Sequence record: NC_028950.1 | Reading direction: 5' to 3' (one strand) | DNA length: 64,000 nt | Part shown: positions 1 to 64,000 of the stretch, piece by piece | How positions within the stretch are numbered: position 1 is the first letter of the stretch | Layout: every line of letters starts with the position of its first letter | The notes under the pieces: model-generated | Seen by the model: the letters and a program-made list of their open reading frames with translations, nothing else | What the model was told of the DNA's origin: nothing | Database searches by the model: none | Made by a program: the position numbers and the translations under genes

Positions 1-1261
1 CACACACTTTCAGAATATCGCGAGCGGCGATAATTTTAAAATCGATGTAGTCCAGCAGCAGACTTTCGAGCAACGACAGGTTCGTGTTGTCACGCGTATA
101 GAAGGCGCTGGAGAGGACGTAGCCGTTGTCCATGTCGATGGGCTTGATGACTGGCATCGGGGCAATGGAGCCGTCCGTAGGCGGTACAGGAGGCACGTAC
201 GCAGGCATTGTCGACTTGATGTTGACGGGAAGCAGAGGTTTCTGGATTTCCTTGGCCATCATGAAGTCAACGTTCGTCTTCGGATCAACCGGATACACGA
301 CTTGGGCGATACCCGAGTAGCGCATCGAGGCAAGCAAAGCCGAGCGGTGGAAGTTGATACGAGACGTCAAGCCAGTCTTCGTGTAGATGAAGTTCATCAA
401 CTTCGGATCACGATTGGAAAGCATCGTCCACAGACTCATGGACGAGATCGCACCATCGTCACCGATGTTCAACTCACGGATCGACTGGATATGAACATCG
501 TCGAACGAGTTCATGATCGACTTGACGAAATCGACCAGACCATGGTCGTAAGTCGGTACATCCTGCATCGGCACAACAATCGTCATGTACTCGCGACTGA
601 AGTACTGATTGAAATACAACTGAATGTAGTCGTACCAATAGCCAGCCAATTTCTTGCTGTTCTGGTAATCGTCCTCAACGAGCAAGGGATTCTGCATGTT
701 AAGCAGAAAGTCCTTGACGAAGTAGTACGTGACGATCGTCTTCTGATCGAGATCGTAGATACGCGTCTGATCATTGATCGCAATCAGCTGATACTCGATC
801 TGGTGGGCATGATCCACGAAGATCTGCATCGCCTGAACTTTCGTGACCTTGAAGATACCTTCACGGCCATCGGCAATGCCGGCACGGAACATGTCGCCTT
901 CCTGAGGAACCAGGAAAGGATAGACGTTCGCCATACCCTGCATCGTCATTTCGTTGGTCTGAGGATCTTGAGAAACCTGCGTCAAGTCCTGAGTCACTTT
1001 CAGTTCCATCGACCAGATGCGACGGTACTGTTGGAGAACGGCAGGCAAGGACGTATCCTGGCCTTTGATCTCACTGTTCTTGTCGAGGATCTGTGAGTAG
1101 TAATCTACCACCCACGGCGAGCCTTCGATATACGCAAGCAGATCGCTCTGAGGCGTATATTCAGTATCGATGACAGCGGTCTTCACACCCGGCTTGAACG
1201 GACGCACGATGTCCAGTTTGGGCTGAGTGGGAGCCTTGTCGGTATCTGTCCAAAGCGGCAT
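1..1261 (-). CDS. Virion structural protein, phiKZ gp99-101 region (partial, runs off window start)
   Basis: Not in ORF track. Hand translation from ATG at 1261 (GAGG RBS) is open to base 1: MPLWTDTDKAPTQPKLDIVRPFKPG...YIEGSPWVVDYYSQIL...ANVYPFLVPQEGDMF. Lies in the structural cluster. Confidence 0.75.
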   Translation of the reverse strand, partial: MPLWTDTDKAPTQPKLDIVRPFKPGVKTAVIDTEYTPQSDLLAYIEGSPWVVDYYSQILDKNSEIKGQDTSLPAVLQQYRRIWSMELKVTQDLTQVSQDPQTNEMTMQGMANVYPFLVPQEGDMFRAGIADGREGIFKVTKVQAMQIFVDHAHQIEYQLIAINDQTRIYDLDQKTIVTYYFVKDFLLNMQNPLLVEDDYQNSKKLAGYWYDYIQLYFNQYFSREYMTIVVPMQDVPTYDHGLVDFVKSIMNSFDDVHIQSIRELNIGDDGAISSMSLWTMLSNRDPKLMNFIYTKTGLTSRINFHRSALLASMRYSGIAQVVYPVDPKTNVDFMMAKEIQKPLLPVNIKSTMPAYVPPVPPTDGSIAPMPVIKPIDMDNGYVLSSAFYTRDNTNLSLLESLLLDYIDFKIIAARDILKVC

Positions 1262-1270
1262 TGCGTCCTC

Positions 1271-2836
1271 TTAATTCTTCGATTTAAAAACGCCATTGAC
1301 GGTACTGAACTGTACGGTCTTCATGGCACGATTGATGGTTCGGCCTTTGAGACATTCAGCGAATGCGTCGTAGGAGCGTGGCGTCAAGCCGTTAGCGAGA
1401 ATGTTGTCGCACGGCCGATAGTTGCCCGCGGTCGTCGGCGCAATGTACTGCACGATCTGTTCGAACGCACAGGGCGAATTACGCAGACGAGCCTTGGCAT
1501 CTTCCGTGATGTAGGTGAGGTCAGTGGTCACCGAAACACGCAAATGCCAGACCTTACGTTTGTTGAGCGGCTGAGTCGAATAGACGTTCAGATTCTCATC
1601 CATGCGAATCCAGCTCGGATCAGCCAGCAGTCGACCCATGTAAAGGGCGACGTTCACTGCCGATTGGCGAGGCTTGGTCACATACTGAGCTTCCGACGCC
1701 ATGAACTGCTTCATGCAGTCACTGAACTGGAAACCGTACGAATCCGCTTCGAGATCCGTCAGGTTCATGAGCAGGTTCGGATCCATCCCAGCTGCCACTT
1801 GTTCGTCAGTTGGCAACAACACGAGAGTCGTCACCATACGCATCGTCCTTTCAGGAACATTGCGAGGCATGAACTCATCGAACGTCGGGAAGTAACGACC
1901 CGGGAAATCACGCCATACCTGATTGATGTCGTTCATAGCTTCAAACGACTTCAGATGTGCCATCGACCAGCTACGTGATTGCTGATGGTCTTCCAAACGC
2001 TGGAAGCCTTCCTGATTGCGGAACTTCTTGTCCAGGATCTGATTGTGAACCGAGATCGGGTACATGAAGTGAATGTCCTTCGGCTTCTCGTAACGCAGTA
2101 CGTACGGAATTTCCACTTCCCATACATCGGTTTCGTCTTTACGCTGACCGAAGTCAGGTTCAGAACCGATGTCGAAGAAACCGAGACAACGCATCTGGGT
2201 ATCTTTGAATACCCCCAGCGTGTTCTTACCAGCCTGATCAGTCAACAGACCGTATCGGGGATTGACCCATTTCTGGAAGAACGTGTCAAAGTCCTCGCCA
2301 TAGCCCGCTACAGCCTCCTGGAGGCTCCAGAGTTCTTTCAGGATGACCATGTAGGACTCAGGCATCGCAAACGAATACTGAAGCGTATGAAGCCACGTAT
2401 CTTCGCGGTTCGGGATCTTCATGATCATGTAATCGTACCAGCGACGAGCATCCGTCTTGTTCTTGGCACGATAATGGATCGAGAACTTCATTTCCACCGA
2501 TGCATAAATCGGACGCATCTCGATTTCGAGGTCACGATTCAGAAAGAGTGGAATCTGTTCAGGCTGTTTGGTCACCATCGCCGGCAGCCAATCGTTGACG
2601 TAGTTCTCCGTAATTTCGATGAAGATCTTGTCAGTCGACGGCAGGCGAATGGTTTCGTATTTGTTGGAGATATAGCCATGAGGCTGAGCGACCGTATCCG
2701 CATAACCCGGATAGTTAATGTTCATGTTTGCGGGCAAACCGAGACGATCGATCAGAATTTCCTGGACCGTGGCTACAGCGATGGCACGACTCACCGACTG
2801 ATCGGATTCCAGGATAGGTCTTTGAATCTTGGGCAT
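1271..2836 (-). CDS. Conserved virion structural protein (phiKZ gp98-100 region)
   Basis: 521-aa ORF with phage codon bias, tightly packed with neighbours; function from synteny only. Confidence 0.7.
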   Translation of the reverse strand: MPKIQRPILESDQSVSRAIAVATVQEILIDRLGLPANMNINYPGYADTVAQPHGYISNKYETIRLPSTDKIFIEITENYVNDWLPAMVTKQPEQIPLFLNRDLEIEMRPIYASVEMKFSIHYRAKNKTDARRWYDYMIMKIPNREDTWLHTLQYSFAMPESYMVILKELWSLQEAVAGYGEDFDTFFQKWVNPRYGLLTDQAGKNTLGVFKDTQMRCLGFFDIGSEPDFGQRKDETDVWEVEIPYVLRYEKPKDIHFMYPISVHNQILDKKFRNQEGFQRLEDHQQSRSWSMAHLKSFEAMNDINQVWRDFPGRYFPTFDEFMPRNVPERTMRMVTTLVLLPTDEQVAAGMDPNLLMNLTDLEADSYGFQFSDCMKQFMASEAQYVTKPRQSAVNVALYMGRLLADPSWIRMDENLNVYSTQPLNKRKVWHLRVSVTTDLTYITEDAKARLRNSPCAFEQIVQYIAPTTAGNYRPCDNILANGLTPRSYDAFAECLKGRTINRAMKTVQFSTVNGVFKSKN

Positions 2837-2870
2837 AAGTTGTCCAGTGTTGGTTCTATGTCAAAAGATG

Positions 2871-3287
2871 TCACTCGTTTCGCTGCATGTAATCAGGCAG
2901 ATCGGGAAACGGCAAAATCTTTCCTTTCAATTCGTGGGAGCAGTCGTCCAGGAAATACACTTCTCCCGGCTTGGCTCCATTGCAGCCTACCCAGGTATGG
3001 CACTGCTGGCATTCGAAATCGTGTTCGTCTTCAGGATGCTTCTCGTTGAACGTACACCAGCAATCGTCACCAGGTTTATGGGAAGTACAGTAGTGACCGG
3101 AACGCGTGAGAACGCTCGGACCGAAGACGGGATTGTTCACATCTCCATTCCACGTCCAGTTCTGACCCGGAGGACCACCTTGTGTGGTGATCTGGTGCGT
3201 GGTTTTACATCCTTGGCACCAGTAGGTCAAACCGCTACGGCCACGATTGTCAGACCAGTTACGAAGTTTCGAAGACAGAAGCGCCAT
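2871..3287 (-). CDS. DUF6527-like Cys/His-rich (Zn-binding) protein
   Basis: Start moved to ATG 3287. Motifs WCQGCKTTH...WTWNGDVNNPVFGPSVL...CHTWV...FLDDCSHELKG recalled as DUF6527-type. Confidence 0.65.
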   Translation of the reverse strand: MALLSSKLRNWSDNRGRSGLTYWCQGCKTTHQITTQGGPPGQNWTWNGDVNNPVFGPSVLTRSGHYCTSHKPGDDCWCTFNEKHPEDEHDFECQQCHTWVGCNGAKPGEVYFLDDCSHELKGKILPFPDLPDYMQRNE

Positions 3288-3322
3288 GATGTTCTCAATA
3301 AAGATTAACCAAAGGATCAACA

Positions 3323-3350
3323 CTACCAGTAGCCTTTCGGCTACTGGTAG
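3323..3350 (-). terminator. Hairpin, 12-bp stem, GAAA loop on minus strand
   Basis: ctaccagtagcc-tttc-ggctactggtag perfect inverted repeat just past the stop at 3363. Confidence 0.7.
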
Positions 3351-3362
3351 AGGATCTGCTGT

Positions 3363-3641
3363 TTAGTCGTCGTGACCACGAGTGCGTTCACGGAAGGAAC
3401 TGTGACCCGACATCCGGGCTTTCAGATCCTTGTTGTTGGCGTCTCCAGGACCGTATGCATCGTTGATGGTCCTGACTGCACGCACAGCCGCATGGCCGAC
3501 GTTCTTGGCTGAACCCACCACTACTTCCTTAACGTCATGCGCGGCGTTCTTCACACCTTGCTTGGCGTTTTCTTTGGTGTCCTGCCACGAGCTCAGGGAA
3601 ACTTGGCTCTTGCGAGGTTTGTCGATTTGGTAGAAGCCCAT
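3363..3641 (-). CDS. Hypothetical protein (92 aa)
   Basis: ATG 2 nt after upstream stop; followed by hairpin. Confidence 0.65.
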   Translation of the reverse strand: MGFYQIDKPRKSQVSLSSWQDTKENAKQGVKNAAHDVKEVVVGSAKNVGHAAVRAVRTINDAYGPGDANNKDLKARMSGHSSFRERTRGHDD

Positions 3642-3643
3642 GA

Positions 3644-4954
3644 TCAGTGTCCGTCCTTCTTCAGGTCAACGTGGTTACCGCTACGGTTGTTGAAAGCCAA
3701 CACGTATTGGGCGAGATTGATGAAGGAGTTCACGATCCCGTCCACCATGCCGTAATACATCAGGCCGGGCTGATCCATCGTCTTCTGGAAGAACTTCAGA
3801 TCGTACATCATGATGTCACGGTCGGATTTCTTCTCTTTGCTGGAGAAGAGTCCTGCACCGATCTTCTTGATCTTGGCTTCCATGCCCTTGATGAACGCTT
3901 CCTTGTCAACCTGATACTGCTTGACTTTATCCGCACAGGCGAGCAACTGCTTGTTCAGATACTGGATGTTCTCGATGAGCTTGTCGGGATTGGCGAAATC
4001 GCCTTCCAGTACAGCATACTTGTTCAGGTTGATGATGCCTTCGACCTTCGTCTTGCTGATCTTCAGACCATCCACCCAACGAAGATTCTGCTTCATCACG
4101 TCGTCGCTCTTCGCATCGTACTTGGGAGGAGGCGGCATCTGAACCGTGATGAAAGTGCTGTCGCCGAATTCTTCCGACGCATACACCTTAACATCGCCAT
4201 TCTTACCGCGAGCAGCAGCAAGGATCTTTCCGTCACGAGTTTCCTCGAACGGAACAGGCATGGAGTCGTCGGTCGGCTTGTCGCCCATCATGCTTTCTTT
4301 GGCCTTGTGGTTCATCTCGTGCTGGGCGCTAAACACCTTCAGCATTTCAGAACCGATACGAGCCAAAGTCGGACCATCCATGATGCCGTGGTTGGTCACG
4401 ATATGCTTAAGGATTTCAGGCTTGGACAGATCGCACTTGGTGTAGAAGCCGTTGGAGCCAATGGGATACGGACCATCCTTCTTCTGTTCGTCGGTCTTTT
4501 TCTCGTTGGCAGCTTTGACTTCTTCAGCCTTGTTCTTCAGATCGGCTGTCTTTTCTTCATGATCCTTGTTGCGCGTGAAGATACGCTTGATCAGACCCCC
4601 GACCCACAGGAACGCTTTCTTGATCGCATTGATAATGGACATGAAAACATTCTTGATGCCTTCGCCGAAACCTTCAAGAGCAGCGTGACTGATGTCATGT
4701 TGCTTGAACGATTGCAGATCGGGAATCACTTTGTTCGAATTTCCGCCGATACGACCCAGACGCAGGAAGCATTCAACGGAGTGCTGGACGAGTTTATACG
4801 CCGTCTCATCGAGTCCCTTATCGCCGTCGGTCATCAGTTCCTGGGTATACGTGAGACTTTCCAGAGTCTGAATGGCCGTTTCGACTTTCTCGTTATCGTG
4901 AGCATAAGCCTGGAGGTCCAGATCCAAGCTATCGTTATAGGTGAGTGAGCTCAT
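3644..4954 (-). CDS. Internal head (inner body/ejection) protein, phiKZ gp93-97-like family
   Basis: 436 aa; prohead-protease-type S/A/G-x-E site (ALEGF) followed by amphipathic helix IKNVFMSIINAIKKAFLWVGGLIKRIF; paralog of 5061..6377. Confidence 0.75.
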   Translation of the reverse strand: MSSLTYNDSLDLDLQAYAHDNEKVETAIQTLESLTYTQELMTDGDKGLDETAYKLVQHSVECFLRLGRIGGNSNKVIPDLQSFKQHDISHAALEGFGEGIKNVFMSIINAIKKAFLWVGGLIKRIFTRNKDHEEKTADLKNKAEEVKAANEKKTDEQKKDGPYPIGSNGFYTKCDLSKPEILKHIVTNHGIMDGPTLARIGSEMLKVFSAQHEMNHKAKESMMGDKPTDDSMPVPFEETRDGKILAAARGKNGDVKVYASEEFGDSTFITVQMPPPPKYDAKSDDVMKQNLRWVDGLKISKTKVEGIINLNKYAVLEGDFANPDKLIENIQYLNKQLLACADKVKQYQVDKEAFIKGMEAKIKKIGAGLFSSKEKKSDRDIMMYDLKFFQKTMDQPGLMYYGMVDGIVNSFINLAQYVLAFNNRSGNHVDLKKDGH

Positions 4955-4981
4955 CGGATTCCTTAATTAGACGTCATAAGA

Positions 4982-5015
4982 GAATACTCAGGAGCCCGAA
5001 GGCTCCTGAGTATTC
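4982..5015 (-). terminator. 15-bp hairpin, UUCG loop on minus strand, followed by TATG instead of a U-tract
   Basis: gaatactcaggagcc-cgaa-ggctcctgagtattc; cata at 4976-4979. Confidence 0.75.
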
Positions 5016-5060
5016 CCAGTGACAACTAACCGAAGTCAGTTACCGGCACGAAGCCAAGGA

Positions 5061-6377
5061 TTACTCCTTGTTTTCGTACTGGCGTGCCGACAGTTCGGCG
5101 TATTGCAGCGCCGAGCTCATGCCGCGGATCGAGTGCGAGGCGTACGACGCCGCCGGCTCGTCCATCAGCTTGCGGAAGATCGTCGCGTTGGCCTTGGCGA
5201 TCTTGTCCTGGTCAGCCTTCGAGTCACCAGCAGCGCGCTCGTCGCTACGCGACATGTACTTTTCGAGCTTCTGGATGAACTTCGTCTTGTTGTTGTTGAT
5301 CTCGGTCAGGTTGCGCTTGTACTCGCTGACTTCGCCGGCGAACTTCTCGATGGCTTCCGCGAAGCCGCGGATTTCGTCGACGCCGAGGGTCTTCAGGCTC
5401 TTGCCTTCGTCCTTCTTCTCGGACAGGCTCACCGAACCGGCCTTGATCTTGCTCGCGTACTCGCCAGCGCCCTTCGCGTCCGTGCCTTGGTTCTTGGCCA
5501 TGGCCAGGTACACGACGGATTCGCCCGGGAAGCGCGAGGTCACGTAGACCGCGACGTCGCTTTCAGCCGTCACGCGCTTGGCGGTGCCGCCGTCGGCCGG
5601 CTTCATGCCGTACGATGCCGGGGTCGGCTCGATCATGTCGGTCACGCTGACTTCGGCGATCTTGCCGAACTTGTCGGTCAGTTCCTTCTGAGCCTTGAAG
5701 AGGGCTGCGCCTTCCTTCGAGAGCTCTTGCAGGCCCTGCACCGTCACCGGAGCGCCGTTGACGCGCACAGCGTTGTACAGGCTGTTGTTTTCGAAGCTGG
5801 CTTCTTCAGCCTGGCCCGACAGCTTCGTCGTCGATTCCTTCAGCTTCTGAGCGCGCTGTTGCAGACGCTCGGCCGCGCCGAAGATCTTGTTGAAGAAGTT
5901 GCGGACCCACTCGATCGACTTCTTGATCGCGTCGACGATCGATTGCCAGATCTTCTTGGCGGAGATTTCGAGTGCTTCGACGGTGGCTTTGCCCAGGGCA
6001 GCGCGGTTGCTGCGCGTACGGAACGATTCCGACGACGGGATGCCGAGCTGCTTGTACGTCACGCCGATGCGTGCGACGCGGAGCAGCGTTTCGACGGACG
6101 TTTCGATGATCTCGGCCGTGTTCTCGTCGATGCCTTCGCCTTCGTTCGCTTCCGCGACTTGTTCGGCGATGGTTTCCAGGCCGTCGGCTGCAACAGCAGC
6201 TGCGTCGATCTGGTCGTTGCCCGTGTTGATCGCAGCTTCGTCGGCGTTGATTTCGCTGACGGCCGATGCCAGGGTGTTGGTTTCGTCCGGAGCGATTGCG
6301 TCAGCACCGGTCATGTTGTCTGCGGCGTCGAAGTTTTCGTTCGAGTGCAGGATGCCGCTTTGCGGAAGGAAAGACAT
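5061..6377 (-). CDS. Abundant internal head protein, phiKZ gp93-97-like family
   Basis: 438 aa; strong high-expression codon bias; acidic propeptide with SNE/GLE/SSE/ALE sites, then KIWQSIVDAIKKSIEWVRNFFNKIFG helix. Confidence 0.8.
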   Translation of the reverse strand: MSFLPQSGILHSNENFDAADNMTGADAIAPDETNTLASAVSEINADEAAINTGNDQIDAAAVAADGLETIAEQVAEANEGEGIDENTAEIIETSVETLLRVARIGVTYKQLGIPSSESFRTRSNRAALGKATVEALEISAKKIWQSIVDAIKKSIEWVRNFFNKIFGAAERLQQRAQKLKESTTKLSGQAEEASFENNSLYNAVRVNGAPVTVQGLQELSKEGAALFKAQKELTDKFGKIAEVSVTDMIEPTPASYGMKPADGGTAKRVTAESDVAVYVTSRFPGESVVYLAMAKNQGTDAKGAGEYASKIKAGSVSLSEKKDEGKSLKTLGVDEIRGFAEAIEKFAGEVSEYKRNLTEINNNKTKFIQKLEKYMSRSDERAAGDSKADQDKIAKANATIFRKLMDEPAASYASHSIRGMSSALQYAELSARQYENKE

Positions 6378-6509
6378 GTGGATTACTCCATTGCAATGAA
6401 GAGGTTACTAAGAGGCCCTTAGTTTAAAACACCTACTCTCGTAGGATCCGGAAAAACGTGCATTCTAAACTATATGCCTAAAACACACGTTCTAGTTCTC
6501 ACCAGACTA

Positions 6510-7094
6510 TTAAGAGCCAAAGAACACGCGAAGGGTGAAAAGCATGTCGCTCAAACCATCCCGTTGTCCCAGCCATGTACGCAGGAAGTCCCGGATGAGA
6601 ACGGGTTCGTTGTTGTACCTGTTCAGAAGGAACTCGCGAGTGGCGACTCCGACCGTCCAGGCGTTGTGCTTTCCGATGTCCAGTGTGTCCACATAGATCA
6701 TCGGATGATACTTCCGGAACCCCGTGTACACGTAGCAGACCGTCTCGTCAACGAAACGATTTTGCATCGTGTCAAAATATGGGTTCTGTTTTTGTTTTTC
6801 GATCCATTCATTGATCGTCAAAGTGCCGAAAGCACCGAGGGCAGACCGATACAGGCGTTCGCGAAAAGCGAAATCCCGCTTGAGCATGTCCTCGTGCTTC
6901 GTGACCTCTTTCCAGAGTTCCTCGATGTCCGCGTTCGGAGTGAGGTCATTGGCCTCAGACTCCAAAGTGATACGCCGAGTTGCGGCACCTATAAGATCCA
7001 CCTGAATGGGTTTGTTCACCTGAGCCTTACGGTACTCGATGGGTGCACCGAGAAAACCGTTCGGGTAGAGTTTCAACCCACCGAAGATCTTCAT
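6510..7094 (-). CDS. Conserved hypothetical protein (phiKZ gp91/92 position)
   Basis: 194 aa; ATG overlaps upstream TAA (TAATG). Confidence 0.7.
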   Translation of the reverse strand: MKIFGGLKLYPNGFLGAPIEYRKAQVNKPIQVDLIGAATRRITLESEANDLTPNADIEELWKEVTKHEDMLKRDFAFRERLYRSALGAFGTLTINEWIEKQKQNPYFDTMQNRFVDETVCYVYTGFRKYHPMIYVDTLDIGKHNAWTVGVATREFLLNRYNNEPVLIRDFLRTWLGQRDGLSDMLFTLRVFFGS

Positions 7095-7984
7095 TACTGC
7101 ATCTCCTCTTCGGCCTTGTTGATTTTGTAAATCAAGCCTTCCGACTTATCGCGCAGGAGTTTGATCTCCTTCTCGACTTGCGGGTTGGACTTGCCGGCTT
7201 GCGCTTCTTCCAGGAGCAGGATACGCGACTGGATGCGACGCAGGTCTTCCTGCGCCTCTTTGTAGCGCCATGCCTGGAACTCGACGATCCACTTGCCGAT
7301 GTGGAAGAACGGGTTCAAGCCGACCGGGATGAAACCCATCTTGAACGGGTCCATCTTCAGTCGACCAAACAGCGCGTTGTTGTCGTCGCTGTCCACGTCC
7401 ACCTTCACGTTCGGGATCTCGTCGAACTTCGACTTGAACTTGTCGTCCGACAATGCTTCGAGAACTTCCAGGAAGAACGGGAAGCGATCTTCCACCCACG
7501 AAGCTTCACCCTTCGTGAGGTTGTCCTTCTGATAGTCCTCGTACATGCCGATGGCTTCGGTTTCGTACACCGTGACTGCCTCGATGAACTTGCGGCAGAA
7601 ACGGTTCAGGAATGAAGCGTTGTCCACCAGTTGCATCATGACAGCCGAACGATGGTCGATCGTGGCCTGCGACACCGTGTCGGGCATCGTCTTGCGGATT
7701 TCCTGAGCCAGGATATCCAGGTTCTTGGCAACCTTGTGGAGGCGCTCTTTCAGGTCTTCGACCACTGCCGCGTTGCGTCCCAGACGGAATGCTTCGCGAT
7801 AGCGTTCTTCGTACCCGAGGACCATCTCCGACTTCGGCTTGGTCGTTTTGAATGCCGCAGCAGCGGTGCTGACGATCGGAGTGACTTTGGTGCTCAGATC
7901 TTGCTGAACCACTTCCAGCGAGGAGAGTACCTCGTCCTTACTCGTCACACCCTTGAGCGACTTGACGTATGCGTTGATATTCAT
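7094..7984 (-). CDS. Virion head protein (phiKZ gp90-like)
   Basis: 296 aa; high-expression codon bias; synteny. Confidence 0.7.
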   Translation of the reverse strand: MNINAYVKSLKGVTSKDEVLSSLEVVQQDLSTKVTPIVSTAAAAFKTTKPKSEMVLGYEERYREAFRLGRNAAVVEDLKERLHKVAKNLDILAQEIRKTMPDTVSQATIDHRSAVMMQLVDNASFLNRFCRKFIEAVTVYETEAIGMYEDYQKDNLTKGEASWVEDRFPFFLEVLEALSDDKFKSKFDEIPNVKVDVDSDDNNALFGRLKMDPFKMGFIPVGLNPFFHIGKWIVEFQAWRYKEAQEDLRRIQSRILLLEEAQAGKSNPQVEKEIKLLRDKSEGLIYKINKAEEEMQ

Positions 7985-8000
7985 GTTGGCAGCCTTGCTG

Positions 8001-9101
8001 TTAGAAGCTCGGAGCGTTGCCGAGCTGGTAAGCTTTCAGAATATCGGTGATCGAGGCGCTTTCCTTCTGGTTGGCCGCCTTGCACTCGCGGATCGACAGA
8101 TCCGACACCGACGGAATACCGGTCGTGTAGAACTGCACACGGTCGTATTCCGTATCCATCACGGCCACGATGAACAAGCCCGTTGCGTCGAACAGCTTCT
8201 GGCGAGCCTTGAAGTTGCTGAACTTGTCGTTCATCGCCAGTTCGACCTTCTTGATGGTTTCCATCGTGGTCACCACCAGGTTCGTCGAGTTCGCAACCGA
8301 CGGGTTCAGCGACAGCATGCCGGAGAACTTGTTGTTGCGACGCTGATTGGCGAGTGCCGTGTAGACGCCCGTCTTGTCCTGCATCAGGTTCTTCTTGTGT
8401 TCCTTCACGAGATCACGTGCCGTGAGCAGATCGACCAGATTGATCTGACCGCTACGGTACTTGATCCAGCGCGTGGACACATCGTTGTCGACATGACCAG
8501 TCGAGAGCAGCTTCGAGAGCAGGTCGGGGACCATCGTCGAGGCTTGCAGACGAATCATGATCGGCAGCGTACCCTTGTTGCCACCAGCGGACACCTGAAC
8601 TTCCAGGAGCTTGCCCACCGACAGGTTGGACGCTTCCTTGATCACTTCCGTCGAACGCGAAGCCAGGCCGCCCGGTTCCGAGATTTCATTCTCGCCGCCG
8701 AGCATCTGCGTTGCTTCGTTCGAGATGGACTTGAACGACGGCAGACGATGCTTGAAGCTTTCGTTGGACATCGTCCAGATCGCGCCGGCGGTGTCGATGG
8801 CGCTGTCTTTCGGACTGCGATTGGGGTTGAGCTTGTCCAGGTGACGAGCCACTGCGATGTTGTCGATGCTTGCCTGGAGCATGTTCCAGGACAGCAGATA
8901 GTATGCCGAAAAAGCCGAATGCAGTGACTGGGTCACTGTGGGCGTATTTTCGTTGAAGAGCACACTGGAGTCGACGATCATCAGGGGTTCGACGCGCGCA
9001 GGACGGGTGTAGTCGACGTACGAATCGGCAGTGCCGGAACGCATTGCGTCGATTACTTTGCCAGCGGTGACGAGGCCGGCTTCTCCAAGCTTTTCAAGCA
9101 T
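8001..9101 (-). CDS. Virion head protein (phiKZ gp89-like)
   Basis: Start moved to ATG 9101 (GAGG RBS), removing overlap with the divergent gene; YTRPARVEPLMIVD motif; SNE sites. Confidence 0.7.
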   Translation of the reverse strand: MLEKLGEAGLVTAGKVIDAMRSGTADSYVDYTRPARVEPLMIVDSSVLFNENTPTVTQSLHSAFSAYYLLSWNMLQASIDNIAVARHLDKLNPNRSPKDSAIDTAGAIWTMSNESFKHRLPSFKSISNEATQMLGGENEISEPGGLASRSTEVIKEASNLSVGKLLEVQVSAGGNKGTLPIMIRLQASTMVPDLLSKLLSTGHVDNDVSTRWIKYRSGQINLVDLLTARDLVKEHKKNLMQDKTGVYTALANQRRNNKFSGMLSLNPSVANSTNLVVTTMETIKKVELAMNDKFSNFKARQKLFDATGLFIVAVMDTEYDRVQFYTTGIPSVSDLSIRECKAANQKESASITDILKAYQLGNAPSF

Positions 9102-9133
9102 GATTTTATTCCTCGGGATAACAGGACTTTTAA

Positions 9134-10402
9134 ATGGATAACAGATTAGATCTAACGATCGACCAGATCTATTCACTCGGGAAAAACGGGTCGGAGACCC
9201 TGCAAGCTGGGTTGGATCGGATCTATAATTCGACTCCGCTCGGTCCGTTGCCGAGTAACATGGTCAACACGATTTACGGTATCAACCACCGACAGACTCA
9301 GTTGGCTTTGCCTTTCAACCGCGACAATTATGGTTTGACATTTTTTACGCGGCCGAGGTTGAACCTGACCACCAACAACATTCGTTTTGTTCGGCAAATG
9401 TATCCGTTGTTGAACACGGAGCCACGGTCTATTCAGCGGATCATCCGCTGCCTGCTGGATCCCTCACTGGCATATCCAGACACGCAGTACACTCAGATCC
9501 AACCTGTCAAGTCGCCCTACGTGGACGACCTGAATATGTTTATTCCACTGCTGTCCAACCTTTGTCTTACGATTTCCGGCTGGCCTGATTACGTCGTCGA
9601 TACACATACGACGCCCGAGGGTCATTATCGGGAATCGCACAGCATGGTCGACAGCAGTATTGAAGTTAAAAACACATACGAATTGTCGGCTTCCTTTCGG
9701 AACATACCGAATAATCCGGTCACATTATTGTTTTATTTCTGGATCTTCTACGCATCGAAGGTCTTCGAAGGTGAAATGATTCCGTACGGCTCCTCGCTGT
9801 ATGAAAATGAGATCGATTACAACACCCGAATCTACCGTCTGGTACTGGATCCGACCAAGCGTTACGTTCAACATATCTTGTCGACTGGGGCGTCTTTCCC
9901 CCTCAATGCGCCGGTTGGTGCGCTGGGTAACTTCGACCACGACCAGCCCTTCAATGAATCAGGGGACAACGTCAACATCCGCTTCCAATGTATCGGAATG
10001 GATTACAACGACCCGATCCAGATTCAGGAGTTTAACTCCGCTGTGGCGCTCATGAATCCTGGCATGGACGATGGTTACCGCGACCAGTATTACATCAAGA
10101 TTCCTTACCAGATCCTCTCGTTCTTCAACATGCGTGGTTATCCTCGCATCGACAAGAGCACGATGGAACTGGAGTGGTACGTGTCCTACGCGATGTTCAA
10201 CTCGTACGCTCAGCAGTTGAGTGACTTCGCCAATATCCAGGGCATGCGCAACCAGACATTCCTGCAATATATTTCCGCTGGCGACTCTACTAATTATAAG
10301 AAAGCCTTGGAAGACCTGGATACCGAAAATCTGAATCAGACGTTCAATGGTGGCGTTATTAAAGCTAACGTCAACGGTAACTCTGGTTCCTCACAGACTT
10401 AA
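9134..10402 (+). CDS. Virion structural protein (phiKZ gp88-like, tail/baseplate region)
   Basis: 422 aa; GLTFFTRPRLNL motif; divergent from the head cluster. Confidence 0.7.
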   Translation: MDNRLDLTIDQIYSLGKNGSETLQAGLDRIYNSTPLGPLPSNMVNTIYGINHRQTQLALPFNRDNYGLTFFTRPRLNLTTNNIRFVRQMYPLLNTEPRSIQRIIRCLLDPSLAYPDTQYTQIQPVKSPYVDDLNMFIPLLSNLCLTISGWPDYVVDTHTTPEGHYRESHSMVDSSIEVKNTYELSASFRNIPNNPVTLLFYFWIFYASKVFEGEMIPYGSSLYENEIDYNTRIYRLVLDPTKRYVQHILSTGASFPLNAPVGALGNFDHDQPFNESGDNVNIRFQCIGMDYNDPIQIQEFNSAVALMNPGMDDGYRDQYYIKIPYQILSFFNMRGYPRIDKSTMELEWYVSYAMFNSYAQQLSDFANIQGMRNQTFLQYISAGDSTNYKKALEDLDTENLNQTFNGGVIKANVNGNSGSSQT

Positions 10403-10416
10403 CTGGAGCCATTTTA

Positions 10417-13335
10417 ATGGGCACTATCCGTGACATCATGAACGACGCCCTGGCGGCGTCGTATGACCCTAGCGGTCAGTTCAGAGCGTCGATGCGTACG
10501 CTCGTAGCAGTCATGAACGGAGAGATCGATGACATCTCTCCTGCCAACCCGGTCGTTTTGACTGTCGAGAACACGGCAGCACTGATTGCGGCTTTCACCG
10601 AAAGCATGCAGACTCAGACGCAACGGCTCTTGCAGGTGAATGCTCAGACGCCTGAGGATCTCTACCCTCACATGGCAGACGTGCATTTCACCAACATCTT
10701 CAACCTGCCGGCGAAGACGACTTTCACTCTGATTCTGGATAAGAAGGAAATCCTGAATTCGATGAAACCGATCGCCGGCACGATGTCGAGCAAGGTGACG
10801 ATTCCTCGTGACTCGTACTTCACGATCTCGGATTACGTCTTCGGCATTCACTATCCGATCGACATCATCCAGCAAGTGCACGGCGGTATTCGTGTTCAGT
10901 ACGACACAAGCGAGACGACCGCTCTGCAAGCCCTGTCGACCAACATCCTGAACACGCGCGAAGTCCAGCGTGACGGTGTGACGTATCTGGCAATCGACAT
11001 CGACGTCTTCCAGTTCGACATTGCGAGCAAGACGCCAACCGTCACTCAGGGTACGACCTTCAGCTTCAATGTGTCGATCACGGATCTGTATTACGCGACT
11101 CGTGTCTACATGACGAACGCCGATGGTTCGATGACCGAGATCCCCGTCACGTATAGCGAGAAGATCTACGATCCTCTCAAGCCGTGTGCTGTGGTGAAAC
11201 TGAGCGATGGGAATGTGAACATTTCCATTCCGCAGATCTACATCAACCAGGGCATCATTCTGGGTGTGTTGCGCTGCGATGTTTACACCACGAAGGGTCC
11301 GCTTCAGACGGATTTCTCCAGCTACGCGATCGGGTCGGTGGGTCACCGCTTCAGAGACCTCGATAAGAACGCTGTAACGACCTATACGGCCCCGATGCAG
11401 CAGTTGGATACCTGCACCCTACTGGCTGAACAGCCGGTCTCTGGCGGCGCTCTGGCGATGACTTTCGACGAGTTGCGTACCGCTGTGATCGCTGATGCAA
11501 TTGGCGACCCCAACATCCCGATCACGCCTGCTCAGATCCAGAACTTCATCACGCGTCTGGGCTACGACGTCATCAAGAATACCGACATCGTGACCGACCG
11601 TGTGTTCCTGGGTACGAAGAACATGCCGGACCCGACCGATGCGTCTTTGCTGACTGCTGCGAACGCTTCTATCGAAACGATGAATGCGGCGTTCACCGAT
11701 CTGATCGGTAACTCGGCAGTGCTCGACAACACGGCGGATTCGAACTCCATCACCTTGACGCCTAAGGCTATCTACCAATTGGTCGACGGCATGCTCAAGC
11801 TGGTGGACGACTCCACGCTCGCTTCGATCAATGCAATGCGCAGCGATCTGAAAGCAGCATACATCACCAATGGCGGTTTCCTCTATTCGCCGTTTTACTA
11901 CGTGCTGGATAAGAGCAACAACCAGTTCCGACTGGCGCCTTACTACCTGGATAATCCCCAGGTCTTGTCTCAGACGTTTGTTCAAGACAACGAAGGCACG
12001 CTCCTGCAAGTCAATACCAACGGTTACACGCTGGCAAAGACCGACACAGGCTACAAACTTCGACTCACCGTTAAGTCGAATGCTGACTACAAGGCTCTGC
12101 TGGACACGGACGTACAGTGCATCCTGGGCTTTAAGTCGCCGACTGAAGAAGATCCCTGCTGGATGGTCGGTACGATCTACGGAACGGATCCCGTAAGCAA
12201 GGAACGGATCTGGGAATTCGATCTCGACTCCAACTTCGCGATGGACGTCACGGATCGGCTGGACTTCCGTAACTTCAAGATGTACGACACGACCGCGAAG
12301 ACAATCTTCGCGAATCTCACGCAAGACTTCACGGTTATCTATGCGACGCAATCGCAGCTGGGTAACCTCTTCGTGCCTGGCCTGATCGACGCACAGCTTC
12401 CGCGTTATCTGGTCGGCCTGAATAGCAAGGCGATCTGCCAGGAAAAGCTGTCTTTGCAGTTCGGACAAGCTTTGTCGAATCTTTGGGCGCGTGCTCGTTC
12501 GGTTGCTTCCACGATCGAATACGAAACGTACCCGACGGATGTTATCCTGCGTTACACGGAAGACATCTGGAAGATCGATCCTGCGACCAATAGCACGATC
12601 TTCATGGTCAACGGTAAGCCCACTCGCATTCTTCTGCATGCGAAGGGCGATCCGATGCTGGACGTCAATGGCAACCAGCAGATTCAGTATCCGGCTGGTT
12701 CGATCGTGTATGACAATACGCAGAATCCGCCTGTACCGATCGTCAAGAACGTTCGTTATCTGAAGCATCGCTTCGAGCTCTTCCTGATCGAAGGCGTCTA
12801 TGCATTCAGTAACGACGACATTGCTATCGCCTATCGTAACACCGTTGCTCAGACGGTGGCTTCGTGGGTGACGACCGACATGGTGAACGTTCAGAAGGCT
12901 TCGATGGATAAGACGCGAGTCTACTTCTATCCGAAGACGATCTTCGGCACCATCGAGGTTATGGTAGCTGATGGGATTATCCAGCAGATCTCGGCAGGTC
13001 AGCGTTTCGACGTTGCATTGACCGTGACCAAGGAAGTCTATCAGGACGACGTTAAACGACTGCTGCTGACGAATCAGACGACGACGGTGATTGCCGCCTA
13101 TCTGAAAGGTCAGACGCTTTCCAACAGCGACATCGTGGATCAGCTTCGCGCTAATTATGGCGAAGACGTTCTGGATGTTCAGGTATCGCTCTTTGGTGAT
13201 GCTGCGAACATTCCGGTGATGCAGTTGGTCAATGAAGTCCACTGTTGCGGTATTCGTAAACGACTGGTGTCGCGTGATGACAACAAGCTGGTCGTGCAGG
13301 AAGACATCAACGTGACCTTCACGATGATCCAGTAA
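10417..13335 (+). CDS. Large virion structural/baseplate wedge-like protein (phiKZ gp87-like)
   Basis: 972 aa; GGAG RBS; GG...MTFDELR...ITPAQIQ segment reminiscent of baseplate J/gp6-type wedge proteins; synteny. Confidence 0.7.
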   Translation: MGTIRDIMNDALAASYDPSGQFRASMRTLVAVMNGEIDDISPANPVVLTVENTAALIAAFTESMQTQTQRLLQVNAQTPEDLYPHMADVHFTNIFNLPAKTTFTLILDKKEILNSMKPIAGTMSSKVTIPRDSYFTISDYVFGIHYPIDIIQQVHGGIRVQYDTSETTALQALSTNILNTREVQRDGVTYLAIDIDVFQFDIASKTPTVTQGTTFSFNVSITDLYYATRVYMTNADGSMTEIPVTYSEKIYDPLKPCAVVKLSDGNVNISIPQIYINQGIILGVLRCDVYTTKGPLQTDFSSYAIGSVGHRFRDLDKNAVTTYTAPMQQLDTCTLLAEQPVSGGALAMTFDELRTAVIADAIGDPNIPITPAQIQNFITRLGYDVIKNTDIVTDRVFLGTKNMPDPTDASLLTAANASIETMNAAFTDLIGNSAVLDNTADSNSITLTPKAIYQLVDGMLKLVDDSTLASINAMRSDLKAAYITNGGFLYSPFYYVLDKSNNQFRLAPYYLDNPQVLSQTFVQDNEGTLLQVNTNGYTLAKTDTGYKLRLTVKSNADYKALLDTDVQCILGFKSPTEEDPCWMVGTIYGTDPVSKERIWEFDLDSNFAMDVTDRLDFRNFKMYDTTAKTIFANLTQDFTVIYATQSQLGNLFVPGLIDAQLPRYLVGLNSKAICQEKLSLQFGQALSNLWARARSVASTIEYETYPTDVILRYTEDIWKIDPATNSTIFMVNGKPTRILLHAKGDPMLDVNGNQQIQYPAGSIVYDNTQNPPVPIVKNVRYLKHRFELFLIEGVYAFSNDDIAIAYRNTVAQTVASWVTTDMVNVQKASMDKTRVYFYPKTIFGTIEVMVADGIIQQISAGQRFDVALTVTKEVYQDDVKRLLLTNQTTTVIAAYLKGQTLSNSDIVDQLRANYGEDVLDVQVSLFGDAANIPVMQLVNEVHCCGIRKRLVSRDDNKLVVQEDINVTFTMIQ

Positions 13336-13346
13336 CATAGATGAAC

Positions 13347-13380
13347 CATACACACCTGGGCTTGCGCCCAGGTGTGTATG
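13347..13380. terminator. Bidirectional 15-bp hairpin between convergent genes, bounded by CATA...TATG
   Basis: catacacacctgggc-ttgc-gcccaggtgtgtatg. Confidence 0.8.
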
Positions 13381-13391
13381 TGCTCTTTCGT

Positions 13392-15182
13392 TTAGTCTTC
13401 TTTCTTCGGCTGACCCGTCACGATACGGAGAGCGTTTTCAGCTTCCGACGTGGACATGGTGATCGAAGGACGATCTTCATCGTCGTTATCGTCCGAACCG
13501 CCAAACGACACCTTCAGGTGCGAGACGGAGACGAACGGCAGCATGTGTTGGTTGACCGTCGATTCCCGGGCTTCCTTACTCAGGTCCGAGAGATCGTCGA
13601 CGAGTTCTTCCAGCGAAGGAGGAACCATTTCTTTCACCTTGTTGTAGAGCGCCACGATGCCGGCAGCGTTCTTCTTCAGGGTATTGACGACATCAGCGGC
13701 ATTCTTGGTGACTTCCGTGTAAACACGGGAGATCTCCGCATACACTCGCATGAGGCCGGTGTAATTCTCCGTCAGAATGCGTTGCATGCCGATAATCGTC
13801 TTGGCGTTCGCGCGATATTCGGCAGAATCGAACTTCTCCTTGTCCTTCGCATTCTTGCGCAACTCTTCGGCTTTCGCTTCGAGCTGTGCCATGATCGGTT
13901 GAGACTTCTTGAGAAGCTCAATGAACACGATCATGCCTCGCCAGTTAACTTCCTTCAGACGACGGACGCCGATCTGATAGCCGGAGAGGAGTTCTTCCAG
14001 GTCGTTGAAGTTCGGCTCTTTCGAACCAGCATCGTGAATGCTGTCACGAAGAGCCTGCGCCCATGCAGGTGCGGATTCGAAGGTATGGGAACCGATCTTG
14101 AACGCAGCCGGCCGTTCGTCCGAGATCTTAGCCAGGGACAGAAGGGACGACTCTTCTTTCCGGTGGCTGGTAAACGTCGCGCTGGAGTCTGCGAATGCGG
14201 ACTGACCTGCTTTCATGAAGTTGAAGGCTTCTTCCAGCGCATCCAGTTCGGACACCATGATCTTGCTGTAGCTGTTAAAGCCCTCGAACGATGCAGTGAT
14301 GAGTGACATCGCATCACTGCGTTCTTGAGCGAAAACAACCCGAGCGTAACGACTCGGCTTTCTCATGTATTCCAGAACTTCTTTGCCGCCTTCGACGCCC
14401 ATCAGAGCTTCGCCCAAATCGATCTTCAGAAAATGCTCGCGCTGTGCTTTCGGATCGATTTGCGTGTTGTCGAGCAGATCGGGAATCTCCCGAATGATCT
14501 GGTCTTGAATCGATTCAGGCAGAGAGGACTTGCGGATTTCCTCGTGGCTGATAGCATTCGGCATCCGGACGTTCAGCTGCTTGCCCTTCACGGACTTAAC
14601 CTTCGAGACCGTGCGTTCAAGAACCTTTTCCTGTTGCTCGACTTTCTTCTCGGATTCGCGAACGCCTTCTTCCGCTTTATCCAGAGAACCGCTGCCACCG
14701 CCACTCGATCCGTTTCCACCACCGAATAGCCAGCTGATGAACTTGTAGATGATGGCGACGAGAAACGCTGCTGCTGCCGCGATCACCACCCACATCTGGC
14801 CCGAGATCGCTTCCAGACTCGGCTCATAGCCAACGCCGGAAACATCTTCAGTGAAGTAGCTGGGCTTGATGTGGGATTCGAGAGACGGAACGAGTTCCAG
14901 AAGCTCGTAAGCCATCCCACGACTCATGCCCTTTTCCTTCTTCATCCGACGTTCCAGATCGACGAGGCGCTGGACGTAGGATTCGGTCGAGATGATCAGA
15001 TCGATGTCGTCCTTCATCTCCGGAAATTCGTTGGCCAATTCCGGTTGTTTGAAGAACGACGTATCGGGCATCTCGAAGCCGCTGTTGGGACCGCCGTCAG
15101 CTGCCGACTGCATGGCTTGCTTACGGATGTCCTCGTTGTCGTTGAACTTGTCCCACGTGAAAATGGAGTCGCCTCGCATCAT
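13392..15182 (-). CDS. Internal head protein (phiKZ gp86-like)
   Basis: 596 aa; SLE sites followed by hydrophobic helix MWVVIAAAAAFLVAIIYKFISWLFG and a Gly/Ser linker. Confidence 0.7.
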   Translation of the reverse strand: MMRGDSIFTWDKFNDNEDIRKQAMQSAADGGPNSGFEMPDTSFFKQPELANEFPEMKDDIDLIISTESYVQRLVDLERRMKKEKGMSRGMAYELLELVPSLESHIKPSYFTEDVSGVGYEPSLEAISGQMWVVIAAAAAFLVAIIYKFISWLFGGGNGSSGGGSGSLDKAEEGVRESEKKVEQQEKVLERTVSKVKSVKGKQLNVRMPNAISHEEIRKSSLPESIQDQIIREIPDLLDNTQIDPKAQREHFLKIDLGEALMGVEGGKEVLEYMRKPSRYARVVFAQERSDAMSLITASFEGFNSYSKIMVSELDALEEAFNFMKAGQSAFADSSATFTSHRKEESSLLSLAKISDERPAAFKIGSHTFESAPAWAQALRDSIHDAGSKEPNFNDLEELLSGYQIGVRRLKEVNWRGMIVFIELLKKSQPIMAQLEAKAEELRKNAKDKEKFDSAEYRANAKTIIGMQRILTENYTGLMRVYAEISRVYTEVTKNAADVVNTLKKNAAGIVALYNKVKEMVPPSLEELVDDLSDLSKEARESTVNQHMLPFVSVSHLKVSFGGSDDNDDEDRPSITMSTSEAENALRIVTGQPKKED

Positions 15183-15193
15183 GGCGGGTCACC

Positions 15194-15670
15194 TCACGAG
15201 AGCGAGATCTTGTTGCACTCGCGCAACTTGCAGATGAGCAGGTTGGCCATCTGGAGAACGGCCGATGCCTGCATGCCGACTTCCTTGATGGCGTTCCACA
15301 CTTCGACCGACATGATCGGAGCGATGCCCAGTGCCGTGGCCAGGAATTCGAATTCCGGGTTCACGTTGTAGTCGCACGCTTCGCCGTTCAGGATACGGCT
15401 GCGCAGCAGGAACATCATCTTCGCAGCTTCACAGGCTGCTTGCACGTCGATGAGCATTTCCTCGTTCAGGAACGAGACCGTACGCGCGACGTTTGCCGTG
15501 TGTGCATCTGCGAACACCGTCATCGGGTTCAGTTCGTTGCCGATCTTCGGAACGAGATGGTTGCCGATTGCCATGCCGATGATGACCGGCAGGATCAGGC
15601 GACGCTTGGTGGAATCGGGCAGCATGAGGCTGACCTTGCCAGCGAATTCTTGGACTTCGAGATTCTGCAT
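15194..15670 (-). CDS. Virion-associated hypothetical protein (phiKZ gp85-like)
   Basis: 158 aa; GAGG-like RBS; synteny. Confidence 0.65.
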   Translation of the reverse strand: MQNLEVQEFAGKVSLMLPDSTKRRLILPVIIGMAIGNHLVPKIGNELNPMTVFADAHTANVARTVSFLNEEMLIDVQAACEAAKMMFLLRSRILNGEACDYNVNPEFEFLATALGIAPIMSVEVWNAIKEVGMQASAVLQMANLLICKLRECNKISLS

Positions 15671-15685
15671 GATGGTGACCTGTGG

Positions 15686-16996
15686 TTAAGCGTTACGGAA
15701 CTTGTTTGCGTAGTAGAACAGCTTGTTGGACGCCATGTCTTCGAGCTGTTGCTGGAATTCGATCTGTTTGCGTTTGTTGACGCCCGACGGAATCAGGTAG
15801 TCATAGACCAGGCCCACGAGCTGGGTATGGTCCTTGAAGTTTTCGTTGGTCTTGTCGATGATGTCGATATCTTCGCGGATGCGAGCCGAATCTTCTTTCG
15901 TCAGACCGGGTTCCTTCAGTTCGTTCACGAGATCGTTGCGGATACGCGTGAAACGACGACCAGCTTTGTCGTACCAGTCGTGATGGGCATCTGCCAGCAG
16001 GAGACCAGCGAGCAACACGAACGTCGTGTATGCGCCATAGACCTGACCGACTGCGATTTCGAAGATGCCGAGCGCCAGCACACAGACCTTCACGAATTCC
16101 ATGAAGAAGTAGCCGACCCAGCCACGACGATAGATCGTGCCCTTGTACATCTTGTCCAGACCTGTCACGAGATCCTTACCGGCGCCATGACGCGTTGCGA
16201 ACTGATCCGACAGAGCTTCGAAGCTGTTGATGTCGTAGCCTTCCACGCCCGACTGGCTGCGGTTGTTGCGTGCCAGGTTCGAGATGATGACCGTGTAGAT
16301 CGTCGTGTTGTTCTTGTTGCCGAGATCCTGGGCATCGATGTTCGTCAAGGACAACATGTCGCCAGCTTCCTTGATGATGATCTCACGCTTGCCGTGATCG
16401 GTCGTACCGTCCAGTTCACGCACCATCGTGATGAGGATCTGGTTGGTCGTACGGAAGCGGATCAGGTGTTCGAAGAACGACCAGACGTGACCGACTTCAT
16501 GCAGGATGATCGCCGAGAGTTCAGGACTCGTGTATTCACGGCCGTCGAAGAGCTTGTAGAGCAGACCCTTGTTGCCGTAGATCATTGCAGCATTCAGGTA
16601 CATCTTGATCGGCGGCAGATCTGCCAGGTAACCGTCCACCCAGCCTGCGTTCAGATCCATGAACGCACGCACTTCCTTGTTCTGGCTCTTGCGGATGTCG
16701 GCGAGCGAGCGCTTGGAGAGCGTCGTGTCCTTCCAGCCGTAACCTTCAAGCAGCGGGCTGTTCTTGTCCAGATGCGGGGGTTCCGTCATCATGGGCATGT
16801 CCGAGACGCTGACCTCGAAGTTGATGTTCGTGTTTTCTTTGATGCATTTTGCGACTGCGATCTCGAACTCGGTGCGAGTATTACCGTCGCTCTTGGTACG
16901 GTACTCGTCGATGATCGCCGTCATCTCGCGGTGAAAGCGATCGTTCTGGAACGAGATGCTCTCCGGCGAGTAGATGGGATTGATGGTGGTAAACAT
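15686..16996 (-). CDS. Virion protein with zinc-metallopeptidase motif and transmembrane hairpin (phiKZ gp84-like)
   Basis: IILHEVGH (HEXXH), downstream FEALSDQFA (ExxxD third-ligand type motif), two hydrophobic helices near the C-terminus; start taken as ATG 16996. Confidence 0.7.
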   Translation of the reverse strand: MFTTINPIYSPESISFQNDRFHREMTAIIDEYRTKSDGNTRTEFEIAVAKCIKENTNINFEVSVSDMPMMTEPPHLDKNSPLLEGYGWKDTTLSKRSLADIRKSQNKEVRAFMDLNAGWVDGYLADLPPIKMYLNAAMIYGNKGLLYKLFDGREYTSPELSAIILHEVGHVWSFFEHLIRFRTTNQILITMVRELDGTTDHGKREIIIKEAGDMLSLTNIDAQDLGNKNNTTIYTVIISNLARNNRSQSGVEGYDINSFEALSDQFATRHGAGKDLVTGLDKMYKGTIYRRGWVGYFFMEFVKVCVLALGIFEIAVGQVYGAYTTFVLLAGLLLADAHHDWYDKAGRRFTRIRNDLVNELKEPGLTKEDSARIREDIDIIDKTNENFKDHTQLVGLVYDYLIPSGVNKRKQIEFQQQLEDMASNKLFYYANKFRNA

Positions 16997-17092
16997 GTTT
17001 TGGCCGACCTTTGTCAACGGTAATTAAAAATCAGACGACACAATGTTGTGCCTGAAATTGTCCTACGCCTCATAAAAAAGGTGCGAAATAGA

Positions 17093-19186
17093 ATGGATAA
17101 TATTCTGTTACTCAACAAGAGGAACAAAACAGCAGTTTACCCTGGTGATCTGTTGGTCATTGACATTGACAGAACGTGTCCGATTCTTGGAAATCCATTT
17201 CCGATGAAGGACCCAAGCGATGAAGAAAGAGAGCGAGTAGTCGACTCTTATCGTCGTTATTTTGAAAAAGAATACGAAGCTGGTGGCGCTCTGACAAAGA
17301 GAGTTCACGAGCTAACAGACCTGGTTCGCTCTGGTAAGCGGATCGGTCTTAGATGCTGGTGTCATCCTAAGCGATGTCACGGCAACATCATCATTTCCAA
17401 AATCAAAGAACTACTGGAAGGAAACATGACTGAATCGCCTCAACAACCCAGTAAAGAGTTTCTGAACTATCCTTTCGCCAAAGAAGATATCGACTACGTC
17501 GAGTGTCGTTTCGCTATCCACATTCCGAAGGACAAGCACAACGACAAGAGTATCGACCTTCATGCGGTCAAGGAAATCATCCACTTCAAGGATGGTACGA
17601 CCAAACCGTGGGTGAAGTACATCCCGAATTACCAGTGCAAATTCTGGACGACGAAGCCTCATGTTCGTAACGGCCGGTTTGCACACAAGCAAAAGAAAGA
17701 ATGGGAGTCACTGGATAACCTGATCGAAGGTCAGGCTACGGCTTCCGGCATGGGTTTTGCAGTTGCTCGTGCGTTGGACCAGATGCGTCTTGCTGATCGT
17801 ATCTTCGATCTGAAGGATTCGCCTTTCGTCTACGGTCTCGATATTCCGTCGACGGTACAGCTTAAGCACGACTACACTGTGCGTATGCAAGGTAAAGCGG
17901 ATACTCCGTTTACCATCGCCTATTCGGATACTGAAACGAACATGCTCGGTATCGAAGAAGGCGCTTCGAAACACATCATCATGCAGTCGCTCTTCCACGA
18001 AGACGGGCGTCTCTTCACGGTGATTCTCGAAGACTTCGTGAAGACGCTGCCTAACCCGCAGAAAGATCTTCGTGCCCTCTACGACGAACACATGCCTCAG
18101 CAAGGCAAGGATCTCGTCAAGGATTGGGAAATCGCAATCGTCAAAGAACCGATCGACATCGTCAAGGCAATTCTGCAACGATGCCATACGTGGCAGCCTG
18201 ACTTCCTGTCGTTCTGGAACATGATCTTCGACTTGGACAAAATGATCCAGTGCGTTGAAGACGCCGGTTATCGTCCTGAAGACATCTTCTGCGATCCTCG
18301 TCTACCGCGTGAGTTGCGCTACGCTTTCCTGAAGCGCGCCAACCCATCCAAGACGTCGGCATCGGGTCGTTTGATGACCAAGAAACCTGCTGACCAATGG
18401 CATAGCTGGCTGTGTCCTGCCTCGTTTTACATCATCGACCAGATGGCTACCTACCGTTTCGTTCGTAAGTCGAAGCAGCTGGAAAAGTCTTACGGTCTGG
18501 ATGACATTCTGGGCAAGGAACTCGAAGGTCTGGGTAAGCTCAAGCACAAGCCTGCTGAAGGTTTGACTAAAGCTGAATTCCACATCTTCATGCAACAGAA
18601 GTATCCTGGCGAGTACGTGATCTATCACATCTGGGATGCGGTCTGTATGCACCTGCTGACGTTGAAGACGAAGGACTTGTCATTCTCGTTGCCAGGTACG
18701 ACGGAGTTCTCGGACTTCGTGAGCTTTGAATCGGAACCGAAGCGCTATATCCACAAGTTCCATTTCTACGCATTGGAAAACCATCGATGCGTGACTGGTG
18801 TATCCAGTAAAGCTCTGGTACAAGAATACGACGACATGACCATCTCCACCAAAGGCCACATCGTTACGCTTGAACCACATTTGACTGTGGATTCGGGGAT
18901 GAAGATCTTCAATGATTATCCCGAGCTACAGACAAACTTCTACGGCCACAATGCTGACTTGGACGTTAAGTCCAGTTATCCATACGGCCAGTGGGTTTTC
19001 AACATGTCGCGTCAGACGACTGTTCGAGAACTCGTTGAGATCGAAGGTGTGCGAGATCATACTCGCCGCATCCAAGGTCTTAACATCTCCGGTGGACGCA
19101 GTAACGCAGTTGAATTCTGTACTGAGATCTTCGGTCTTCCGACTCTTGCTGAACTCGACAAGATTTATGATCAAGCACATGCATAA
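17093..19186 (+). CDS. Split family-B DNA polymerase subunit (phiKZ gp82-like; 3'-5' exonuclease plus motif A) with in-frame N-terminal DUF4326-like domain
   Basis: Exo motifs SDTET, FWNMIFDLD, YHIWDA; PolB motif A DLDVKSSYP; N-terminus has LGNPF...LRCWCHPKRCHGNII; second RBS+ATG at 17426. Confidence 0.85.
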   Translation: MDNILLLNKRNKTAVYPGDLLVIDIDRTCPILGNPFPMKDPSDEERERVVDSYRRYFEKEYEAGGALTKRVHELTDLVRSGKRIGLRCWCHPKRCHGNIIISKIKELLEGNMTESPQQPSKEFLNYPFAKEDIDYVECRFAIHIPKDKHNDKSIDLHAVKEIIHFKDGTTKPWVKYIPNYQCKFWTTKPHVRNGRFAHKQKKEWESLDNLIEGQATASGMGFAVARALDQMRLADRIFDLKDSPFVYGLDIPSTVQLKHDYTVRMQGKADTPFTIAYSDTETNMLGIEEGASKHIIMQSLFHEDGRLFTVILEDFVKTLPNPQKDLRALYDEHMPQQGKDLVKDWEIAIVKEPIDIVKAILQRCHTWQPDFLSFWNMIFDLDKMIQCVEDAGYRPEDIFCDPRLPRELRYAFLKRANPSKTSASGRLMTKKPADQWHSWLCPASFYIIDQMATYRFVRKSKQLEKSYGLDDILGKELEGLGKLKHKPAEGLTKAEFHIFMQQKYPGEYVIYHIWDAVCMHLLTLKTKDLSFSLPGTTEFSDFVSFESEPKRYIHKFHFYALENHRCVTGVSSKALVQEYDDMTISTKGHIVTLEPHLTVDSGMKIFNDYPELQTNFYGHNADLDVKSSYPYGQWVFNMSRQTTVRELVEIEGVRDHTRRIQGLNISGGRSNAVEFCTEIFGLPTLAELDKIYDQAHA

Positions 19187-19188
19187 AG

Positions 19189-19232
19189 CATAGGTCACCA
19201 TTCCTACCCGAAAGGGTAGGAATGGATCTATG
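19189..19232. terminator. Bidirectional hairpin (GAAA loop) bounded by CATAG...CTATG
   Basis: ccattcctaccc-gaaa-gggtaggaatgg between convergent genes. Confidence 0.8.
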
Positions 19233-19237
19233 TCTGC

Positions 19238-19834
19238 TTACCAGAGACCGTAACCAGAAGGCGTATACTTAGGCGTTGCTTGCCAGTCCACAACCGTAAA
19301 GCCATTGGAACCATACGGACTACAGACCATCGGCCACCAAGTCGATTGACCAGGACAGTAGGTAGCCAGGTTAATGTTTCCTTCGTTCGTGCCGTTGCGG
19401 TAGTAAGTCAAAATTTTGTTATCGAGATCTACAGCGGCACCAACATAATCACCTTGGGTAAAACCCGTTACGCCATAAGCAACACGGTTGTTATTGCCGT
19501 AGATAAGCGAACTTGTCGGGTTGCTGCAATACCAGTAAATTTCACCAGTAGCAGTCGTCCAAGGTGTCGTTATCAAGCCAGTCGAAGCAGTCCCTAAGCC
19601 GATGAGCGGACTATAACTGATGCTACCTTCGAACTGAGTTGCGATGATTTCGAAATAGTACTTGCCTGAGTTCCTCGACAGCGTCGCCTTTACCGCCTGA
19701 CCGTAAGGCGAAATGGTGGCTCGAAGATTATTATTCGAAAGCGTTACCTGAGTGCCTTTGTTATTCGGATCCCAGGTCGTAGCGGTTGACGCTACTACGA
19801 CTTTCTTTTTTAAGAGTAGTGTGGATGCTAACAT
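19238..19834 (-). CDS. SPRY/B30.2 (concanavalin-like) domain protein, probable tail-fibre/baseplate accessory
   Basis: TWDPNNKG...TLSNNNLRAT...GKYYFEI...GAAVDLDNKILTYYRNG pattern; tandem paralog of the next gene. Confidence 0.75.
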   Translation of the reverse strand: MLASTLLLKKKVVVASTATTWDPNNKGTQVTLSNNNLRATISPYGQAVKATLSRNSGKYYFEIIATQFEGSISYSPLIGLGTASTGLITTPWTTATGEIYWYCSNPTSSLIYGNNNRVAYGVTGFTQGDYVGAAVDLDNKILTYYRNGTNEGNINLATYCPGQSTWWPMVCSPYGSNGFTVVDWQATPKYTPSGYGLW

Positions 19835-19837
19835 AGA

Positions 19838-20428
19838 TCACCAGAGTCCATAGCCTGCTGGGCAATATTTCGGCTGTGCCTGCCAATCAACAATAGTCGG
19901 ATTACCAGCCTGACCGTTAGGGGAAGCTACGACTGGGTAGAAGACCGTGCCCGCCGAATAAGTAGCGTAATTAAGAAGACCCTGCGAAACACCGTTCTTG
20001 ATCCAGTAGACTGTCTTGGCATCCATGTCAAGAGCCACTCCGACAATATCGCCTTGGACCGGATAGTTACCGTACTGAATCCGCAGGTTCGACGAGTAGA
20101 TAAACTGCGAATAAGCTCCGCCGCCGTAATACCAGAACATTTCATAGGTGTTAGTGTTCCATGGCGACGTGAATGGAGTGGTGGTCGTACCAAGCCCAAC
20201 CATCGGCATGTAAAGGGGGTTTGTGCCTTCCCACTGCGTCAGCTTAACCTCGTAATACCATTTTCCTGAAGTCTTGGAGAGTGTCGCAAAACATGCGCCG
20301 CCGGTCGTTCCACAATTCGCACGCAAGTTACCGTTTGATACAGTAACAGAAGAAGCCTTAAGTGTCGGGCTGAATGTCGTAGTGGTCGACTGAATCTTCT
20401 TCTTTAAAAGCAGTGATGATTCAAGCAT
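19838..20428 (-). CDS. SPRY/B30.2 domain protein, paralog 2
   Basis: MLESSLLLKKK start (ATG 20428); GKWYYEV, GVALDMDAKTVYWIKNG; C-terminus WQAQPKYCPAGYGLW matches the paralog. Confidence 0.75.
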   Translation of the reverse strand: MLESSLLLKKKIQSTTTTFSPTLKASSVTVSNGNLRANCGTTGGACFATLSKTSGKWYYEVKLTQWEGTNPLYMPMVGLGTTTTPFTSPWNTNTYEMFWYYGGGAYSQFIYSSNLRIQYGNYPVQGDIVGVALDMDAKTVYWIKNGVSQGLLNYATYSAGTVFYPVVASPNGQAGNPTIVDWQAQPKYCPAGYGLW

Positions 20429-20460
20429 AAGAAGCCCAGTATAATTTGTCAAAAGTCATA

Positions 20461-20495
20461 GGATCGCATCAGGGCTTGCGCCCTGATGCGAGTCC
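20461..20495 (-). terminator. Hairpin (GCAA loop on minus strand) followed by TATG
   Basis: ggatcgcatcagggc-ttgc-gccctgatgcgagtcc; cata at 20457. Confidence 0.7.
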
Positions 20496-20496
20496 G

Positions 20497-21192
20497 TTAA
20501 CCGATGTACTGGATGATGTTGTCGACCGACTTCTGTACTTCACTGATCGAGCGAGTTGCGTCAATAGTGAAAAGCGGTCCTGCTTCCTGCAACATGCGCT
20601 GACTGAACTGTGCACGGAAGTTCTGGATGAGATTCTCGAAGAATTCATCCGGCTTGGTTTCGAAGGCGTCTTTCACATCGCCGGCTGCTTTCACACGCTC
20701 GTCAACACGAGCACGGGACGTTGCCAGATCGATGTCCAGAAAGATCGTGGCGTAACCCTTGATCTGGTTGTAGAGCCATGCACGCTGACTGAGCGGATAG
20801 TTCGCCAGGATGTTGGGCAGATTCAGATGGTAGTCAAACATCTGATCACAGAGCTTCTTAGGGATTCCCTGCGTGAAGTGCTGGTATGCCCACGTCGTGT
20901 CGTTCCAACGGTCACTGATGACCACCTGGCCAGCCAGAAGGGCAGGTATGATGGTCTCGGTCAGAACACGACGACGCAGATACAGAATGCACGACAAAAC
21001 AGCCGGCATCGGGATTTTTTGATGGATCCATGCGTCTCGCATGAACGATGCTTCTTCGTCTTTCGGATAGGCCGCGACGACGACGTTCGGAATACCTTTT
21101 TCGCTCAGGTATTCGCCGATGTATTTCGAGATGCTGCTCTTACCGGAACCATCGATACCTTCGACGGTCCAGAAACGATTATCGCTAGCCAT
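20497..21192 (-). CDS. tmk: Thymidylate (dTMP) kinase
   Basis: P-loop VEGIDGSGKSS; VISDRWNDTTWAYQ; IFLDIDLATSRARV; DAFE motif. Confidence 0.9.
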   Translation of the reverse strand: MASDNRFWTVEGIDGSGKSSISKYIGEYLSEKGIPNVVVAAYPKDEEASFMRDAWIHQKIPMPAVLSCILYLRRRVLTETIIPALLAGQVVISDRWNDTTWAYQHFTQGIPKKLCDQMFDYHLNLPNILANYPLSQRAWLYNQIKGYATIFLDIDLATSRARVDERVKAAGDVKDAFETKPDEFFENLIQNFRAQFSQRMLQEAGPLFTIDATRSISEVQKSVDNIIQYIG

Positions 21193-21246
21193 GTATGCCT
21201 CTTAGGTTTAGGGAGATACCAATGTATCTCCCTACCCAGTTTCTTT

Positions 21247-22239
21247 TTAGATACGTTCCAACACAGGACGCCAGTAGAACGAGGTTGCGTAGTTACCGGT
21301 TTTCGTGTAACCCGGCGTATACGAACTGCCGGTATAATTACCACGCTGGATATGTGTCGATGCAGTCACGAGTTCTTGAAGAATCATGTCCGTGACCATT
21401 CCAATATAGGTCGTCGACGCGTTATATGCCAGCGTGGTATCGAGCGCCTGCCAGTTTCTTCCCTTCTGACTAATCGGCGTCCAACTCAGCATTTTGTAAA
21501 TGAGATCGTTCCATTCCGAACCGGAAAGATCGAGCTGGGTGTCGTATGTGTCAGCGGTATAATAACCAGTCGTCAGCGATGAAACAGCCGGATTGTTTGC
21601 CGTCGTAAATGCGGCAGTGAATGGGGTATTGGGCCCGACGCCCGTCGGCAATCGAACTTTGAAATTCGAGCCATTGACGTTAATCACTTTCAGCTGATTG
21701 ACGCCAGTCAAAGTGTTGTAATCGCGCGGACCGATGTCATTCGTTCCGTAGACCAGACCAGCATTATAAAGTGCCGTCCAGGTTGTTTGTCCGATCGGCT
21801 GCAGGGGCATGAACAATGTCTTGCCCTTGAATGCAAATTTGAGCCAGTTCTGAGACCCATAGGGGTTCTTCGCAGTGATTGCAATACCGGACCAGGCAAT
21901 AAAAGCATCCCAGGATATGAAGTCCACTGCCTGAACAATACCGTAAAAACCAGCCGTCAGATCGCCATACTGAAGCGTCTGAGGTCCAGGACCGCTATAC
22001 GTCGTCGCAGTGGCTGGAATATTGGCGCTCAGAATGTGGTCGGTGCCATTGTAGACATCGAACATGTAGTAGTAGGTCGTACCCGCTACTACGTTCGTAT
22101 CGGTATACTGCGTGGCATTTCCCGCAATAGTGTCGTACACTGCAGGAAGATTGTTCGGATCGATTGCAGCAGTCGATCGATAGACACGAATTCCTTGAGC
22201 TACGGAATTGATGTTCGTAAAACTGATTTGAATTTGCAT
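21247..22239 (-). CDS. Virion structural/tail protein: N-terminal FN3-like domain plus GPGPQ-L-GD family domain
   Basis: IRVYRS...YTDTNVVAGTTYYY then GPGPQTLQYGDLTAGFYG, WLKFAFKGKTLF, C-terminal WRPVLE. Confidence 0.75.
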   Translation of the reverse strand: MQIQISFTNINSVAQGIRVYRSTAAIDPNNLPAVYDTIAGNATQYTDTNVVAGTTYYYMFDVYNGTDHILSANIPATATTYSGPGPQTLQYGDLTAGFYGIVQAVDFISWDAFIAWSGIAITAKNPYGSQNWLKFAFKGKTLFMPLQPIGQTTWTALYNAGLVYGTNDIGPRDYNTLTGVNQLKVINVNGSNFKVRLPTGVGPNTPFTAAFTTANNPAVSSLTTGYYTADTYDTQLDLSGSEWNDLIYKMLSWTPISQKGRNWQALDTTLAYNASTTYIGMVTDMILQELVTASTHIQRGNYTGSSYTPGYTKTGNYATSFYWRPVLERI

Positions 22240-22248
22240 TTCTAATCC

Positions 22249-23262
22249 TTACAGAACCAGTTCCAGAACTTGACGCCATCCGCCATAGATGTTGGATACA
22301 CCCAAGGCGTTCCAGAGAGTAGTGCCAGCGTAGCCAGCCGTTACGGCCATATTCGACAATGACCCCGGGTATACTGGCAAAACGTTGGTGGCGCGACCAC
22401 CGCGCAGCAAGCCCAGATTGGCGTTAGTAAACCCGGAAGTCTGCTGACAGTGTTCCGTGATACCGTACGACGCACCCATAGCCGGATAAAGATCCCAGTC
22501 TTGGCGACCCAATACATTGTTGGTCACGTCCCCGGTATACTTTATCGGCGACATGAACGACCCCAAAATGTCGTCGTATTCGTTCGTGGGGAGTGCCGCA
22601 GCGCCAGTAAGAGCTACGTTTGCCGGTAGTGCAGCATTATCAGGCAACCCTTTCAGAATTCGAGGAATCAGGGTAAAGCCGTTGATGGTCTGCGGATGAT
22701 ATTGATTCGTGGCGGTTGCACCGCCAGGGACCAAAAGACCATTATCGTTGGTGCCGAAAACAGCGCCGGCAGAATACAGGGTGGTGTAAGCGATGTTGTA
22801 CTTATACATCGTACGTGCGACGAAAAGTACTTTGCCCTTATAGGCGACTTTCAGCCAATCCAAATCGTTCGTCAAGGCCGTACCAGCAGTACTGAGGCCG
22901 AGTGCAGTTCCCAGGTTGGCATAGCTGATAAGATCGCTGGTAGATTTCGCATAACCGAAATAGCCCAGATCCCAGTCACCGGAAATAAGCTTCTGAGGAC
23001 CCGGACCCGTGTCTGCTGCAGCGACTGCGCGGAAGGCACGGTTCGGCGTCAGCGTTTCGTCAGTACCCTTGAAGATACCGACGCGATAGTAGTACTTGTT
23101 GCCGCGTACTACGGTTGCGTCAACATAAGACGTAGATCCTGCTGCGATGGTTGCGAGAGGTGCGGGCATGCTGGCGTCGAGCATAGGCGTATCACTACGA
23201 TACACGTGAACGCCGTCTTCAGTTCCGCCGTTGTAATTGTCAAATGTAATTGTAATATCCAT
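22249..23262 (-). CDS. Virion structural/tail protein, paralog 2
   Basis: VHVYRS...YVDATVVRGNKYYY; GPGPQKLISGDWDLGYFG; WLKVAYKGKVLF; WRQVLE. Confidence 0.75.
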   Translation of the reverse strand: MDITITFDNYNGGTEDGVHVYRSDTPMLDASMPAPLATIAAGSTSYVDATVVRGNKYYYRVGIFKGTDETLTPNRAFRAVAAADTGPGPQKLISGDWDLGYFGYAKSTSDLISYANLGTALGLSTAGTALTNDLDWLKVAYKGKVLFVARTMYKYNIAYTTLYSAGAVFGTNDNGLLVPGGATATNQYHPQTINGFTLIPRILKGLPDNAALPANVALTGAAALPTNEYDDILGSFMSPIKYTGDVTNNVLGRQDWDLYPAMGASYGITEHCQQTSGFTNANLGLLRGGRATNVLPVYPGSLSNMAVTAGYAGTTLWNALGVSNIYGGWRQVLELVL

Positions 23263-23270
23263 GGTTCATC

Positions 23271-24299
23271 TCAAGGATTGAATGTGTAACCGACATTGGC
23301 GCTTCTCTTCAGAGCTACATCAACCGGGACGATGGTCTGAAGTCGGGAAATCGGGGTATTGACTGTTGGAGTCGGATTAGAAGTCTTCGTAACGATAACC
23401 GTCGAAGGCACAATCGCAGACAGTCGTTTAAGCGAAGTCGACAATGTAGCAACAGCCGCTTGAGTAGCAGAAGCTACAAGAGGCGGGGCGTTGTTGACGC
23501 TAACAGTCGAAGGACGGATCGTGAAAAGCTGGTTCGCAGGAACCAGCTCAAGCACAGGTCGATACAGTGCCGAATAAATAGGCGACCGAGCTCCCAGAAC
23601 GTATCCGGAAATACCCGTCGTACTGACCGTTGTGTTGTAGTGGAAAAGCGGTGCTCCGTTCGGATAAGTCGTGTTGACCAGGTTTTCCCGGTTGACTTCG
23701 CCAATAGCACTCGTTCCCAACATGTCCGAAGATAGAAACTGTTCGAACTTCTGTTCCGTGTAAAGCGAGAAAGAGATGTTGCAGCAACGATACAAGAGTT
23801 CCGTAAACATCGAAGAACGTCTCGGAGTCGTATCGGTACTCGTTCCGACAGTCTGAGTCGGTGTCGGATTCGCGTCGCCCGTGACGGTACGAATTTTGAA
23901 TTTGTAAGGTCCTTTGTTAAGGAACCTCAGCTGCCAGGTCGGATAGGCTACACCAGGTGCGCCAACACTATCGACGCCTGCGAGCATGCCTGCCGCATAC
24001 AGACCAGCCCAACTCGTAATGCTTCCAGAAGCTGATGCGTAGAAAATCGGATACTTTTTGATGAACAGATATTTGCCGTAGTACAAGAACTTCAACCACG
24101 GAGTGTTATCGTTCGATATGGTAGCAGCAGCCAGTTCGGGAATTTGGGCAACAATATCTGCAGCGGAGAACAGATCGGTATTTGAGACCTGACCGAAGTA
24201 TCCAACAGTACTGTCACCTCCCGCGAGCGTCTGCGGTCCCGGTCCGGAATCAGAGTAAATCTGCTTACTCTTGCCGGCGGCCAGCATGGGTTCTAACAT
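23271..24299 (-). CDS. Virion structural/tail protein, paralog 3 (no FN3 domain, Ser/Thr-rich C-tail)
   Basis: GPGPQTLAGGDSTVGYFG; WLKFLYYGKYLF; YRPVLE. Confidence 0.75.
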   Translation of the reverse strand: MLEPMLAAGKSKQIYSDSGPGPQTLAGGDSTVGYFGQVSNTDLFSAADIVAQIPELAAATISNDNTPWLKFLYYGKYLFIKKYPIFYASASGSITSWAGLYAAGMLAGVDSVGAPGVAYPTWQLRFLNKGPYKFKIRTVTGDANPTPTQTVGTSTDTTPRRSSMFTELLYRCCNISFSLYTEQKFEQFLSSDMLGTSAIGEVNRENLVNTTYPNGAPLFHYNTTVSTTGISGYVLGARSPIYSALYRPVLELVPANQLFTIRPSTVSVNNAPPLVASATQAAVATLSTSLKRLSAIVPSTVIVTKTSNPTPTVNTPISRLQTIVPVDVALKRSANVGYTFNP

Positions 24300-24320
24300 T
24301 ATCGCTCCAATTAAGGCAAC

Positions 24321-24345
24321 TACATCAGGCTTTTGGCCTGATGTA
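24321..24345. terminator. 10-bp hairpin upstream of the tail cassette
   Basis: tacatcaggc-ttttg-gcctgatgta. Confidence 0.45.
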
Positions 24346-24387
24346 ATTATTTTTACAAAGCCAAACTATCTGTTCGCTACGGCAAAA

Positions 24388-24422
24388 AAGCAAAAAAAAA
24401 TCCCCGGTGGTTAGCCGGGGAT
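24388..24422 (-). terminator. Intrinsic terminator with U-tract
   Basis: atccccgg-tggttag-ccggggat preceded by an A-run on the plus strand. Confidence 0.75.
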
Positions 24423-24441
24423 AATCACGCGCCGCCGAGGG

Positions 24442-25209
24442 CTACACGCGACGCATGTAGAGACTCAGGGGCACGTAGGACGGATTCACGAAGCGGTACA
24501 TTGCTGCACGCGCTTGTTCTTTACGACGGATTTCATCTGCCTGATGGAGCAGGGAATCGAGCTCGCTTTGGTTGCGAGCCGTACCCATCCATTTGCTACC
24601 GCCATCTTCGACAGACGAATAGCCAACGCCGACATGACCGTTGTCATACGTTCTGACAAACACGCCGTCAGGCACCAGCAGATCTTCGACGAGCAACTGG
24701 TGATTCCGATTGTACTTCACCGGATACCAGAGATTCTTATTGACTTCGTCTGTCAGGAAACGCAGATTGTCGAAGTAGTAGTTCGCGGCTTCGAGGACCA
24801 TCAGCTTGTAGTCGGTATTCCAGAAATCTTTCGCAAGTTCCGTTCCGCCGAATACCCGGATGTAGACTTTGCGCTGACCACGTTGCTGAACCACCATCTT
24901 CGAAGGAAGGATGAAAACGCCATGGCCAGGAATGACCTTGACGCCTTCTTCCTTTTTATCGAACAGCTGCCGCAACTTACCGCGGCTGCTGAACGCCTTC
25001 GATTGACCGAGCGCGACATTGTATTCGCGGAAAGCCTCGGCCGATACTTCTTCGTCCACGATGGGCGTGAACACGTGGCTTTGGCGAATGCTATTCACAC
25101 GCCACGCTTTATCGCCACGACCAATGTTGATCATGGACAGATCCGAATCGATCGGGAATTCACGATTCAGAATACGCACTACATTTTTGCCGACGGAGAT
25201 TTGTTGCAT
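24442..25209 (-). CDS. Hypothetical protein (255 aa), probable early gene
   Basis: AGGA RBS; downstream of an early-promoter-like motif; U-tract terminator after it. Confidence 0.7.
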   Translation of the reverse strand: MQQISVGKNVVRILNREFPIDSDLSMINIGRGDKAWRVNSIRQSHVFTPIVDEEVSAEAFREYNVALGQSKAFSSRGKLRQLFDKKEEGVKVIPGHGVFILPSKMVVQQRGQRKVYIRVFGGTELAKDFWNTDYKLMVLEAANYYFDNLRFLTDEVNKNLWYPVKYNRNHQLLVEDLLVPDGVFVRTYDNGHVGVGYSSVEDGGSKWMGTARNQSELDSLLHQADEIRRKEQARAAMYRFVNPSYVPLSLYMRRV

Positions 25210-25245
25210 GTCGATTTTATCCTAACTAAATTTTGAAGTTGAAGC

Positions 25246-25983
25246 TTAAGCGGCGTGGGAGCCGATTTCCTCAGAGTTTGCTGCTTCCTGGCTTTCGTCG
25301 GATGCAGCCTTTTGGCGAGCCTTGATGATGCAGATCGCCATGTCCACGGCCACCAGAAAGTGAGCGTGGGAAGTTGTGTACGGATTCTTCGGAACAGAAA
25401 CCGTACTTGCCAACCGTCGCGGATCGCCAGCTTCTTCATAGCTTTCCAGCGGCGCGGTCGTCTGATACGCGTCGATCATTTCCTTGGTAGCGGCAATGAC
25501 CGAATCAACCCAGACATACTTCTTTTTCCATGCAGCCTTGTAATAGCGCTTGGCGTCTTCCACGCTATAGCCGGCTTCGGCAAGCGTCGTCAGACAACCT
25601 TGTTCGAAAATCTCGCGAGTGCGAACGGACAGCGGGATTGCGACGATCGTTCGGCCGACTTCCTTTTCATCCTGCTTGCGGATGTTGACCCGGATGTCCC
25701 ATTCGCCGAGGCGATGCGGAACTCGACTCCAACCATGGAAGAATTGTACCAGGTCCTTCTGGCGTCCTTCCGAAACGATCTTCTCGATTTCTGCCACAGC
25801 CGCTTCATCAGCAGCCGATGCGAGAGGCAGAGGGGCTGCCCGATGAGCAGGGCGGTGCGTTGCGTGGTTATTTCCTCCACGGCTATATGCCGAGGTATGC
25901 GGCCGGTGGCGTTGGCCTTCTGTGGATTGGGGCGTATTCTTCTTGTTGCCGCCGAATCGATGTGCCATATTGAGATAAGTCAT
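25246..25983 (-). CDS. Hypothetical protein (245 aa) with basic His/Arg-rich disordered N-terminus, probable early gene
   Basis: Start moved to ATG 25983 (GGGAG RBS). Confidence 0.7.
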   Translation of the reverse strand: MTYLNMAHRFGGNKKNTPQSTEGQRHRPHTSAYSRGGNNHATHRPAHRAAPLPLASAADEAAVAEIEKIVSEGRQKDLVQFFHGWSRVPHRLGEWDIRVNIRKQDEKEVGRTIVAIPLSVRTREIFEQGCLTTLAEAGYSVEDAKRYYKAAWKKKYVWVDSVIAATKEMIDAYQTTAPLESYEEAGDPRRLASTVSVPKNPYTTSHAHFLVAVDMAICIIKARQKAASDESQEAANSEEIGSHAA

Positions 25984-26081
25984 GATGACTCCCAAGACAT
26001 AATTTTGGTAAGCGAGGAATTCGCTTGTTTTAACCAACAGAACTGAATCCGACAAAAGTTTTAGCCGGAAATTCATTTTGA

Positions 26082-26100
26082 TTATATATTGTTGATTTTT
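26082..26100 (-). promoter_or_regulatory. Early (virion RNAP) promoter-like motif
   Basis: Minus strand AAAAATCAACAATATATAA; same pattern as five other sites; resembles the phiKZ early consensus TATATTAC. Confidence 0.6.
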
Positions 26101-26177
26101 TCTGCATTATATCTGAACGCCACACAGATAAAAACATACATAGACCAATACCAGAAGCCTTGCGGCCTCTGGTATCG

Positions 26178-26701
26178 TCATTTCTTTGGCTGTTGATTAC
26201 TAGGCGTTTGGGCAAGCAACTTCTCCAACTTCTGAATGGCGCCGTTACCGGCACCAAGCAGCTTGGCGCTATGCTTCTTCGCCGAGTTAATCACCTTCAG
26301 GAAATCGCGTCGAGGATAACGAATCAACTCATCGAACGATAACCCGAAGATTTCATGCACCCGGTTTTCAGCAAACTGGTCGAGTCGGAAGTCAAGCGGG
26401 TCCACACGAGCCAGATCCTCAAGAGGCGAGCAGAACAACAGAGGCCATGGAACGGATTTGTCGTCCGGCGCATCGTGATTGTAGATGCCAAAAGCGGTTT
26501 CGTACTTCATCCGCATGAACAATTCCGCGTCCACCACGTTGGGCAGCTTGGTATTGGTCATGGCTTCCAGTATCACGTTGACCGGACTTCTTCCTCTGTC
26601 TTCTACTCTCGCCATCTCGGGTTCTAGTCCGATGTGTCCTCCAGACTCCTCGATGAGAGTCCAAGCAACTTCTGCTCGACCAGCTGAAAAAAAACCGAAA
26701 T
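26178..26701 (-). CDS. Probable frameshift-extension (GT/E'-like) part of the tail assembly chaperone; possible own ATG at 26615
   Basis: -1 frame is open from the T8C site at 26694-26686 to the stop at 26178; C-terminal FGLSFDELIRYPRRDF resembles T4 gp51/P2 E'-type segments. Confidence 0.6.
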
Positions 26702-28150
26702 CGCATCGACTGCGATCAGGCGCGGCCACTTGTCGCCAGACAGGGTGTCCTCGTACTCGTTGACCGAAGTCGTCGCAATGATTGCGACTTGCGTGTTGTT
26801 GATGTAGTCGCTGATCGCCTTGAAGAACTTCCGGGAGATCTCGTCGGATGCCGACAGGGACACGAGCACCTTGTCCACGTTTTCACGCGTGGTGTAGAGC
26901 TCACCATCTTCCTCGATCGACTTGACGTAGTGCGAATACTGGCGCAGACGGGAAGCCTTAGCCAACTGGCTAATGTACTGCATGCGCTTCTGATCGGTTG
27001 CATCTGCGCCGAGAGCTTCGTGAACCGCAGCGTTGATCTCGTTGATCCACTTTTCGCCGGAGTCGAAGTACTCTCGCAGGCTGGGCGTGTACAGATGCAG
27101 CTTCACGCCCGCGCCGATGTCGACAACCGTGTTCTGGTTGAAGACGAACTGGTCCTTGTAGTCCTTGATCGTCTTGAGCGTCATCGGCGATTCGATGCGC
27201 TTGACCAGGTGTGCCAGCTGCTCTTCCTTGAACATTTTGGCGTTCATGAAGAGCGACTTGCGCAGGTCGATGATCTGCGTCAGTTCTTCCTTCGGCAGCT
27301 TCGTATCTTCCGTGAAGACGGCCCGGGACATCGGGAAGCCATTCGGATAGATAGCGGATGCCACCGACAGAGCGATCAACGGCAGATCGTTCACGGTGAT
27401 GTGATCGACCAGGTTTTCCTTGGGCAGATCGCTGACGGTCGTTTCGACCATCGCCGCGACGAACGCTTCGAAAACAGCCTTGGCCGTGAAGACCGAGTTG
27501 TTCGCGAACATGAGACCATGCGTTGCCCGACCGAGCTTGATCGGTTCAGCGATGATGGTGCGCCACAGGCCGATGATGTCGTATTCTTCCAGCGGCTTCA
27601 CCGTCACGTAGAAGCCCGAACCGACGAGCGGAACCTGCACCGGCGAACCCAGACCCAGACGTGCACGAACCGAGAGGTTCAGACGTTCCGAGCTCATCCG
27701 CGAGCCACGACCCTTGTTCGAGAACTTGGGGCGGCCGATGTTGATGTTCTGTCCGGCGTACGACAGAGCGTTGCGCCATTCAGTATTCGGATCAGCCAGA
27801 GCGTCTTCGAACACGCCATGAGCGGGAACCGAGCGGAAGCCGTTGAGCAGCGTCTGATACCAGTTCACTGCATCTTCGTTGACGTCGACTTCGCCCATCT
27901 TGGTCGCCGACATGTCGTCGTTGATACGACTTGCCGAATCGGGCAGAAGGGGAACCAGGACGCCCTGGAATTCCTTCAGCTGTTCTTCACCGGGAGCAGG
28001 CGACATCAGGTCGGTCTTGCTTTCCCAGTTCTTGGCTTGCTTGGGCACCTCGACGGTTTGCGGGTCGATGCTGACCTGCGGTTCGTCGGGCATTTGAAGC
28101 TCGGGCTCGTCACCCGAGCCGCCCTGGTTGTCTTCAGGAGCGATTGCCAT
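26624..28150 (-). CDS. Probable tail/baseplate-hub assembly chaperone (phiKZ gp77-like; T4 gp26-like motif)
   Basis: 508 aa; high-expression codons; LGLGSPVQVPLVGSGFYVTVKPLEE motif; slippery TTTTTTTTC near the 3' end. Confidence 0.6.
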   Translation of the reverse strand: MAIAPEDNQGGSGDEPELQMPDEPQVSIDPQTVEVPKQAKNWESKTDLMSPAPGEEQLKEFQGVLVPLLPDSASRINDDMSATKMGEVDVNEDAVNWYQTLLNGFRSVPAHGVFEDALADPNTEWRNALSYAGQNINIGRPKFSNKGRGSRMSSERLNLSVRARLGLGSPVQVPLVGSGFYVTVKPLEEYDIIGLWRTIIAEPIKLGRATHGLMFANNSVFTAKAVFEAFVAAMVETTVSDLPKENLVDHITVNDLPLIALSVASAIYPNGFPMSRAVFTEDTKLPKEELTQIIDLRKSLFMNAKMFKEEQLAHLVKRIESPMTLKTIKDYKDQFVFNQNTVVDIGAGVKLHLYTPSLREYFDSGEKWINEINAAVHEALGADATDQKRMQYISQLAKASRLRQYSHYVKSIEEDGELYTTRENVDKVLVSLSASDEISRKFFKAISDYINNTQVAIIATTSVNEYEDTLSGDKWPRLIAVDAISVFFQLVEQKLLGLSSRSLEDTSD

Positions 28151-28162
28151 GTAGCTGGTTCC

Positions 28163-28924
28163 TTAGATGCTGATCAGACCAGCGCCGACGCGCGGATCCA
28201 CGTTGTTCGGTTCGACGTCTTTCGTCGTATCGATGTCGAAGTCGGTGGGGCGACGACCTTCTGCGGGCTGGTTGATGATTTCCGACGGCTTGAGTGCATC
28301 TTCGCCTTCGGCGCTGATGCCTTCCATGCCTTCGGCCGGAGCTTCGACTTCCTTCGCTGCTTGCGGAACATCGCCTTCGCCGAGGATTGCGAGTTCCGTG
28401 CCGGCTGCGCGCGCAGCTTCGATCTGCTCGACCGTCAGTGCGTCTTGCGCTTCGAGCAGCTGCTTGAGTGCCTTGTTGTAGATCACGTTCAGCGCGCCGA
28501 TGATCGGCTGGAAGCGGTTGAAGATGTCGATGTCGAATGCCTGGTACGCTTCGAAGATGCGGTACGCTTTCGAGAGCTCTTCGTAGCTCAGGCAGAGCTT
28601 GCGGATGTTGCCGTGGCTTTCCCAGAGTGCCTGGAATTCCTTGGCCATTTCGGCGACCGCCGGCTGGATCTTCGCGATCTCTGCGTCGAATGCTTCTTGA
28701 TCGCCGTTCTTGGCAATCTTCATCATCACGACGGGATGGTTGTACTGAGCGATCAGTTCAGCCAGCTTGTTGATGTTCTTCTGGCTGCGCAGATGAACTT
28801 CTTTCAGTTGATACCAGCAACGGGAGGTCTTCTCGCGATCGAACGACTTCTTACCGTTCGTCATGCCTGCTGCTGCACGGCGTTCTGCGTCTTTCTGACG
28901 ACGGCCTGCGGATTTCTGCGTCAT
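28163..28924 (-). CDS. Conserved hypothetical coiled-coil protein (phiKZ gp78 position)
   Basis: 253 aa; GGGGA RBS; high-expression codons. Confidence 0.7.
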   Translation of the reverse strand: MTQKSAGRRQKDAERRAAAGMTNGKKSFDREKTSRCWYQLKEVHLRSQKNINKLAELIAQYNHPVVMMKIAKNGDQEAFDAEIAKIQPAVAEMAKEFQALWESHGNIRKLCLSYEELSKAYRIFEAYQAFDIDIFNRFQPIIGALNVIYNKALKQLLEAQDALTVEQIEAARAAGTELAILGEGDVPQAAKEVEAPAEGMEGISAEGEDALKPSEIINQPAEGRRPTDFDIDTTKDVEPNNVDPRVGAGLISI

Positions 28925-29039
28925 TTTGTCATATCCCCAATAGGAATTTTAAATGGTTCACCAGACGATAACTTCAGGTAAATAAAAAAGTATTTATTTA
29001 CTCTGTTGTGTAGATCCTCTGATGAATAAGGAGAACACT

Positions 29040-29936
29040 ATGCTCGATCAGAGCTTGGACAACTTTTTGGAACAGGCATTGCCCCCGGAGAAGTACCGCC
29101 TCTACGTGGACATCATCTCCTACTTGGAGAGCATAGAATACGACACCATCGAGAGTGAGTTGTTGAATCTCATTTACATGTCGATTGGCGACGAGAACGA
29201 AAAGGTTCCGAAGCCTGAGTCGACCTGCGTGGATGAAATCTACGGCCACCTTCGCGAGTGCATGATCTCCCAACTTTCGCAAAGTGGTATCGTCGCGAAC
29301 GAAGAGGTCAAGCTAAAGGATGTGTACGATTTGGCCATTGGCCTTTTCCACATCTCTTCTCATGAAGACATTGCAGGCATTGTTGCTTGCTGCAGTCTCG
29401 ATGAAGCCCCGATCCACCAGCTGGCTGAAGTACTCCAGTTGGTGACGACGGTGAGCGCCGATCACTGGATGACGGTCATCGACGAAATTCAACCCGAAGT
29501 AATCAAGCGCATCGTTGAGATGAGCAAACAGACGATCGACTCCGAGTATCAAGTTATGGAAGAGACGGCTGAATATTTACAGAAGATCCGGATCTATTCC
29601 GAGTACTGTACCAAGAAAGGCTTTACCGACCTGAAGGTATTTGGTCTGGTCGCTGAAGTTGTTCTGGGACAGAACTACACGACGTACCTGGATTCGGGAG
29701 TTGTGCATGAACTCTTCGAAGGCGATCTGATGGAGAAGTTGGCGCTTGAGATGTACGGCATGGCGCTGATGTCCAATGACGCATCGAAGGATCCGGTCGG
29801 AGCTATTCGTACGGTCATCGAGTCGTATATCGAGGACACGCGTCGTATTGTCGACTTGAACTCGAAAGTGCAGCTGGTCAATGCCGAGTTCGTTAAGTTC
29901 TATCAAACCACCAGCCAGGGCCTGAACAATGGATAA
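29040..29936 (+). CDS. Virion-associated protein (phiKZ gp79-like)
   Basis: Start moved to ATG 29040 (AAGGAG RBS); overlaps the next gene by 8 nt. Confidence 0.7.
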   Translation: MLDQSLDNFLEQALPPEKYRLYVDIISYLESIEYDTIESELLNLIYMSIGDENEKVPKPESTCVDEIYGHLRECMISQLSQSGIVANEEVKLKDVYDLAIGLFHISSHEDIAGIVACCSLDEAPIHQLAEVLQLVTTVSADHWMTVIDEIQPEVIKRIVEMSKQTIDSEYQVMEETAEYLQKIRIYSEYCTKKGFTDLKVFGLVAEVVLGQNYTTYLDSGVVHELFEGDLMEKLALEMYGMALMSNDASKDPVGAIRTVIESYIEDTRRIVDLNSKVQLVNAEFVKFYQTTSQGLNNG

Positions 29937-31227
29937 GCGTGACTTTTTCATGCTCTGCATGAAAGAACACAAGTATCGGGATAAGCGTTGGGTGTTGCGT
30001 GCTTTCGCTTTGGTGCGGGAGAACAAAACACCCGAGACGTCCAAACCTCTCGACATCATTCAAACGCCTGCCGGACACTTCTACAAGCATCCGGAAACTG
30101 GCGAGCTCGAACAGATTCGCGGTGCAGTCAAACCTGGAAAGCCGATGTATGGCGTCAAGGAAAAACTCACCGTGAAGAAAGGCGAGTTGCCGGGCATTCT
30201 CAAAGATGAGGAAACTGACTACGGTCGTATCCTCTACTACTGCATCATCTTCCTCCATTCGTTTGACGGGCGCGTGCCCTTTAAAAACCAGCAAATGGAC
30301 ATGGGGAAATTTGAAGATGAACTCGCATCGAAACTCCAGGACGATGTTGAATCTGGACAAGAGGAGAACCCGGCTCTATTCTATCCTCGTCAGCTCGTAC
30401 GTTATTACGAGGCCATGGCGTATAGCCGAGGCTTGGCAATGCTGTGCGTACCCGCTGCTTCTCCCAAGTCGATGACCATCGATCCGAAGGTTCTGAAGCG
30501 ACGGGACGAGATCTACAAGGATCCGAACATTGACCTGAACAATCAGGCAGTGGCGGCTTCTGTGGAAAAGGAACTGGTGGACATGGATCGCGATTCGTTC
30601 AAGGACGATTCAGCTTCCGGCTTCCTTATTAACAAAAAAGACTTCGCGGTTATTCGCAAGAAGCGTTTCATTTCATTCGGCTCGGGGGCTGGCCTCACGC
30701 CTGACTCCAAGACTGCGTACGTTAAGCGTAGCTTGAACGAAGGTGTGGATGTCTCACAGTTCAAGGACTACAACGATGAAATGCGTACTGGCTCGTACAA
30801 GCGCGGCGTTGAAACGATGTTCGGTGGTGAACTGGACAAGTGGCTCGTTCGTGAGTCTTCGAACATCCGGGTTCTTCCGGATGACTGTGGTAGCACTGTC
30901 GGTATTCCGACCCTTATCACAGAACTCAACCAAAACCAGTGGATTGGCTTTAACATCGTCGAAGGACGAGGCGTCAATAAGCTGAGTTCCGACAACATCG
31001 GCACTTATATGGGCAAGGTTGTTCTGCGACGCTCACCAGCTGCGTGCTGGGCGGGTAAGCCGGACTATTGCACGGTGTGCCTGGGCGAAAAGCTCTCGAT
31101 GAACCCGGACGCAATTTCTATCGCGTTCTCGCAATACGGCCACGACTTCATGGGTGAATCCATGTCCGCAATGCACGGCAAATCCTTGTCGATCGCACGG
31201 ATGGATCTCGTGGCTGAAGCTTCTTAA
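29929..31227 (+). CDS. Virion RNA polymerase beta' subunit, C-terminal part (phiKZ gp80-like)
   Basis: RVLPDDCGSTVG and RSPAAC...DYCTVCLG (beta' Zn-binding region); SFGSGAG; RTGSYKRG. Confidence 0.85.
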   Translation: MDKRDFFMLCMKEHKYRDKRWVLRAFALVRENKTPETSKPLDIIQTPAGHFYKHPETGELEQIRGAVKPGKPMYGVKEKLTVKKGELPGILKDEETDYGRILYYCIIFLHSFDGRVPFKNQQMDMGKFEDELASKLQDDVESGQEENPALFYPRQLVRYYEAMAYSRGLAMLCVPAASPKSMTIDPKVLKRRDEIYKDPNIDLNNQAVAASVEKELVDMDRDSFKDDSASGFLINKKDFAVIRKKRFISFGSGAGLTPDSKTAYVKRSLNEGVDVSQFKDYNDEMRTGSYKRGVETMFGGELDKWLVRESSNIRVLPDDCGSTVGIPTLITELNQNQWIGFNIVEGRGVNKLSSDNIGTYMGKVVLRRSPAACWAGKPDYCTVCLGEKLSMNPDAISIAFSQYGHDFMGESMSAMHGKSLSIARMDLVAEAS

Positions 31228-31253
31228 CTTTTTTCTTTCTGGAGAAAATTCTC

Positions 31254-32189
31254 ATGGCAACGGATCAACAAGCTGGTACGCAAGACGGCGCAGCAGTCGA
31301 CACGACCAAGCAAGACGCAACGCAAACGCCGCCGGCAACGGGCGCGAACGACACGGCCGCTCCGGCAGCCGATGCGACGGCAAAGGACCAGGCTGCTCCG
31401 GCCGCAGGCACGCAAGATACGAGCGCTACCGATGCAGCTGCAGCCGCTGCTGCTGCTCAAGAAGCTGCCGACAAGCAAGCAGCAGCTGACGCTCAGGCTG
31501 CCGCCGACGCACAAGCTGCACAAGCTGCCGCAGATGCCGCAGCAGCAGCAGCAAAGGCACAGCCCGTGACCGCGCAGGTTCGCAAGACGATCCCCGCTCC
31601 GGCACCGCAACAAGCGGCTGCAAAGCCGACGGCAACGACTCCCGCCGCCGCTGTCGTCACGAAGCAAGTCGCTGCAGCAGCTACGGTCACCGACACGGCC
31701 GCCAAAGCTCCGGCAAGCGATCGTGATCTTCCCGAAGTCGTCGCAGCAATGAAGGTCGCGAAGCCGCAGACGCAATCGGCTCTGTACCAGGTCATCCAGT
31801 ACGCAATCGACATGCATCCGGGCAAGCGCGTGGAACTGTCGACGATCGAACTGACTCAGGTCAACCTGCGCACGAACCTGTTCACGATCCTGTCGGCAGA
31901 AGACGCGAACTTCAAGGTCGTCTACCAGGCACTGCTCGCAATCGTCAAGGCACACAAGCAGAACTGCTTCGCGATCACGGCACGCAATCGTGGCCTGAAC
32001 TCGGTCAGCTTGGCTGCACTCGACAACAAGGGCATGCGCTTCCTGACGAAGATCGTCGACCTGCTCGTGCTGACGGCCGGCACCAACAACCTCGAACAAG
32101 TCAAGCAGCACTACGACTTCTCGAAGCTGGCCGAATGGTGCCCGAACGTGCGCATCCAGCAGAACCTGACGTCGTACTACTCGGCGTAA
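31254..32189 (+). CDS. Conserved hypothetical protein (phiKZ gp81 position) with Ala/Gln/Asp/Thr-rich N-terminal half
   Basis: 311 aa; GGAG RBS; high-expression codons; globular C-terminal domain. Confidence 0.75.
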   Translation: MATDQQAGTQDGAAVDTTKQDATQTPPATGANDTAAPAADATAKDQAAPAAGTQDTSATDAAAAAAAAQEAADKQAAADAQAAADAQAAQAAADAAAAAAKAQPVTAQVRKTIPAPAPQQAAAKPTATTPAAAVVTKQVAAAATVTDTAAKAPASDRDLPEVVAAMKVAKPQTQSALYQVIQYAIDMHPGKRVELSTIELTQVNLRTNLFTILSAEDANFKVVYQALLAIVKAHKQNCFAITARNRGLNSVSLAALDNKGMRFLTKIVDLLVLTAGTNNLEQVKQHYDFSKLAEWCPNVRIQQNLTSYYSA

Positions 32190-32204
32190 TCGCAGCAATG
32201 CGGT

Positions 32205-32249
32205 CATAGCTCCTACTCCTACCCGCAAGGGTAGGAGTAGGGCTTTATG
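32205..32249. terminator. Bidirectional long hairpin (GCAA loop) bounded by CATA...TATG
   Basis: gctcctactcctaccc-gcaa-gggtaggagtagggc between convergent genes. Confidence 0.8.
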
Positions 32250-32253
32250 CCGT

Positions 32254-33114
32254 TTAGGCGTAATTCATTTTGCGTGCTTTGCGATTCTGCTTCTTGATAC
32301 GAGCAGAACGCTGACGACGATTCTTCTGATGCTCCTGGTTATCCAGGCGAGCTTGTGTTGCGTAGTTCTCACGCTCCACATGCTTCACAGCACCAGCGAA
32401 GTATTGGTCGATACCACGCTCGAAGAATTCATGACGTACGTTATCCCACGTCGTGAGATCTTCGTCTTCCTTGCACATGTCGAACGGCACAGCGCAAGAC
32501 ATGATGACGCTTTGCGAGATCGGGCGACCAAAGAACTCCAGGATGGCGACGGCCATGCATTCGCAGCGATCAGCATAGTGCAGGTGCTGACGATGACGAT
32601 ACAGAACACCATTCAGGTTCTTGATGCGGAAGTGATGTTCCACGAACTGCATCAGATCCATGCCGATGGCCTGCAAGCCTTTACGACCGGAGTACTCGAT
32701 GACTGCCTGCATACCGTGCATCATGATGACTGCGTAGTAGTTGGGCATGTACTGGCCGATGTAATGCGACTTTGTGCAAGCGCCTTCGTAAGCGATCATT
32801 TCATCTTCGATCTGATCGAGCACACCCTTGGTAAATCGCACCAGTGAATAATTCTGATTCTTGCTGGCCGCGATGAACTTCTGGAGGCTGTCTTTGAACG
32901 TGTCGTACTTCAGCTGCTGGGCACTACGTTCTCGACTGCTTTGAAGCTGAGCCGCATACAGCAAGCGCTTGAGTTCACGCTTGTCTTTACGCGACATTTT
33001 CTTTTCTTTCTTTGGTCTCTTCCAGGAGAAGAAAGCTTTGATCGCGATGACAACGATCAGAGCAAACAGCCCCAGTACCCCAACACCCACAGCGCTCAAG
33101 TTATACATTTTCAA
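32254..33114 (-). CDS. Hypothetical protein with N-terminal membrane anchor and basic tails
   Basis: AVGVGVLGLFALIVVIAIKAFFSW then KRPKKEKK; 286 aa. Confidence 0.7.
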   Translation of the reverse strand: MKMYNLSAVGVGVLGLFALIVVIAIKAFFSWKRPKKEKKMSRKDKRELKRLLYAAQLQSSRERSAQQLKYDTFKDSLQKFIAASKNQNYSLVRFTKGVLDQIEDEMIAYEGACTKSHYIGQYMPNYYAVIMMHGMQAVIEYSGRKGLQAIGMDLMQFVEHHFRIKNLNGVLYRHRQHLHYADRCECMAVAILEFFGRPISQSVIMSCAVPFDMCKEDEDLTTWDNVRHEFFERGIDQYFAGAVKHVERENYATQARLDNQEHQKNRRQRSARIKKQNRKARKMNYA

Positions 33115-33131
33115 ACTCTTCTTGGTTTATG

Positions 33132-33536
33132 TCATTCAGGAATGTAGGAAAGAACTACGTACGCAATACCCGGTTCGAGTCCGATCTTGTCACCTAGGAT
33201 CGGAACCAGGCTGATGCCGGCCAAAGTCGACAGATAAAGCGCTGTCAACCCAGCTTTGTCGTCTTCGAAAGTGCATTCACAAGTGAAAGCGCCATCGTCC
33301 TCGACAATTTTGCCAGCCTTAATGCACTGGCCAAAATCCGTTTTGCCGGGATTCTTCTCCCGGATGTACTGCTGGAGAGCATATGCCAAACGAGCCGGTC
33401 TGGAGCCCTCGTTGAAGGCCGCAAAGTGCTTCCTCCACTCATCTACGGTGGTCTCATACTCCGGCGGCAGAAAAATGTCCACGACCTGGTTAGTACGAGA
33501 CCGGATAGTCTTTTGAACTAACCGGTCAAGACTCAT
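33132..33536 (-). CDS. Hypothetical protein (134 aa)
   Basis: GAGGAG RBS; 1 nt from the upstream stop. Confidence 0.7.
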   Translation of the reverse strand: MSLDRLVQKTIRSRTNQVVDIFLPPEYETTVDEWRKHFAAFNEGSRPARLAYALQQYIREKNPGKTDFGQCIKAGKIVEDDGAFTCECTFEDDKAGLTALYLSTLAGISLVPILGDKIGLEPGIAYVVLSYIPE

Positions 33537-33537
33537 A

Positions 33538-33813
33538 TTACTCCTCGTTCAGATGCTTAATTACCTTGTCAAAGACGTCCTGCCAGGTAGCGAACGGGCC
33601 ATCGAGAAATCCGATCTCCAGTTCATCTTCCAGTTCAGACATGATGTCCATGTGATCCAGCGAATCCAGATCCCCGCTCTGGAAAGGCAACGCCAGGAAC
33701 TCACGGAACTCCGTACTGTTCTCGACCGCGGTCTTGCGAACCGTTTTCGTGTCGTACGACGAAACTACTTGAACGAGCACCCGTCGTGCTCTTTGTGCTT
33801 TGGCCTCAGCCAT
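33538..33813 (-). CDS. Acyl carrier protein (ACP) homolog
   Basis: 91 aa from ATG 33813 (AGGGG RBS); GDLDSLDHMDIMSELEDELEI matches the phosphopantetheine site DSL-x-E-x-M-x-LE; acidic, predicted four-helix pattern. Confidence 0.75.
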   Translation of the reverse strand: MAEAKAQRARRVLVQVVSSYDTKTVRKTAVENSTEFREFLALPFQSGDLDSLDHMDIMSELEDELEIGFLDGPFATWQDVFDKVIKHLNEE

Positions 33814-33871
33814 TTTAAAAACCCCTGCATTTGTTATTGCTGTTACATGGTTTCGGTCGAAAACCAAATAA

Positions 33872-34069
33872 TCAGTCCCGCTTGATGTTGTACAGGTCTT
33901 TAAGCTCGGGATGGCTGACGCGAAGCTGAATCATGTCCCAATTGTTCGGTATTTCCTTGAATTCAAAGAACATATTAAACGCCTGCCCTTTCTCGTCTAC
34001 TACCTGACAGAGAATGTGCTTGTCCTGAGGCAGTTTCTTCATTTGTTCGATTATGTCTGCGGGAGTCAT
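33872..34069 (-). CDS. Hypothetical protein (65 aa)
   Basis: GAGG RBS; ATG start. Confidence 0.6.
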   Translation of the reverse strand: MTPADIIEQMKKLPQDKHILCQVVDEKGQAFNMFFEFKEIPNNWDMIQLRVSHPELKDLYNIKRD

Positions 34070-34094
34070 AAGACCTCAAAAAAATAAGTAGGCA

Positions 34095-34140
34095 GCAAAA
34101 AGGGCGGTACAGAGTGGCCGAAGCCACCCCATACCGTGCC
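34095..34140 (-). terminator. Intrinsic terminator (UUCG loop, U-tract)
   Basis: Minus strand GGCACGGTATGGGGTGGC-TTCG-GCCACTCTGTACCGCC-CTTTTT. Confidence 0.8.
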
Positions 34141-34617
34141 TAAGATGAACTGAACTTACATCCCAAGGTCGTCGAGTTAACAACGACTATGGGCTATAAG
34201 CTTTGCAGCGTTTCCCAACGGATACTTCACTTATAACTGTCCCGAAAAGACCCCTTACAATCGATGCGGGCTTAATACACACGAAGGCCGAACGACGTCC
34301 CCGCAAGCGCGAACGCGCGCGCCAGCGATTTACGTCAGGCATCACTAAGTCCTTAAAGGGAAACTCATATCGGCGGCACTAAGAGGCGGCCATGAGTTGT
34401 GATCTTCGCGCAGCTTAGAGCAGTAGTATCGAGACTCTGCCTTCACCACATACGACGTGTGTATTTCGCGGGCCTTTCACCCGAGTGAGGAACTAAGTGG
34501 CAACCATGCGGCCAATTCCAACACCTCTGCCTCGAACAGATCTTCAGAAGCCATCTTGTTAAAGAACGAGACGGCCGACCAGTCTCTCACGAGATTAGGT
34601 CAGCCGCCAGATCACGC
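34141..34617 (-). ncRNA. Candidate large structured non-coding RNA of unknown class
   Basis: No ORF of 60 aa or more; multiple stems with GNRA loops; 10-bp long-range complement (34274-34283 with 34456-34465); lies between a stop codon and a terminator. Confidence 0.55.
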
Positions 34618-35952
34618 TTACGGTTGAAGCGAGTCGGTTTGGTCGACAGCAGCTGCGCCGTCAGCATCGGCCTTCACGTCGGTCGCCGCCGGCGTTTGGA
34701 CTTCAGCTTGAACAGCAGCATCGACGACCGGAGCCGCATCTGCGGCAACTGCCGGGGTTTCAGCGGTCGGGGCAGCGTCGGCGGGAGCAGCGACTTGTTC
34801 AGCCGTTGCGTCCACTGCCGGCGTTTCCACGGCCGGAACTTCTGCCTGCGCTTGTGCAGCGTCGGTTTCCACCGGCGCAGCCGTTTGCGCTGCGTCAGCA
34901 GCTTGTTCCACCGGAGCAGCGTCGACAGGGGCGCCAGCCAGTGCTGCAGCCGTTGCCGGATCTGCATTCACTTCGGGCGTTTGTGCCAGAGCTTCGGGCG
35001 AGTGATCGACTTCTTGCGAAGCGTCACCAGCCGGAGCGGCTGCTTGTTCGACAGCGGGAGCTTCAGCTTGAGCAGCGTCTGCTGCCGGTGCATCCACTTG
35101 TGCTGCGACTTCCGGTGCTGCTTGCTCGCCAGCGGCGGGGTCGGCTGCAGGAGCGGCTTGTTCAGCAACGCCTGCGTCGGCTGCGCCAGCCGGTTGAGCT
35201 TGATCTGCAACAGCAGCGACGGTCGTGTCAGCTGCAGCTTGGGCCGGAACTTCGGCTTGGGCATCTGCTGCGTTCACGTCGCCTTGCGGAGCTGCGTCAG
35301 CCGGAGCCGGTTCTTGACCTGCGGCCGGGTCCACTTCTGCTGCTGCATCTGCAGCCGGAGCTTCCGGTTGAGCGGCTTGGTCAGCTGCTTGTTCCGGTTG
35401 AGCGTCGGTGGCTGCGGGAGCTTGCGGAACTTCCGGGGTATCCGGTTGTGCCGAAGCGTCTGCGGGCTGTTCCACTGCCGGTGCAGCTTGTTCAGCCGTA
35501 CCTGCATCCGTGCCCGCTGCCGGATCTTGTTCGACGGCCGGAGCATCGCCCGTCGGTTGTGCTTCTGCCGCGCCTGCGTCGCCTGCCGGTGCTGCATCGG
35601 CGGGTTGCTGCACGTCCTGGCCGGCTGCGGCTGCTGCCGAATCCGTACCAGCATCTTGCGTTTGGTCACCAGCGGCGATCTGTGCATCCAGACCAGCTGC
35701 TGCTGCACCTGCGGCCGCGGCGGCTGCCGTGCCGTTGTCGCCCAGACCGAGCGCTTCGTTCGTTGCGTCGCCCAGCGGCGCGTCAGTCAGTGCTGCCACA
35801 CCGGCGTCGACTTGAGTGTTCGAATGCTCGTCTTTCTTCTTGTGGAAAAGGCCGACGATGCGTTCGACTACGTGTTCGGGCAGTGCTGCGAGGGCTTCGA
35901 TAGCCAGCACCTCGGCTTTGAGTTCGTCGAGAACTTTGTGGATGATGCTCAC
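34618..35952 (-). CDS. Acidic Ala/Pro/Gln/Asp-rich intrinsically disordered protein with a short N-terminal helical domain
   Basis: 444 aa; GTG start with AAGGA RBS; repeated APAVEQ/EQAAPA/QAEVPA; no W, Y or C. Confidence 0.75.
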   Translation of the reverse strand: MSIIHKVLDELKAEVLAIEALAALPEHVVERIVGLFHKKKDEHSNTQVDAGVAALTDAPLGDATNEALGLGDNGTAAAAAAGAAAAGLDAQIAAGDQTQDAGTDSAAAAAGQDVQQPADAAPAGDAGAAEAQPTGDAPAVEQDPAAGTDAGTAEQAAPAVEQPADASAQPDTPEVPQAPAATDAQPEQAADQAAQPEAPAADAAAEVDPAAGQEPAPADAAPQGDVNAADAQAEVPAQAAADTTVAAVADQAQPAGAADAGVAEQAAPAADPAAGEQAAPEVAAQVDAPAADAAQAEAPAVEQAAAPAGDASQEVDHSPEALAQTPEVNADPATAAALAGAPVDAAPVEQAADAAQTAAPVETDAAQAQAEVPAVETPAVDATAEQVAAPADAAPTAETPAVAADAAPVVDAAVQAEVQTPAATDVKADADGAAAVDQTDSLQP

Positions 35953-35987
35953 GATTTTTCCTTGAAAGGAGTGTTTTAAAAAGACTG

Positions 35988-36020
35988 CTCAACCAGCAAA
36001 AACGTTGTTACTGGCTCATA
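35988..36020 (-). promoter_or_regulatory. Late-promoter-like TATG followed by a 5' leader hairpin
   Basis: Minus strand TATG at 36020-36017, then AGCCAGTAA-CAACGTTT-TTGCTGGTT stem. Confidence 0.4.
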
Positions 36021-36035
36021 CAATTTCGGCCGATT

Positions 36036-36398
36036 TCAGTGCCAAATGATGGTCACGAAAGGTCCTGCAACGGCGAAGGCGAATATCAGTTTGCACACAA
36101 TGTGTATCAGCTGATCACCCATCGCACTGATGATCTTGTTGACCCGCAACATGTCGGTCGCCCAATGCCAGGCGAACTCACAGAAACCGATCGTGAAGGC
36201 TGCTTTCGGATTGAACAACCAGATCACGCTACCTGCAGCTGCACCCTGAATCAGGGCATGCATCGTCAGGCCATACCACCACGGGAAGCCAGGCACCAAC
36301 CTGTTCTTGATGTCGGACAGGAATTGTCCTTGACCAGGAAAGTCGAAGAATGCGTGAACTGCCAGCAGGAGGCCGAGAACTGCAAGGAACGTTGTCAT
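36036..36398 (-). CDS. DUF3307-like membrane protein (His-rich putative metal site)
   Basis: HAFFDFPGQ, HALIQG, HWATD, DQLIH motifs with four hydrophobic helices. Confidence 0.75.
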   Translation of the reverse strand: MTTFLAVLGLLLAVHAFFDFPGQGQFLSDIKNRLVPGFPWWYGLTMHALIQGAAAGSVIWLFNPKAAFTIGFCEFAWHWATDMLRVNKIISAMGDQLIHIVCKLIFAFAVAGPFVTIIWH

Positions 36399-36661
36399 TA
36401 TGGTTATCCTTGAAGGGGTGGCCCGAGATCTTTATCGTTGGTTAGAACGCTTTGTTGAGCCGCTTACCGTAGGAGGTTGGAGTATGCGCTCGAACTCGAT
36501 CTCGAAGCCGAAAAAAAATAGCAGGAAGGCATCTTCCTGCAAAGGGGGGTTGCCCAAAACGAAGTCAGTTAAACGATGGGTCTAGGGCTGCCGCATGGTG
36601 CGTGCTGCAATCGTTTTACGTCGGTCGTTCTGGGCAAATCATAGCTGATGTAATTATTTTT

Positions 36662-36964
36662 TTATTTCCGGCGACATTGCCGGTAGAACTGTTCCCACGA
36701 ACCATCGAGGATTCGCTTCAGCCCTTCTTCGGTGATCCAGTGATCGCCAATACGTTCGCCACTGAAACCATGCTCGACTTCTTCCAGCGGCATCCACGAG
36801 TAATGGATGAAGTCTTCGACATCCACCGTGGGATCAGGCAGCGTATATTCGGTGCTGACCGATTTCGTTCTGTCCCGCAGTTCCGTCAATGTGAGGCGTG
36901 TCTTGCCGGGATTGTGGCTGACAACAACGTGCTCCACTGCAAAGCTTTGTTCACCTACTGCCAT
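36662..36964 (-). CDS. Hypothetical protein (100 aa)
   Basis: AAGGAG RBS. Confidence 0.65.
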   Translation of the reverse strand: MAVGEQSFAVEHVVVSHNPGKTRLTLTELRDRTKSVSTEYTLPDPTVDVEDFIHYSWMPLEEVEHGFSGERIGDHWITEEGLKRILDGSWEQFYRQCRRK

Positions 36965-36987
36965 GACTTACTCCTTCAGTTTTGAAA

Positions 36988-37497
36988 TTAAAGTTCGACG
37001 AAGTCGACTTTGGGACCATATCTCAATCCACCACTCCATTCGCTACTGTCGCGCAGCTTGCCGTGAATGGTGGAACGGATAATGCTTTCGCGTTGGGATT
37101 TGCTGTAGTAGAGACGAGGAATGTGCATGTCGCACTCTACAGCGATATTGTCGACGGACACCAGCACTTTGACCGGCAGCATGTGATCATGACGGCCCAT
37201 GTTGTCACGATCATTCAGCGCTTCAGCAATTTTCAAGAAGGTATTGCGCTGATTCGTGAGATAGTCATAGGCCGGATCAAACGGACCGCAGTCTTGTGCC
37301 AGCTGGTCGCCTTCATTGACGAGTTTCATGCACTCGTCGTAGGAAATGGGGCCGATGGTTTTTAACCACAACGGAAGCATCATCTCGGCACGACGCTTCA
37401 ATCTTTCACTACCCTGAGCCCGATCCTCCATCAGGTCTTTCAAAGTGGCTTCGCGTTTTTTCGCGATTTGGTTTTCTAGTTCTTGACGGGAAAGCAT
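36988..37497 (-). CDS. Hypothetical protein (169 aa)
   Basis: Tightly packed operon; AAGGG RBS. Confidence 0.7.
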   Translation of the reverse strand: MLSRQELENQIAKKREATLKDLMEDRAQGSERLKRRAEMMLPLWLKTIGPISYDECMKLVNEGDQLAQDCGPFDPAYDYLTNQRNTFLKIAEALNDRDNMGRHDHMLPVKVLVSVDNIAVECDMHIPRLYYSKSQRESIIRSTIHGKLRDSSEWSGGLRYGPKVDFVEL

Positions 37498-37499
37498 TT

Positions 37500-38189
37500 T
37501 CAGCCCTTGTAGAGTTGGAACAGCTCGACAATCAGTTCCCGCTCCTCGATATCGCCCATCTCGAAGTCATTGTAAATCGACGATGCATCCATGTAGAGAT
37601 CATGGACGTTACGATTCACATGCATGCGCTTGCCTTTCATGGAAAGCGCGCAGACATCCGGGACTTCTTCACCCTGCATCGCCATCAAGAGACGGCCGTT
37701 GACGGGGTGTTCGTAAATCGAAAGCGGTTCCAGTTGAGTCAGTACATCCATGCCAACAACGATCTGCATCTCACTGCTTGCAGCCCGAGCACGCTGCACT
37801 GCCATGACACTCAGGCCCAACTGCTTGAACAGCGCAAGCTTGTCATACTGACGCAGATAATCGAAGACGCCTTTCATCAGCACGCTTGCTGCGGAATTAT
37901 TCGCAACAAACGCCATTGCTTCGAAGCTATCCGTCGACGGATGGATAAACAGATGTTGAAGCGGCACGCCGTAGAAGTGCGATTTCCATTTGCTCTGATC
38001 TTCCTTAACGAAAGTAGAGCCGAACGGACCGACGTGAATGAATTCCCGAAGCAGGAAATCGACGAGATGATTGAGTTCCTCGTCTTTAGGTGCATCGGGA
38101 GAACGCATGAACCAGAAGTCGGTGGAACGGAAATTGATTTCCCCTTCCATCTCATCGTAGCGTTCTTTGTGTTCAGAACCTAACAGCAT
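37500..38189 (-). CDS. Hypothetical protein (229 aa)
   Basis: GGAGG RBS. Confidence 0.7.
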   Translation of the reverse strand: MLLGSEHKERYDEMEGEINFRSTDFWFMRSPDAPKDEELNHLVDFLLREFIHVGPFGSTFVKEDQSKWKSHFYGVPLQHLFIHPSTDSFEAMAFVANNSAASVLMKGVFDYLRQYDKLALFKQLGLSVMAVQRARAASSEMQIVVGMDVLTQLEPLSIYEHPVNGRLLMAMQGEEVPDVCALSMKGKRMHVNRNVHDLYMDASSIYNDFEMGDIEERELIVELFQLYKG

Positions 38190-38269
38190 AGGCCCTCCAT
38201 TTAAATAGCCAACTTATTAGTGCTGGCGTTAGAAAAAAAGATCCCATCGTACTGACTGGGATCGAATGC

Positions 38270-38926
38270 TTAGTGCCCGCCCGCCATCTCGTGGATGATC
38301 TTGAGCGTTTGCAGACCGCTGGTCTTGCCGATCATGAAGCTCGATTGCGGACGACCCGGCGGGATGATGACTTCATCGCACACCTTGTCATACGGAAAAC
38401 CGAACATTTGGGCCATCATGACCAGGTCGTGTGTATTGCCCTGACGCCAGTCGGGTTCCATGCGGTTGGCGAGTTTGCTACCTTCGATGCCGGAAACCAT
38501 ATCGATGGCATAACCGACATTGTTCGAGTTCACGGTCTTCTCGTAGTACACTACGTTCAGGCCGGGGTAAGCGACTGCGAGGAAAAGCAGCCTTTCGTTG
38601 GGTTTGTCGAACAGGTTGATCGTCGAGCATGGCGGCACGGGAGTACCATCCATCTGCACGAACATCGCATGAACGAGGCGTCCATAATACTCCTCCAAAT
38701 TCTCCGTCTTCTCCGTGAAGATGAGATCGTTGGTATCCATCGTGGATTCCGGGAAATGCATCGCGCCCGTGAAATCCGCGCAGGACGTACCTGCCTGAAA
38801 GACCGCACGAATATCGGAGGTTTGCTCACCGTATGCGTTGATCAGATACTTGGCAGACTCCTGAACCATCTCAGCAGGAACGGAATCGACGCGGAAGATA
38901 TTGACTTGTGAAAGCTTAACCGACAT
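38270..38926 (-). CDS. Hypothetical protein (218 aa), paralog of the C-terminal domain of 38996..39952
   Basis: Shared PG(L/M)NV...MEP(D/A)W...FGF(P/E)YD...EV..P motifs. Confidence 0.75.
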   Translation of the reverse strand: MSVKLSQVNIFRVDSVPAEMVQESAKYLINAYGEQTSDIRAVFQAGTSCADFTGAMHFPESTMDTNDLIFTEKTENLEEYYGRLVHAMFVQMDGTPVPPCSTINLFDKPNERLLFLAVAYPGLNVVYYEKTVNSNNVGYAIDMVSGIEGSKLANRMEPDWRQGNTHDLVMMAQMFGFPYDKVCDEVIIPPGRPQSSFMIGKTSGLQTLKIIHEMAGGH

Positions 38927-38957
38927 TTTACAACCCCCCTGAATTATGAAAAGAAAA

Positions 38958-38973
38958 AGGCCCCGAAGGGCCT
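38958..38973 (-). terminator. Intrinsic terminator (UUCG loop, U-tract)
   Basis: aggccc-cgaa-gggcct preceded by an A-run on the plus strand. Confidence 0.65.
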
Positions 38974-38995
38974 CTTGTACTACGATTGCTGCGAA

Positions 38996-39952
38996 TTACG
39001 CTTCGAGCGCCATGCGTTGCTTCTTCATGAAGCGGTGCGAGGCATTGAGTTGAAACTCGATGTTCGACACGAACAGGTTCTGCTTGCGCTCACGCGGCAT
39101 GTAGACCTCGTTCTTGCTACGATCGTACTCGAAGCCGAACAGACGGCAGGCCATGACGAAGTCGTACATGCATCCTTCCGACCATGCCGGTTCCATGCCG
39201 ATGTAGTCACGAGCACCGGTGGCGTCGGTCGTGCAGACCAGCGTACCGCCGAAGCCATTTTCCGTGAAGCTGAAGCGATCGTGAATGATCACATTCATGC
39301 CCGGCTGCAGCACCACGATGTAGAGACGACGATGCGTCTTTTCATCCAGGAAGCGAACCGTCTTGCCTGCCGTAACCTTCTGACCTTGCTCGTCGAGGAA
39401 CACAGCTGCAGCCAGCGGGTCGTAGTAACCCATGCCGGTGCCGATGTCCTCGCCTTCGACAGCTGCCATGTCGAATTCGTAGTTGGCTTGTTGCAGGCCC
39501 ACTGCGAAGAGGTTGTTCAGGCTGGTGATCTTCTCGCGACCTTGATCGCGGTTGTTGCGCATCGATGCGACAACGTCTTCTTCGGTGATGGTCTTCACCA
39601 CCACGTTCAGAACGTCGAGATCGATGTTAACGCGGCGGCTGATCGTATCTTCTTCGATCTTGATTTCAGCCGGGGGTGCTGCGAGTTCTTGCTTGTCCAT
39701 GCTCTTCTCCAGAAGTTCATTACGGGTGTCTTGCAACAACATCCATGCGTCGTTGTCCGAGACATTCTTGGTAAGTTCGATCTTACCTTGATTCATGAGA
39801 CCCGTCAACGTTTCGAGGATCTCTTCTTCAGTCGCCACAACTGCCTGGCGTGCCACCTTGTGCTTGATGGCGGCGAGCGTGCAGCTGATTTCTTGACCCT
39901 CGTTGAACAGGGCGTTGATGATAGCGACTTGCAGGCTGATTGCGTTGTTCAT
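38996..39952 (-). CDS. Hypothetical protein (318 aa): N-terminal winged-helix-like domain plus a domain shared with the downstream gene
   Basis: GGAG RBS; EEILETLTGLMNQGKI...W motif; paralogous C-terminal domain. Confidence 0.75.
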   Translation of the reverse strand: MNNAISLQVAIINALFNEGQEISCTLAAIKHKVARQAVVATEEEILETLTGLMNQGKIELTKNVSDNDAWMLLQDTRNELLEKSMDKQELAAPPAEIKIEEDTISRRVNIDLDVLNVVVKTITEEDVVASMRNNRDQGREKITSLNNLFAVGLQQANYEFDMAAVEGEDIGTGMGYYDPLAAAVFLDEQGQKVTAGKTVRFLDEKTHRRLYIVVLQPGMNVIIHDRFSFTENGFGGTLVCTTDATGARDYIGMEPAWSEGCMYDFVMACRLFGFEYDRSKNEVYMPRERKQNLFVSNIEFQLNASHRFMKKQRMALEA

Positions 39953-40024
39953 GTTGTTCTCCAGAGAAAAGAATTGTGGCGGATCCGACCATTCGGATCC
40001 ATTGGGGAGTTTTACTTCTACTAC

Positions 40025-40249
40025 TTAAACCGCTGCTTGGAAAGTCAGCGTGTTGATCTTACCAGCCTTGAACAAAGCGCGTTCGATGCGCATCATGCGC
40101 TTGTCGATCGTCTTGCTCAGAGCTTGGAAACCGCCGAGGCTGATGCCCGATTTGCGTGCTACTTCCTTAGCTGCCTTAGCTGCTTCGAGCTTAGCGGCCA
40201 GCTTGTTGATACGTGCGTTGAAAGCGATTGCCTTGAGGATCTTATTCAT
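40025..40249 (-). CDS. Small basic Lys/Ala-rich early protein (74 aa)
   Basis: AAGGAG RBS; first gene after an early-promoter-like motif. Confidence 0.75.
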   Translation of the reverse strand: MNKILKAIAFNARINKLAAKLEAAKAAKEVARKSGISLGGFQALSKTIDKRMMRIERALFKAGKINTLTFQAAV

Positions 40250-40326
40250 GTTGTTTCTCCTTGGGTACTAAATTTTGGCCATGCATTAAAAGGTTATTCA
40301 GGCTTCATTGCTGAATGTCACCCGAG

Positions 40327-40348
40327 TTATATATAGTTGAAAATCTTT
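40327..40348 (-). promoter_or_regulatory. Early (virion RNAP) promoter-like motif
   Basis: Minus strand AAAGATTTTCAACTATATATAA. Confidence 0.6.
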
Positions 40349-40369
40349 GGAATGAGATTTTTTACAGCA

Positions 40370-40411
40370 AAAAAAGATAGCACTCTCCAGGGGCCGAAGC
40401 CCCTGGAGAGT
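40370..40411 (-). terminator. 13-bp hairpin (UUCG loop) with downstream U-tract
   Basis: actctccaggggc-cgaa-gcccctggagagt right after the helicase stop. Confidence 0.8.
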
Positions 40412-40414
40412 ATG

Positions 40415-42025
40415 CTATAAACCTAATGTTGCGGTATGGTGCATTGTCGTGGAGATCAACGCCCGATCCTTCAGCAAGTCTTTCTTGGACTTGTGATAAG
40501 CCATGTGCTTCGTAATGTTCATGCACGCAAAGTACACAAACGTCGGAACACGATCGGAACCGTAAAGCTTCTTAAGATCACGTAAGCGACCCAAAGCTTG
40601 CAGGTTAGATTGAATCGAATCGATAGCAACCGTCATGATCACTGTCGTCAGATTCGGGATATCGATAGCAGTGCCGGCCTTTTGCAAGGTAGCAAAGATG
40701 ATGTCAGCGCCAAGCGCATCAATCAACGAATCCCCCTGGTTGTATTTCGCCAACTTCAGTTCAGGCATCAACTGCTTGTAGTACATCATCGCATCTTCGC
40801 ACATCTTTCGAGTTGCAAAGTAGATGAGGCACTTCTCGCCTTCTTTTCTTTCGAAGAAATACGTCTTACGCATCACATCGTAAATCATCAAGTAATACTG
40901 CTTGTACAACTTACTTGATCGATGCAAAGACTTCTCGAACTCCACATGCGAATACGACGTTCTTCCCCGTGCCGTTGTTTTAAGACGACGCGGTTCATGA
41001 ATATCGAACATCCATGCAACAGAGCGAATGTACTTCCTGTACTCAGGCACACGCATCCGATTCTTATCCGGATACGCCATCTGGTACATGTCCATGATGA
41101 ACTGGTTACGATTCACCAGAGTCGCAGACAACGAAAGAGACTGCTCGACGTGACAATACAAATCGAACAGGAAGTTGGCATGAAAGTCCTGGTGCGTTTC
41201 GTCAATGATCCGGAAACCAAAGCCGCACGCTTGCATGAACTCCCACGGATAGATTCTGAAGCCAGGAACATATTCGCCGGGTGGCAACTTCTCCTGCTCC
41301 GTAATCCAGTTACGCATTGTGGCATTTGAGATCAGTACGATAGACGGCTCCAACCATCCATCCATAAGACCGTTAATCAACCACTGCAATCTCGCAGACC
41401 CACCATCATTCTTTTCTCCACCGATGGTCACAATCTGCGTTGGTGCGATCTCGCACTGCTTATTGATATCGTCAACCCACTTATCCAGGTAACCTGGCTT
41501 CATGAATCCGACGGTTCTCAATCCCCAATAAGCAGCGGCGAACAGCGACAAAGCTGATTTACCGCCACCAGTCTGGAGACCCAGCAATTTTGAAACGATC
41601 TCAGGGTTCTTCAGCTGCTCCAGAATGTCAACCTGTTCCGGGAACGGCTTAAAGAAATCCTTGATCTTGATCTCTACCTTTGCCGATTCATAGACCGGCT
41701 CAATTGTGTAAGTTACATCCTCAGGTCTGGCGCCTGCTCGCTCCAGGATTTTCTTGAAGTCGGGCAAGCTGTTGATGTGAAAACGGTACTCCAGATCGGG
41801 ATGATTCCAATCTGTTTCGAGCGGAGGATCGTTTAGACTTGTTCTTGTCGGCGGGGAAGAGTAGGAATCTTTGTAGTCGAGGTACTTCTCACCTCCAGCT
41901 TCTTCCCAGTCCCAATACTCGAACCAGGAAGCAAATTTTCCCACGATCTTTCGCGCCGCCGGGGACTCTTCGCCAAACTTCACCGTATAGTGATGGCTAA
42001 AGATCCGGACGTTTAGCTTACTCAT
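40415..42025 (-). CDS. SF2 (UvsW/DEAD-like) helicase (phiKZ gp75-like)
   Basis: Walker A LQTGGGKS, IIDETH, LSLSATL, GTAIDIPNL, QALGRLR; start taken at ATG 42025. Confidence 0.9.
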   Translation of the reverse strand: MSKLNVRIFSHHYTVKFGEESPAARKIVGKFASWFEYWDWEEAGGEKYLDYKDSYSSPPTRTSLNDPPLETDWNHPDLEYRFHINSLPDFKKILERAGARPEDVTYTIEPVYESAKVEIKIKDFFKPFPEQVDILEQLKNPEIVSKLLGLQTGGGKSALSLFAAAYWGLRTVGFMKPGYLDKWVDDINKQCEIAPTQIVTIGGEKNDGGSARLQWLINGLMDGWLEPSIVLISNATMRNWITEQEKLPPGEYVPGFRIYPWEFMQACGFGFRIIDETHQDFHANFLFDLYCHVEQSLSLSATLVNRNQFIMDMYQMAYPDKNRMRVPEYRKYIRSVAWMFDIHEPRRLKTTARGRTSYSHVEFEKSLHRSSKLYKQYYLMIYDVMRKTYFFERKEGEKCLIYFATRKMCEDAMMYYKQLMPELKLAKYNQGDSLIDALGADIIFATLQKAGTAIDIPNLTTVIMTVAIDSIQSNLQALGRLRDLKKLYGSDRVPTFVYFACMNITKHMAYHKSKKDLLKDRALISTTMHHTATLGL

Positions 42026-42095
42026 CGTGCAAAAAACCCCATAGGCATAGCTCAAAGGATTGGGCTACTGTATGTTTTATCGAGGTTCGATTAGA

Positions 42096-42126
42096 AAAAA
42101 TAATGGAGAGACCGAAGTCTCTCCAT
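42096..42126 (-). terminator. Intrinsic terminator (UUCG loop, U-tract)
   Basis: atggagagac-cgaa-gtctctccat preceded by an A-run. Confidence 0.75.
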
Positions 42127-42132
42127 CTACCA

Positions 42133-42945
42133 TTACTGCGTCAATTCGGCAATGCTGCGTTCACCAGACTTACCATATCCGTTCGCATAAAACTGCTTAA
42201 CGAACGCATGAAGCTTTTCATCTTGCCGCATCGCTTCACGCAAAGACAACCAGCCTTCATTCTGATAGACCCGCTGGATCTTCAGCTGGAAAGGTTGTGA
42301 CTTGATGTACAGCATGGACTCGCCGGTCGGATCGTTATACTGAACAACGTCCATCGGCGTACCACCTACGGCCCACGACACACGAATCGTGTTCATGTCC
42401 GGATAGTAGTTCAGCGTTCGAGGCGTATTATAGATCGTCGGATTGGGAACCCCATCGTCATCATGGAATCGAGTATAAACGCCAAAGCGTTCATACTGAT
42501 AGTCGTTCTCGCGAAGCACATCATGGATATCACATCCGCCGAAATGCCTGTACGCTCCTTCGATCAGCATGAGTTCGCTGTCAGCAAACACCGTCGTCGG
42601 ATCGTACTTCTTTTCCTCACCTCGCATCGAACGATAAAGAGGACGAAGGTACATATGCGCGAGATAAACTTTACGCAATCCTTGGACAACCCTTAACAAA
42701 GAACCCCATCCTGCATCGACCATGTGAATGGGAATGGAAGTCTTTCGACCCTGTGCTACTTGAACGGGGACATCGATGGTGCGGGCATCACTGCCGATGC
42801 GGTAGCCGTCGAGATCATTCTTGTAGGACAGATAAAACTGCACTCTTTCTGCAGCTTCGTGGGTCAGAAATACTCCAGTTCGACCTTCTTTCGTTTCAAA
42901 CGTATCGAAGATCTTGCACGACATAACTGCATTTTCCATTTTCAT
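42133..42945 (-). CDS. Hypothetical protein (270 aa) inserted between the nvRNAP beta' gene and the helicase
   Basis: Start moved to ATG 42945 (GGAG RBS). Confidence 0.7.
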   Translation of the reverse strand: MKMENAVMSCKIFDTFETKEGRTGVFLTHEAAERVQFYLSYKNDLDGYRIGSDARTIDVPVQVAQGRKTSIPIHMVDAGWGSLLRVVQGLRKVYLAHMYLRPLYRSMRGEEKKYDPTTVFADSELMLIEGAYRHFGGCDIHDVLRENDYQYERFGVYTRFHDDDGVPNPTIYNTPRTLNYYPDMNTIRVSWAVGGTPMDVVQYNDPTGESMLYIKSQPFQLKIQRVYQNEGWLSLREAMRQDEKLHAFVKQFYANGYGKSGERSIAELTQ

Positions 42946-43031
42946 TTTAAAACACTCCACTACGGATTTACGCCCCCAAAATGGGAGCAAAGGGAACAGC
43001 CGCTTTAACCCGCGGCTAAAGGTCACTACAT

Positions 43032-45038
43032 TTACACCCTGGGCAGCAACTCCGGGTTCAGGATCGCATCGAACGGATGGTCCGGGCGATTCTTCACGAT
43101 GAATGATTCCACCGAGGAGAAGATGATGGTGTGCTTCTCGAAAGCCATCGTACTGCCAAGACTTCGCATTGCCATTGCTCTCGACATAACGCCGATACCG
43201 CGCTTACTCCATGGCTTAGGCAGGCTATAGTCGCCATACTTCGCAGAACGGATCGAGATACCATACACCGCAACTTCGACCTGTGCCATGTTGATGGTCA
43301 GTTCGCTATTGAGGAGTTCGTACGTATCGATCAGGAATGCATCCACATCGGTGAACTGATCGCGGATTTCTTCCTTCTTCACTTCCGACTCAATGTGGGA
43401 TTTGAAGCCCAACGAGAAGTCGATCAGCGAATCGTTCTTCATCGGCACGAACGCAAAGGGCTTGCGATAATCCCAGTTGCTCATGTCGATCACGAAGTTG
43501 TTCTTGTCGTCAATCTCCCAGTACTGCTCCTTCACATACTTCAGCATGTCATGACTGAACGACGCCATGCGTTTGCCGGTGCCGAGGATGAACGGGCGAC
43601 GGTCCACATACTCGACCTTGCCTTTATGTTCGATCTCCAGAGCCATCGAGCCGATTTCCGTAATACGACCGATAGAAACACGATCGATGTCGGTGAGATA
43701 CATCACGTCGGTCAACGATTTTCCTTCGTCGTGACTGATGATCATCTTGTAATTCAGGCCCTTCAGGTTCTCCGTGAAGTAATACGAAATACCATCGCGA
43801 CCAACTTCGAGGTACTGCGCATCTTCTTCGGCGACTCGCAGCTTTTGCACAACGCTGTTAGCCAGGTAATGCTTCTTCGACAACTGACGCTGAATGATGA
43901 ACGCGTACAGGTCGGTGGTCATCAGCTGACCGAGGTTGGTACGTTTGGGGATCGTCAAGCTGATTGCGCCCAGACAGCTTTCACACACCCCATTCGGATC
44001 GGGATGAGCGCAATGCAAAATGCTGCGCATGTGAATGATTTTCCCGATCAGATGCTCATCGGTACTCTTCAATTCATACAGCGTTTCCGTCGGATCTTCA
44101 GGGAGCATGTAATACTTGCCCTCGTTCAGTTCCAGATCGCTTGCGGTCAGATCGTTCGTCTCGCGGATCTTGTACGGAATGAATCCCTTCGTACCACAGT
44201 CACCAGGATGCACGTTCATCAGGATCTCGTTCAAGATCTCCTGACGCCGTGACTGATACACCGCATCTTCCAACTCAGCTTTGGTAGCTTCGATGGCTTG
44301 CGATGCCTTGCGCGACTCGACCATGTTGTCGTACAGACTCCGATGGCCGTCGGTATAATTCGACATCAGCGGATACTTGAAGATCTCACCACCCAGATCC
44401 TCAATGTAACCAGTCGGCGCAATTGCTTGCACCAGCTGATTCGTCTTGATGACGCCCGCTCGCGCCATGCGAACCGCACGGTTGTTCATGATCTCGGGGT
44501 TGGTGGACTTCGAGATCAGTTTCGTAATGCCTTGAGTCGTTCCCAACACCGACTCTTCCGTGGGTCGCATCTTTTCCAACAGATCGGCGATCTCGGGCAC
44601 CTTGAACAACTTGATGACATCCTTGATGGACACGGTCGAAACCGATGTGCCCATCTTGACTGCCAGCAGATTGTACATGACATTCCCATACTCGTAAAAC
44701 TCTTTGGTGAGTTCTTCGAGCAGGTCGTAGTCACCGAAGCGTCCGGTCTTCTTGTACGCTTCGTAGATGTCCCAATGGATGATGTTCAACAAGTCCATGT
44801 GCATGTTCTTGTGGAACGTCTTCTTCGCCATCGAGTTGGAGATATGATGGCGCTTCTTCAACGGGATCGGACGCTTGCGAATCCAATCCCACATCGGCAT
44901 CGTGAAGTTGGTCTCACGATCGTTGGTGAGCAACTGGCCGTCTTCGAACTCCAGATAAAACTCACCCGTCAATACTTCGCTGAGCTGCCGATGGGAATAC
45001 TTCAGCAGATCCTCGGCTGGAAAGATAATGTCTGACAC
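43032..45038 (-). CDS. Non-virion RNAP beta' subunit, C-terminal part (phiKZ gp74-like)
   Basis: HPGDCGT; RSILHCAHPDPNGVCESCLG (Zn site); QRQLSKKH. Confidence 0.9.
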   Translation of the reverse strand: MSDIIFPAEDLLKYSHRQLSEVLTGEFYLEFEDGQLLTNDRETNFTMPMWDWIRKRPIPLKKRHHISNSMAKKTFHKNMHMDLLNIIHWDIYEAYKKTGRFGDYDLLEELTKEFYEYGNVMYNLLAVKMGTSVSTVSIKDVIKLFKVPEIADLLEKMRPTEESVLGTTQGITKLISKSTNPEIMNNRAVRMARAGVIKTNQLVQAIAPTGYIEDLGGEIFKYPLMSNYTDGHRSLYDNMVESRKASQAIEATKAELEDAVYQSRRQEILNEILMNVHPGDCGTKGFIPYKIRETNDLTASDLELNEGKYYMLPEDPTETLYELKSTDEHLIGKIIHMRSILHCAHPDPNGVCESCLGAISLTIPKRTNLGQLMTTDLYAFIIQRQLSKKHYLANSVVQKLRVAEEDAQYLEVGRDGISYYFTENLKGLNYKMIISHDEGKSLTDVMYLTDIDRVSIGRITEIGSMALEIEHKGKVEYVDRRPFILGTGKRMASFSHDMLKYVKEQYWEIDDKNNFVIDMSNWDYRKPFAFVPMKNDSLIDFSLGFKSHIESEVKKEEIRDQFTDVDAFLIDTYELLNSELTINMAQVEVAVYGISIRSAKYGDYSLPKPWSKRGIGVMSRAMAMRSLGSTMAFEKHTIIFSSVESFIVKNRPDHPFDAILNPELLPRV

Positions 45039-45051
45039 GAATTAACCTTCC

Positions 45052-47313
45052 TTATTTAAAAAGTTTTCGAATGAACCCACTTGCCTTGCGAGCCATGTTT
45101 ACTGCCGAGCGAGCCATACGTTGGAACGTGCTGGTTGCTTCGAACAGATACTCGCGCTTCTTGTCGATATAAGCATCGCGGTGTTCGATGTCCGGATCCT
45201 TGTACTTCTGGAATACGAACTTGTAGCCATTCATGTCCAGAATGTGCTTGAAGAGTTTGAGAGCCCGATTGTTGCCAAGCGGTACGTTGTTGCGATCCAC
45301 ACCACGTTCGATGTTGGTCGGCGTTTTCGAATCCAGAACCGAGTACACATACTCGCGATGAGTTGCGAGAGAGTTGTTTCGATCCAGCAGATCGGCTGCC
45401 ACCTGCCCACCACAATACGACATGATGATCCGCAGTTCTGCTTCGGAGATTGCCTTAACTGCTTGCGTCTTGGCCGGATTGGAATACTTATCCGAACTCG
45501 TGACTTGCCCGAGCACACCGAGATGCTGAACCTTGGCCGTATTGGTTGCGATCCAGTCGTCGGAAATCTTTTCGAGCAGCATGAAGTACTTGTGGCCCAT
45601 CTCGATGTCTTCTTCGGTCCATACCCACTGACCGGAATAATCGCGATACTCCACAGGCCCAACACGCGGCGGGAACTCCGCTTCACATGCTTCAACCGCT
45701 TGACGCCATGCGGTCATGTTGTGCGTCGGACTGAGAATGTGGATGCATGGGAACTTCATCAACCACGACAGATGCAAAGCGCGCTTTTCGTCGTTATCGA
45801 ACTGCGCACTCGTGTAGTGCTCGTGCATCGTCGGACTGAGAATCTCATACAGCCTCATCAAGTCACCCCAGACTTGGTCGTATGCCTGCTGACGCTTGGG
45901 CATATCTTCCATGACTTGCTTCTGGGACGGCTGATCATCCGGTCCAAGCTCAATCGTGTCACGAACCGTCACCAGGAACTCACGAGTCACCTGATTGAAA
46001 TACGGCTCATACAGACCACCAAAGTTTTGCCGGTTGAACGGCGACTCCGGCGACATGACCACTTCAGCGCGAACACCATATTGGTTACGCGGCATTTCGT
46101 CATCAGGCAGAACGTGACACACAACGCCCTTGTCGCCTGCACAACCAGTCGCCTTGTTACCGATGTTCGGCAAGACCGTGTACTGAATCTTGAACTCGAC
46201 GCGCCAATCGTCGATCGGTGCTTTGTGATACAGCTTTTGCACCACGTCGCCGATGTCGTAGTCCGTCATCGCACACGCTTCGAGTACGAGACGATGGAAC
46301 TCGTCTGTCAGATACATTTCGCCACGGCGGGCTTTGTACTGAGCGTTGTACTCTTCCAGAATCTCGCGATAGAAGCGATCGGTCAGATCCTTGTAATACT
46401 CGACCTGATCATTCATGCCGTTAGGCAGCGAACGATTGTCGTGATAGACCATGATGTCGATGATCTCGCCTTCACCTGCACGAGTATACAGCTTGTCATC
46501 GTACGTCATGTCCAGCATCATGGTATCGTAAATACCCATGCTGCACACTGCGAGCCGTTCATCAAACTCGCGAGTAGCCATCAGCAGGCCGTCAGGACGA
46601 ATGCGTTCACCTACGTCCTTGAAGATTTTATAACGCTTGCGAGGATCTTCAGCCCTCGGGTCGCCGAACAGATTCAGACCGTAACGGTTTTGGCCCCAGC
46701 TTGCGGTACGAGTCTCAATCATGTTGAAACTCATCTTCTTCAGAGCGGACTCCGAAATCAGAATACCGTCTTCAGATACTGCCGGATGACTCATGTTCGC
46801 GAACATGAGATTCAAGCCATATCCGTAACCACCACCGGATTTAATCGATGGCGATGTGAGGAACTCGGTCCCTTCCTCGAAACTTGCTCCTTTTGCAATA
46901 CGAGCCCAATCGCTCGTCTTCTTATACTGGAAACCGAAGTACTGGTGTTCCAGCGAATAGTCACGCAGATCCAGGCAGCCGATTTGACGCGTTTTCAAAT
47001 CAACATAAATTGCGATCCTTTGAGGATTCTTGATCGTGCTGCCGATGGTACGTGAACGCGGAAAACGATCGACGACTCGAAGAATCTCGATGTCGCTCGG
47101 TGCTTTGACGGAAAAGCAATACTCCCCGAATCGTGCTTCAGTCCCTGTTTGCCAATAGCGCTCCTCCGAACCAGAGATGACAAGTGCTTGCGGCAAATGC
47201 CCAGCGAACATCACCTTCCGAGGACCGCTATTTACATCGACCCATGGGTCCATGGAATTGTTTGAGAGAAACTCTGCATAGAGTTCGCTTGGATGACGGG
47301 CTAATGTTGTCAT
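45052..47313 (-). CDS. Non-virion RNAP beta subunit, C-terminal part (phiKZ gp71/73-like), uninterrupted
   Basis: NSGPRKVMFAGHLPQAL; EDGILISES; GNKATGCAGDKGVV; KAISEAE. Confidence 0.9.
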   Translation of the reverse strand: MTTLARHPSELYAEFLSNNSMDPWVDVNSGPRKVMFAGHLPQALVISGSEERYWQTGTEARFGEYCFSVKAPSDIEILRVVDRFPRSRTIGSTIKNPQRIAIYVDLKTRQIGCLDLRDYSLEHQYFGFQYKKTSDWARIAKGASFEEGTEFLTSPSIKSGGGYGYGLNLMFANMSHPAVSEDGILISESALKKMSFNMIETRTASWGQNRYGLNLFGDPRAEDPRKRYKIFKDVGERIRPDGLLMATREFDERLAVCSMGIYDTMMLDMTYDDKLYTRAGEGEIIDIMVYHDNRSLPNGMNDQVEYYKDLTDRFYREILEEYNAQYKARRGEMYLTDEFHRLVLEACAMTDYDIGDVVQKLYHKAPIDDWRVEFKIQYTVLPNIGNKATGCAGDKGVVCHVLPDDEMPRNQYGVRAEVVMSPESPFNRQNFGGLYEPYFNQVTREFLVTVRDTIELGPDDQPSQKQVMEDMPKRQQAYDQVWGDLMRLYEILSPTMHEHYTSAQFDNDEKRALHLSWLMKFPCIHILSPTHNMTAWRQAVEACEAEFPPRVGPVEYRDYSGQWVWTEEDIEMGHKYFMLLEKISDDWIATNTAKVQHLGVLGQVTSSDKYSNPAKTQAVKAISEAELRIIMSYCGGQVAADLLDRNNSLATHREYVYSVLDSKTPTNIERGVDRNNVPLGNNRALKLFKHILDMNGYKFVFQKYKDPDIEHRDAYIDKKREYLFEATSTFQRMARSAVNMARKASGFIRKLFK

Positions 47314-47373
47314 TTATCCATCCATTCTGTTTTGAAAGTTCAACTGTCTGAGACTCCTTGACAGTATCTGTAT

Positions 47374-47398
47374 GATAATATATGGCTCTAAAATTTTA
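47374..47398 (-). promoter_or_regulatory. Early promoter-like motif upstream of the nvRNAP beta gene
   Basis: Minus strand AAAATTTTAGAGCCATATATTAT. Confidence 0.65.
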
Positions 47399-47409
47399 CA
47401 GGAAAGCGT

Positions 47410-47751
47410 ATGCCTGCCATTCTGGATAACATCGATAATCAAGGTCCGGCGATCTATTACTCCGAAACCTTCAGACAGATGATCGAGGATCACCTGACTG
47501 TTCTCAAAACGATGTCAACTACGAAGACCCGAGTTATCACGGACGATGACTGGGCTACGTTGTACAAATATGAAGGAGACTTCTACGGTCTCTTGGGCGC
47601 ATTGCAGGTTGACCGCAAGTATCACTGGACCGTGATGCGCATGAACGGTTATCGCAGCCGTTTCGAAGCCACTGCGGACATCAGCCAGCTGTTGCTGCCT
47701 GACTGGGCGTACGTGGATAAGCTCGCACAGCTGAGCAAAGAGGTCAAATAG
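47410..47751 (+). CDS. Small conserved protein, LysM/T4 gp53-like baseplate fold suspected
   Basis: YKYEGDFYGLL...HWTVMRMNGY...LLLPD pattern; AGGA RBS. Confidence 0.6.
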   Translation: MPAILDNIDNQGPAIYYSETFRQMIEDHLTVLKTMSTTKTRVITDDDWATLYKYEGDFYGLLGALQVDRKYHWTVMRMNGYRSRFEATADISQLLLPDWAYVDKLAQLSKEVK

Positions 47752-47754
47752 AAC

Positions 47755-47802
47755 AAAGAAAAATACTACTGGATCCCGTGAGGGATCCAGTAGTACCTTA
47801 TG
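47755..47802. terminator. Bidirectional 14-bp hairpin (GTGA loop): U-tract on the minus side, TTATG on the plus side
   Basis: tactactggatccc-gtga-gggatccagtagta. Confidence 0.8.
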
Positions 47803-47807
47803 CCGTC

Positions 47808-48300
47808 TTAACGACGGTAGTAGCGGTCACGCCGGTCGTAACGATCATCACGATCATCGTAATCGCGATCTCGACGAGCGCGGTCACGGATGTCGCGGAT
47901 GCCACGGCGACGATCATTGCGATCGTAGTCACGGTCATCATAGTCACGACGACGACCATAACGGTCATCACGACGTTCTTCATCGCGCAGTGCATCACGC
48001 AATGCCGGATTATCTTCGAAGATATCACCGGTACGTTCACGACGACGATCACGATCGTCATAGTCACGATCATCTCGACGATCGCGTTCGCGATCACGAC
48101 GGCGGTCATCACGATCGTAGTCACGATCGCGAGCACGACGGTCATCGTAATCACGTTCACGGCGACGCTCACGCAACTCGCGATCTTCTTCTTCGCGACG
48201 GTCCCGTTCGAGTCGTTCTTCACGTTCACGCAACTCACGCTCACGACGTTCGATTTCACGACGTTCACGATCTGCTGCGCTGCGGGCTTCACGTTCGCTC
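47808..48300 (-). repeat. Degenerate in-frame tandem repeats encoding RDYD(D)R / RERE units
   Basis: Recurring gatcgtagtcacg / catagtcacg / cgtaatcacg on the plus strand. Confidence 0.75.
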
Positions 48301-49439
48301 GTTACAGCCCGATCAGTACCGGAAGCCTCGCGGGTTCTGTCGGGCAGTGCTTTTCCCAGCGTTTCACCAGTCGACGCGGGAGCCGGAGCACCCAGAACCA
48401 TGCGACCACGCGGAGCCGAAGCAGCGGACGATGTGGTAGCACCGAGGTGACCACGCTCACGGACTTCTTCGGCACGACCCATATCGCGTTCTTCACGACG
48501 GGGTTCGCGACGAGTTTCCGCTTCCTTTTCACGATCCATCTCTTCCCCAGCTTCGTTGGAGTTGAGAGCAGGAATCGTGCGGGCGAGCTTTTCGACCATG
48601 TCCTTGCTGTCGAAGATTTCCTTCCAGGTCCCGAGGTCTTCCGGGAACGTCAGGATTTCCGGCAGATCGACGATGCCCATGTAAGGCTGCGCCGTTTCCA
48701 CCAGAGCGTCGACGACATTCAGGACTGCACGAACGAGCGACTCGATGAACGGAGCCGAACGCGAGTTGATGCCGACGTTGAAGAATTCCGGATCTGCGAG
48801 CAGAGTCGGGAACACGAATTCGTAGAGCTTGATCAGCATCTCGCGGTTCTTGTTCGTCAACTTCACACCGTTGATCGGTTCCTTCTCCGGCTTCTTCAGG
48901 CTTTCGTAGATCGGGAACGTGACGATACCTGCACGGCCATACGTCACGCCCTTCACCACGCCGCCGCGCTTGATGAAGATGTTGATGAACATGTCCGCAT
49001 TGTTGCGGGACTTCGTCGACTTCTGGATCGATTCGAAATCCTTCACGAGCGATGCATCACACTTCGACAGCGCGTTCAGAACTTGCGACTGTTCGGTCGA
49101 CAGGTTCTTCTGGTTGTCCTGATCGTACGCGATCGCAATGAGCTCCTTCATCAGGTAAGCGATCGACGCGTTCAGACGTTGGACGAACTGGTCACGCAAC
49201 GTGGCCACCAGATCGCTGATGCCCAGGTTGAATGCTTCACGCAGCGGGTGGAAACCGATACGCGTTTTCCAGTTTTGGTTCTTCATCTGCTCCCGGGTCG
49301 GCAGAACAACACGACTGCCATTGATCGTGGCAGGCATCAGTTGATCGCCGAGCTTCACCGACACGTTTCCTTCTTCGTCGGCAACCATCCACCCCAGGTC
49401 CAGCAGAATCTTGTAATAATCGATGATCTTATCACGCAT
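47808..49439 (-). CDS. Conserved Chimalliviridae protein (phiKZ gp70 position) with long Arg/Asp/Glu mixed-charge C-terminus
   Basis: 543 aa; FHPLRE and GGVVKGVTYGRAGIVTFP motifs; downstream of the PicA-like gene. Confidence 0.75.
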   Translation of the reverse strand: MRDKIIDYYKILLDLGWMVADEEGNVSVKLGDQLMPATINGSRVVLPTREQMKNQNWKTRIGFHPLREAFNLGISDLVATLRDQFVQRLNASIAYLMKELIAIAYDQDNQKNLSTEQSQVLNALSKCDASLVKDFESIQKSTKSRNNADMFINIFIKRGGVVKGVTYGRAGIVTFPIYESLKKPEKEPINGVKLTNKNREMLIKLYEFVFPTLLADPEFFNVGINSRSAPFIESLVRAVLNVVDALVETAQPYMGIVDLPEILTFPEDLGTWKEIFDSKDMVEKLARTIPALNSNEAGEEMDREKEAETRREPRREERDMGRAEEVRERGHLGATTSSAASAPRGRMVLGAPAPASTGETLGKALPDRTREASGTDRAVTSEREARSAADRERREIERRERELREREERLERDRREEEDRELRERRRERDYDDRRARDRDYDRDDRRRDRERDRRDDRDYDDRDRRRERTGDIFEDNPALRDALRDEERRDDRYGRRRDYDDRDYDRNDRRRGIRDIRDRARRDRDYDDRDDRYDRRDRYYRR

Positions 49440-49452
49440 TTTTTAATTTACC

Positions 49453-50910
49453 TTAGTAGCTGTAACCACGACCCGAACCACCAGCGCCCATCCCAGTTGT
49501 CGAAAGGATTTCATCGAACAGGCTATTGTAGTCACGAGCCGCATCGCGGATGTCTTGCCGACTGTTGGTCAGAATCGGCGACGTGAGAGAATTGCAGAAG
49601 CAAGGGAACACATAACGACCATGGTTCTCGCCATCATAGAACAACTTGAAGTCGATTTCCCCGAACACACGGCACTTCACTTGCAAACCGATGGACACGC
49701 GGTCTTCGGCGGTGATCGGGAACATCAGTTCGTCAATCAAGCGATCTTCGAACTGGTCCACAAACCAGCTGAGGTCCACGTCACGTACGAATGACTTCGC
49801 AGTCGTCGGAATGAACTCGAACGGCTGTTCATGAGACGCCGTCTGATTGTGAACCTGGAAGTCCAGCCGATGCAGGCCGGTTTCCATCATCAGAGCCGGA
49901 ACTGCAACCTGAACCAGCGCTGCAATCTTGTCCCATTCTTCACCACCATTCGCATCGTTCGAATCGATGTGATACTCGGTCATCGCCTTCGATTCGTTGT
50001 CGAACAGTTTCGTTTCCGTACGACGTTCGGCTTCCGGATCGATATACAGCAGATCACGGAACGTGAAGTTGTCAGTGGTGGTCGACAGGTTCTTCGCATT
50101 CGAGATTGCGCGCAGGAACACATCGTCCGAGGTATACGACTCTTGCACATAGCCTTGAGCCGTCGCATTGACGTCGAGCACCGAACCACCATACTCGGTG
50201 TTGTCGATTGCCTTGCGGCGCGATTCGAGAACGCGCGACATGTAACGCGAACCGATACGATTCGAGGTCGAGGACTTCACCGAGTTCTTCGACAGCGTCA
50301 CGCGCAGATCAGTGAGATCTTCCACGAGCTCGCCAGTTTCTTCGGCATCGAGCGACGAATAGATATCTTCCGGCCGCATCGTATACAGCTTGTCGCCACG
50401 ACGACGCAGGCCGGCATTCTCGCGATCGGACAGAACGTCCGCGGCACGAGCCGGCATGTACGTACGCTGCATGCCACCGCGTCCATCCGGAATCATACGT
50501 TCTTCAAGCATGAACGTATTGTTGACATAGAACTCCATGTCATGATCCACGTTGCGTGTGGTGAAGCCGACCGAGTTGGTATAACCCATCACGACCTGCT
50601 TGAGGCGGTCACCGGTGCCGATCTGGATTTCCAGAGTCAGGATGAAACGACCACGCCGCGCGTCCCAGCCATTCGGGACATCGATGATGCCACGAGTCTT
50701 GAACGACGGAACCATGAACTGGTTTGCGATCTGTGCCAGCATCGACGGCGTGAAACGCCTGGTCTTGTTATAACGCTCTTCGACACTGTCAAGGAGCCCA
50801 CCGCTGAAATGGGTTTCATACGGACGGAGGAACTGATCCTGAAACGTAGCCGACTCAGCGATGATCAGCTCTTCAACGTAAATCTTGATGTCTTGACGAC
50901 CTTGGCGCAT
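49453..50910 (-). CDS. picA: Phage-nucleus protein import factor PicA/Imp1-like (phiKZ gp69 position)
   Basis: 485 aa; immediately after the gp68-like gene in the conserved chmC-gp68-picA order; IPNGW-like VPNGWDARR and MRPED motifs; assignment mainly by synteny. Confidence 0.65.
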   Translation of the reverse strand: MRQGRQDIKIYVEELIIAESATFQDQFLRPYETHFSGGLLDSVEERYNKTRRFTPSMLAQIANQFMVPSFKTRGIIDVPNGWDARRGRFILTLEIQIGTGDRLKQVVMGYTNSVGFTTRNVDHDMEFYVNNTFMLEERMIPDGRGGMQRTYMPARAADVLSDRENAGLRRRGDKLYTMRPEDIYSSLDAEETGELVEDLTDLRVTLSKNSVKSSTSNRIGSRYMSRVLESRRKAIDNTEYGGSVLDVNATAQGYVQESYTSDDVFLRAISNAKNLSTTTDNFTFRDLLYIDPEAERRTETKLFDNESKAMTEYHIDSNDANGGEEWDKIAALVQVAVPALMMETGLHRLDFQVHNQTASHEQPFEFIPTTAKSFVRDVDLSWFVDQFEDRLIDELMFPITAEDRVSIGLQVKCRVFGEIDFKLFYDGENHGRYVFPCFCNSLTSPILTNSRQDIRDAARDYNSLFDEILSTTGMGAGGSGRGYSY

Positions 50911-50927
50911 TTCTCTAGCCCTCTATT

Positions 50928-52493
50928 TTAAAAAGTGTACAACGAAATGAACTGCTCATTTCGCCCTTGTACGTAAATGGCATAGTCTGCCAATCTGTTC
51001 CGAATGTCGTACCCCACTCGGAATGTTTTGTTTACTGCGCTGCCACGCTGGGCTGCGATTTGCTCCTCGGGCAGATTCAAGAACCACGTATGGTCAGACA
51101 GAGCCTGAGCCAATTCCATGATTTCATTCACTGCGTCGTTGTTGGGCTTCACCGCCTTCTTCGTCGGATGACGTCGGTAGTACGGATAAAGCTCATTGAG
51201 TTTGTCGATCTTGTCCTTCGTGATGTGAGCACGGGACTCTTGGCTATACGAACCATACCCTTCTGCATTCATGCTGCGTGCGGTCGGGATGCCAGCCAGA
51301 TCCTTGAAATCGGTATTCCACAGAACGAACTGCGCAACACCAGCAAGCCGCAAGATGCTCGACTTGTTGATATCCCAGAGCGCTCGCGGACTGACGATCG
51401 GATTGATCACCCACTGAATCATGCGGATCTGGCATTCTTCGAGTACGTTGGTCGACATCGCTTCAGCTGAGTCCATTGCCTTTTCGAGTTCGGCGACTTG
51501 CTCTTCGGACAATTCGTTCTGAAGCAACAGACGCGCTGCGATCTCCCGATAATACTCGGTCCACTTCTCGATCGCAGTGAACTCACCCGGAGGCACCAGG
51601 GGCTTGTTCTTGTACTTCTCCGCACGAGACGAGGAGTCTTCACTCGAATCATCTTCGTTCGGATTGATCTTTTCCAAGATCGCATTCTGATGGCTGTCGT
51701 TTTGCGAGAGCCGATTGCGAAGCGTCTTATGGATGATCTGCACCAGATGCGTATCCGACGGATGTCGCGTGAAGCTTGCGATCACCAGGAAGCGTACGAG
51801 AATGTTCGCTACCAGGTTCGTCTGGAACACATCGGAACCAATGCCGTCGATCGACGAACGAATGTTGATGTCGTCCTGCTTGACGTTCTTCGCCACATAG
51901 TGGTTCAGACGTTGCATTGCCGGAGACTCTTCAATCGAAGTCTTCGAGATCGTGAAATACGTATTCAGATCCCTGAACGTCGGCCCAGATTCCTTCTTGG
52001 TGATTTCTGCGAACTCGCCCCAGATCGGTGCGATCGAGCGCAACTTGATCACCATGAACACGAGCTCCCAATAGTCGGCGACCAGATAAGTCTGTTCGCG
52101 GCTGCCAGGTTTCTCATGCGTGAACTTGTACTCCACATCCAGATCTTCAGGAATCCAGATACCGCCATGATACCGAGTCCAACGCTCGAACTCTTCCGTG
52201 TCGTGGAGATTGATGATCTCGTTGACGATCGGACGAAGCTGAAGGATCAGCGGATTGACGTTGAACGTCTCGTTGAAGATGTTCTTTGCCTGGCGATACA
52301 GATCGAAGATTTTGTCCTGAAGTTCGAGGTCGATCCGAGACCAGTACTTATTGATTTGCTGAAACGGTTCGTACGTTCCTTTCTTGAAAGCTTGTCCATA
52401 AACACCCCCATTGAACTCCAGGGTTTCCCCGCGGTGTTCGATGAGAATCATCCCGCTACCTGCGACGCCTGCGTGTTGGAATTTCGCTTGCAT
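50928..52493 (-). CDS. Non-virion RNAP specificity subunit (phiKZ gp68-like)
   Basis: FQQINKYWSRI, TYLVADY, PIWGEF segments match recalled gp68 motifs; ATG 52493 with AAGGAG RBS. Confidence 0.85.
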   Translation of the reverse strand: MQAKFQHAGVAGSGMILIEHRGETLEFNGGVYGQAFKKGTYEPFQQINKYWSRIDLELQDKIFDLYRQAKNIFNETFNVNPLILQLRPIVNEIINLHDTEEFERWTRYHGGIWIPEDLDVEYKFTHEKPGSREQTYLVADYWELVFMVIKLRSIAPIWGEFAEITKKESGPTFRDLNTYFTISKTSIEESPAMQRLNHYVAKNVKQDDINIRSSIDGIGSDVFQTNLVANILVRFLVIASFTRHPSDTHLVQIIHKTLRNRLSQNDSHQNAILEKINPNEDDSSEDSSSRAEKYKNKPLVPPGEFTAIEKWTEYYREIAARLLLQNELSEEQVAELEKAMDSAEAMSTNVLEECQIRMIQWVINPIVSPRALWDINKSSILRLAGVAQFVLWNTDFKDLAGIPTARSMNAEGYGSYSQESRAHITKDKIDKLNELYPYYRRHPTKKAVKPNNDAVNEIMELAQALSDHTWFLNLPEEQIAAQRGSAVNKTFRVGYDIRNRLADYAIYVQGRNEQFISLYTF

Positions 52494-52532
52494 CGACACT
52501 CCTTTTAAAAATTTCTGTGCTATTACAGTCGA

Positions 52533-52556
52533 ATGATATATTTGTTCGTTTTGTTT
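52533..52556 (-). promoter_or_regulatory. Early promoter-like motif upstream of the gp68-like gene
   Basis: Minus strand AAACAAAACGAACAAATATATCAT. Confidence 0.6.
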
Positions 52557-52569
52557 AAATGAGAGTTTT

Positions 52570-52597
52570 CACATGGGTGGCCGAAGCCACCCATGTG
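52570..52597 (-). terminator. 12-bp hairpin (UUCG loop on minus strand)
   Basis: cacatgggtggc-cgaa-gccacccatgtg. Confidence 0.7.
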
Positions 52598-52618
52598 TAT
52601 CGTTTATGTGCTTACTGC

Positions 52619-53383
52619 TTAAAACGAGATGTCGTCGAAATCGGAACCGCCTCCGCCGAAGCCGCCACCCGATGATTCGCCATCGCTGTCGTTGTTACCA
52701 CCCCAACCGCCACCGCCACCACCGCCGCTGTTACCACCGCGGTTGTAGTTGTTACCGCCACCGCCATTGCCCTTCCAGTTACCGCCGCCGCCGCCATTGC
52801 CGCCCGGCGTCTTCGGTTCCGGATGCTTGTACGTTGCGATCGACACCGCCGTCATGATCCGCGTCACGAGGTTGTACATCGCGCGTGCTGCCACGACCGA
52901 CACCGCTGCTTCCGTCATCGGACCGTCACCGCTGCCCAAGTGATGCCAGTACGTCGGTGCGAACGGGAAGTAGATCTTCGGACGCCCGGACTTCAGCAGG
53001 TCTTCGACCATGATGTACACGACGCCGCCGGGGTTCTTGCCGACTTCGACGCGCGCGATATCCTGCTTCTTCTTGTCCTGACCGACCGGAGCTTGACAGA
53101 AGACGCTGTACTTGCACGGCTCTTTGCTGTCGGTCGCGATCTTCAGGTTTTCCATCAGGATCTGCAGATCGAAGATGCCGAACTTCGCCTGGATGCGGCC
53201 GAAGTTGTTGTCCTTGTCGTTGGGGTCACGGGTGTAGACCGTGATGCCGGGATTGTCGTTGTTCGCGTAGAAGTGCAGTTCCGAGAAACCCTTTACGCCC
53301 TTCACGGGACAAGGGGTGGACAGCACGATGCGCTTCGAGTCGAGCAGGTTCTTGTCCCGCGCCTTGGGCTTGAAATCCGCCAT
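52619..53383 (-). CDS. chmC: ChmC-like nucleus-associated RNA-binding protein (phiKZ gp67 position) with Gly/Asn-rich tail
   Basis: 254 aa; GAGG RBS; NNPGITVYT and IYFPFAP motifs; low-complexity C-tail ending DFDDISF; synteny. Confidence 0.65.
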   Translation of the reverse strand: MADFKPKARDKNLLDSKRIVLSTPCPVKGVKGFSELHFYANNDNPGITVYTRDPNDKDNNFGRIQAKFGIFDLQILMENLKIATDSKEPCKYSVFCQAPVGQDKKKQDIARVEVGKNPGGVVYIMVEDLLKSGRPKIYFPFAPTYWHHLGSGDGPMTEAAVSVVAARAMYNLVTRIMTAVSIATYKHPEPKTPGGNGGGGGNWKGNGGGGNNYNRGGNSGGGGGGGWGGNNDSDGESSGGGFGGGGSDFDDISF

Positions 53384-53445
53384 GTTTGCCTCTTCGAAAA
53401 TGGTTGGTTGTCGTACTCCAGATCATAGATAGACCTGGTAAAAGA

Positions 53446-54282
53446 TTACATCATGTCCTTCACGGTGTCACGGAAGAACGGGTTTTTCAGCTGATCCAGA
53501 TTCATCCGGATACGAGCATCTGTTGTCAGAGCGCTCCAGCCGTATTTCGTTGCAAGTTCGACGATGTCTTTACGAAGCTTCGAGTCCATCGGCGAGAAGA
53601 ATTCTTTTTCACCAAATATCCGAGCGAAGTATTGGGTGAAAGGAATCATCGAGAGCTCTTTACCGTTGTTGAGTTTGGTGTACCACAACGAACGGTTCTT
53701 GATTGCTCCCGTATGCGATTCGATCAGGTCCAGTTCCTCGAAGGCTTTATAGGACAACAGATCCCACGCAATGTGTGTTTGGATCAGAAAGTTTCCATCC
53801 TTCTTATCCGGGGCAATGTCGGTATCGAATCCTTTTACGTAATCCTTACCGACATCATTCAGGAATTGCTGAATGGAGTCTTCCATACGCTTACGTTCTT
53901 CCACCTGTTTCGGCGTGGTGTCCGATTTGAAGATGGAATGATGGCGATAGCGCGTGTAGATGGCTTTATAATTGCAGAGATACAAGGTCGGGTCGATCTT
54001 GGTATCTGCGAGAACACGTTTTACTGCTTCCCATTCGTCATGCATGAGTTCTGCAATGACGCCCGGTTTAAGCAGAATATTGATGTCGGCCGTGAAAGAG
54101 CCGACGATGTTTCGATAAAGCGTACGGGCATTGAGCCAGTAGTGCGTGTATTTCAGGTGAGGCGACTCATCCCACTTACGTTCGGGATGGATGTTCATCA
54201 GGCTTTCGAGGGCCAGAGATGTCGGCACATTCACCGGATACTGACCACGCGCCATCTTCTCAGTGAATGTGAAGACGTTCAT
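53446..54282 (-). CDS. Conserved Chimalliviridae protein (phiKZ gp66 position), possible PIN/flap-nuclease-like fold
   Basis: 278 aa; WLNARTLYRN and LIESHTGAIK motifs; fold is inference. Confidence 0.65.
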   Translation of the reverse strand: MNVFTFTEKMARGQYPVNVPTSLALESLMNIHPERKWDESPHLKYTHYWLNARTLYRNIVGSFTADINILLKPGVIAELMHDEWEAVKRVLADTKIDPTLYLCNYKAIYTRYRHHSIFKSDTTPKQVEERKRMEDSIQQFLNDVGKDYVKGFDTDIAPDKKDGNFLIQTHIAWDLLSYKAFEELDLIESHTGAIKNRSLWYTKLNNGKELSMIPFTQYFARIFGEKEFFSPMDSKLRKDIVELATKYGWSALTTDARIRMNLDQLKNPFFRDTVKDMM

Positions 54283-54425
54283 GTTCTTTTCGGAGTTCGT
54301 TTAACGATCAAGTTAAAGAAGAAGAAAGGATCTTTCAAACAACGTTCGATGACTTTCTTCTTCTCTTCGATGTCGTATCGAGGAGGCTTCACGACATCGG
54401 GTGCGCGAGTACCAGGGTCAATCAT
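54279..54425 (-). CDS. Small protein (48 aa) missed by the ORF track
   Basis: MIDPGTRAPDVVKPPRYDIEEKKKVIERCLKDPFFFFNLIVKRTPKRT; ATGA overlaps with both flanking genes. Confidence 0.6.
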   Translation of the reverse strand: MIDPGTRAPDVVKPPRYDIEEKKKVIERCLKDPFFFFNLIVKRTPKRT

Positions 54426-54871
54426 CTCATACTCGCAATGTTCTTGATCCAGTCCTCAAGGAACTCACGCTCCAGCGGTCTGATGATCATTCCACCGAAC
54501 GACATATGTCCGCGATATCGAATCGACGGATCGCCGAACGGATGTTTGTCGCTGATCCCACGAGGAATCGAATTCTTCGGCCAGAAACGCGGAGTTCCTT
54601 GGGGTGGTCGAGGATACGCATTCAACTGACCCGCAAGGATATGCTCGAAGATGATCTTCGAGTACCGTCCCATGCTAAGCGACTTACCGACATTACTCGG
54701 ATGTTGAACGAGAACACCCGTTCTCGCCCATGCGGCTTCGGCATCCTTCTCGACCCATTCGCCGCCAGGAAGCCATTCGATCTCTTTGATCGGTTGCGGT
54801 TTTGCTTGAGGCAACGGCTCATGGCCATTGCGCTTGAACTGATTGATGTATCTGAAATTCGGACCGCTCAT
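54422..54871 (-). CDS. Hypothetical protein (149 aa)
   Basis: GAGGA RBS; fills the gap after the SbcD-like gene. Confidence 0.6.
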   Translation of the reverse strand: MSGPNFRYINQFKRNGHEPLPQAKPQPIKEIEWLPGGEWVEKDAEAAWARTGVLVQHPSNVGKSLSMGRYSKIIFEHILAGQLNAYPRPPQGTPRFWPKNSIPRGISDKHPFGDPSIRYRGHMSFGGMIIRPLEREFLEDWIKNIASMR

Positions 54872-54877
54872 GATTCC

Positions 54878-56074
54878 TCACATAACGGATGTCATAAGTT
54901 CGTCAAAGTACTCACGCTCAGCATCGTTGTTAAGCGTAATTCCCAGACGTTCCACGATGATCGTTTTAATGTTCGACGAGTCGATGGTGAAAGGCACGTA
55001 ATCTGCCTCATCGGTAGTTTCTAACACAGTCGTCGTATCGACTTCTTCTTCATCCAGAACTTTCTTCGAGAAATGCAGGAAGGGATACAACGATTGATAC
55101 GTGTCTATCGCAGCCAGTACAGGATGTCCACGACGAGCAGCAATCCTAACGTGATTATGAGGCCGCAGAGAATCGCAGGTGTGTAGCACTTGTAAGTGCG
55201 CCGCATCGAGATCCTCGTCAACCTCAACTGTCTTGAAATCCATTGCATGTTCATTCACCTGAAACGTGGCAGTGTACGAACCATCTCGATTCACTGTCGC
55301 ATGGACGAAGCCCTTAGGCGTTTCCATTCCATGCCTTTGACGATCCGGGGAGCCCTGAACGATGATGCGACCTTCTCTACGGAACTCGTGATCGTGTCCA
55401 ATAAAGATCAGGTAGCGAACGATGTCTAGGTAAGCTTCCGAGCTATGGAACCGTGAGTGTCGACCCACAGGAACCTGAAATTCGAAAAAGCCATGCATGA
55501 TTCCGAAGTCCACTTTCTCAAGTGCGCGTGCTTCCATCATGTCCATGACTTGTCGGTACGTGACTTCGTCCGACGTATTCTTTTCATCAGGAATACAGAG
55601 AAGATGAATGTCATACTTCTCGATGTACTCGATCGATACTTCCTTCACATAACGCAGTTCACACTTGTCTTCAGGCTCGGCCGCATCATTGATAGCGACG
55701 AACAGGTGGGATTGCAGTCGGTCGTGTGAAGGAGTACCTTCCAGAACGATAACCATGGTACCCGTCCTCGCACAGCGAGCGAGCAAACGACGGATCCACG
55801 ATACGATAAACGGAACATCCCGATGGTTAACCGGGAGACCTCGATCGAAGACGTCACCGACGATAAAGAGAATGTTAATTCCCTTCAAGAAGTCGTACGT
55901 CAACATGGCATCGAGGCCCTTGACCATGAACTCAGCCGGATTGGACGGGCATCCCAGATGAATATCTGAGATGCTGGCGACTTTAATCTGTGTCCAGTTC
56001 GTAGTCGCCGACGTCTGCAGCGTTTGCACCGCTGCTTCCACCGAGCTCGACAGCTTTGTCTTTGTGGGGGTCAT
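54878..56074 (-). CDS. SbcD/Mre11-family metallophosphoesterase nuclease (phiKZ gp65-like)
   Basis: ISDIHLG, IVGDVFD, LEGTPSHD, IMHGFF, IFIGHDH, VQGSPDR. Confidence 0.9.
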   Translation of the reverse strand: MTPTKTKLSSSVEAAVQTLQTSATTNWTQIKVASISDIHLGCPSNPAEFMVKGLDAMLTYDFLKGINILFIVGDVFDRGLPVNHRDVPFIVSWIRRLLARCARTGTMVIVLEGTPSHDRLQSHLFVAINDAAEPEDKCELRYVKEVSIEYIEKYDIHLLCIPDEKNTSDEVTYRQVMDMMEARALEKVDFGIMHGFFEFQVPVGRHSRFHSSEAYLDIVRYLIFIGHDHEFRREGRIIVQGSPDRQRHGMETPKGFVHATVNRDGSYTATFQVNEHAMDFKTVEVDEDLDAAHLQVLHTCDSLRPHNHVRIAARRGHPVLAAIDTYQSLYPFLHFSKKVLDEEEVDTTTVLETTDEADYVPFTIDSSNIKTIIVERLGITLNNDAEREYFDELMTSVM

Positions 56075-56699
56075 TTTCGAGGAGATTCCCGAGATTCAGG
56101 ATCTTGTCGTGCTTGCCGTAGCGCTCGAAGATCGCATTCCAGATACGCATGTTCGCGTAGACTTGTTCAGTCGGCTTGTCCTTGATGTGCAGACCCGAAA
56201 GCTTCTTGTTCAGGAACTGCTGCGAACCTGCTGCGTCGAATTCCTTCAGACGCGAGTAATGACGCTCGATCAGCGTCATCGATTCGCCACCCGGTTTCGA
56301 CTGTTCGAGAACCGACGTATCGAAGAGCGCCGGAACCGTGAAGAGGACTTTGCCTTCTGCGTCGACGATATCGACGGCAGTCTTTTCGCCACCTGCAACC
56401 TTTTCGAGCCAGGTGCGATAGTTCACTTCCGCGGTCGGCTGGACTTCACCAGCGAAGAGCGGCAGGAAATGGACGACGAAGAGTTCTTCGGGGAACTGTG
56501 TGTTCTGCTCGATTTGCGTGAGCGAGTTCGCAATACCACGGATGTCGATACCGATACCCATGCGACGTTGCGACTGGAAACTTGCAAAGACTTCCATTGC
56601 AGCTTTTTGTCGCGGATGCGGCTGAGCAACATCGGTGGGTGTTTCGGGTTGACGGGAGGTCGTACCGTCAAGCTTGTTGTCGAGTTCGCGTTGGTTCAT
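55983..56699 (-). CDS. Conserved hypothetical protein (phiKZ gp64 position)
   Basis: 238 aa; HFLPLFAG and VLFTVPALFD motifs; ATGA overlap with the upstream gene. Confidence 0.7.
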   Translation of the reverse strand: MNQRELDNKLDGTTSRQPETPTDVAQPHPRQKAAMEVFASFQSQRRMGIGIDIRGIANSLTQIEQNTQFPEELFVVHFLPLFAGEVQPTAEVNYRTWLEKVAGGEKTAVDIVDAEGKVLFTVPALFDTSVLEQSKPGGESMTLIERHYSRLKEFDAAGSQQFLNKKLSGLHIKDKPTEQVYANMRIWNAIFERYGKHDKILNLGNLLENDPHKDKAVELGGSSGANAADVGDYELDTD

Positions 56700-57112
56700 G
56701 TTGGGCTTCCTGTTGCATCGACGTTATAGATGCGCTGGACTTGAGTGCCCAGCAGGTCAATAGCTCGCGACAGATCGTGGCGAATACCCTGATCGTCGGT
56801 GAAGCTACATCCTATCGTGATCGTCAATGAAGTATTATCGTTCGGATCAGTTTGACCAACACTGCAATCCATCTGCACGTTGGAAAACTGGGTGGAGAAA
56901 TACGTGTTCAGATACGCATTCAAATTGGAGGTGAGTTCACCTTCCGAAGTTGAATCCGCAATCAGTGACTGATACGACGTCACATTCAGCTTGTCTTTAT
57001 AGAACTGCGTCTGGCTCTTCTGAGTCGTAAAGAAGTGTGCCAGCATGTAGTCTGCTTTTTCGAGCGGGTTCGAAACAAAACCACTCGGGGAAAACGTCGG
57101 AAGCAAAGCCAT
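56696..57112 (-). CDS. Conserved hypothetical protein (phiKZ gp63 position; possible gp25-like fold)
   Basis: 138 aa; PTFSPSGFV...KADYMLAHFF...SQT. Confidence 0.65.
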   Translation of the reverse strand: MALLPTFSPSGFVSNPLEKADYMLAHFFTTQKSQTQFYKDKLNVTSYQSLIADSTSEGELTSNLNAYLNTYFSTQFSNVQMDCSVGQTDPNDNTSLTITIGCSFTDDQGIRHDLSRAIDLLGTQVQRIYNVDATGSPT

Positions 57113-57127
57113 TTTCAGATCCCGAAA

Positions 57128-57164
57128 ACAAAAAAAATATGGTCAGGGATTTCCCCTGACCATA
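57128..57164 (-). terminator. 11-bp hairpin with U-tract
   Basis: tatggtcaggg-atttc-ccctgaccata preceded by an A-run. Confidence 0.75.
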
Positions 57165-57173
57165 CTCCGAACA

Positions 57174-57836
57174 TTACATGTTCTCGTTCAACACCGAAGT
57201 CGGATCTTTCTTCTTCGCCGCATAATGCGCTTCAAGCACATCCCACGTCGAGATGATGTCTCCTTGTTCGATTACATCGAGATCCCGTTCATCATTCACG
57301 GACTCGTTCATATCCGAATAGAAGACAAATGCGTCTTCGCCTTCACCGAGGCGATTGAAGTCATTCTTGATGCCATGACGATCTTCCGTCCATACGACAC
57401 CATCAATGACGCGCATAAAGTCCGGGTCATCGAACCCACGTCGTTCGGGATAGCGATTGCGATAGCTGTCCGAATACCCATCGATCGCCTGCTGTTCATG
57501 CAGGATTCTCGACATGATATTAGCCATGAGATAGCGTTGCATCACAGGCTTTGCGTTCTGGATGGATTCGAGCGTCGACAACGGACGGATCACATCTTTA
57601 CGCATCGGGTCAGCAGTCTGACGAACACGTGCTCGAATACGACGCAGTGCTCGATCGCCATTATACCGATCGAACGCTTCACGCGAATCCTCAAAGAACC
57701 CATTGAAGAGTTCACTGATTCTCGGCGCATAACGTTCGACACGATCTCTCAGATAACTGAGAGTTCCCTGATGGGGTTCTCCAAACAATTCGGCGTCGAT
57801 ATCCTCTTCACTGATATAACCGCCTCTGATTCCCAT
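57174..57836 (-). CDS. Conserved hypothetical protein (phiKZ gp62 region)
   Basis: 220 aa; MQRYLMAN, IDGYSDSY, DPTS motifs; ATG overlaps upstream TAA. Confidence 0.7.
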   Translation of the reverse strand: MGIRGGYISEEDIDAELFGEPHQGTLSYLRDRVERYAPRISELFNGFFEDSREAFDRYNGDRALRRIRARVRQTADPMRKDVIRPLSTLESIQNAKPVMQRYLMANIMSRILHEQQAIDGYSDSYRNRYPERRGFDDPDFMRVIDGVVWTEDRHGIKNDFNRLGEGEDAFVFYSDMNESVNDERDLDVIEQGDIISTWDVLEAHYAAKKKDPTSVLNENM

Positions 57837-59461
57837 TAGTGCAGTGTCCTCGTATTAAACATTTCGTGCATCCGCGCCAGCTTAGCTGGGTCGGGCCTGC
57901 GAGCTTCTTCGCTGTAGTTGTACAGGTGATTCACCACCGACGACACGATCGGTTTGGGCAACGGCATGTTGTCGCCGATCTTGCGCGGGCCGGACAGTTT
58001 CCACGCACCGAAGTGCGGAGCCAGATAACGGAGTTCATCCGTCGTCCAGTTGTCCATGGTCAGGAAGCCGAACATCTGATCGCCATCGAAGTCAGCATTC
58101 GGGCCAGCAACCGAGATGATCGGATAGCTGATCGACATGATCTTCGGATTGGTCTTGATCTTGGTCACGAACATCCGCTGGATCGAAGTACGATACATGG
58201 ACGGATTGCGACCGAAGATAACAGGAATGCCGCGTTTCGGTTTCATCGCCGCTGCTGCGATTTCATCGATTGCAACACCTTGCATCTGACCATCAACGAT
58301 CGACGCTTGAATCGTCGGAGACAATTCGTACGGCGACTCATCCAACAACTCGTCGAAGAGTTCTTCGAGCAACGGATGATAGACGTGCGTATGCGCATTC
58401 AGGAAATACGCTGCATCGTTGTGACCGAAGCCACGACGGAACAGCTTGCCCATCAGGTGCAGACGGAACGTCGTGACTGCCAATGCCCACGGCAGATGAA
58501 TCTCGTCATGGTGATGCGGTTCCGTGAGTGAATTGATAACTGCACGGAAGCTGAACCAACAGCGAGTTGCATAAACGTGTTTCCGTACCAGGCCAGGTTT
58601 GCCGGCGATGAAGTTCTTTTCGTAATCACGCCCGAACTCGGACAATGCTTCCGAAAACTTGGACGCACGGTTTTCCTTTTGGGCAACCGTATAGTCCTTG
58701 ATATCGCTGTCGATACCGGAGATGTTCCGGACGGCATCGATAATCGTCTTCAACGTCGTATCCATGTAAGTACCGAACTTGGTGTTCTCGATCACCAGGA
58801 TGGTCTTGTTGTGCACAGGTACGTGTTGCGAGAAGATGCGATCGCGATACATTGCGATAAAGATCTGCATCTCCCTGAGTTTCTCCTTCTTGTCTCTCGT
58901 GGAACTGAATTGTGGAAATTCACAAAGCTGACCGATGATCCAGTCAAAGTTGTGATAGAAGAAGTTCAGCCCGCGCTCAATCCGGCGGTTTTCCAGTTCG
59001 TCCATCCACCGACCATGATGCTGGCGATTCGGACGATAGTCCGTATTCGTCAGATACTTGATGATGTTGAACTTCTGGTTGCTGTTGTTCGAGAGACTGA
59101 AAAAGTCCGACAGCAGACGCCAAGCCTGAGGATTGATCAGGGCATCGACGCCACGAGGCGCTTCAACCCAGATGATGGGCTCAAGCGGTTTGTCCAGCAC
59201 AGCCTGTACCGGCTGCTTGCATTTTCGACAGATGGTCCCCTTACCGTTTCTGTCTACGTGATGCTGACCGAACGTATGCCCACACGAACATTTCGGAATC
59301 GTGTCGAGCAGATCGGTATCGTTGTACGTCACGAAGAAGTTCTCGTCGAAGGCCGACTTCTCCGTTTCCAGCGTGTCCAGTACCTTATTGACGATGATGG
59401 GGTCTGTTGTTATCTGCGAGAATAACTCGTCATAGTTCTGCATTTCCAAATGTGTGCCCAT
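57836..59461 (-). CDS. Non-virion RNAP beta' subunit, N-terminal/catalytic part (phiKZ gp55/56.1-like), uninterrupted
   Basis: Catalytic NADFDGD motif; Zn finger CSCG...CRKC; KPGLVRKHVYATR; FSFRAVI; RNPS. Confidence 0.92.
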   Translation of the reverse strand: MGTHLEMQNYDELFSQITTDPIIVNKVLDTLETEKSAFDENFFVTYNDTDLLDTIPKCSCGHTFGQHHVDRNGKGTICRKCKQPVQAVLDKPLEPIIWVEAPRGVDALINPQAWRLLSDFFSLSNNSNQKFNIIKYLTNTDYRPNRQHHGRWMDELENRRIERGLNFFYHNFDWIIGQLCEFPQFSSTRDKKEKLREMQIFIAMYRDRIFSQHVPVHNKTILVIENTKFGTYMDTTLKTIIDAVRNISGIDSDIKDYTVAQKENRASKFSEALSEFGRDYEKNFIAGKPGLVRKHVYATRCWFSFRAVINSLTEPHHHDEIHLPWALAVTTFRLHLMGKLFRRGFGHNDAAYFLNAHTHVYHPLLEELFDELLDESPYELSPTIQASIVDGQMQGVAIDEIAAAAMKPKRGIPVIFGRNPSMYRTSIQRMFVTKIKTNPKIMSISYPIISVAGPNADFDGDQMFGFLTMDNWTTDELRYLAPHFGAWKLSGPRKIGDNMPLPKPIVSSVVNHLYNYSEEARRPDPAKLARMHEMFNTRTLH

Positions 59462-59515
59462 CCAGCCTCCTTCAAAGCACGATTGTAAAAGTGTTTCTTG
59501 CAGCAGTTCATACCT

Positions 59516-59538
59516 ATGATATATCGTTGTACTTTTTT
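59516..59538 (-). promoter_or_regulatory. Early promoter-like motif upstream of the catalytic beta' gene
   Basis: Minus strand AAAAAAGTACAACGATATATCAT. Confidence 0.6.
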
Positions 59539-59623
59539 ACATATAGAGTAATAAATATAAAAAAACACAAGGATATACCAAAAGAAAAATCTAGCAGATT
59601 GCGCAGATTTTTCTCACCTGTCC

Positions 59624-59896
59624 TTAATGGACAGTTGCCAACCCTGGTACTTCCGATTGGTTAACCGTTCTGTAAATTGCAGCTTGTGTTGCATTGAGTT
59701 CATTCAATTTCCGGCGACCATAATCATTTTCGATCATGAACATTGCAGTTGCGATTTCAACTACTGGGAGATCGGGAAATGCAAGCATGACAGCCATTGT
59801 TGCTTCTTTAATTGTCTTGCCCGAATCACGCTCCTTGTAATACGCGTTGCGAATGTCACCGAAAGCTGCGAGAGCGGAACCTCTTATGTTATTCAT
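59624..59896 (-). CDS. Hypothetical protein (about 90 aa), AT-rich insertion
   Basis: ATG 59896; codon usage differs from the flanking core genes. Confidence 0.5.
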   Translation of the reverse strand: MNNIRGSALAAFGDIRNAYYKERDSGKTIKEATMAVMLAFPDLPVVEIATAMFMIENDYGRRKLNELNATQAAIYRTVNQSEVPGLATVH

Positions 59897-59917
59897 TTCA
59901 GTTCTCAAGTTGACGGC

Positions 59918-59958
59918 AAAAAAGAAAATAGAGAGAGTCCCGAAGGACTCTCTCTATT
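59918..59958 (-). terminator. 14-bp hairpin (UUCG loop) with U-tract, after chimallin
   Basis: aatagagagagtcc-cgaa-ggactctctctatt. Confidence 0.8.
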
Positions 59959-59989
59959 CAGTGGGTTACTACTGGCTCACGCCGGCAGC

Positions 59990-61936
59990 TTACCAGCGGT
60001 TGTCGTTGCGATCGGCGCGATCGTAGTAACGATCGTCGTAACGGTCACGCGACTGACGCTGATTGCGATACAGACCACCGCTACCCGGACGGGCCAGGAT
60101 CGTATCGATGTTGCCATACGTGGTGCGATAGCGATCGCTGCCATCGCGGCTGCTGGACGTCGGGTTGAGCGACAGCTTGCAGCGGCTGATTGCTTCGATC
60201 AGCGCTTCGTCGAAACGGGTATCCCAGTTGTAACGCTGGAAGAAGCCCGTGATGACGGCGGTCGGCACGAAGTCACGGATGATTTCGTAGCGTTCCGATT
60301 GCGACAGCGTGTTGTCGTCGTTCGAAGCTGCGGCCATGCCCCACTTCTGGATCAGGAGCAGGTCGTCTTCCTTTTCCGGACGCAGCATGTTCAGCAGCGC
60401 CAGATAGTCGAAGTCGCGCAGATCGAGACGCATGCCGCGATCGCCTTCCGTGTAGTAACCGCCATGGATCCGCTCGACGTGGCTGTCGAGGATCGGTTCC
60501 GTACGGTCGTACAGGTCTTCGAAGTGACCGTCGGTCAGCACGCAGCACGCATCGTAGATGCGGTCCATTGCCTTCTGGCTGCCTTGCGCAGCTGCCATCA
60601 GGTCGACATGTTGCCAGGTCGAGGAGCCGCATTCCGGCACGTCGATCGAGTGGATCACGCCGGGCCGCACGGTCGTACGCAGCAGAGCTTGACGCTTCGC
60701 AGCGGTGAAGCTCGCATTCTTCGTTTCCCAGCGCTCGCCGAAGCCGCGTTCCAGATCCTGGAGGTTGGGTTCGATGGCCAGCGCGCCGATGTTGCGCATG
60801 TCGTCTTCACCGATCGAGAGATTCGGTTCGAAGGCACGCATGATCTCGGCCGATTCACCAACCGCATGAGCCGTCGCGTGAGCGAGCATCATGGTCGTCG
60901 GCGAGAAGTCGACGGTGTCGGTGAACGTGTTGATGAAGCGCAGTGCGTACAGCTGGCACTCTTCGCTGCGACGATCGCCGCGACGAGCGTACAGATCGTT
61001 GCGGCTCGACGCGCCGTCGGCCGGAGCGTAGACGAAGTCGAAGAAACCGCCGACACGCGAGATGCGAGTGCCGGTGACCAGCTGGTCGATCGGGTCGCGG
61101 CTGTTACGGCCACGGTTTTCGCGGGACACGAGATCGATGATCATGTCAGCACGGACCGGCAGATGGCCACGATCGTAGATGTGGTTCTGGCGGTGCTGGA
61201 TGTGCACGCTGTTGTAGCTGTCGTCGTCGGACTTCAGGCACAGCTGCGGAGCGTCCTGGTCGTTGCGATCGATTGCCGTCTTGATGGCGGCGAACGAGTT
61301 CTTCACGCAATCGGCGATTGCCTGCGGATCGTCCTTGGCGGTCGGGAAACCACCGTAGATGACTTCGGCGTCAGCCGTGTACAGGTTTTCGTTCGGATAC
61401 GCGTTGCCCAGAACTTCCTTCACGACGTCGCGAACCTTCGAGTCGTAGCCGTCGCCCGGCACTTGCACGACCGTCACGCGATTGCCGCGATAGCTTTCTT
61501 CACGCGGACGCAGCTCTTCGGCCGAGCCGGCGAGCAGGAACGTGTGATAGCCGACGCCCAGCTTTTCCTTGCCACGCTTCTTGCCTGCAACCACGATGCA
61601 GGAGAACGGAATGCCGGCGACCGATGCGTCGATCGGGAACACCTGGCAGTCCAACATGTTGTTGTCGGTCTTGGCCGGCATGGCTTCCACGAAGTCACGA
61701 CGGAACACTTCGAGCGCTTCCGCCGTACCCGTCATTGCGATCGGGGTCGGGTTCATGCGGCCGATGTTCGACAGCGATGCCGTACGCACGCTGCCGCTCG
61801 AACGGCTTTCTTCGCGGCGCGAAGTGCGTTCTTCTTGTGCACGATCTTCTTGTTCGCGACGCTCACCGCCCTTCTCTTGCGCACGGCGCATTGCGTCACG
61901 GACTTGGGATTGCTGGTCTTTGCCTTCGATGCTCAT
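59990..61936 (-). CDS. chmA: Chimallin, major phage nuclear shell protein (phiKZ gp54/PhuN-like)
   Basis: 648 aa; strongest codon bias in the window; directly upstream of the gp55-like beta' gene; own early promoter and terminator. Confidence 0.85.
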   Translation of the reverse strand: MSIEGKDQQSQVRDAMRRAQEKGGERREQEDRAQEERTSRREESRSSGSVRTASLSNIGRMNPTPIAMTGTAEALEVFRRDFVEAMPAKTDNNMLDCQVFPIDASVAGIPFSCIVVAGKKRGKEKLGVGYHTFLLAGSAEELRPREESYRGNRVTVVQVPGDGYDSKVRDVVKEVLGNAYPNENLYTADAEVIYGGFPTAKDDPQAIADCVKNSFAAIKTAIDRNDQDAPQLCLKSDDDSYNSVHIQHRQNHIYDRGHLPVRADMIIDLVSRENRGRNSRDPIDQLVTGTRISRVGGFFDFVYAPADGASSRNDLYARRGDRRSEECQLYALRFINTFTDTVDFSPTTMMLAHATAHAVGESAEIMRAFEPNLSIGEDDMRNIGALAIEPNLQDLERGFGERWETKNASFTAAKRQALLRTTVRPGVIHSIDVPECGSSTWQHVDLMAAAQGSQKAMDRIYDACCVLTDGHFEDLYDRTEPILDSHVERIHGGYYTEGDRGMRLDLRDFDYLALLNMLRPEKEDDLLLIQKWGMAAASNDDNTLSQSERYEIIRDFVPTAVITGFFQRYNWDTRFDEALIEAISRCKLSLNPTSSSRDGSDRYRTTYGNIDTILARPGSGGLYRNQRQSRDRYDDRYYDRADRNDNRW

Positions 61937-62038
61937 GTTACTATTTTCCTATTTTGGAAGAAATGAAAAGTAGATACGCGTACCAGAATTAGTCGCGTAC
62001 GATAAAGATTTGATCGCATTACTAACGCAGATCAACTT

Positions 62039-62063
62039 TGTAATATATCAATGAAATTTGTTT
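62039..62063 (-). promoter_or_regulatory. Early promoter of chimallin, exact phiKZ-type TATATTAC
   Basis: Minus strand AAACAAATTTCATTGATATATTAC, about 100 nt upstream of the ATG. Confidence 0.75.
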
Positions 62064-62237
62064 AAATCGCATGATATACCACAGCACGCGAACATAGGTG
62101 CTAAGACATGCAGACGTTGTCATCTGCACAGTATAGGGGAAAAACAATAAAGTTTTATATACCCGCACTTTCACCCTGTCGCATGTTCATGCTATGACTA
62201 CGATTGCTAGAAAATTACCTAATACGGATGTGCTCGA

Positions 62238-63317
62238 ATGCTCAGCATCTTCAACGACCTTCAGCCCAGGATGAAAGGTATCATCAGCTTTCCTGAATGG
62301 ACATTCATTCGGGATGGTCTGATGATGAACCTGGACCACACAAACAAATACTACCGCAGTGGTGCTTATGCGGTAGGTTCCGATCATGAACTGGTGAAAC
62401 TGCTGTTCGGTTTGACCACCAGTACGGATGAAGAACTCTCGACCTATTACAAACGAGTTGATGCAAAAGCATTGACCGTTGCTCAACAATTGGGATTCAC
62501 GACTTCTATCAGTAAGGGACACATGTTCAACAATGTGTTCTTCTCAGGTAAGAGTCGAGAAGTCATCATCGTTCATAACGAAGACTTCGATCCCCAGCAA
62601 GTTACGGAGAACTGGCGGGATGCTCGTCCGATTCAAATCCTGCGTCATGGCTTTGACTTCATCGATTGTTTTCCTATGCAAGGGCAGCTGGAAAGCTCTG
62701 GAGTCAGCTGCTTCGCCATCAATCTGTCCATGCTCGGCGTGCAGTATCGAGCGTATCGTCAATGGCAGAAAACGTACGTAACGGAAGAGACGGGTCGTAA
62801 CTCGGTCTATCATTTCCTGTTTGCATATCCACTGAACAATATGATTTACGATGCGATGGACCATGCGGTGTTTAACCGTCTAGTGCGTCTGAATCAGAAT
62901 CTGCCTACGAGCGACAATCAATATCGTCATCCGTTTCATGTGACGAACTTCGTGGGTCGCGTAGATCGAATCCTGGGGAAAGTACTCGAAACGCTTCGAA
63001 ACAATCCTCTCGACTTTTACAACATCTGCGCTACGATCCCGCTGGTCAATCAGGGCAGTCTGCTGGATCTCTTGAAGCTTCCGGATATCTACGAATCTCG
63101 GCAAATCAACTGGGCTATTTACATGGCTCGGATCGATATGCTCCTGTTCCTTCTGAGCTTCGAGAACAATCTGAAGATGATGAACCAAAGTGAACTGAGC
63201 AAGATCAAGTACTCACTGAAGTTGTACCTGAAAGACGGTACGATTCAGTCTGCTGTACCGCGCGATCTGTTCGGCAAACAAAAGATCGTCATCGAACAAC
63301 TGGTTGAAAAGATGTAA
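62238..63317 (+). CDS. Conserved hypothetical protein (phiKZ gp52/53 region)
   Basis: 359 aa; divergent from chmA; TATG at about 62192; ends at a bidirectional hairpin. Confidence 0.7.
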   Translation: MLSIFNDLQPRMKGIISFPEWTFIRDGLMMNLDHTNKYYRSGAYAVGSDHELVKLLFGLTTSTDEELSTYYKRVDAKALTVAQQLGFTTSISKGHMFNNVFFSGKSREVIIVHNEDFDPQQVTENWRDARPIQILRHGFDFIDCFPMQGQLESSGVSCFAINLSMLGVQYRAYRQWQKTYVTEETGRNSVYHFLFAYPLNNMIYDAMDHAVFNRLVRLNQNLPTSDNQYRHPFHVTNFVGRVDRILGKVLETLRNNPLDFYNICATIPLVNQGSLLDLLKLPDIYESRQINWAIYMARIDMLLFLLSFENNLKMMNQSELSKIKYSLKLYLKDGTIQSAVPRDLFGKQKIVIEQLVEKM

Positions 63318-63318
63318 A

Positions 63319-63354
63319 CATATACCACACTGGCGCAAGCCAGTGTGGTATATG
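63319..63354. terminator. Bidirectional 16-bp hairpin (GCAA loop) bounded by CATA...TATG
   Basis: catataccacactggc-gcaa-gccagtgtggtatatg. Confidence 0.8.
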
Positions 63355-63357
63355 GAC

Positions 63358-64000
63358 TTATGGATCTGGTGTGAAATTCGACGTGTATTTCGCATAACTG
63401 TACATCTTGAAGTTATCAAGATTTCCAATCCACGGGAATTCTGTCGTCGCGCCATTAGCTGTTTCAGAAATACAACCAATGGTCAAGATCTTCGTGTTTA
63501 ATGTGAAAGCGGACACATTAAAGGTCGCACTTCCATTTGCAACACCATTCTGATAGATGGTGAAGACATTACCCTGCTTAACGAATGCAGCATGGTATTT
63601 CGTATTCAGGTTGAAGCTGTTCGTGGCACCAACTATGCTCAGGTGATTATCGTTTTGCCCAAGGCTATAAAACAAACCAAGCTTCTGCGAACGACCTGTC
63701 GCATAAAGAGCGTAGCCGATATCATTGTGGTTACCAAACGTAAAGAAGACCGCCTGGCCGAAGTTGCCCTGCTTCAAATTGTAGAAATAGAACTCGAACG
63801 TGAAATCACTAACGAACGGATTGAAGTTCCAAGGCGTCGTATCGGTTCGAAGATACGTGGTCGCCGGAGTTACGTTCGTTGTAGAAAACAACGCGTTCTG
63901 AGTTCCTGAGAGAACAGGCGATGACGCCAAGCTCACTCCAGTATTAGTGATCGGCCACGCGTTACCACTCTTGTCAGTGAAGTCGCCTTCAAAGTCAAGG
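63358..64000 (-). CDS. LamG/concanavalin-A-like domain protein, probable tail-fibre accessory (partial, starts beyond window end)
   Basis: Frame stays open to 64000 (LDFEGDFTDKSGNAW...); DFTFEFYFY, YHAAFVKQGNVFTIYQNG, GNLDNFKMYSYAKYTSNFTP. Confidence 0.8.
   Translation of the reverse strand, partial: LDFEGDFTDKSGNAWPITNTGVSLASSPVLSGTQNALFSTTNVTPATTYLRTDTTPWNFNPFVSDFTFEFYFYNLKQGNFGQAVFFTFGNHNDIGYALYATGRSQKLGLFYSLGQNDNHLSIVGATNSFNLNTKYHAAFVKQGNVFTIYQNGVANGSATFNVSAFTLNTKILTIGCISETANGATTEFPWIGNLDNFKMYSYAKYTSNFTPDP

What the first reader, a model, noticed from the sequence alone, without database searches (positions are those of the whole stretch)
34095..36020. Self-contained unit: TATG + leader hairpin, then acidic IDP gene, then large structured RNA, then terminator
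Seen: TATG (36020-36017), a 5' stem, one gene for a 444-aa disordered protein, the structured RNA and a U-tract terminator, with no other gene inside. Established: TATG is the phiKZ late-promoter core. Inference: protein and RNA are co-expressed and may act as one RNP or condensate module, or the RNA is processed from or stabilises this mRNA. This is the best candidate here for an undescribed system.
Basis: inference. Interest (0 to 1): 0.72.

Follow-up and report, generated by a model that had tools for sequence, protein, structure and literature searches.

The report
New jumbo-phage structured RNA, separable neighbour gene

Summary
The window is Ralstonia jumbo phage RSL2 (Chiangmaivirus, phiKZ-like).

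- **The parts.** They are a TATG element and a 5' hairpin, a 444-aa acidic disordered-protein gene missing from the RSL2 GenBank annotation, about 480 nt with no conserved ORF, and a strong intrinsic terminator.
- **The RNA is real and new.**
  - It matches no Rfam 15 family.
  - In the central domain, 33 of 56 pairs change on both sides across 16 rows, against 12.8 ± 2.2 in shuffles.
  - Over the whole RNA, 49 of 144 pairs do so across 13 sequences.
  - G-U pairs assign it to the gene-sense strand.
  - It is far better conserved than synonymous sites nearby.
  - Three more distant lineages keep the RNA directly behind other genes and have no IDP gene. One is a 97%-complete genome with no IDP N-domain anywhere.
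  - A fourth lineage has another gene between IDP and RNA.
  - The TATG element, leader and IDP gene are present or absent together, like an insertable cassette.
- **The protein is a poor RNA binder.** Its net charge is about -71, with only 7 Lys+Arg.
- **Best reading.** An autonomous structured RNA made as the 3' end of whichever mRNA lies upstream. Its function is unknown.

This scan had already noted the same stretch (s1-156508), read in another window or again.

The parts
36014..36020 (-). Conserved TATGAGC element, a candidate phiKZ-type late promoter core with the start site at the G of TATG
   Evidence: Invariant in 8 genomes amid diverged flanks. The motif is described in PMC7598289. 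In relatives it overlaps the last codons of a Zn-ribbon ORF; RSL2 keeps it although that ORF is deleted. It is absent in the IDP-less lineages. Promoter activity is inferred, not shown.
35991..36016 (-). 5' leader hairpin of 8-9 bp immediately after the TATG
   Evidence: RNAfold of the leaders of 8 genomes. The stem is kept, the loop is shortened in RSF1, and SURPRISE13 has a different hairpin at the same place.
35959..35970 (-). Small hairpin whose 3' arm holds the Shine-Dalgarno AAGGA of the IDP gene
   Evidence: Predicted in all 8 leaders. It is weak (4-5 bp) and its function is not tested.
34618..35952 (-). Gene for a 444-aa acidic disordered protein: a conserved N-terminal helical domain of about 45 aa with a heptad pattern, a long Ala/Asp/Pro/Gln/Glu tail, and a conserved C-terminal DQTDSLQP
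   Evidence: No Pfam or PHROG match. No relatives of the N-domain among 1.8 billion representative proteins. Not annotated in the RSL2 record.
34570..34608 (-). Hairpin H1 with a GUGA loop just after the stop codon, followed by the conserved CGUUCUUUAAC
   Evidence: Five pairs with compensatory changes. It did not qualify as terminator-like in the scan. L023 has a different hairpin at the same place. It may be a spacer or processing element, or a weak attenuator.
34526..34569 (-). RNA 5' segment: the conserved CGUUCUUUAACAAG, then CUGAAGA and a 4-bp hairpin with a 7-nt loop
   Evidence: The CUGA(A/U)GA-hairpin is kept in all lineages with fully compensated stems: CUG/CAG, CCGG/CCGG, GUGG/CCAC.
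34484..34525 (-). Variable hairpin H3, different in sequence and length between lineages while pairing is kept
   Evidence: 8 of 9 pairs change on both sides.
34469..34483 (-). Hairpin with the conserved 7-nt loop UGA(A/G)A(A/G)G
   Evidence: The stem covaries: CGGG/CCCG, CAGG/CCUG, GGGG/CCCC, UGGG/CCCA.
34274..34465 (-). Central multi-branch domain closed by a 10-bp long-range helix (model R1)
   Evidence: 33 of 56 pairs change on both sides, against 12.8 ± 2.2 in shuffles and 7-14 in slid controls. The closing helix is 98.7% paired, with 6 of 10 pairs compensated. One copy in the genome, E = 2.6e-52.
34150..34273 (-). 3' domain: the invariant GCCCGCAUCGAUUGU..GGGGUCUUUUCGGGA segment and a long hairpin (34200-34155)
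   Evidence: The long hairpin has 7 of 16 pairs compensated. The domain is reduced to one hairpin in L037 and enlarged in L023, L025, L028 and L031.
34095..34140 (-). Intrinsic terminator: a G+C-rich stem with a UUCG loop, then CCCUUUUUGCUG
   Evidence: 5 of 16 pairs compensated. L023 has a different stem followed by the same U-tract.
33872..34069 (-). Downstream gene ORF197 (65 aa), which starts about 30 nt after the U-tract and leads the ACP-like operon
   Evidence: It is absent in FLC6 and FLC8, where the ACP-like gene follows the RNA.

Best explanation
The conserved, selected object is an undescribed structured non-coding RNA: about 480 nt in RSL2 (34569-34095, minus strand) and roughly 320-740 nt in relatives.

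**How it is made (inferred).** It is transcribed in the sense of the neighbouring genes as the 3'-terminal part of the mRNA of whichever gene lies upstream. It ends at its own strong intrinsic terminator.

**How it acts (inferred).** It probably works as an autonomous folded RNA. It may stay as a 3' UTR or be cut free in the single-stranded U/A-rich stretch after hairpin H1, the route of proteobacterial 3' UTR-derived RNAs. In trans it would act as a protein-binding scaffold or decoy, or as an RNA-only particle.

**The IDP gene.** The gene, its conserved TATG element and its leader hairpin form an accessory cassette. In one sub-clade it sits between the upstream gene (Zn-ribbon or DUF3307) and the RNA. 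In RSL2 this cassette probably supplies an additional promoter that reads through into the RNA.

**Shown:** the RNA structure, its strand, its conservation, its single copy, the absence of any Rfam match, the changing neighbours, and the reality of the IDP gene.
**Inferred:** promoter activity, co-transcription, processing, and the trans function.
For: - **Structure.** 24-27 compensated pairs among 8 isolates. 49 of 144 among 13 sequences, against 10-20 in slid controls. 33 of 56 in the central domain, with 0 of 500 shuffles reaching that.
- **Strand.** The sense-strand alignment folds to -250.8 against -203.3 kcal/mol for the opposite strand. Its 181 G-U cells would be A-C mismatches on the other strand.
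- **Selection.** RNA identity to RSF1 and SURPRISE13 is 79% and 74%. Synonymous sites of the adjacent gene differ at 48-51%, and neighbour ORF194 is only 52% identical in protein.
- **Not coding.** Indels are of 1-2 nt, and the only micro-ORF loses its start codon in RsoM3USA.
- **Abuts the upstream stop codon.** 3 nt after it in L023, at it in L019 and L037, and overlapping it in L021/L022.
- **No internal terminator.** None was found between the TATG and the RNA terminator.
- **RNA-library contigs.** Contigs from four root-metatranscriptome runs cross the IDP stop codon into the RNA.
- **Cassette behaviour.** TATGAGCCAG, leader and IDP are present together in 13 genomes and absent together in L019, L023/24 and L037.
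Against: - No transcript ends have been mapped in RSL2 or any relative. The metatranscriptome contigs carry no strand information and could include phage DNA.
- TATG is too short to predict a promoter and is not enriched in RSL2 intergenic DNA. RSL2 is rifampicin-sensitive, so host RNA polymerase may transcribe some genes.
- Hairpin H1 followed by a U-rich stretch could be a weak terminator, which would require a separate, unidentified RNA promoter.
- The terminator lies about 30 nt from the next start codon in every lineage, which fits a cis-regulatory leader equally well.
- No trans target, partner or activity is known.
Confidence: 0.6

Rival explanations
1. Cis-regulatory leader or attenuator. 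The folded RNA senses a ligand, protein or polymerase state and sets how much transcription passes its terminator into the downstream ORF197, ACP-like, ORF195, ORF194 operon.
For: - The RNA lies upstream of the ACP-like operon, in the same orientation, in every lineage.
- Its terminator lies about 30 nt before the next start codon, leaving no room for a promoter, so downstream expression seems to need read-through.
- The terminator U-tract and the following GCUG(C/U)C are conserved even where the stem differs.
Against: - At 320-740 nt it would be far larger than known riboswitches or leaders.
- By inspection I found no conserved alternative (antiterminator) pairing for the terminator's 5' arm.
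- In L019 two Kelch-like genes and a 117-aa gene separate the RNA from the ACP-like gene, and the terminal hairpin there lacks a U-tract.
- The 14-bp G+C-rich stem with a UUCG loop looks like a constitutive terminator.
Confidence: 0.2
2. One reading: the acidic IDP and the RNA are made together and act as one ribonucleoprotein or condensate module.
For: - The two are adjacent and co-oriented in 8 isolates and several metagenomic relatives.
- No terminator-like site lies between them.
- The N-terminal 45 aa hold the protein's few basic residues.
Against: - The RNA is kept without any IDP gene in three lineages, including a 97%-complete genome.
- Another gene intervenes in L021/L022.
- Net charge is -42 to -80, with at most 9 Lys+Arg per protein.
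- The IDP varies from 223 to 450 aa while the RNA core stays constant.
- The adjacency lies inside a fully syntenic block, so it is not independent evidence.
Confidence: 0.05
3. A catalytic RNA, for example a self-cleaving ribozyme at the 5' border that frees the RNA from the upstream mRNA, or a degenerate intron.
For: - A CUGA(A/U)GA motif followed by a short hairpin is universal.
- In L019 and L037 the hairpin is followed by GAAAC, as in a hammerhead core.
- The RNA always begins at the end of an ORF.
Against: - GAAA after the hairpin is absent in the RSL2 clade, L023 and L031.
- I could not draw a three-stem junction with a cleavage site.
- No Rfam ribozyme or intron model matches at E up to 10, apart from a group II piece at E = 9.2.
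- No split ORF flanks the RNA, and the downstream gene differs between genomes.
Confidence: 0.07
4. A DNA-level element, such as a replication origin or a packaging or recombination site, rather than an RNA.
For: It is a large, conserved, hairpin-dense stretch without a conserved ORF. Earlier notes of this scan proposed origin functions for other jumbo-phage RNAs (untested here).
Against: - Pairing is strand-specific. 96% of cells are canonical on the sense strand and 83% when mirrored, and many conserved G-U pairs would be mismatches on the other strand.
- The element ends in a classical terminator and sits inside a co-directional gene block.
- It is single-copy.
Confidence: 0.05

Closest known systems
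Large 'ornate' bacterial and phage non-coding RNAs of unknown function (GOLLD, ROOL, OLE; PMC12286853)
   Same: Several hundred nucleotides long. Many covarying helices, including long-range ones. Phage-borne, as GOLLD and ROOL are. No known partner or function.
   Different: No sequence or structure match to their Rfam models. There are no tRNA genes nearby; the window has none. It is embedded at the 3' end of a protein-coding transcript rather than standing alone. It is restricted to one clade of nucleus-type jumbo phages.
3' UTR-derived small RNAs of proteobacteria (my own knowledge, e.g. CpxQ, SroC)
   Same: It lies directly after a stop codon, shares the mRNA's intrinsic terminator, and has a U/A-rich single-stranded stretch upstream that could be an RNase E site.
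   Different: It is 5-10 times longer and far more structured. No seed-like conserved single strand or target has been identified. Processing has not been shown.
phiKZ late promoter, T(-3)ATG(+1) (PMC7598289)
   Same: An invariant TATG about 65 nt upstream of the IDP start codon. It is followed by a conserved downstream region, which is reported to matter in phiKZ.
   Different: Not mapped in any Chiangmaivirus. The 4-mer is not enriched in RSL2 intergenic DNA. RSL2, unlike phiKZ, is rifampicin-sensitive.
Other undescribed large structured RNAs noted by this scan in jumbo phages and T5-like phages (s1-155931, s1-157858, s1-155969)
   Same: The same kind of object: 340-690 nt, covarying, not in Rfam. 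Some sit behind a helical-protein gene.
   Different: Model R1 finds nothing in RaK2, T5 or phage G. This RNA is single-copy. Its upstream gene is not constant.
Highly acidic phage proteins that mimic nucleic acid (e.g. T7 Ocr; my own knowledge)
   Same: Extreme negative charge, as in the IDP.
   Different: Ocr-type mimics are folded, whereas this protein is predicted disordered. No homology was found. Function is untested.

Membership tests
Any Rfam 15 family | Score at or above the family's gathering threshold | tested here: not met
   No hits in the window or in six relatives. At E up to 10 only noise appeared, far below gathering scores.
Hammerhead ribozyme | CUGANGA core followed by stem II | tested here: met
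   CUGAAGA or CUGAUGA plus a 4-bp hairpin in all lineages.
Hammerhead ribozyme | GAAA directly after stem II, and a three-stem junction with a UH cleavage site | tested here: not met
   GAAAC occurs only in L019 and L037. The RSL2 clade, L023 and L031 have other sequences there. No Rfam hammerhead hit.
Group I or group II intron | Interrupts a gene whose exons join into one ORF, and has a catalytic core recognised by intron models | tested here: not met
   The upstream ORF ends in a conserved stop codon, and the downstream gene differs between genomes. There is no intron model hit except group-II-D1D4-5 at E = 9.2 in L019.
GOLLD / ROOL / OLE | Match to the family model; for GOLLD and ROOL, frequent association with tRNA genes in phages | tested here: not met
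   No Rfam hit. No tRNA or tmRNA in the 64-kb window.
Conserved structured non-coding RNA (generic) | Compensatory base-pair changes above controls, with no conserved ORF | tested here: met
   Strand test. Non-triplet indels and a lost start codon in the only micro-ORF.
Intrinsic terminator | G+C-rich hairpin immediately followed by a U-tract | tested here: met
   34136-34105 plus CCCUUUUUGC. The stems covary and the U-tract is conserved, including in L023.
phiKZ-type late promoter | TATG with transcription starting at the G | tested here: inconclusive
   The motif is present and invariant. The start site cannot be tested with these tools, and there is no genome-wide enrichment.
Riboswitch or attenuator | A terminator whose 5' arm can alternatively pair with a conserved antiterminator | tested here: inconclusive
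   Inspection of the alignments found no conserved alternative pairing. This was not searched exhaustively.
3' UTR-derived RNA | Shares its 3' end with an mRNA, and its 5' end arises by processing | not testable with these tools
   The position fits. Confirmation needs 5'-end chemistry from RNA of infected cells.
Intrinsically disordered acidic protein | Low-complexity composition, no stable predicted fold, and a reading frame under selection | tested here: met
   35% Ala and net charge -71. pLDDT 0.36 and pTM 0.11. dN/dS 0.20-0.38.

The most novel reading that the evidence does not exclude
The RNA is an autonomous functional RNA of nucleus-forming jumbo phages, either a ribozyme or an RNA-only or RNA-protein particle comparable to ROOL or GOLLD. 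It would be released from the 3' end of a phage mRNA and needed for infection, for example to capture a host factor. That would make it the first large structured RNA with a defined role in a phiKZ-like phage.
Probability: 0.25. Interest if true: 0.8.

Novelty: new variant of a known kind. Interest (0 to 1): 0.62.

Why it matters
- **Large structured RNAs with strong covariation are rare.** They have repeatedly turned out to be ribozymes, riboswitches or unusual assemblies.
- **This one is accessible to experiment.** It is single-copy and sits in cultivable biocontrol phages of plant pathogens (RSL2, RSF1, FLC6, SURPRISE13), so it can be deleted, mapped and purified.
- **The comparison points the experiments at the RNA alone.** The natural IDP-less genomes act as ready-made controls for the RNP idea.
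- **It corrects the RSL2 annotation.** A 444-aa gene is missing from the record, and an antisense ORF198 is probably spurious.
- **It flags a mobile cassette.** The promoter-like element plus the acidic IDP gene is a separate object worth testing.

Tried and rejected
- **Rfam.** Searched at gathering and at E up to 10 on the window and on relatives; nothing.
- **tRNA and tmRNA.** None.
- **Conserved RNA patterns in public collections.** IMG/VR returned only RSF1. JGI metagenomes returned one chance hit in an unrelated small contig, L010. Prokaryote genomes returned nothing for two patterns.
- **Model R1 in other phages.** No match in RP31, RTH11, phiKZ, PhiPA3 or Kodama, nor in T5, RaK2 or phage G.
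- **Relatives of the IDP.** A word-based search of residues 1-90 found nothing. phmmer of the N-domain against 1.8 billion representatives gave only four long repeat proteins, which I judged spurious. The Atlas look-alikes were uninformative.
- **Promoter consensus.** The longer motif around the TATG occurs only once in the genome. TATG is not enriched in intergenic DNA. The CGUUCUUUAACAA segment is unique. The only sigma-70-like site is at chance level and lies after the terminator.
- **Micro-ORF MASEDLFEAEV.** Rejected as a gene: the start codon is AGG in RsoM3USA, the length varies, and changes between RSL2 and RSF1 are 3 synonymous to 7 non-synonymous by my count on the alignment.
- **Hammerhead and k-turn readings of CUGAUGA.** Not conserved (see membership test).
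- **Tandem repeats in the IDP gene.** None at the DNA level.
Full report
**Identity and anatomy**

The window is 100% identical to Ralstonia phage RSL2 (NC_028950, genus Chiangmaivirus, a phiKZ-related jumbo phage). The finding lies on the minus strand inside a block of co-directional genes, ORF204 to ORF194. That block ends at a palindromic bidirectional terminator.

Reading 5' to 3' on the minus strand:
- stop codon of the DUF3307 membrane-protein gene at 36036;
- TATG at 36020-36017;
- a hairpin at 36016-35991;
- a GTG-initiated 444-codon ORF at 35952-34618;
- about 520 nt without a conserved ORF;
- a 14-bp G+C-rich hairpin with a UUCG loop and a U-tract at 34136-34095;
- the start of ORF197 at 34069.

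**The protein gene is real**

- RSL2's GenBank record does not annotate it. It has a 51-aa antisense ORF198 there instead. Seven related isolates annotate an orthologue.
- Across 8 isolates the frame is kept through many in-frame indels, giving lengths of 251-450 aa. Composition is 31-38% Ala, net charge is -42 to -80, and there are at most 9 Lys+Arg.
- An N-terminal segment of about 45 aa is well conserved and has a heptad-like hydrophobic pattern.
- dN/dS in this frame is 0.20-0.38. The open antisense frames are a by-product of GCN-rich codons.
- The ESM Atlas model has pLDDT 0.36.
- No homologue was found: no Pfam or PHROG match, no word-based hits, and only spurious phmmer hits. The FLC6 paper likewise lists gp212 as having no homologue (PMC8066314).

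**The RNA is real, new and on the gene-sense strand**

- Rfam 15 gives nothing at gathering scores or at E up to 10. ARAGORN gives nothing.
- The stretch is 74-91% identical among the 8 isolates. Synonymous sites of the adjacent ORF differ at 48-51% between RSL2 and RSF1 or SURPRISE13, and neighbour ORF194 is only 52% identical in protein.
- RNAalifold finds 161-175 pairs, 24-27 of them with compensatory double changes, against 2-7 in slid controls.
- Homologues of the ACP-like neighbour led to metagenomic relatives. Model R1 of the central domain recovered the RNA in L019, L021/22, L023/24, L025, L026 (5'-truncated), L027, L028, L029/30, L031 and L037.
- On that wider set, 33 of 56 central-domain pairs change on both sides, against 12.8 ± 2.2 in shuffles (0 of 500 reach it) and 7-14 in slid controls. 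92% of cells are paired.
- Over the full length, 49 of 144 pairs change on both sides, against 10-20 in slid controls.
- The sense strand folds better (-250.8 against -203.3 kcal/mol) and carries 181 G-U cells that would be mismatches on the other strand.
- Indels of 1-2 nt, and an AGG in place of the only candidate start codon in RsoM3USA, argue against coding.
- The RNA is single-copy in RSL2.
- It was not found in prokaryote genomes; in RP31, RTH11, phiKZ, PhiPA3 or Kodama; or in T5, RaK2 or phage G.

**Architecture in RSL2 coordinates**

1. Hairpin H1 with a GUGA loop, 34608-34570.
2. Conserved CGUUCUUUAACAAG.
3. CUGAAGA plus a short hairpin, to 34526.
4. A hypervariable but always paired hairpin, 34525-34484.
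5. A hairpin with the conserved loop UGAAAGG, 34483-34469.
6. A multi-branch central domain closed by the helix 34465-34457 / 34282-34274.
7. An invariant segment around 34271-34242.
8. A long hairpin, 34200-34155.
9. The terminator.

The core shared by all lineages is items 3 to 6. The 3' domain shrinks to one hairpin in L037 and grows in L023, L025, L028 and L031.

**Is protein plus RNA a unit?**

Within the 8 isolates the two are always adjacent, but the whole region is syntenic, so this says little. The wider set decides the question.

| Lineage | Gene order |
|---|---|
| L021/L022 | Zn-ribbon ORF, IDP, an extra 103-aa gene whose stop codon lies inside the RNA's CUGAAGA, then the RNA |
| L023/L024 (two independent samples) | Zn-ribbon ORF, then the RNA 3 nt after its stop codon; no IDP N-domain within ±5 kb |
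| L019 (231-kb contig) | the same order, followed by two Kelch-like genes |
| L037 (IMG/VR, 218.7 kb, 97% complete) | DUF3307, RNA, ACP-like gene |

L037 has no IDP N-domain anywhere in its genome, while the RSF1 control matched at 8e-21. A further contig, which carries ACP homologue P0019 and for which no DNA was returned, has the same gene spacing as L037.

In addition, a polyanion with 7 basic residues is a poor RNA binder.

**The TATG element**

- PMC7598289 confirms that phiKZ late promoters share only T(-3)ATG(+1). It notes that this motif is too short to specify a promoter, and that RSL2 and RSF1 are rifampicin-sensitive.
- In RSL2, TATG is not enriched in intergenic DNA, and the extended motif occurs only once.
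- Even so, TATGAGC and the hairpin that follows are invariant in all IDP-bearing isolates.
- In RSF1, SURPRISE13 and L021 the element overlaps the last codons of the Zn-ribbon ORF. In RSL2 it survives although that ORF is gone. It is missing in all IDP-less lineages.
- I read this as a promoter-plus-gene cassette. Promoter activity remains an inference.

**Expression**

- On this strand, the only terminator-like site in 33500-36500 is the one at the RNA's 3' end.
- In every lineage the RNA begins 0-50 nt after a stop codon, leaving no room for a separate promoter outside coding sequence.
- Contigs from four root-metatranscriptome runs, all from one study and all from related phages, span the IDP stop codon into the RNA. 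One 2.2-kb contig runs from the upstream genes to about 34140.
- These contigs carry no strand information and may contain DNA, so they are consistent with co-transcription but do not prove it.

**Mechanism**

- **Best reading (0.6).** An autonomous structured RNA made as the 3' end of the upstream mRNA, possibly released by cleavage in the U/A-rich single strand after H1, and acting in trans. In RSL2 the IDP cassette adds a second promoter.
- **Main rival (0.2).** A very large cis-acting leader that controls read-through into the ACP-like operon. This is suggested by the terminator lying about 30 nt before the next start codon in all lineages.
- **Less likely.** The RNP model, a ribozyme, and a DNA-level element, for the reasons given under the rival explanations.

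**Novelty**

The papers I could search describe no such RNA in Chiangmaivirus or other phiKZ-like phages. They report small RNAs in phiKZ and 201phi2-1 and the unrelated ornate RNAs GOLLD and ROOL. Earlier notes of this scan flag the same stretch (s1-156508) and other orphan RNAs in jumbo phages. My model does not link this RNA to RaK2, T5 or phage G, the phages named in three of those notes.

Noticed in passing
window 34618-35952 (-) and 35824-35979 (+): The RSL2 GenBank record lacks the 444-aa IDP gene. It annotates a 51-aa ORF198 antisense to the IDP N-terminus, which is probably spurious.
   Followed up: yes
window 31254-32189 (+): ORF193, next to a virion RNA-polymerase subunit gene, has a similar acidic Ala/Gln/Thr/Asp-rich N-terminal low-complexity region of about 110 aa ahead of a folded domain (phrog_18957). 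A second acidic disordered segment in the same neighbourhood.
   Followed up: no
window 33538-33813 (-): ORF196 is an acyl-carrier-protein-like 91-aa protein. Its DSLD matches what I recall of the ACP phosphopantetheine-attachment motif (not tested here). It is conserved at 54-87% identity in all relatives and always lies downstream of the RNA.
   Followed up: partly
L021 2727-2924; L023 about 3720-3921; L019 1533-1853; RSF1 L007 about 1757-1979: A small Cys-rich (Zn-ribbon-like) ORF sits between DUF3307 and the IDP or RNA in many relatives. RSL2, the FLC phages and RsoM3USA have lost it but keep its last ~20 nt, which coincide with the TATGAGCCAGUAA element.
   Followed up: partly
L021 3882-4193 and L022 4086-4397: A 103-aa gene is inserted between the IDP and the RNA. 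Its stop codon lies within the RNA's conserved CUGAAGA, and it replaces the CGUUCUUUAACAA segment.
   Followed up: partly
L019 2586-4450: Two tandem Kelch-like beta-propeller genes (305 and 300 aa) are inserted between the RNA and the ACP-like operon in a 231-kb metagenomic relative.
   Followed up: no
window 34541-34547 (-); L019 1864-1893; L037 4535-4562: CUGA(A/U)GA plus a 4-bp hairpin is universal. In L019 and L037 it is followed by GAAAC, resembling a hammerhead core. This is not conserved in the RSL2 clade.
   Followed up: partly
window 34482-34556 (-): A micro-ORF beginning MASEDLFEAEV uses typical phage codons and is conserved in 7 of 8 isolates, but its start codon is AGG in RsoM3USA and its length varies. 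It may be a relic of coding sequence recruited into the RNA.
   Followed up: partly
genome 16771-16800, 119493-119524, 192144-192173 (the last = window 32212-32241); also 62744-62779 and 108988-109023: Perfect palindromic hairpins, CCUACUCCUACCC..GGGUAGGAGUAGG and CAUAAUCCACUCUCCC.., recur at three and two places. The one at 192144-192173 lies between the convergent ORF193 and ORF194, so they may be bidirectional terminators, though they lack U-tracts.
   Followed up: no
window 34364-34371 (-): A second invariant TATGAG lies inside the RNA's central domain (CGAUAUGAG). TATGAG is about 3.5-fold under-represented genome-wide, with 28 copies against roughly 100 expected.
   Followed up: no
runs X8, X9, X11, X12 laid on window 33800-36300: Root metatranscriptome libraries hold contigs of Chiangmaivirus-like phages covering the IDP gene and the RNA. 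These phages therefore appear in RNA libraries made from plant roots.
   Followed up: partly

Follow-up and report, generated by a model that had tools for sequence, protein, structure and literature searches.

A stretch of 461 nt in the genome of the Ralstonia jumbo phage RSL2, at positions 34095-34555, is non-coding, is read from the minus strand and carries a conserved multi-domain fold with a strong intrinsic terminator at its end. The window, that is the whole stretch of DNA analysed, comprised 64,000 nt of record NC_028950.1, and RSL2 is classed in the genus Chiangmaivirus of the family Chimalliviridae. The conserved core extends from GAUGGCU to the U-tract of the terminator and very likely represents a functional structured RNA. 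It probably constitutes a new family specific to Chiangmaivirus, and no description of it was found in the literature searched; whether it is also new in function is undecided. No function has been assigned to the ~460-nt RNA and, with no expression data, any role is a possibility reached by inference only.

No conserved reading frame was found over the element (34095-34555, minus strand) in nine lineages, across which every frame of both strands contained between one and nine stop codons. The longest ORFs of the element differed in frame and position from lineage to lineage, and indels that were not multiples of three numbered 3/4 against FLC4-5C and 9-12 against each other relative. In the interval 34141-34617, which had earlier been described as lacking any ORF of 60 aa or more, the longest were of 59, 56 and 52 aa. 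A small AUG ORF of 25 codons at the 5' end of the RNA was considered as a candidate and rejected, its start codon being lost in RsoM3USA (AGG), its stop position being shifted in SURPRISE13 and the indels not being multiples of three.

The minimum free energy of the minus strand was -202.7 kcal/mol, against -176.7 ± 6.7 kcal/mol for dinucleotide shuffles (z = -3.86), and none of 100 shuffles folded as well; the plus strand gave z = -2.94 against dinucleotide shuffles. The minus strand had a consensus energy of -154 kcal/mol and its reverse complement one of -111 kcal/mol, a difference of 43 kcal/mol in favour of the minus strand, and 173 G-U cells (16%) would become A-C mismatches if read on the opposite strand. 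The RNA was thus assigned to the minus strand on both grounds. The nine-sequence alignment defined 119 pairs, with 92.5% of the 1047 helix cells able to pair. Both sides had changed at 32 of the 119 pairs, compared with 17.4 ± 2.5 in shuffles (0/500 reached 32) and 6-15 when the partners were slid, and the covariation score was 0.243, compared with 0.157 for shuffles and 0.04-0.07 for slid partners. A seven-sequence alignment was 95.1% paired, with 28 pairs changed on both sides against 15.5, and the same helices were recovered when eight lineages were folded separately. The alignments were made with MAFFT and are not structural; P10 and parts of L018 were misaligned in alignment A6 and were either left out or scored as unpaired, so that the covariation figures are conservative. 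Only about seven independent lineages stand behind this comparative evidence. Across them the helices have been kept through compensatory changes, and several loops and joining strands barely vary, the P2 loop and the P4-P5 joiner being invariant.

The RNA folds into about 11 helices, all on the minus strand. After P2-P4 comes the long-range helix P5, which encloses a four-way junction with the arms P6, P7 and P8; P9-P11 and the terminator follow. The P2 hairpin (34525-34549) presents the invariant loop segment CUGAAGAUCUGU, which includes the palindrome AGAUCU. At its pair 7:31, seven of the nine sequences have U-G and one has G-U, the remaining one being unpaired. Pairing of the P2 loop with the P6 loop or with the 3' tail was not conserved in RSF1, L013 or RsoM3USA. 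P3 (34485-34524) is variable in sequence and forms the same hairpin in independent folds of eight lineages; both sides have changed in 6/7 aligned pairs, and its closing GUG/CAC is replaced by ACA/UGU in L018. P4 (34469-34483) is the hairpin CGGGU-GAAAG-GCCCG, in which five sequences have G-C and four have A-U at pair 75:87. The 10 bp of P5 join the 5' strand AAUACACACG (34456-34465) to the 3' strand CGUGUGUAUU (34274-34283); the helix is 100% paired in the nine-sequence alignment, and its pair 94:346 is C-G in five sequences and U-A in four. The first arm of the junction, P6 (34407-34454), has a stem that is almost wholly different between lineages and a largely conserved loop, UCUCGA, with both-side changes in 5/8 distal pairs in the seven-sequence alignment (A3). 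The second arm, P7 (34341-34403), has the apex GGCCGCC...GCCGCC and a side hairpin, P7b (34350-34361), where UCC/GGA has been exchanged for CUC/GAG, both pairs being compensatory. The third arm, P8 (34287-34340; helix 14), has a GC-rich apical stem and a loop, CGCGUU, that is the same in seven of nine sequences; it is 98.8% paired with both-side changes at four pairs, and in L013 an inserted 46-nt hairpin separates P8 from the 3' strand of P5.

From P5 the single-stranded joiner AAGCCCGCAUCGA (34261-34273), consisting of near-invariant columns, leads to P9 (34231-34260), an almost invariant hairpin with outer UUGUAA/UUAUAA and inner GGUC/GAC strands and the loop UUUUCGG. P9 is 98.9% paired and shows one-sided changes only, and there is thus little power to test this helix. 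P10 (34208-34225) is capped by a GNRA tetraloop, GGGA, which is GAGA in L013 and L018; its stem changes from CGUU/AACG to GUC/GAC, and pair 403:408 is C-G in four and U-A in three of the seven aligned sequences. P11 (34153-34202), a long hairpin with internal loops, was recovered in the separate lineage folds and in both alignments, and distally it is shorter by 17 nt in RSL2 and longer, with branches, in L018. Four near-palindromic segments of the 3' domain (X1-X4) are able to pair in two registers, either X1:X2 together with X3:X4 or X2:X3. Neither register conflicts with any lineage. X2:X3 is 100% paired in seven sequences, of which three have A-U, three G-C and one G-U at pair 385:428; the minimum free energy fold of L020 takes the alternative register. 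The 3' single strand UCAUCUU (34142-34148) is a candidate partner of the 5' AAGAUGG (34551-34557). The two pair at 6-7 of 7 positions in every lineage checked by hand, and L013 has changed both strands and keeps 7/8 pairs; a closing helix, P0, is possible on this basis, although the support, read by hand, is weak.

The 5' edge of the core is sharp at (A)GAUGGC in all lineages regardless of the upstream sequence, and is preceded by a hairpin with a U-rich run and by a TTTAA(A/C)...ATGG motif. The hairpin, P1 (34570-34608), consists of an 11-bp stem, an internal loop, a 4-bp stem and a GUGA loop; the U-rich run CUCGUUCUUU comes after it. P1 covaries among seven phages, and its position is taken by a different hairpin in SURPRISE13 and L018 and by none in L013. 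It is likely to be a terminator or processing hairpin of the upstream gene, lying outside the conserved core. Its U-tract is weaker than those of other RSL2 terminators and it was not listed by the terminator scan; read-through from the upstream gene is thus plausible, given the weak U-tract. The linker CGUUCUUUAACAAG (34555-34568), which is TTCTTTAAAGATGG in L018, contains TTTAAC...ATGG and resembles a TTTAAA(A)TGG motif present at several gene starts. It could conceivably be a promoter or start element, a suggestion that rests on a statistical lead alone. A sigma-70 scan found no promoter before the RNA, and a reading by eye of 22 upstream regions made no common promoter motif evident, only an enrichment of the TTTAAA type. 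At the other end, the intrinsic terminator (34095-34141) has a 13-14-bp stem with three outer pairs and a UUCG loop, followed by CCCUUUUUGC. Its hairpin (34101-34141) has 14 pairs, eight of them G-C, with CCCTTTTTGC behind it, and fits the definition of an intrinsic terminator as a G+C-rich stem-loop running straight into a U-tract; no terminator-like site in 33000-37000 is stronger. The terminator stem is 100% paired with both-side changes at four pairs. Terminators placed just ahead of the next start codon are common in the RSL2 genome.

The upstream gene (34618-35952, minus strand), designated ORF198.1 in AP014693 and missing from RefSeq, encodes a 444-aa protein with a conserved N-terminal part of ~45 aa and then a long, acidic, low-complexity tail rich in Ala, Asp, Pro and Gln. 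All relatives have homologues of this acidic gene upstream of the RNA; these evolve fast, ranging from 223 to 450 aa, while the RNA stays constant. In 8/9 aligned lineages the RNA comes immediately after the acidic gene's stop codon, on the same strand, and this stop codon is conserved in the phages that share that 3' end. In L013 an extra 103-aa ORF lies between the two and the core begins at the stop codon of that ORF, and thus the RNA is not bound to one coding sequence; the order of acidic gene and RNA is kept even in the most divergent contig. Downstream, ORF197 (33872-34069, minus strand) has its start codon ~30 nt past the terminator. It is absent in FLC6, FLC8 and L018, all of which have the RNA, and is thus dispensable. 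ORF195 and ORF196, the best-conserved genes nearby, are always found further downstream. Searches of the neighbouring proteins against Pfam, PHROGs, NCBIfam and PDB sequences returned only DUF3307 and a sub-threshold ACP-like match, without functional hint; the neighbours are ORFans, and no partner protein or associated family was recognised nearby. An AlphaFold model of ORF195 (pLDDT 42) was unusable.

The element is present in all nine sequenced Chiangmaivirus phages, once per genome and at the same locus, and also in four environmental contigs, one from a JGI metagenome and three from Logan, one of these being partial. Identity among relatives is 62-99%, and its nucleotide identity equals that of the best-conserved neighbour genes and exceeds that of the upstream acidic gene. 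A blastn search (word size 11) of 50,697 phage records gave one match per genome and none outside Chiangmaivirus. Exact-pattern scans with four conserved-block patterns recovered only RSL2 and RSF1 from IMG/VR; a scan of JGI metagenomes with conserved blocks gave no matches, nor did two exact patterns in 185,579 bacterial and archaeal genomes. A search anchored on the ORF195 protein yielded one metagenome contig and four Logan contigs, 3/4 of the latter with the RNA, and nothing new in IMG/VR. No paralogue was detected by nhmmer within the 64-kb window. RP12 and Xoo-sp14 are the nearest Chimalliviridae outside the genus, at only ~34% identity for an RNA polymerase subunit. Gaps without ORFs lie close to their RNA polymerase gene, but nhmmer showed no similarity to the RNA and no homologue was detected. 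The distribution is narrow, being confined to one genus.

The RNA was compared with the 4227 models of Rfam 15, which include group I and II introns, RNase P, tmRNA, 6S, SRP, GOLLD, ROOL, OLE, HEARO, raiA and riboswitches. No match was obtained at the gathering threshold over the whole window, and relaxing the cut-off to E <= 10 brought up two families only, MESTIT1_1 (19 bits against a threshold of 50) and SECIS_5 (16 bits, again against 50), both at chance level and lying over the terminator and ORF197 region, outside the core. The RNAs of RSF1, SURPRISE13, RsoM3USA and L013 likewise gave no Rfam match, and ARAGORN found no tRNA or tmRNA gene in the 64 kb. No covariance-model match was obtained for a group I or II catalytic core (the P3-P7 pseudoknot with its G-binding site, or domain V). 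The RNA interrupts no gene, and the flanking exons do not join into one frame. Genes for reverse transcriptase, recombinase, TnpB/IscB or homing endonuclease were not found near the RNA, and no feature of GC skew or composition was found at its site.

These results bear on an earlier note, made from the letters alone, which had proposed an uncharacterised large ncRNA of a nucleus-forming phage at 34141-34617. That proposal is supported, although a discrete transcript has not been shown. The freedom from ORFs, the dense structure (beyond chance by the shuffle comparison), the minus-strand call with its G-U argument and the lack of a recognisable class all held; every stem it had named is present, and its perfect 10-bp long-range pair, now P5, covaries. 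Conservation in relatives, which it had named as a check, was found in Chiangmaivirus, with strong compensatory covariation, and did not extend to RP12 or Xoo-sp14. The boundaries it gave held in part: the core is 34095-34555, so that the UUCG terminator (34101-34141) belongs to the element and the first ~62 nt, comprising P1 and the linker, fail as core and belong to the end of the upstream gene. A proposed AAGGCC/GGCCTT pseudoknot also failed, as it lacks covariation, is disrupted in two lineages and is in competition with the covarying P4. The hexamer CTTAGT does occur three times, in RSL2 and its closest relatives only, and was rejected as a conserved motif since it is not conserved in RSF1, L013 or RsoM3USA.

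As the best explanation of the locus as a whole we propose a gene for a trans-acting ncRNA of ~460 nt that serves as a scaffold or decoy, a proposal for which the arguments on either side weigh much the same. In this view, the RNA would be made as a discrete stable species, its 5' end arising from a start just upstream of AGAUGGC, past the hairpin and U-rich tract of the upstream gene, or alternatively by processing of a longer transcript, and its 3' end would be protected by the terminator hairpin. The RNA would then act in trans during infection as a compact scaffold or decoy binding one or more phage or host proteins, and the conserved GNRA loop and other conserved loops may provide tertiary or protein contacts. 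The parts of this proposal are not equally secure. We lean slightly towards a discrete ncRNA over a mere UTR, in the absence of expression data on transcript ends, abundance or stability and with no promoter known for RSL2. The scaffold or decoy role is possible and less likely than not, as it rests on architecture only and no partner protein has been identified. A bolder reading, which we regard as unlikely, is that of an 'ornate' RNA machine private to this lineage, either a self-assembling homo-oligomer or a switchable or catalytic RNA. In the first form, contacts could be made through AGAUCU in the P2 loop, CGCG in the P8 loop and the four near-palindromic segments; in the second, the 3' domain might toggle between its two registers, and each remains no more than possible. 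If this reading were true, the RNA would perform a step of infection that is done by no phage protein.

Among the alternatives to a trans-acting RNA, the one that survives best, and remains possible, is a structured 3'UTR of the acidic-protein mRNA acting in cis, either as a block to 3'-5' decay or as a control on the stability, localisation or translation of the mRNA; as a variant, equally no more than possible, it might be released as a 3'UTR-derived RNA sharing the mRNA terminator. In its favour are the position of the RNA directly after the acidic gene stop on the same strand in eight of the nine aligned lineages, the persistence of that order in the most divergent contig, the omission of P1 from the terminator scan and the failure to find a sigma-70-like promoter before the RNA. 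Against it, an ORF intervenes in L013, the acidic gene varies widely in length and evolves fast where the RNA is constant, and a hairpin with a U-rich run separates the two in phages. Furthermore, blocking decay would need far less than an RNA of 460 nt with its four-way junction, long-range helices and loops that hardly vary.

The RNA is unlikely to be a leader that acts in cis and gates read-through into ORF197-ORF194, whether as a riboswitch-like element of very large size or as an attenuator under protein control. This reading is supported by the strongest terminator of the region standing ~30 nt ahead of the next start codon without an evident promoter in between, by the two registers of the 3' domain and by the conservation of ORF195 and ORF196 downstream. 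However, neither of the two registers found involves the terminator stem, and the FLC phages do not conserve the sole antiterminator candidate (CCCAUA with UAUGGG). A riboswitch or attenuator would be expected to precede a constant gene, and the RSL2 RNA does not, since the immediate downstream gene is lost in FLC6, FLC8 and L018 despite the RNA. A terminator before a start codon is a common arrangement in RSL2 and thus not special here, and two-register pairing is expected from the palindromic UUAUAA or UGCA cores and need not reflect selection. Known aptamer domains are also several-fold smaller than the ~460-nt RNA.

A known catalytic or mobile RNA too diverged for Rfam, such as a group I or II intron or an RNase P-like, tmRNA-like, retron or guide RNA, is very unlikely. 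Chimalliviridae are known to contain group I introns, intron identification has a section of its own in the 201phi2-1 paper, and the size and GNRA loop are of the right order. Against this, neither the window nor four relatives gave an Rfam match to such a class, even at E <= 10, no gene is interrupted (the upstream stop codon being conserved and the downstream ORF dispensable and unrelated), an intrinsic terminator lies within the element, none of the mobility genes named above is nearby, and the RNA is single copy at a fixed locus. A DNA-level element (such as a replication origin or a packaging or recombination site, with the inverted repeats acting as DNA) would suit a conserved, ORF-free, inverted-repeat-rich region in phages whose origin is not known, and is nevertheless very unlikely given stems that need G-U pairs (173 cells that would be A-C mismatches on the opposite strand and in a cruciform), the 43 kcal/mol preference for the minus strand, long-range nested helices and a four-way junction unlike cruciforms, no GC-skew or composition feature at the site and a canonical RNA terminator at the end.

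The RNA has stayed constant while flanking genes drift or vanish, and it thus appears that the phage needs its shape. Only small RNAs have so far been reported, in the literature searched, for phiKZ-like nucleus-forming jumbo phages. With culturable hosts, and with natural variants that serve as ready-made compensatory mutants, the function of the RNA is directly testable. With one genus and no knowledge of expression, the family can be called new and functional novelty cannot yet be claimed.

Comparison with known systems places the RNA as follows. The only conserved ncRNAs reported for Chimalliviridae are sRNA005 of 201phi2-1 and an sRNA upstream of phiKZ gp182 (PMC11512511), which resemble the RSL2 RNA in being conserved among nucleus-forming jumbo phages and in having been found by position and structure. 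Those RNAs, however, are <250 nt, originate in the 5'UTR of a tail gene, where transcription terminates prematurely, and occur in several genera, whereas the RSL2 RNA is ~460 nt, lies in a region of accessory genes, is restricted to one genus and bears no sequence relation to them. With bacterial 3'UTR-derived sRNAs it shares a position directly after a stop codon, the same strand and an end at the mRNA terminator. Such sRNAs are typically 50-150 nt with a seed region; the RSL2 RNA is three to nine times longer and multi-domain, and in one lineage an ORF intervenes. Group I introns of jumbo phages are alike in size, GNRA loop, long-range helices and virus family, and differ in that the RSL2 RNA lies outside genes without exon continuity, contains a terminator and has no Rfam match. 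OLE, HEARO and raiA, which are chromosomal RNAs of Firmicutes and other bacteria, are likewise large, highly structured and defined by covariation, with roles that are obscure or dependent on protein partners; the RSL2 RNA differs in lacking an Rfam match and a recognised associated protein family nearby. The likeness to GOLLD and ROOL extends to a length of hundreds of nt, many covarying helices, an intergenic position, carriage by phages, a function that is not known, and conserved loops and joiners that suggest a compact tertiary fold. It differs from them in that their Rfam models do not match it, even at E <= 10, and in that it occurs in a phage of Burkholderiales and is confined to one phage genus. 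GOLLD and ROOL often adjoin tRNA genes in phages and prophages, in contrast to the 64 kb of RSL2, which have none. Both form RNA-only homo-oligomers by cryo-EM (bioRxiv 10.1101/2024.12.08.627333), and the palindromic loops of the RSL2 RNA (AGAUCU in P2, CGCG in P8) would allow self-association, oligomerisation being inferred here only from the sequence. Structured ncRNAs of more than about 400 nt are rare; apart from rRNA they comprise RNase P, tmRNA, self-splicing introns, OLE, GOLLD, HEARO, ROOL and raiA, each of which is a ribozyme, a ribonucleoprotein, an RNA-only assembly or an open puzzle.

The window corresponds to the final 64 kb of Ralstonia phage RSL2 (100% identity; window coordinate = record coordinate - 159,932), of the genus Chiangmaivirus, family Chimalliviridae (nucleus-forming jumbo phages). 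From ~32.2 to 40 kb every gene is encoded on the minus strand, and the space between the upstream gene for an acidic protein (ORF198.1, 444 aa, 34618-35952, minus strand; annotated in GenBank AP014693, absent from RefSeq) and the downstream ORF197 (33872-34069, minus strand) carries no annotated feature in any record of RSL2 or its relatives. This space holds a conserved, non-coding, multi-domain structured RNA element (core 34095-34555, minus strand) which ends in an intrinsic terminator and is unrelated to any Rfam family. An unannotated gap of 500-790 nt was found at the same place in every sequenced relative (FLC4-5C, FLC4-4C, FLC4-11C, FLC6, FLC8, RsoM3USA, RSF1 and SURPRISE13), alignable along its entire length at 73-99% identity.

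A blastn search (word 11) of 50,697 phage records showed the element to be single per genome and restricted to Chiangmaivirus. Exact-pattern scans of conserved blocks matched only RSL2 and RSF1 in IMG/VR, and gave no match in JGI metagenomes or in 185,579 bacterial and archaeal species (one genome each). Because of its high conservation (90-96% amino-acid identity across the genus and environmental contigs), ORF195 (33132-33536, minus strand) was used as a protein anchor for a further homologue search, which yielded a JGI metagenome contig (L013) and Logan contigs L018, L020 and, in part, L019 carrying the RNA, the L018 copy being the most divergent (62-70% identity). An RNA polymerase subunit has 88-97% identity within the genus, against ~34% with the closest other Chimalliviridae (RP12, Xoo-sp14 and others), where no similarity to the RNA was found. 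As far as is visible, the RNA is confined to Chiangmaivirus. Along the locus its conservation matches that of the best neighbouring genes and clearly exceeds that of the acidic gene.

The stretch is a non-coding RNA read from the minus strand. No ORF of 60 aa or more is present, every frame on both strands contains 1-9 stops in all nine lineages, and the longest ORFs of these lineages share neither frame nor position. Indels that are not multiples of three number three of four against FLC4-5C and 9-12 against each other relative. A 25-codon AUG ORF at the 5' end was rejected, its AUG being lost in RsoM3USA and its stop altered in SURPRISE13. For the 518-nt minus-strand RNA the folding energy is -202.7 kcal/mol, whereas dinucleotide shuffles give -176.7 +/- 6.7 (z = -3.86, 0/100 as good); the plus strand has z = -2.94. 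The consensus fold reaches -154 kcal/mol on the minus strand versus -111 for the reverse complement. G-U pairs occupy 173 helix cells (16%); the opposite strand, or a cruciform in the DNA, would have A-C mismatches at these places.

RNAalifold predicted 157 pairs from seven phage sequences, 26 with compensatory changes, and lineages folded separately, domain by domain, gave an identical architecture each time. From the 5' end of the minus-strand RNA, the helices are P2 (34525-34549), whose loop segment CUGAAGAUCUGU is invariant, the hairpin P3 (34485-34524), variable in sequence, and P4 (34469-34483), followed by the long-range helix P5 (34456-34465 with 34274-34283), which closes a four-way junction with arms P6 (34407-34454), P7 (34341-34403, with a side hairpin, P7b) and P8 (34287-34340). 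A conserved single-stranded joiner (34261-34273) leads to P9 (34231-34260), P10 (34208-34225, with a GNRA loop, GGGA or GAGA), P11 (34153-34202) and the terminator (34101-34141), which contains the strongest terminator-like site of the region (34105-34136; 14 pairs, a UUCG loop, then CCCTTTTTGC).

In RSL2, RSF1, L013 and L020, a 20-nt near-repeat with 80% identity (RNA strand, CAUGGYYGCCNCUUAGUKCC) is present both at the apex of P7 (34375-34394) and in distal P3 (34489-34508); P3 is different in the FLC phages, RsoM3USA and SURPRISE13. From its sequence alone, the repeat may have arisen by duplication of a module or may offer a protein the same binding site twice.

Pairs were counted on a curated structure built from the per-lineage folds. 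With seven sequences, 95.1% of the cells of 132 pairs were paired, and 28 pairs were altered on both sides, against 15.5 +/- 2.4 in column shuffles (0/500) and 3-8 when 3' partners were slid by 1-3 columns (covariation score 0.218, against 0.135 for shuffles). With nine sequences, 92.5% of 1047 cells (119 pairs) were paired and 32 pairs were altered on both sides, against 17.4 +/- 2.5 in shuffles (0/500) and 6-15 when slid by 1-3 columns (score 0.243, against 0.157 for shuffles and 0.04-0.07 slid). These figures are conservative, since P10 and part of the L018 P11, misaligned by MAFFT, were omitted or counted as unpaired. Examples of such changes are as follows: the P3 closing pairs GUG/CAC become ACA/UGU in L018; P4 pair 75:87 is G-C in five and A-U in four sequences; P7b goes from UCC/GGA to CUC/GAG and P10 from CGUU/AACG to GUC/GAC; the P6 hairpin is the same in RSL2, RSF1 and L018 with an almost wholly different stem sequence; and the terminator stem has four covarying pairs, making the terminator part of the element.

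An earlier note, made from the RSL2 sequence alone, had described a densely folded, ORF-free RNA of no recognisable class, with minus-strand G-U pairs, and had proposed checks that included a search of Rfam, folding against dinucleotide-shuffled controls, and conservation and covariation in relatives. That description held, all the stems it listed are present, and these checks were passed, conservation and covariation both being found across nine lineages. Its 10-bp long-range pair is P5 and covaries at 94:346 (C-G in five, U-A in four sequences). Its limits, 34141-34617, held in part: the first ~62 nt lie outside the core, and the terminator it had excluded belongs. Two claims failed. The crossing AAGGCC/GGCCUU pseudoknot shows covariation in no lineage, cannot form intact in RSF1 and L013, and is in competition with two supported helices, P4 and the P8 base; the threefold CTTAGT is found only in RSL2 and its closest relatives. 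Loop-loop pairing of the P2 loop with the P6 loop or the 3' tail was also rejected, as it fails in RSF1, L013 or RsoM3USA.

The 5' boundary of the core is sharp in all lineages, at (A)GAUGGCU (~34555). In the phages it is preceded by a hairpin and a U-rich run, which are P1 and CUCGUUCUUU in most of them, SURPRISE13 and L018 having other hairpins, and then by TTCTTTAAC-AAG, or TTCTTTAAA-G in L018. In L013, P1 is missing and the TAG stop of an extra 103-aa ORF abuts the AUGGC of the core. Given this replacement and loss, P1 and its linker (~62 nt) are best regarded as the end of the upstream gene, perhaps with a start signal, and not as core. TTTAAA is enriched ~20-fold in intergenic versus coding DNA of RSL2, and TTTAA-N(0-5)-ATGG occurs seven times against 1.4 expected (9129, 28948, 33810, 38197, 34551, and 6423 and 35975); four of the seven are TTTAAA(A)TGG, lying at gene starts or within ~70 nt before them, and another is at the RNA 5' edge. 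The motif may be a promoter or leaderless-start motif of RSL2, and is offered only as a lead. A possible closing helix, AAGAUGG/UCAUCUU (34551-34557 with 34142-34148), has 6-7 of seven positions paired everywhere, and in L013, with both strands altered, 7/8 when read in common register; it remains a candidate.

Four near-palindromic segments in P9 (34231-34260) and P11 (34153-34202), X1 UUGUAA, X2 UUAUAA, X3 CUUAUAG and X4 UGUAAG, can pair in two registers: X1:X2 (P9 outer stem) with X3:X4 (P11 base), or X2:X3, enclosing P10. Both are compatible with all nine lineages, including RSF1 and L018, where the cores switch to UGCA-type. Across seven sequences X2:X3 pairing is complete (100%), with three of them having A-U at 385:428, three G-C and one G-U. 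L018 retains 8/9 of these pairs, with U-A changed to C-G, and the minimum-energy fold of L020 adopts X2:X3. As the cores are palindromic, the two registers may reflect sequence symmetry and not selection for a switch, and the palindromes could equally permit pairing between molecules.

Neighbouring proteins gave no functional clue, being genus-specific ORFans, one DUF3307 membrane protein and one sub-threshold ACP-like protein. The N-terminal ~45 aa of the acidic protein (223-450 aa across relatives) form a conserved helical part, after which come 200-400 aa of acidic, Ala/Asp/Pro/Gln/Thr-rich low-complexity sequence; the protein has no Pfam or PHROG match. At its locus RefSeq NC_028950 retains an opposite-strand ORF198 of 51 aa (35824-35979). 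The AlphaFold model of ORF195 was too poor for use (pLDDT 42), and the RSF1 RefSeq record annotates 85 of the 134 codons of its homologue. The adjoining ORF194 (32254-33114, minus strand) has only ~52% identity to RSF1 and SURPRISE13. ORF193 (31254-32189, plus strand; 62-65% G+C against ~50% around it, strong A-over-T skew) resembles the acidic ORF in composition and may be another low-complexity protein. A second ORF-free gap (263 nt, 36399-36661) lies between ORF199 and ORF200, with a terminator at 36521-36540.

The RNA is a real, conserved and previously undescribed large structured RNA family; its function is open. As a free-standing RNA it would accumulate as a discrete stable species and would serve as a folded, trans-acting scaffold or decoy, both inferred without expression data. 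For this reading speak the sharp 5' boundary, independent of upstream gene identity, the preceding hairpin and U-rich run, the start-like motif at the core edge, the strong terminator of its own, and its survival of changes in its flanks: FLC6, FLC8 and L018 have each lost ORF197 but kept the RNA, and L013 has gained its extra ORF (1138-1449, matching no family), which separates the acidic gene from the RNA. Against it, expression data are lacking, no promoter is defined and P1 is followed by only a weak U-tract. The main rival takes the RNA for a structured, possibly processed 3'UTR that belongs to the acidic-protein mRNA. The second is a cis-acting leader governing terminator read-through into ORF197-ORF194. 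It is unlikely that an intron, a ribozyme, a mobile element or a DNA-level function explains an element single per genome, without an Rfam match and with G-U pairs that DNA would not form.

At gathering thresholds Rfam gave no match in the whole window, and at E <= 10 only two chance-level matches, both outside the core; ARAGORN found no tRNA or tmRNA in the window. No description of the RNA was found in the literature searched. Work on phiKZ-like phages describes small RNAs only: one 75-nt prediction in phiKZ, which a Northern blot did not confirm, and, in 201phi2-1, 11 sRNAs of <250 nt, among which a single one, located upstream of a tail gene, is conserved. The published IMG/VR structured-RNA screen was probably unable to report the RNA, since it required three unique regions per family and the genus is represented there by RSL2 and RSF1 only. 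While the RNA fails the covariance models of GOLLD and ROOL and is without their tRNA neighbourhood, these remain its closest likeness in size, ornateness, phage carriage and unknown function.
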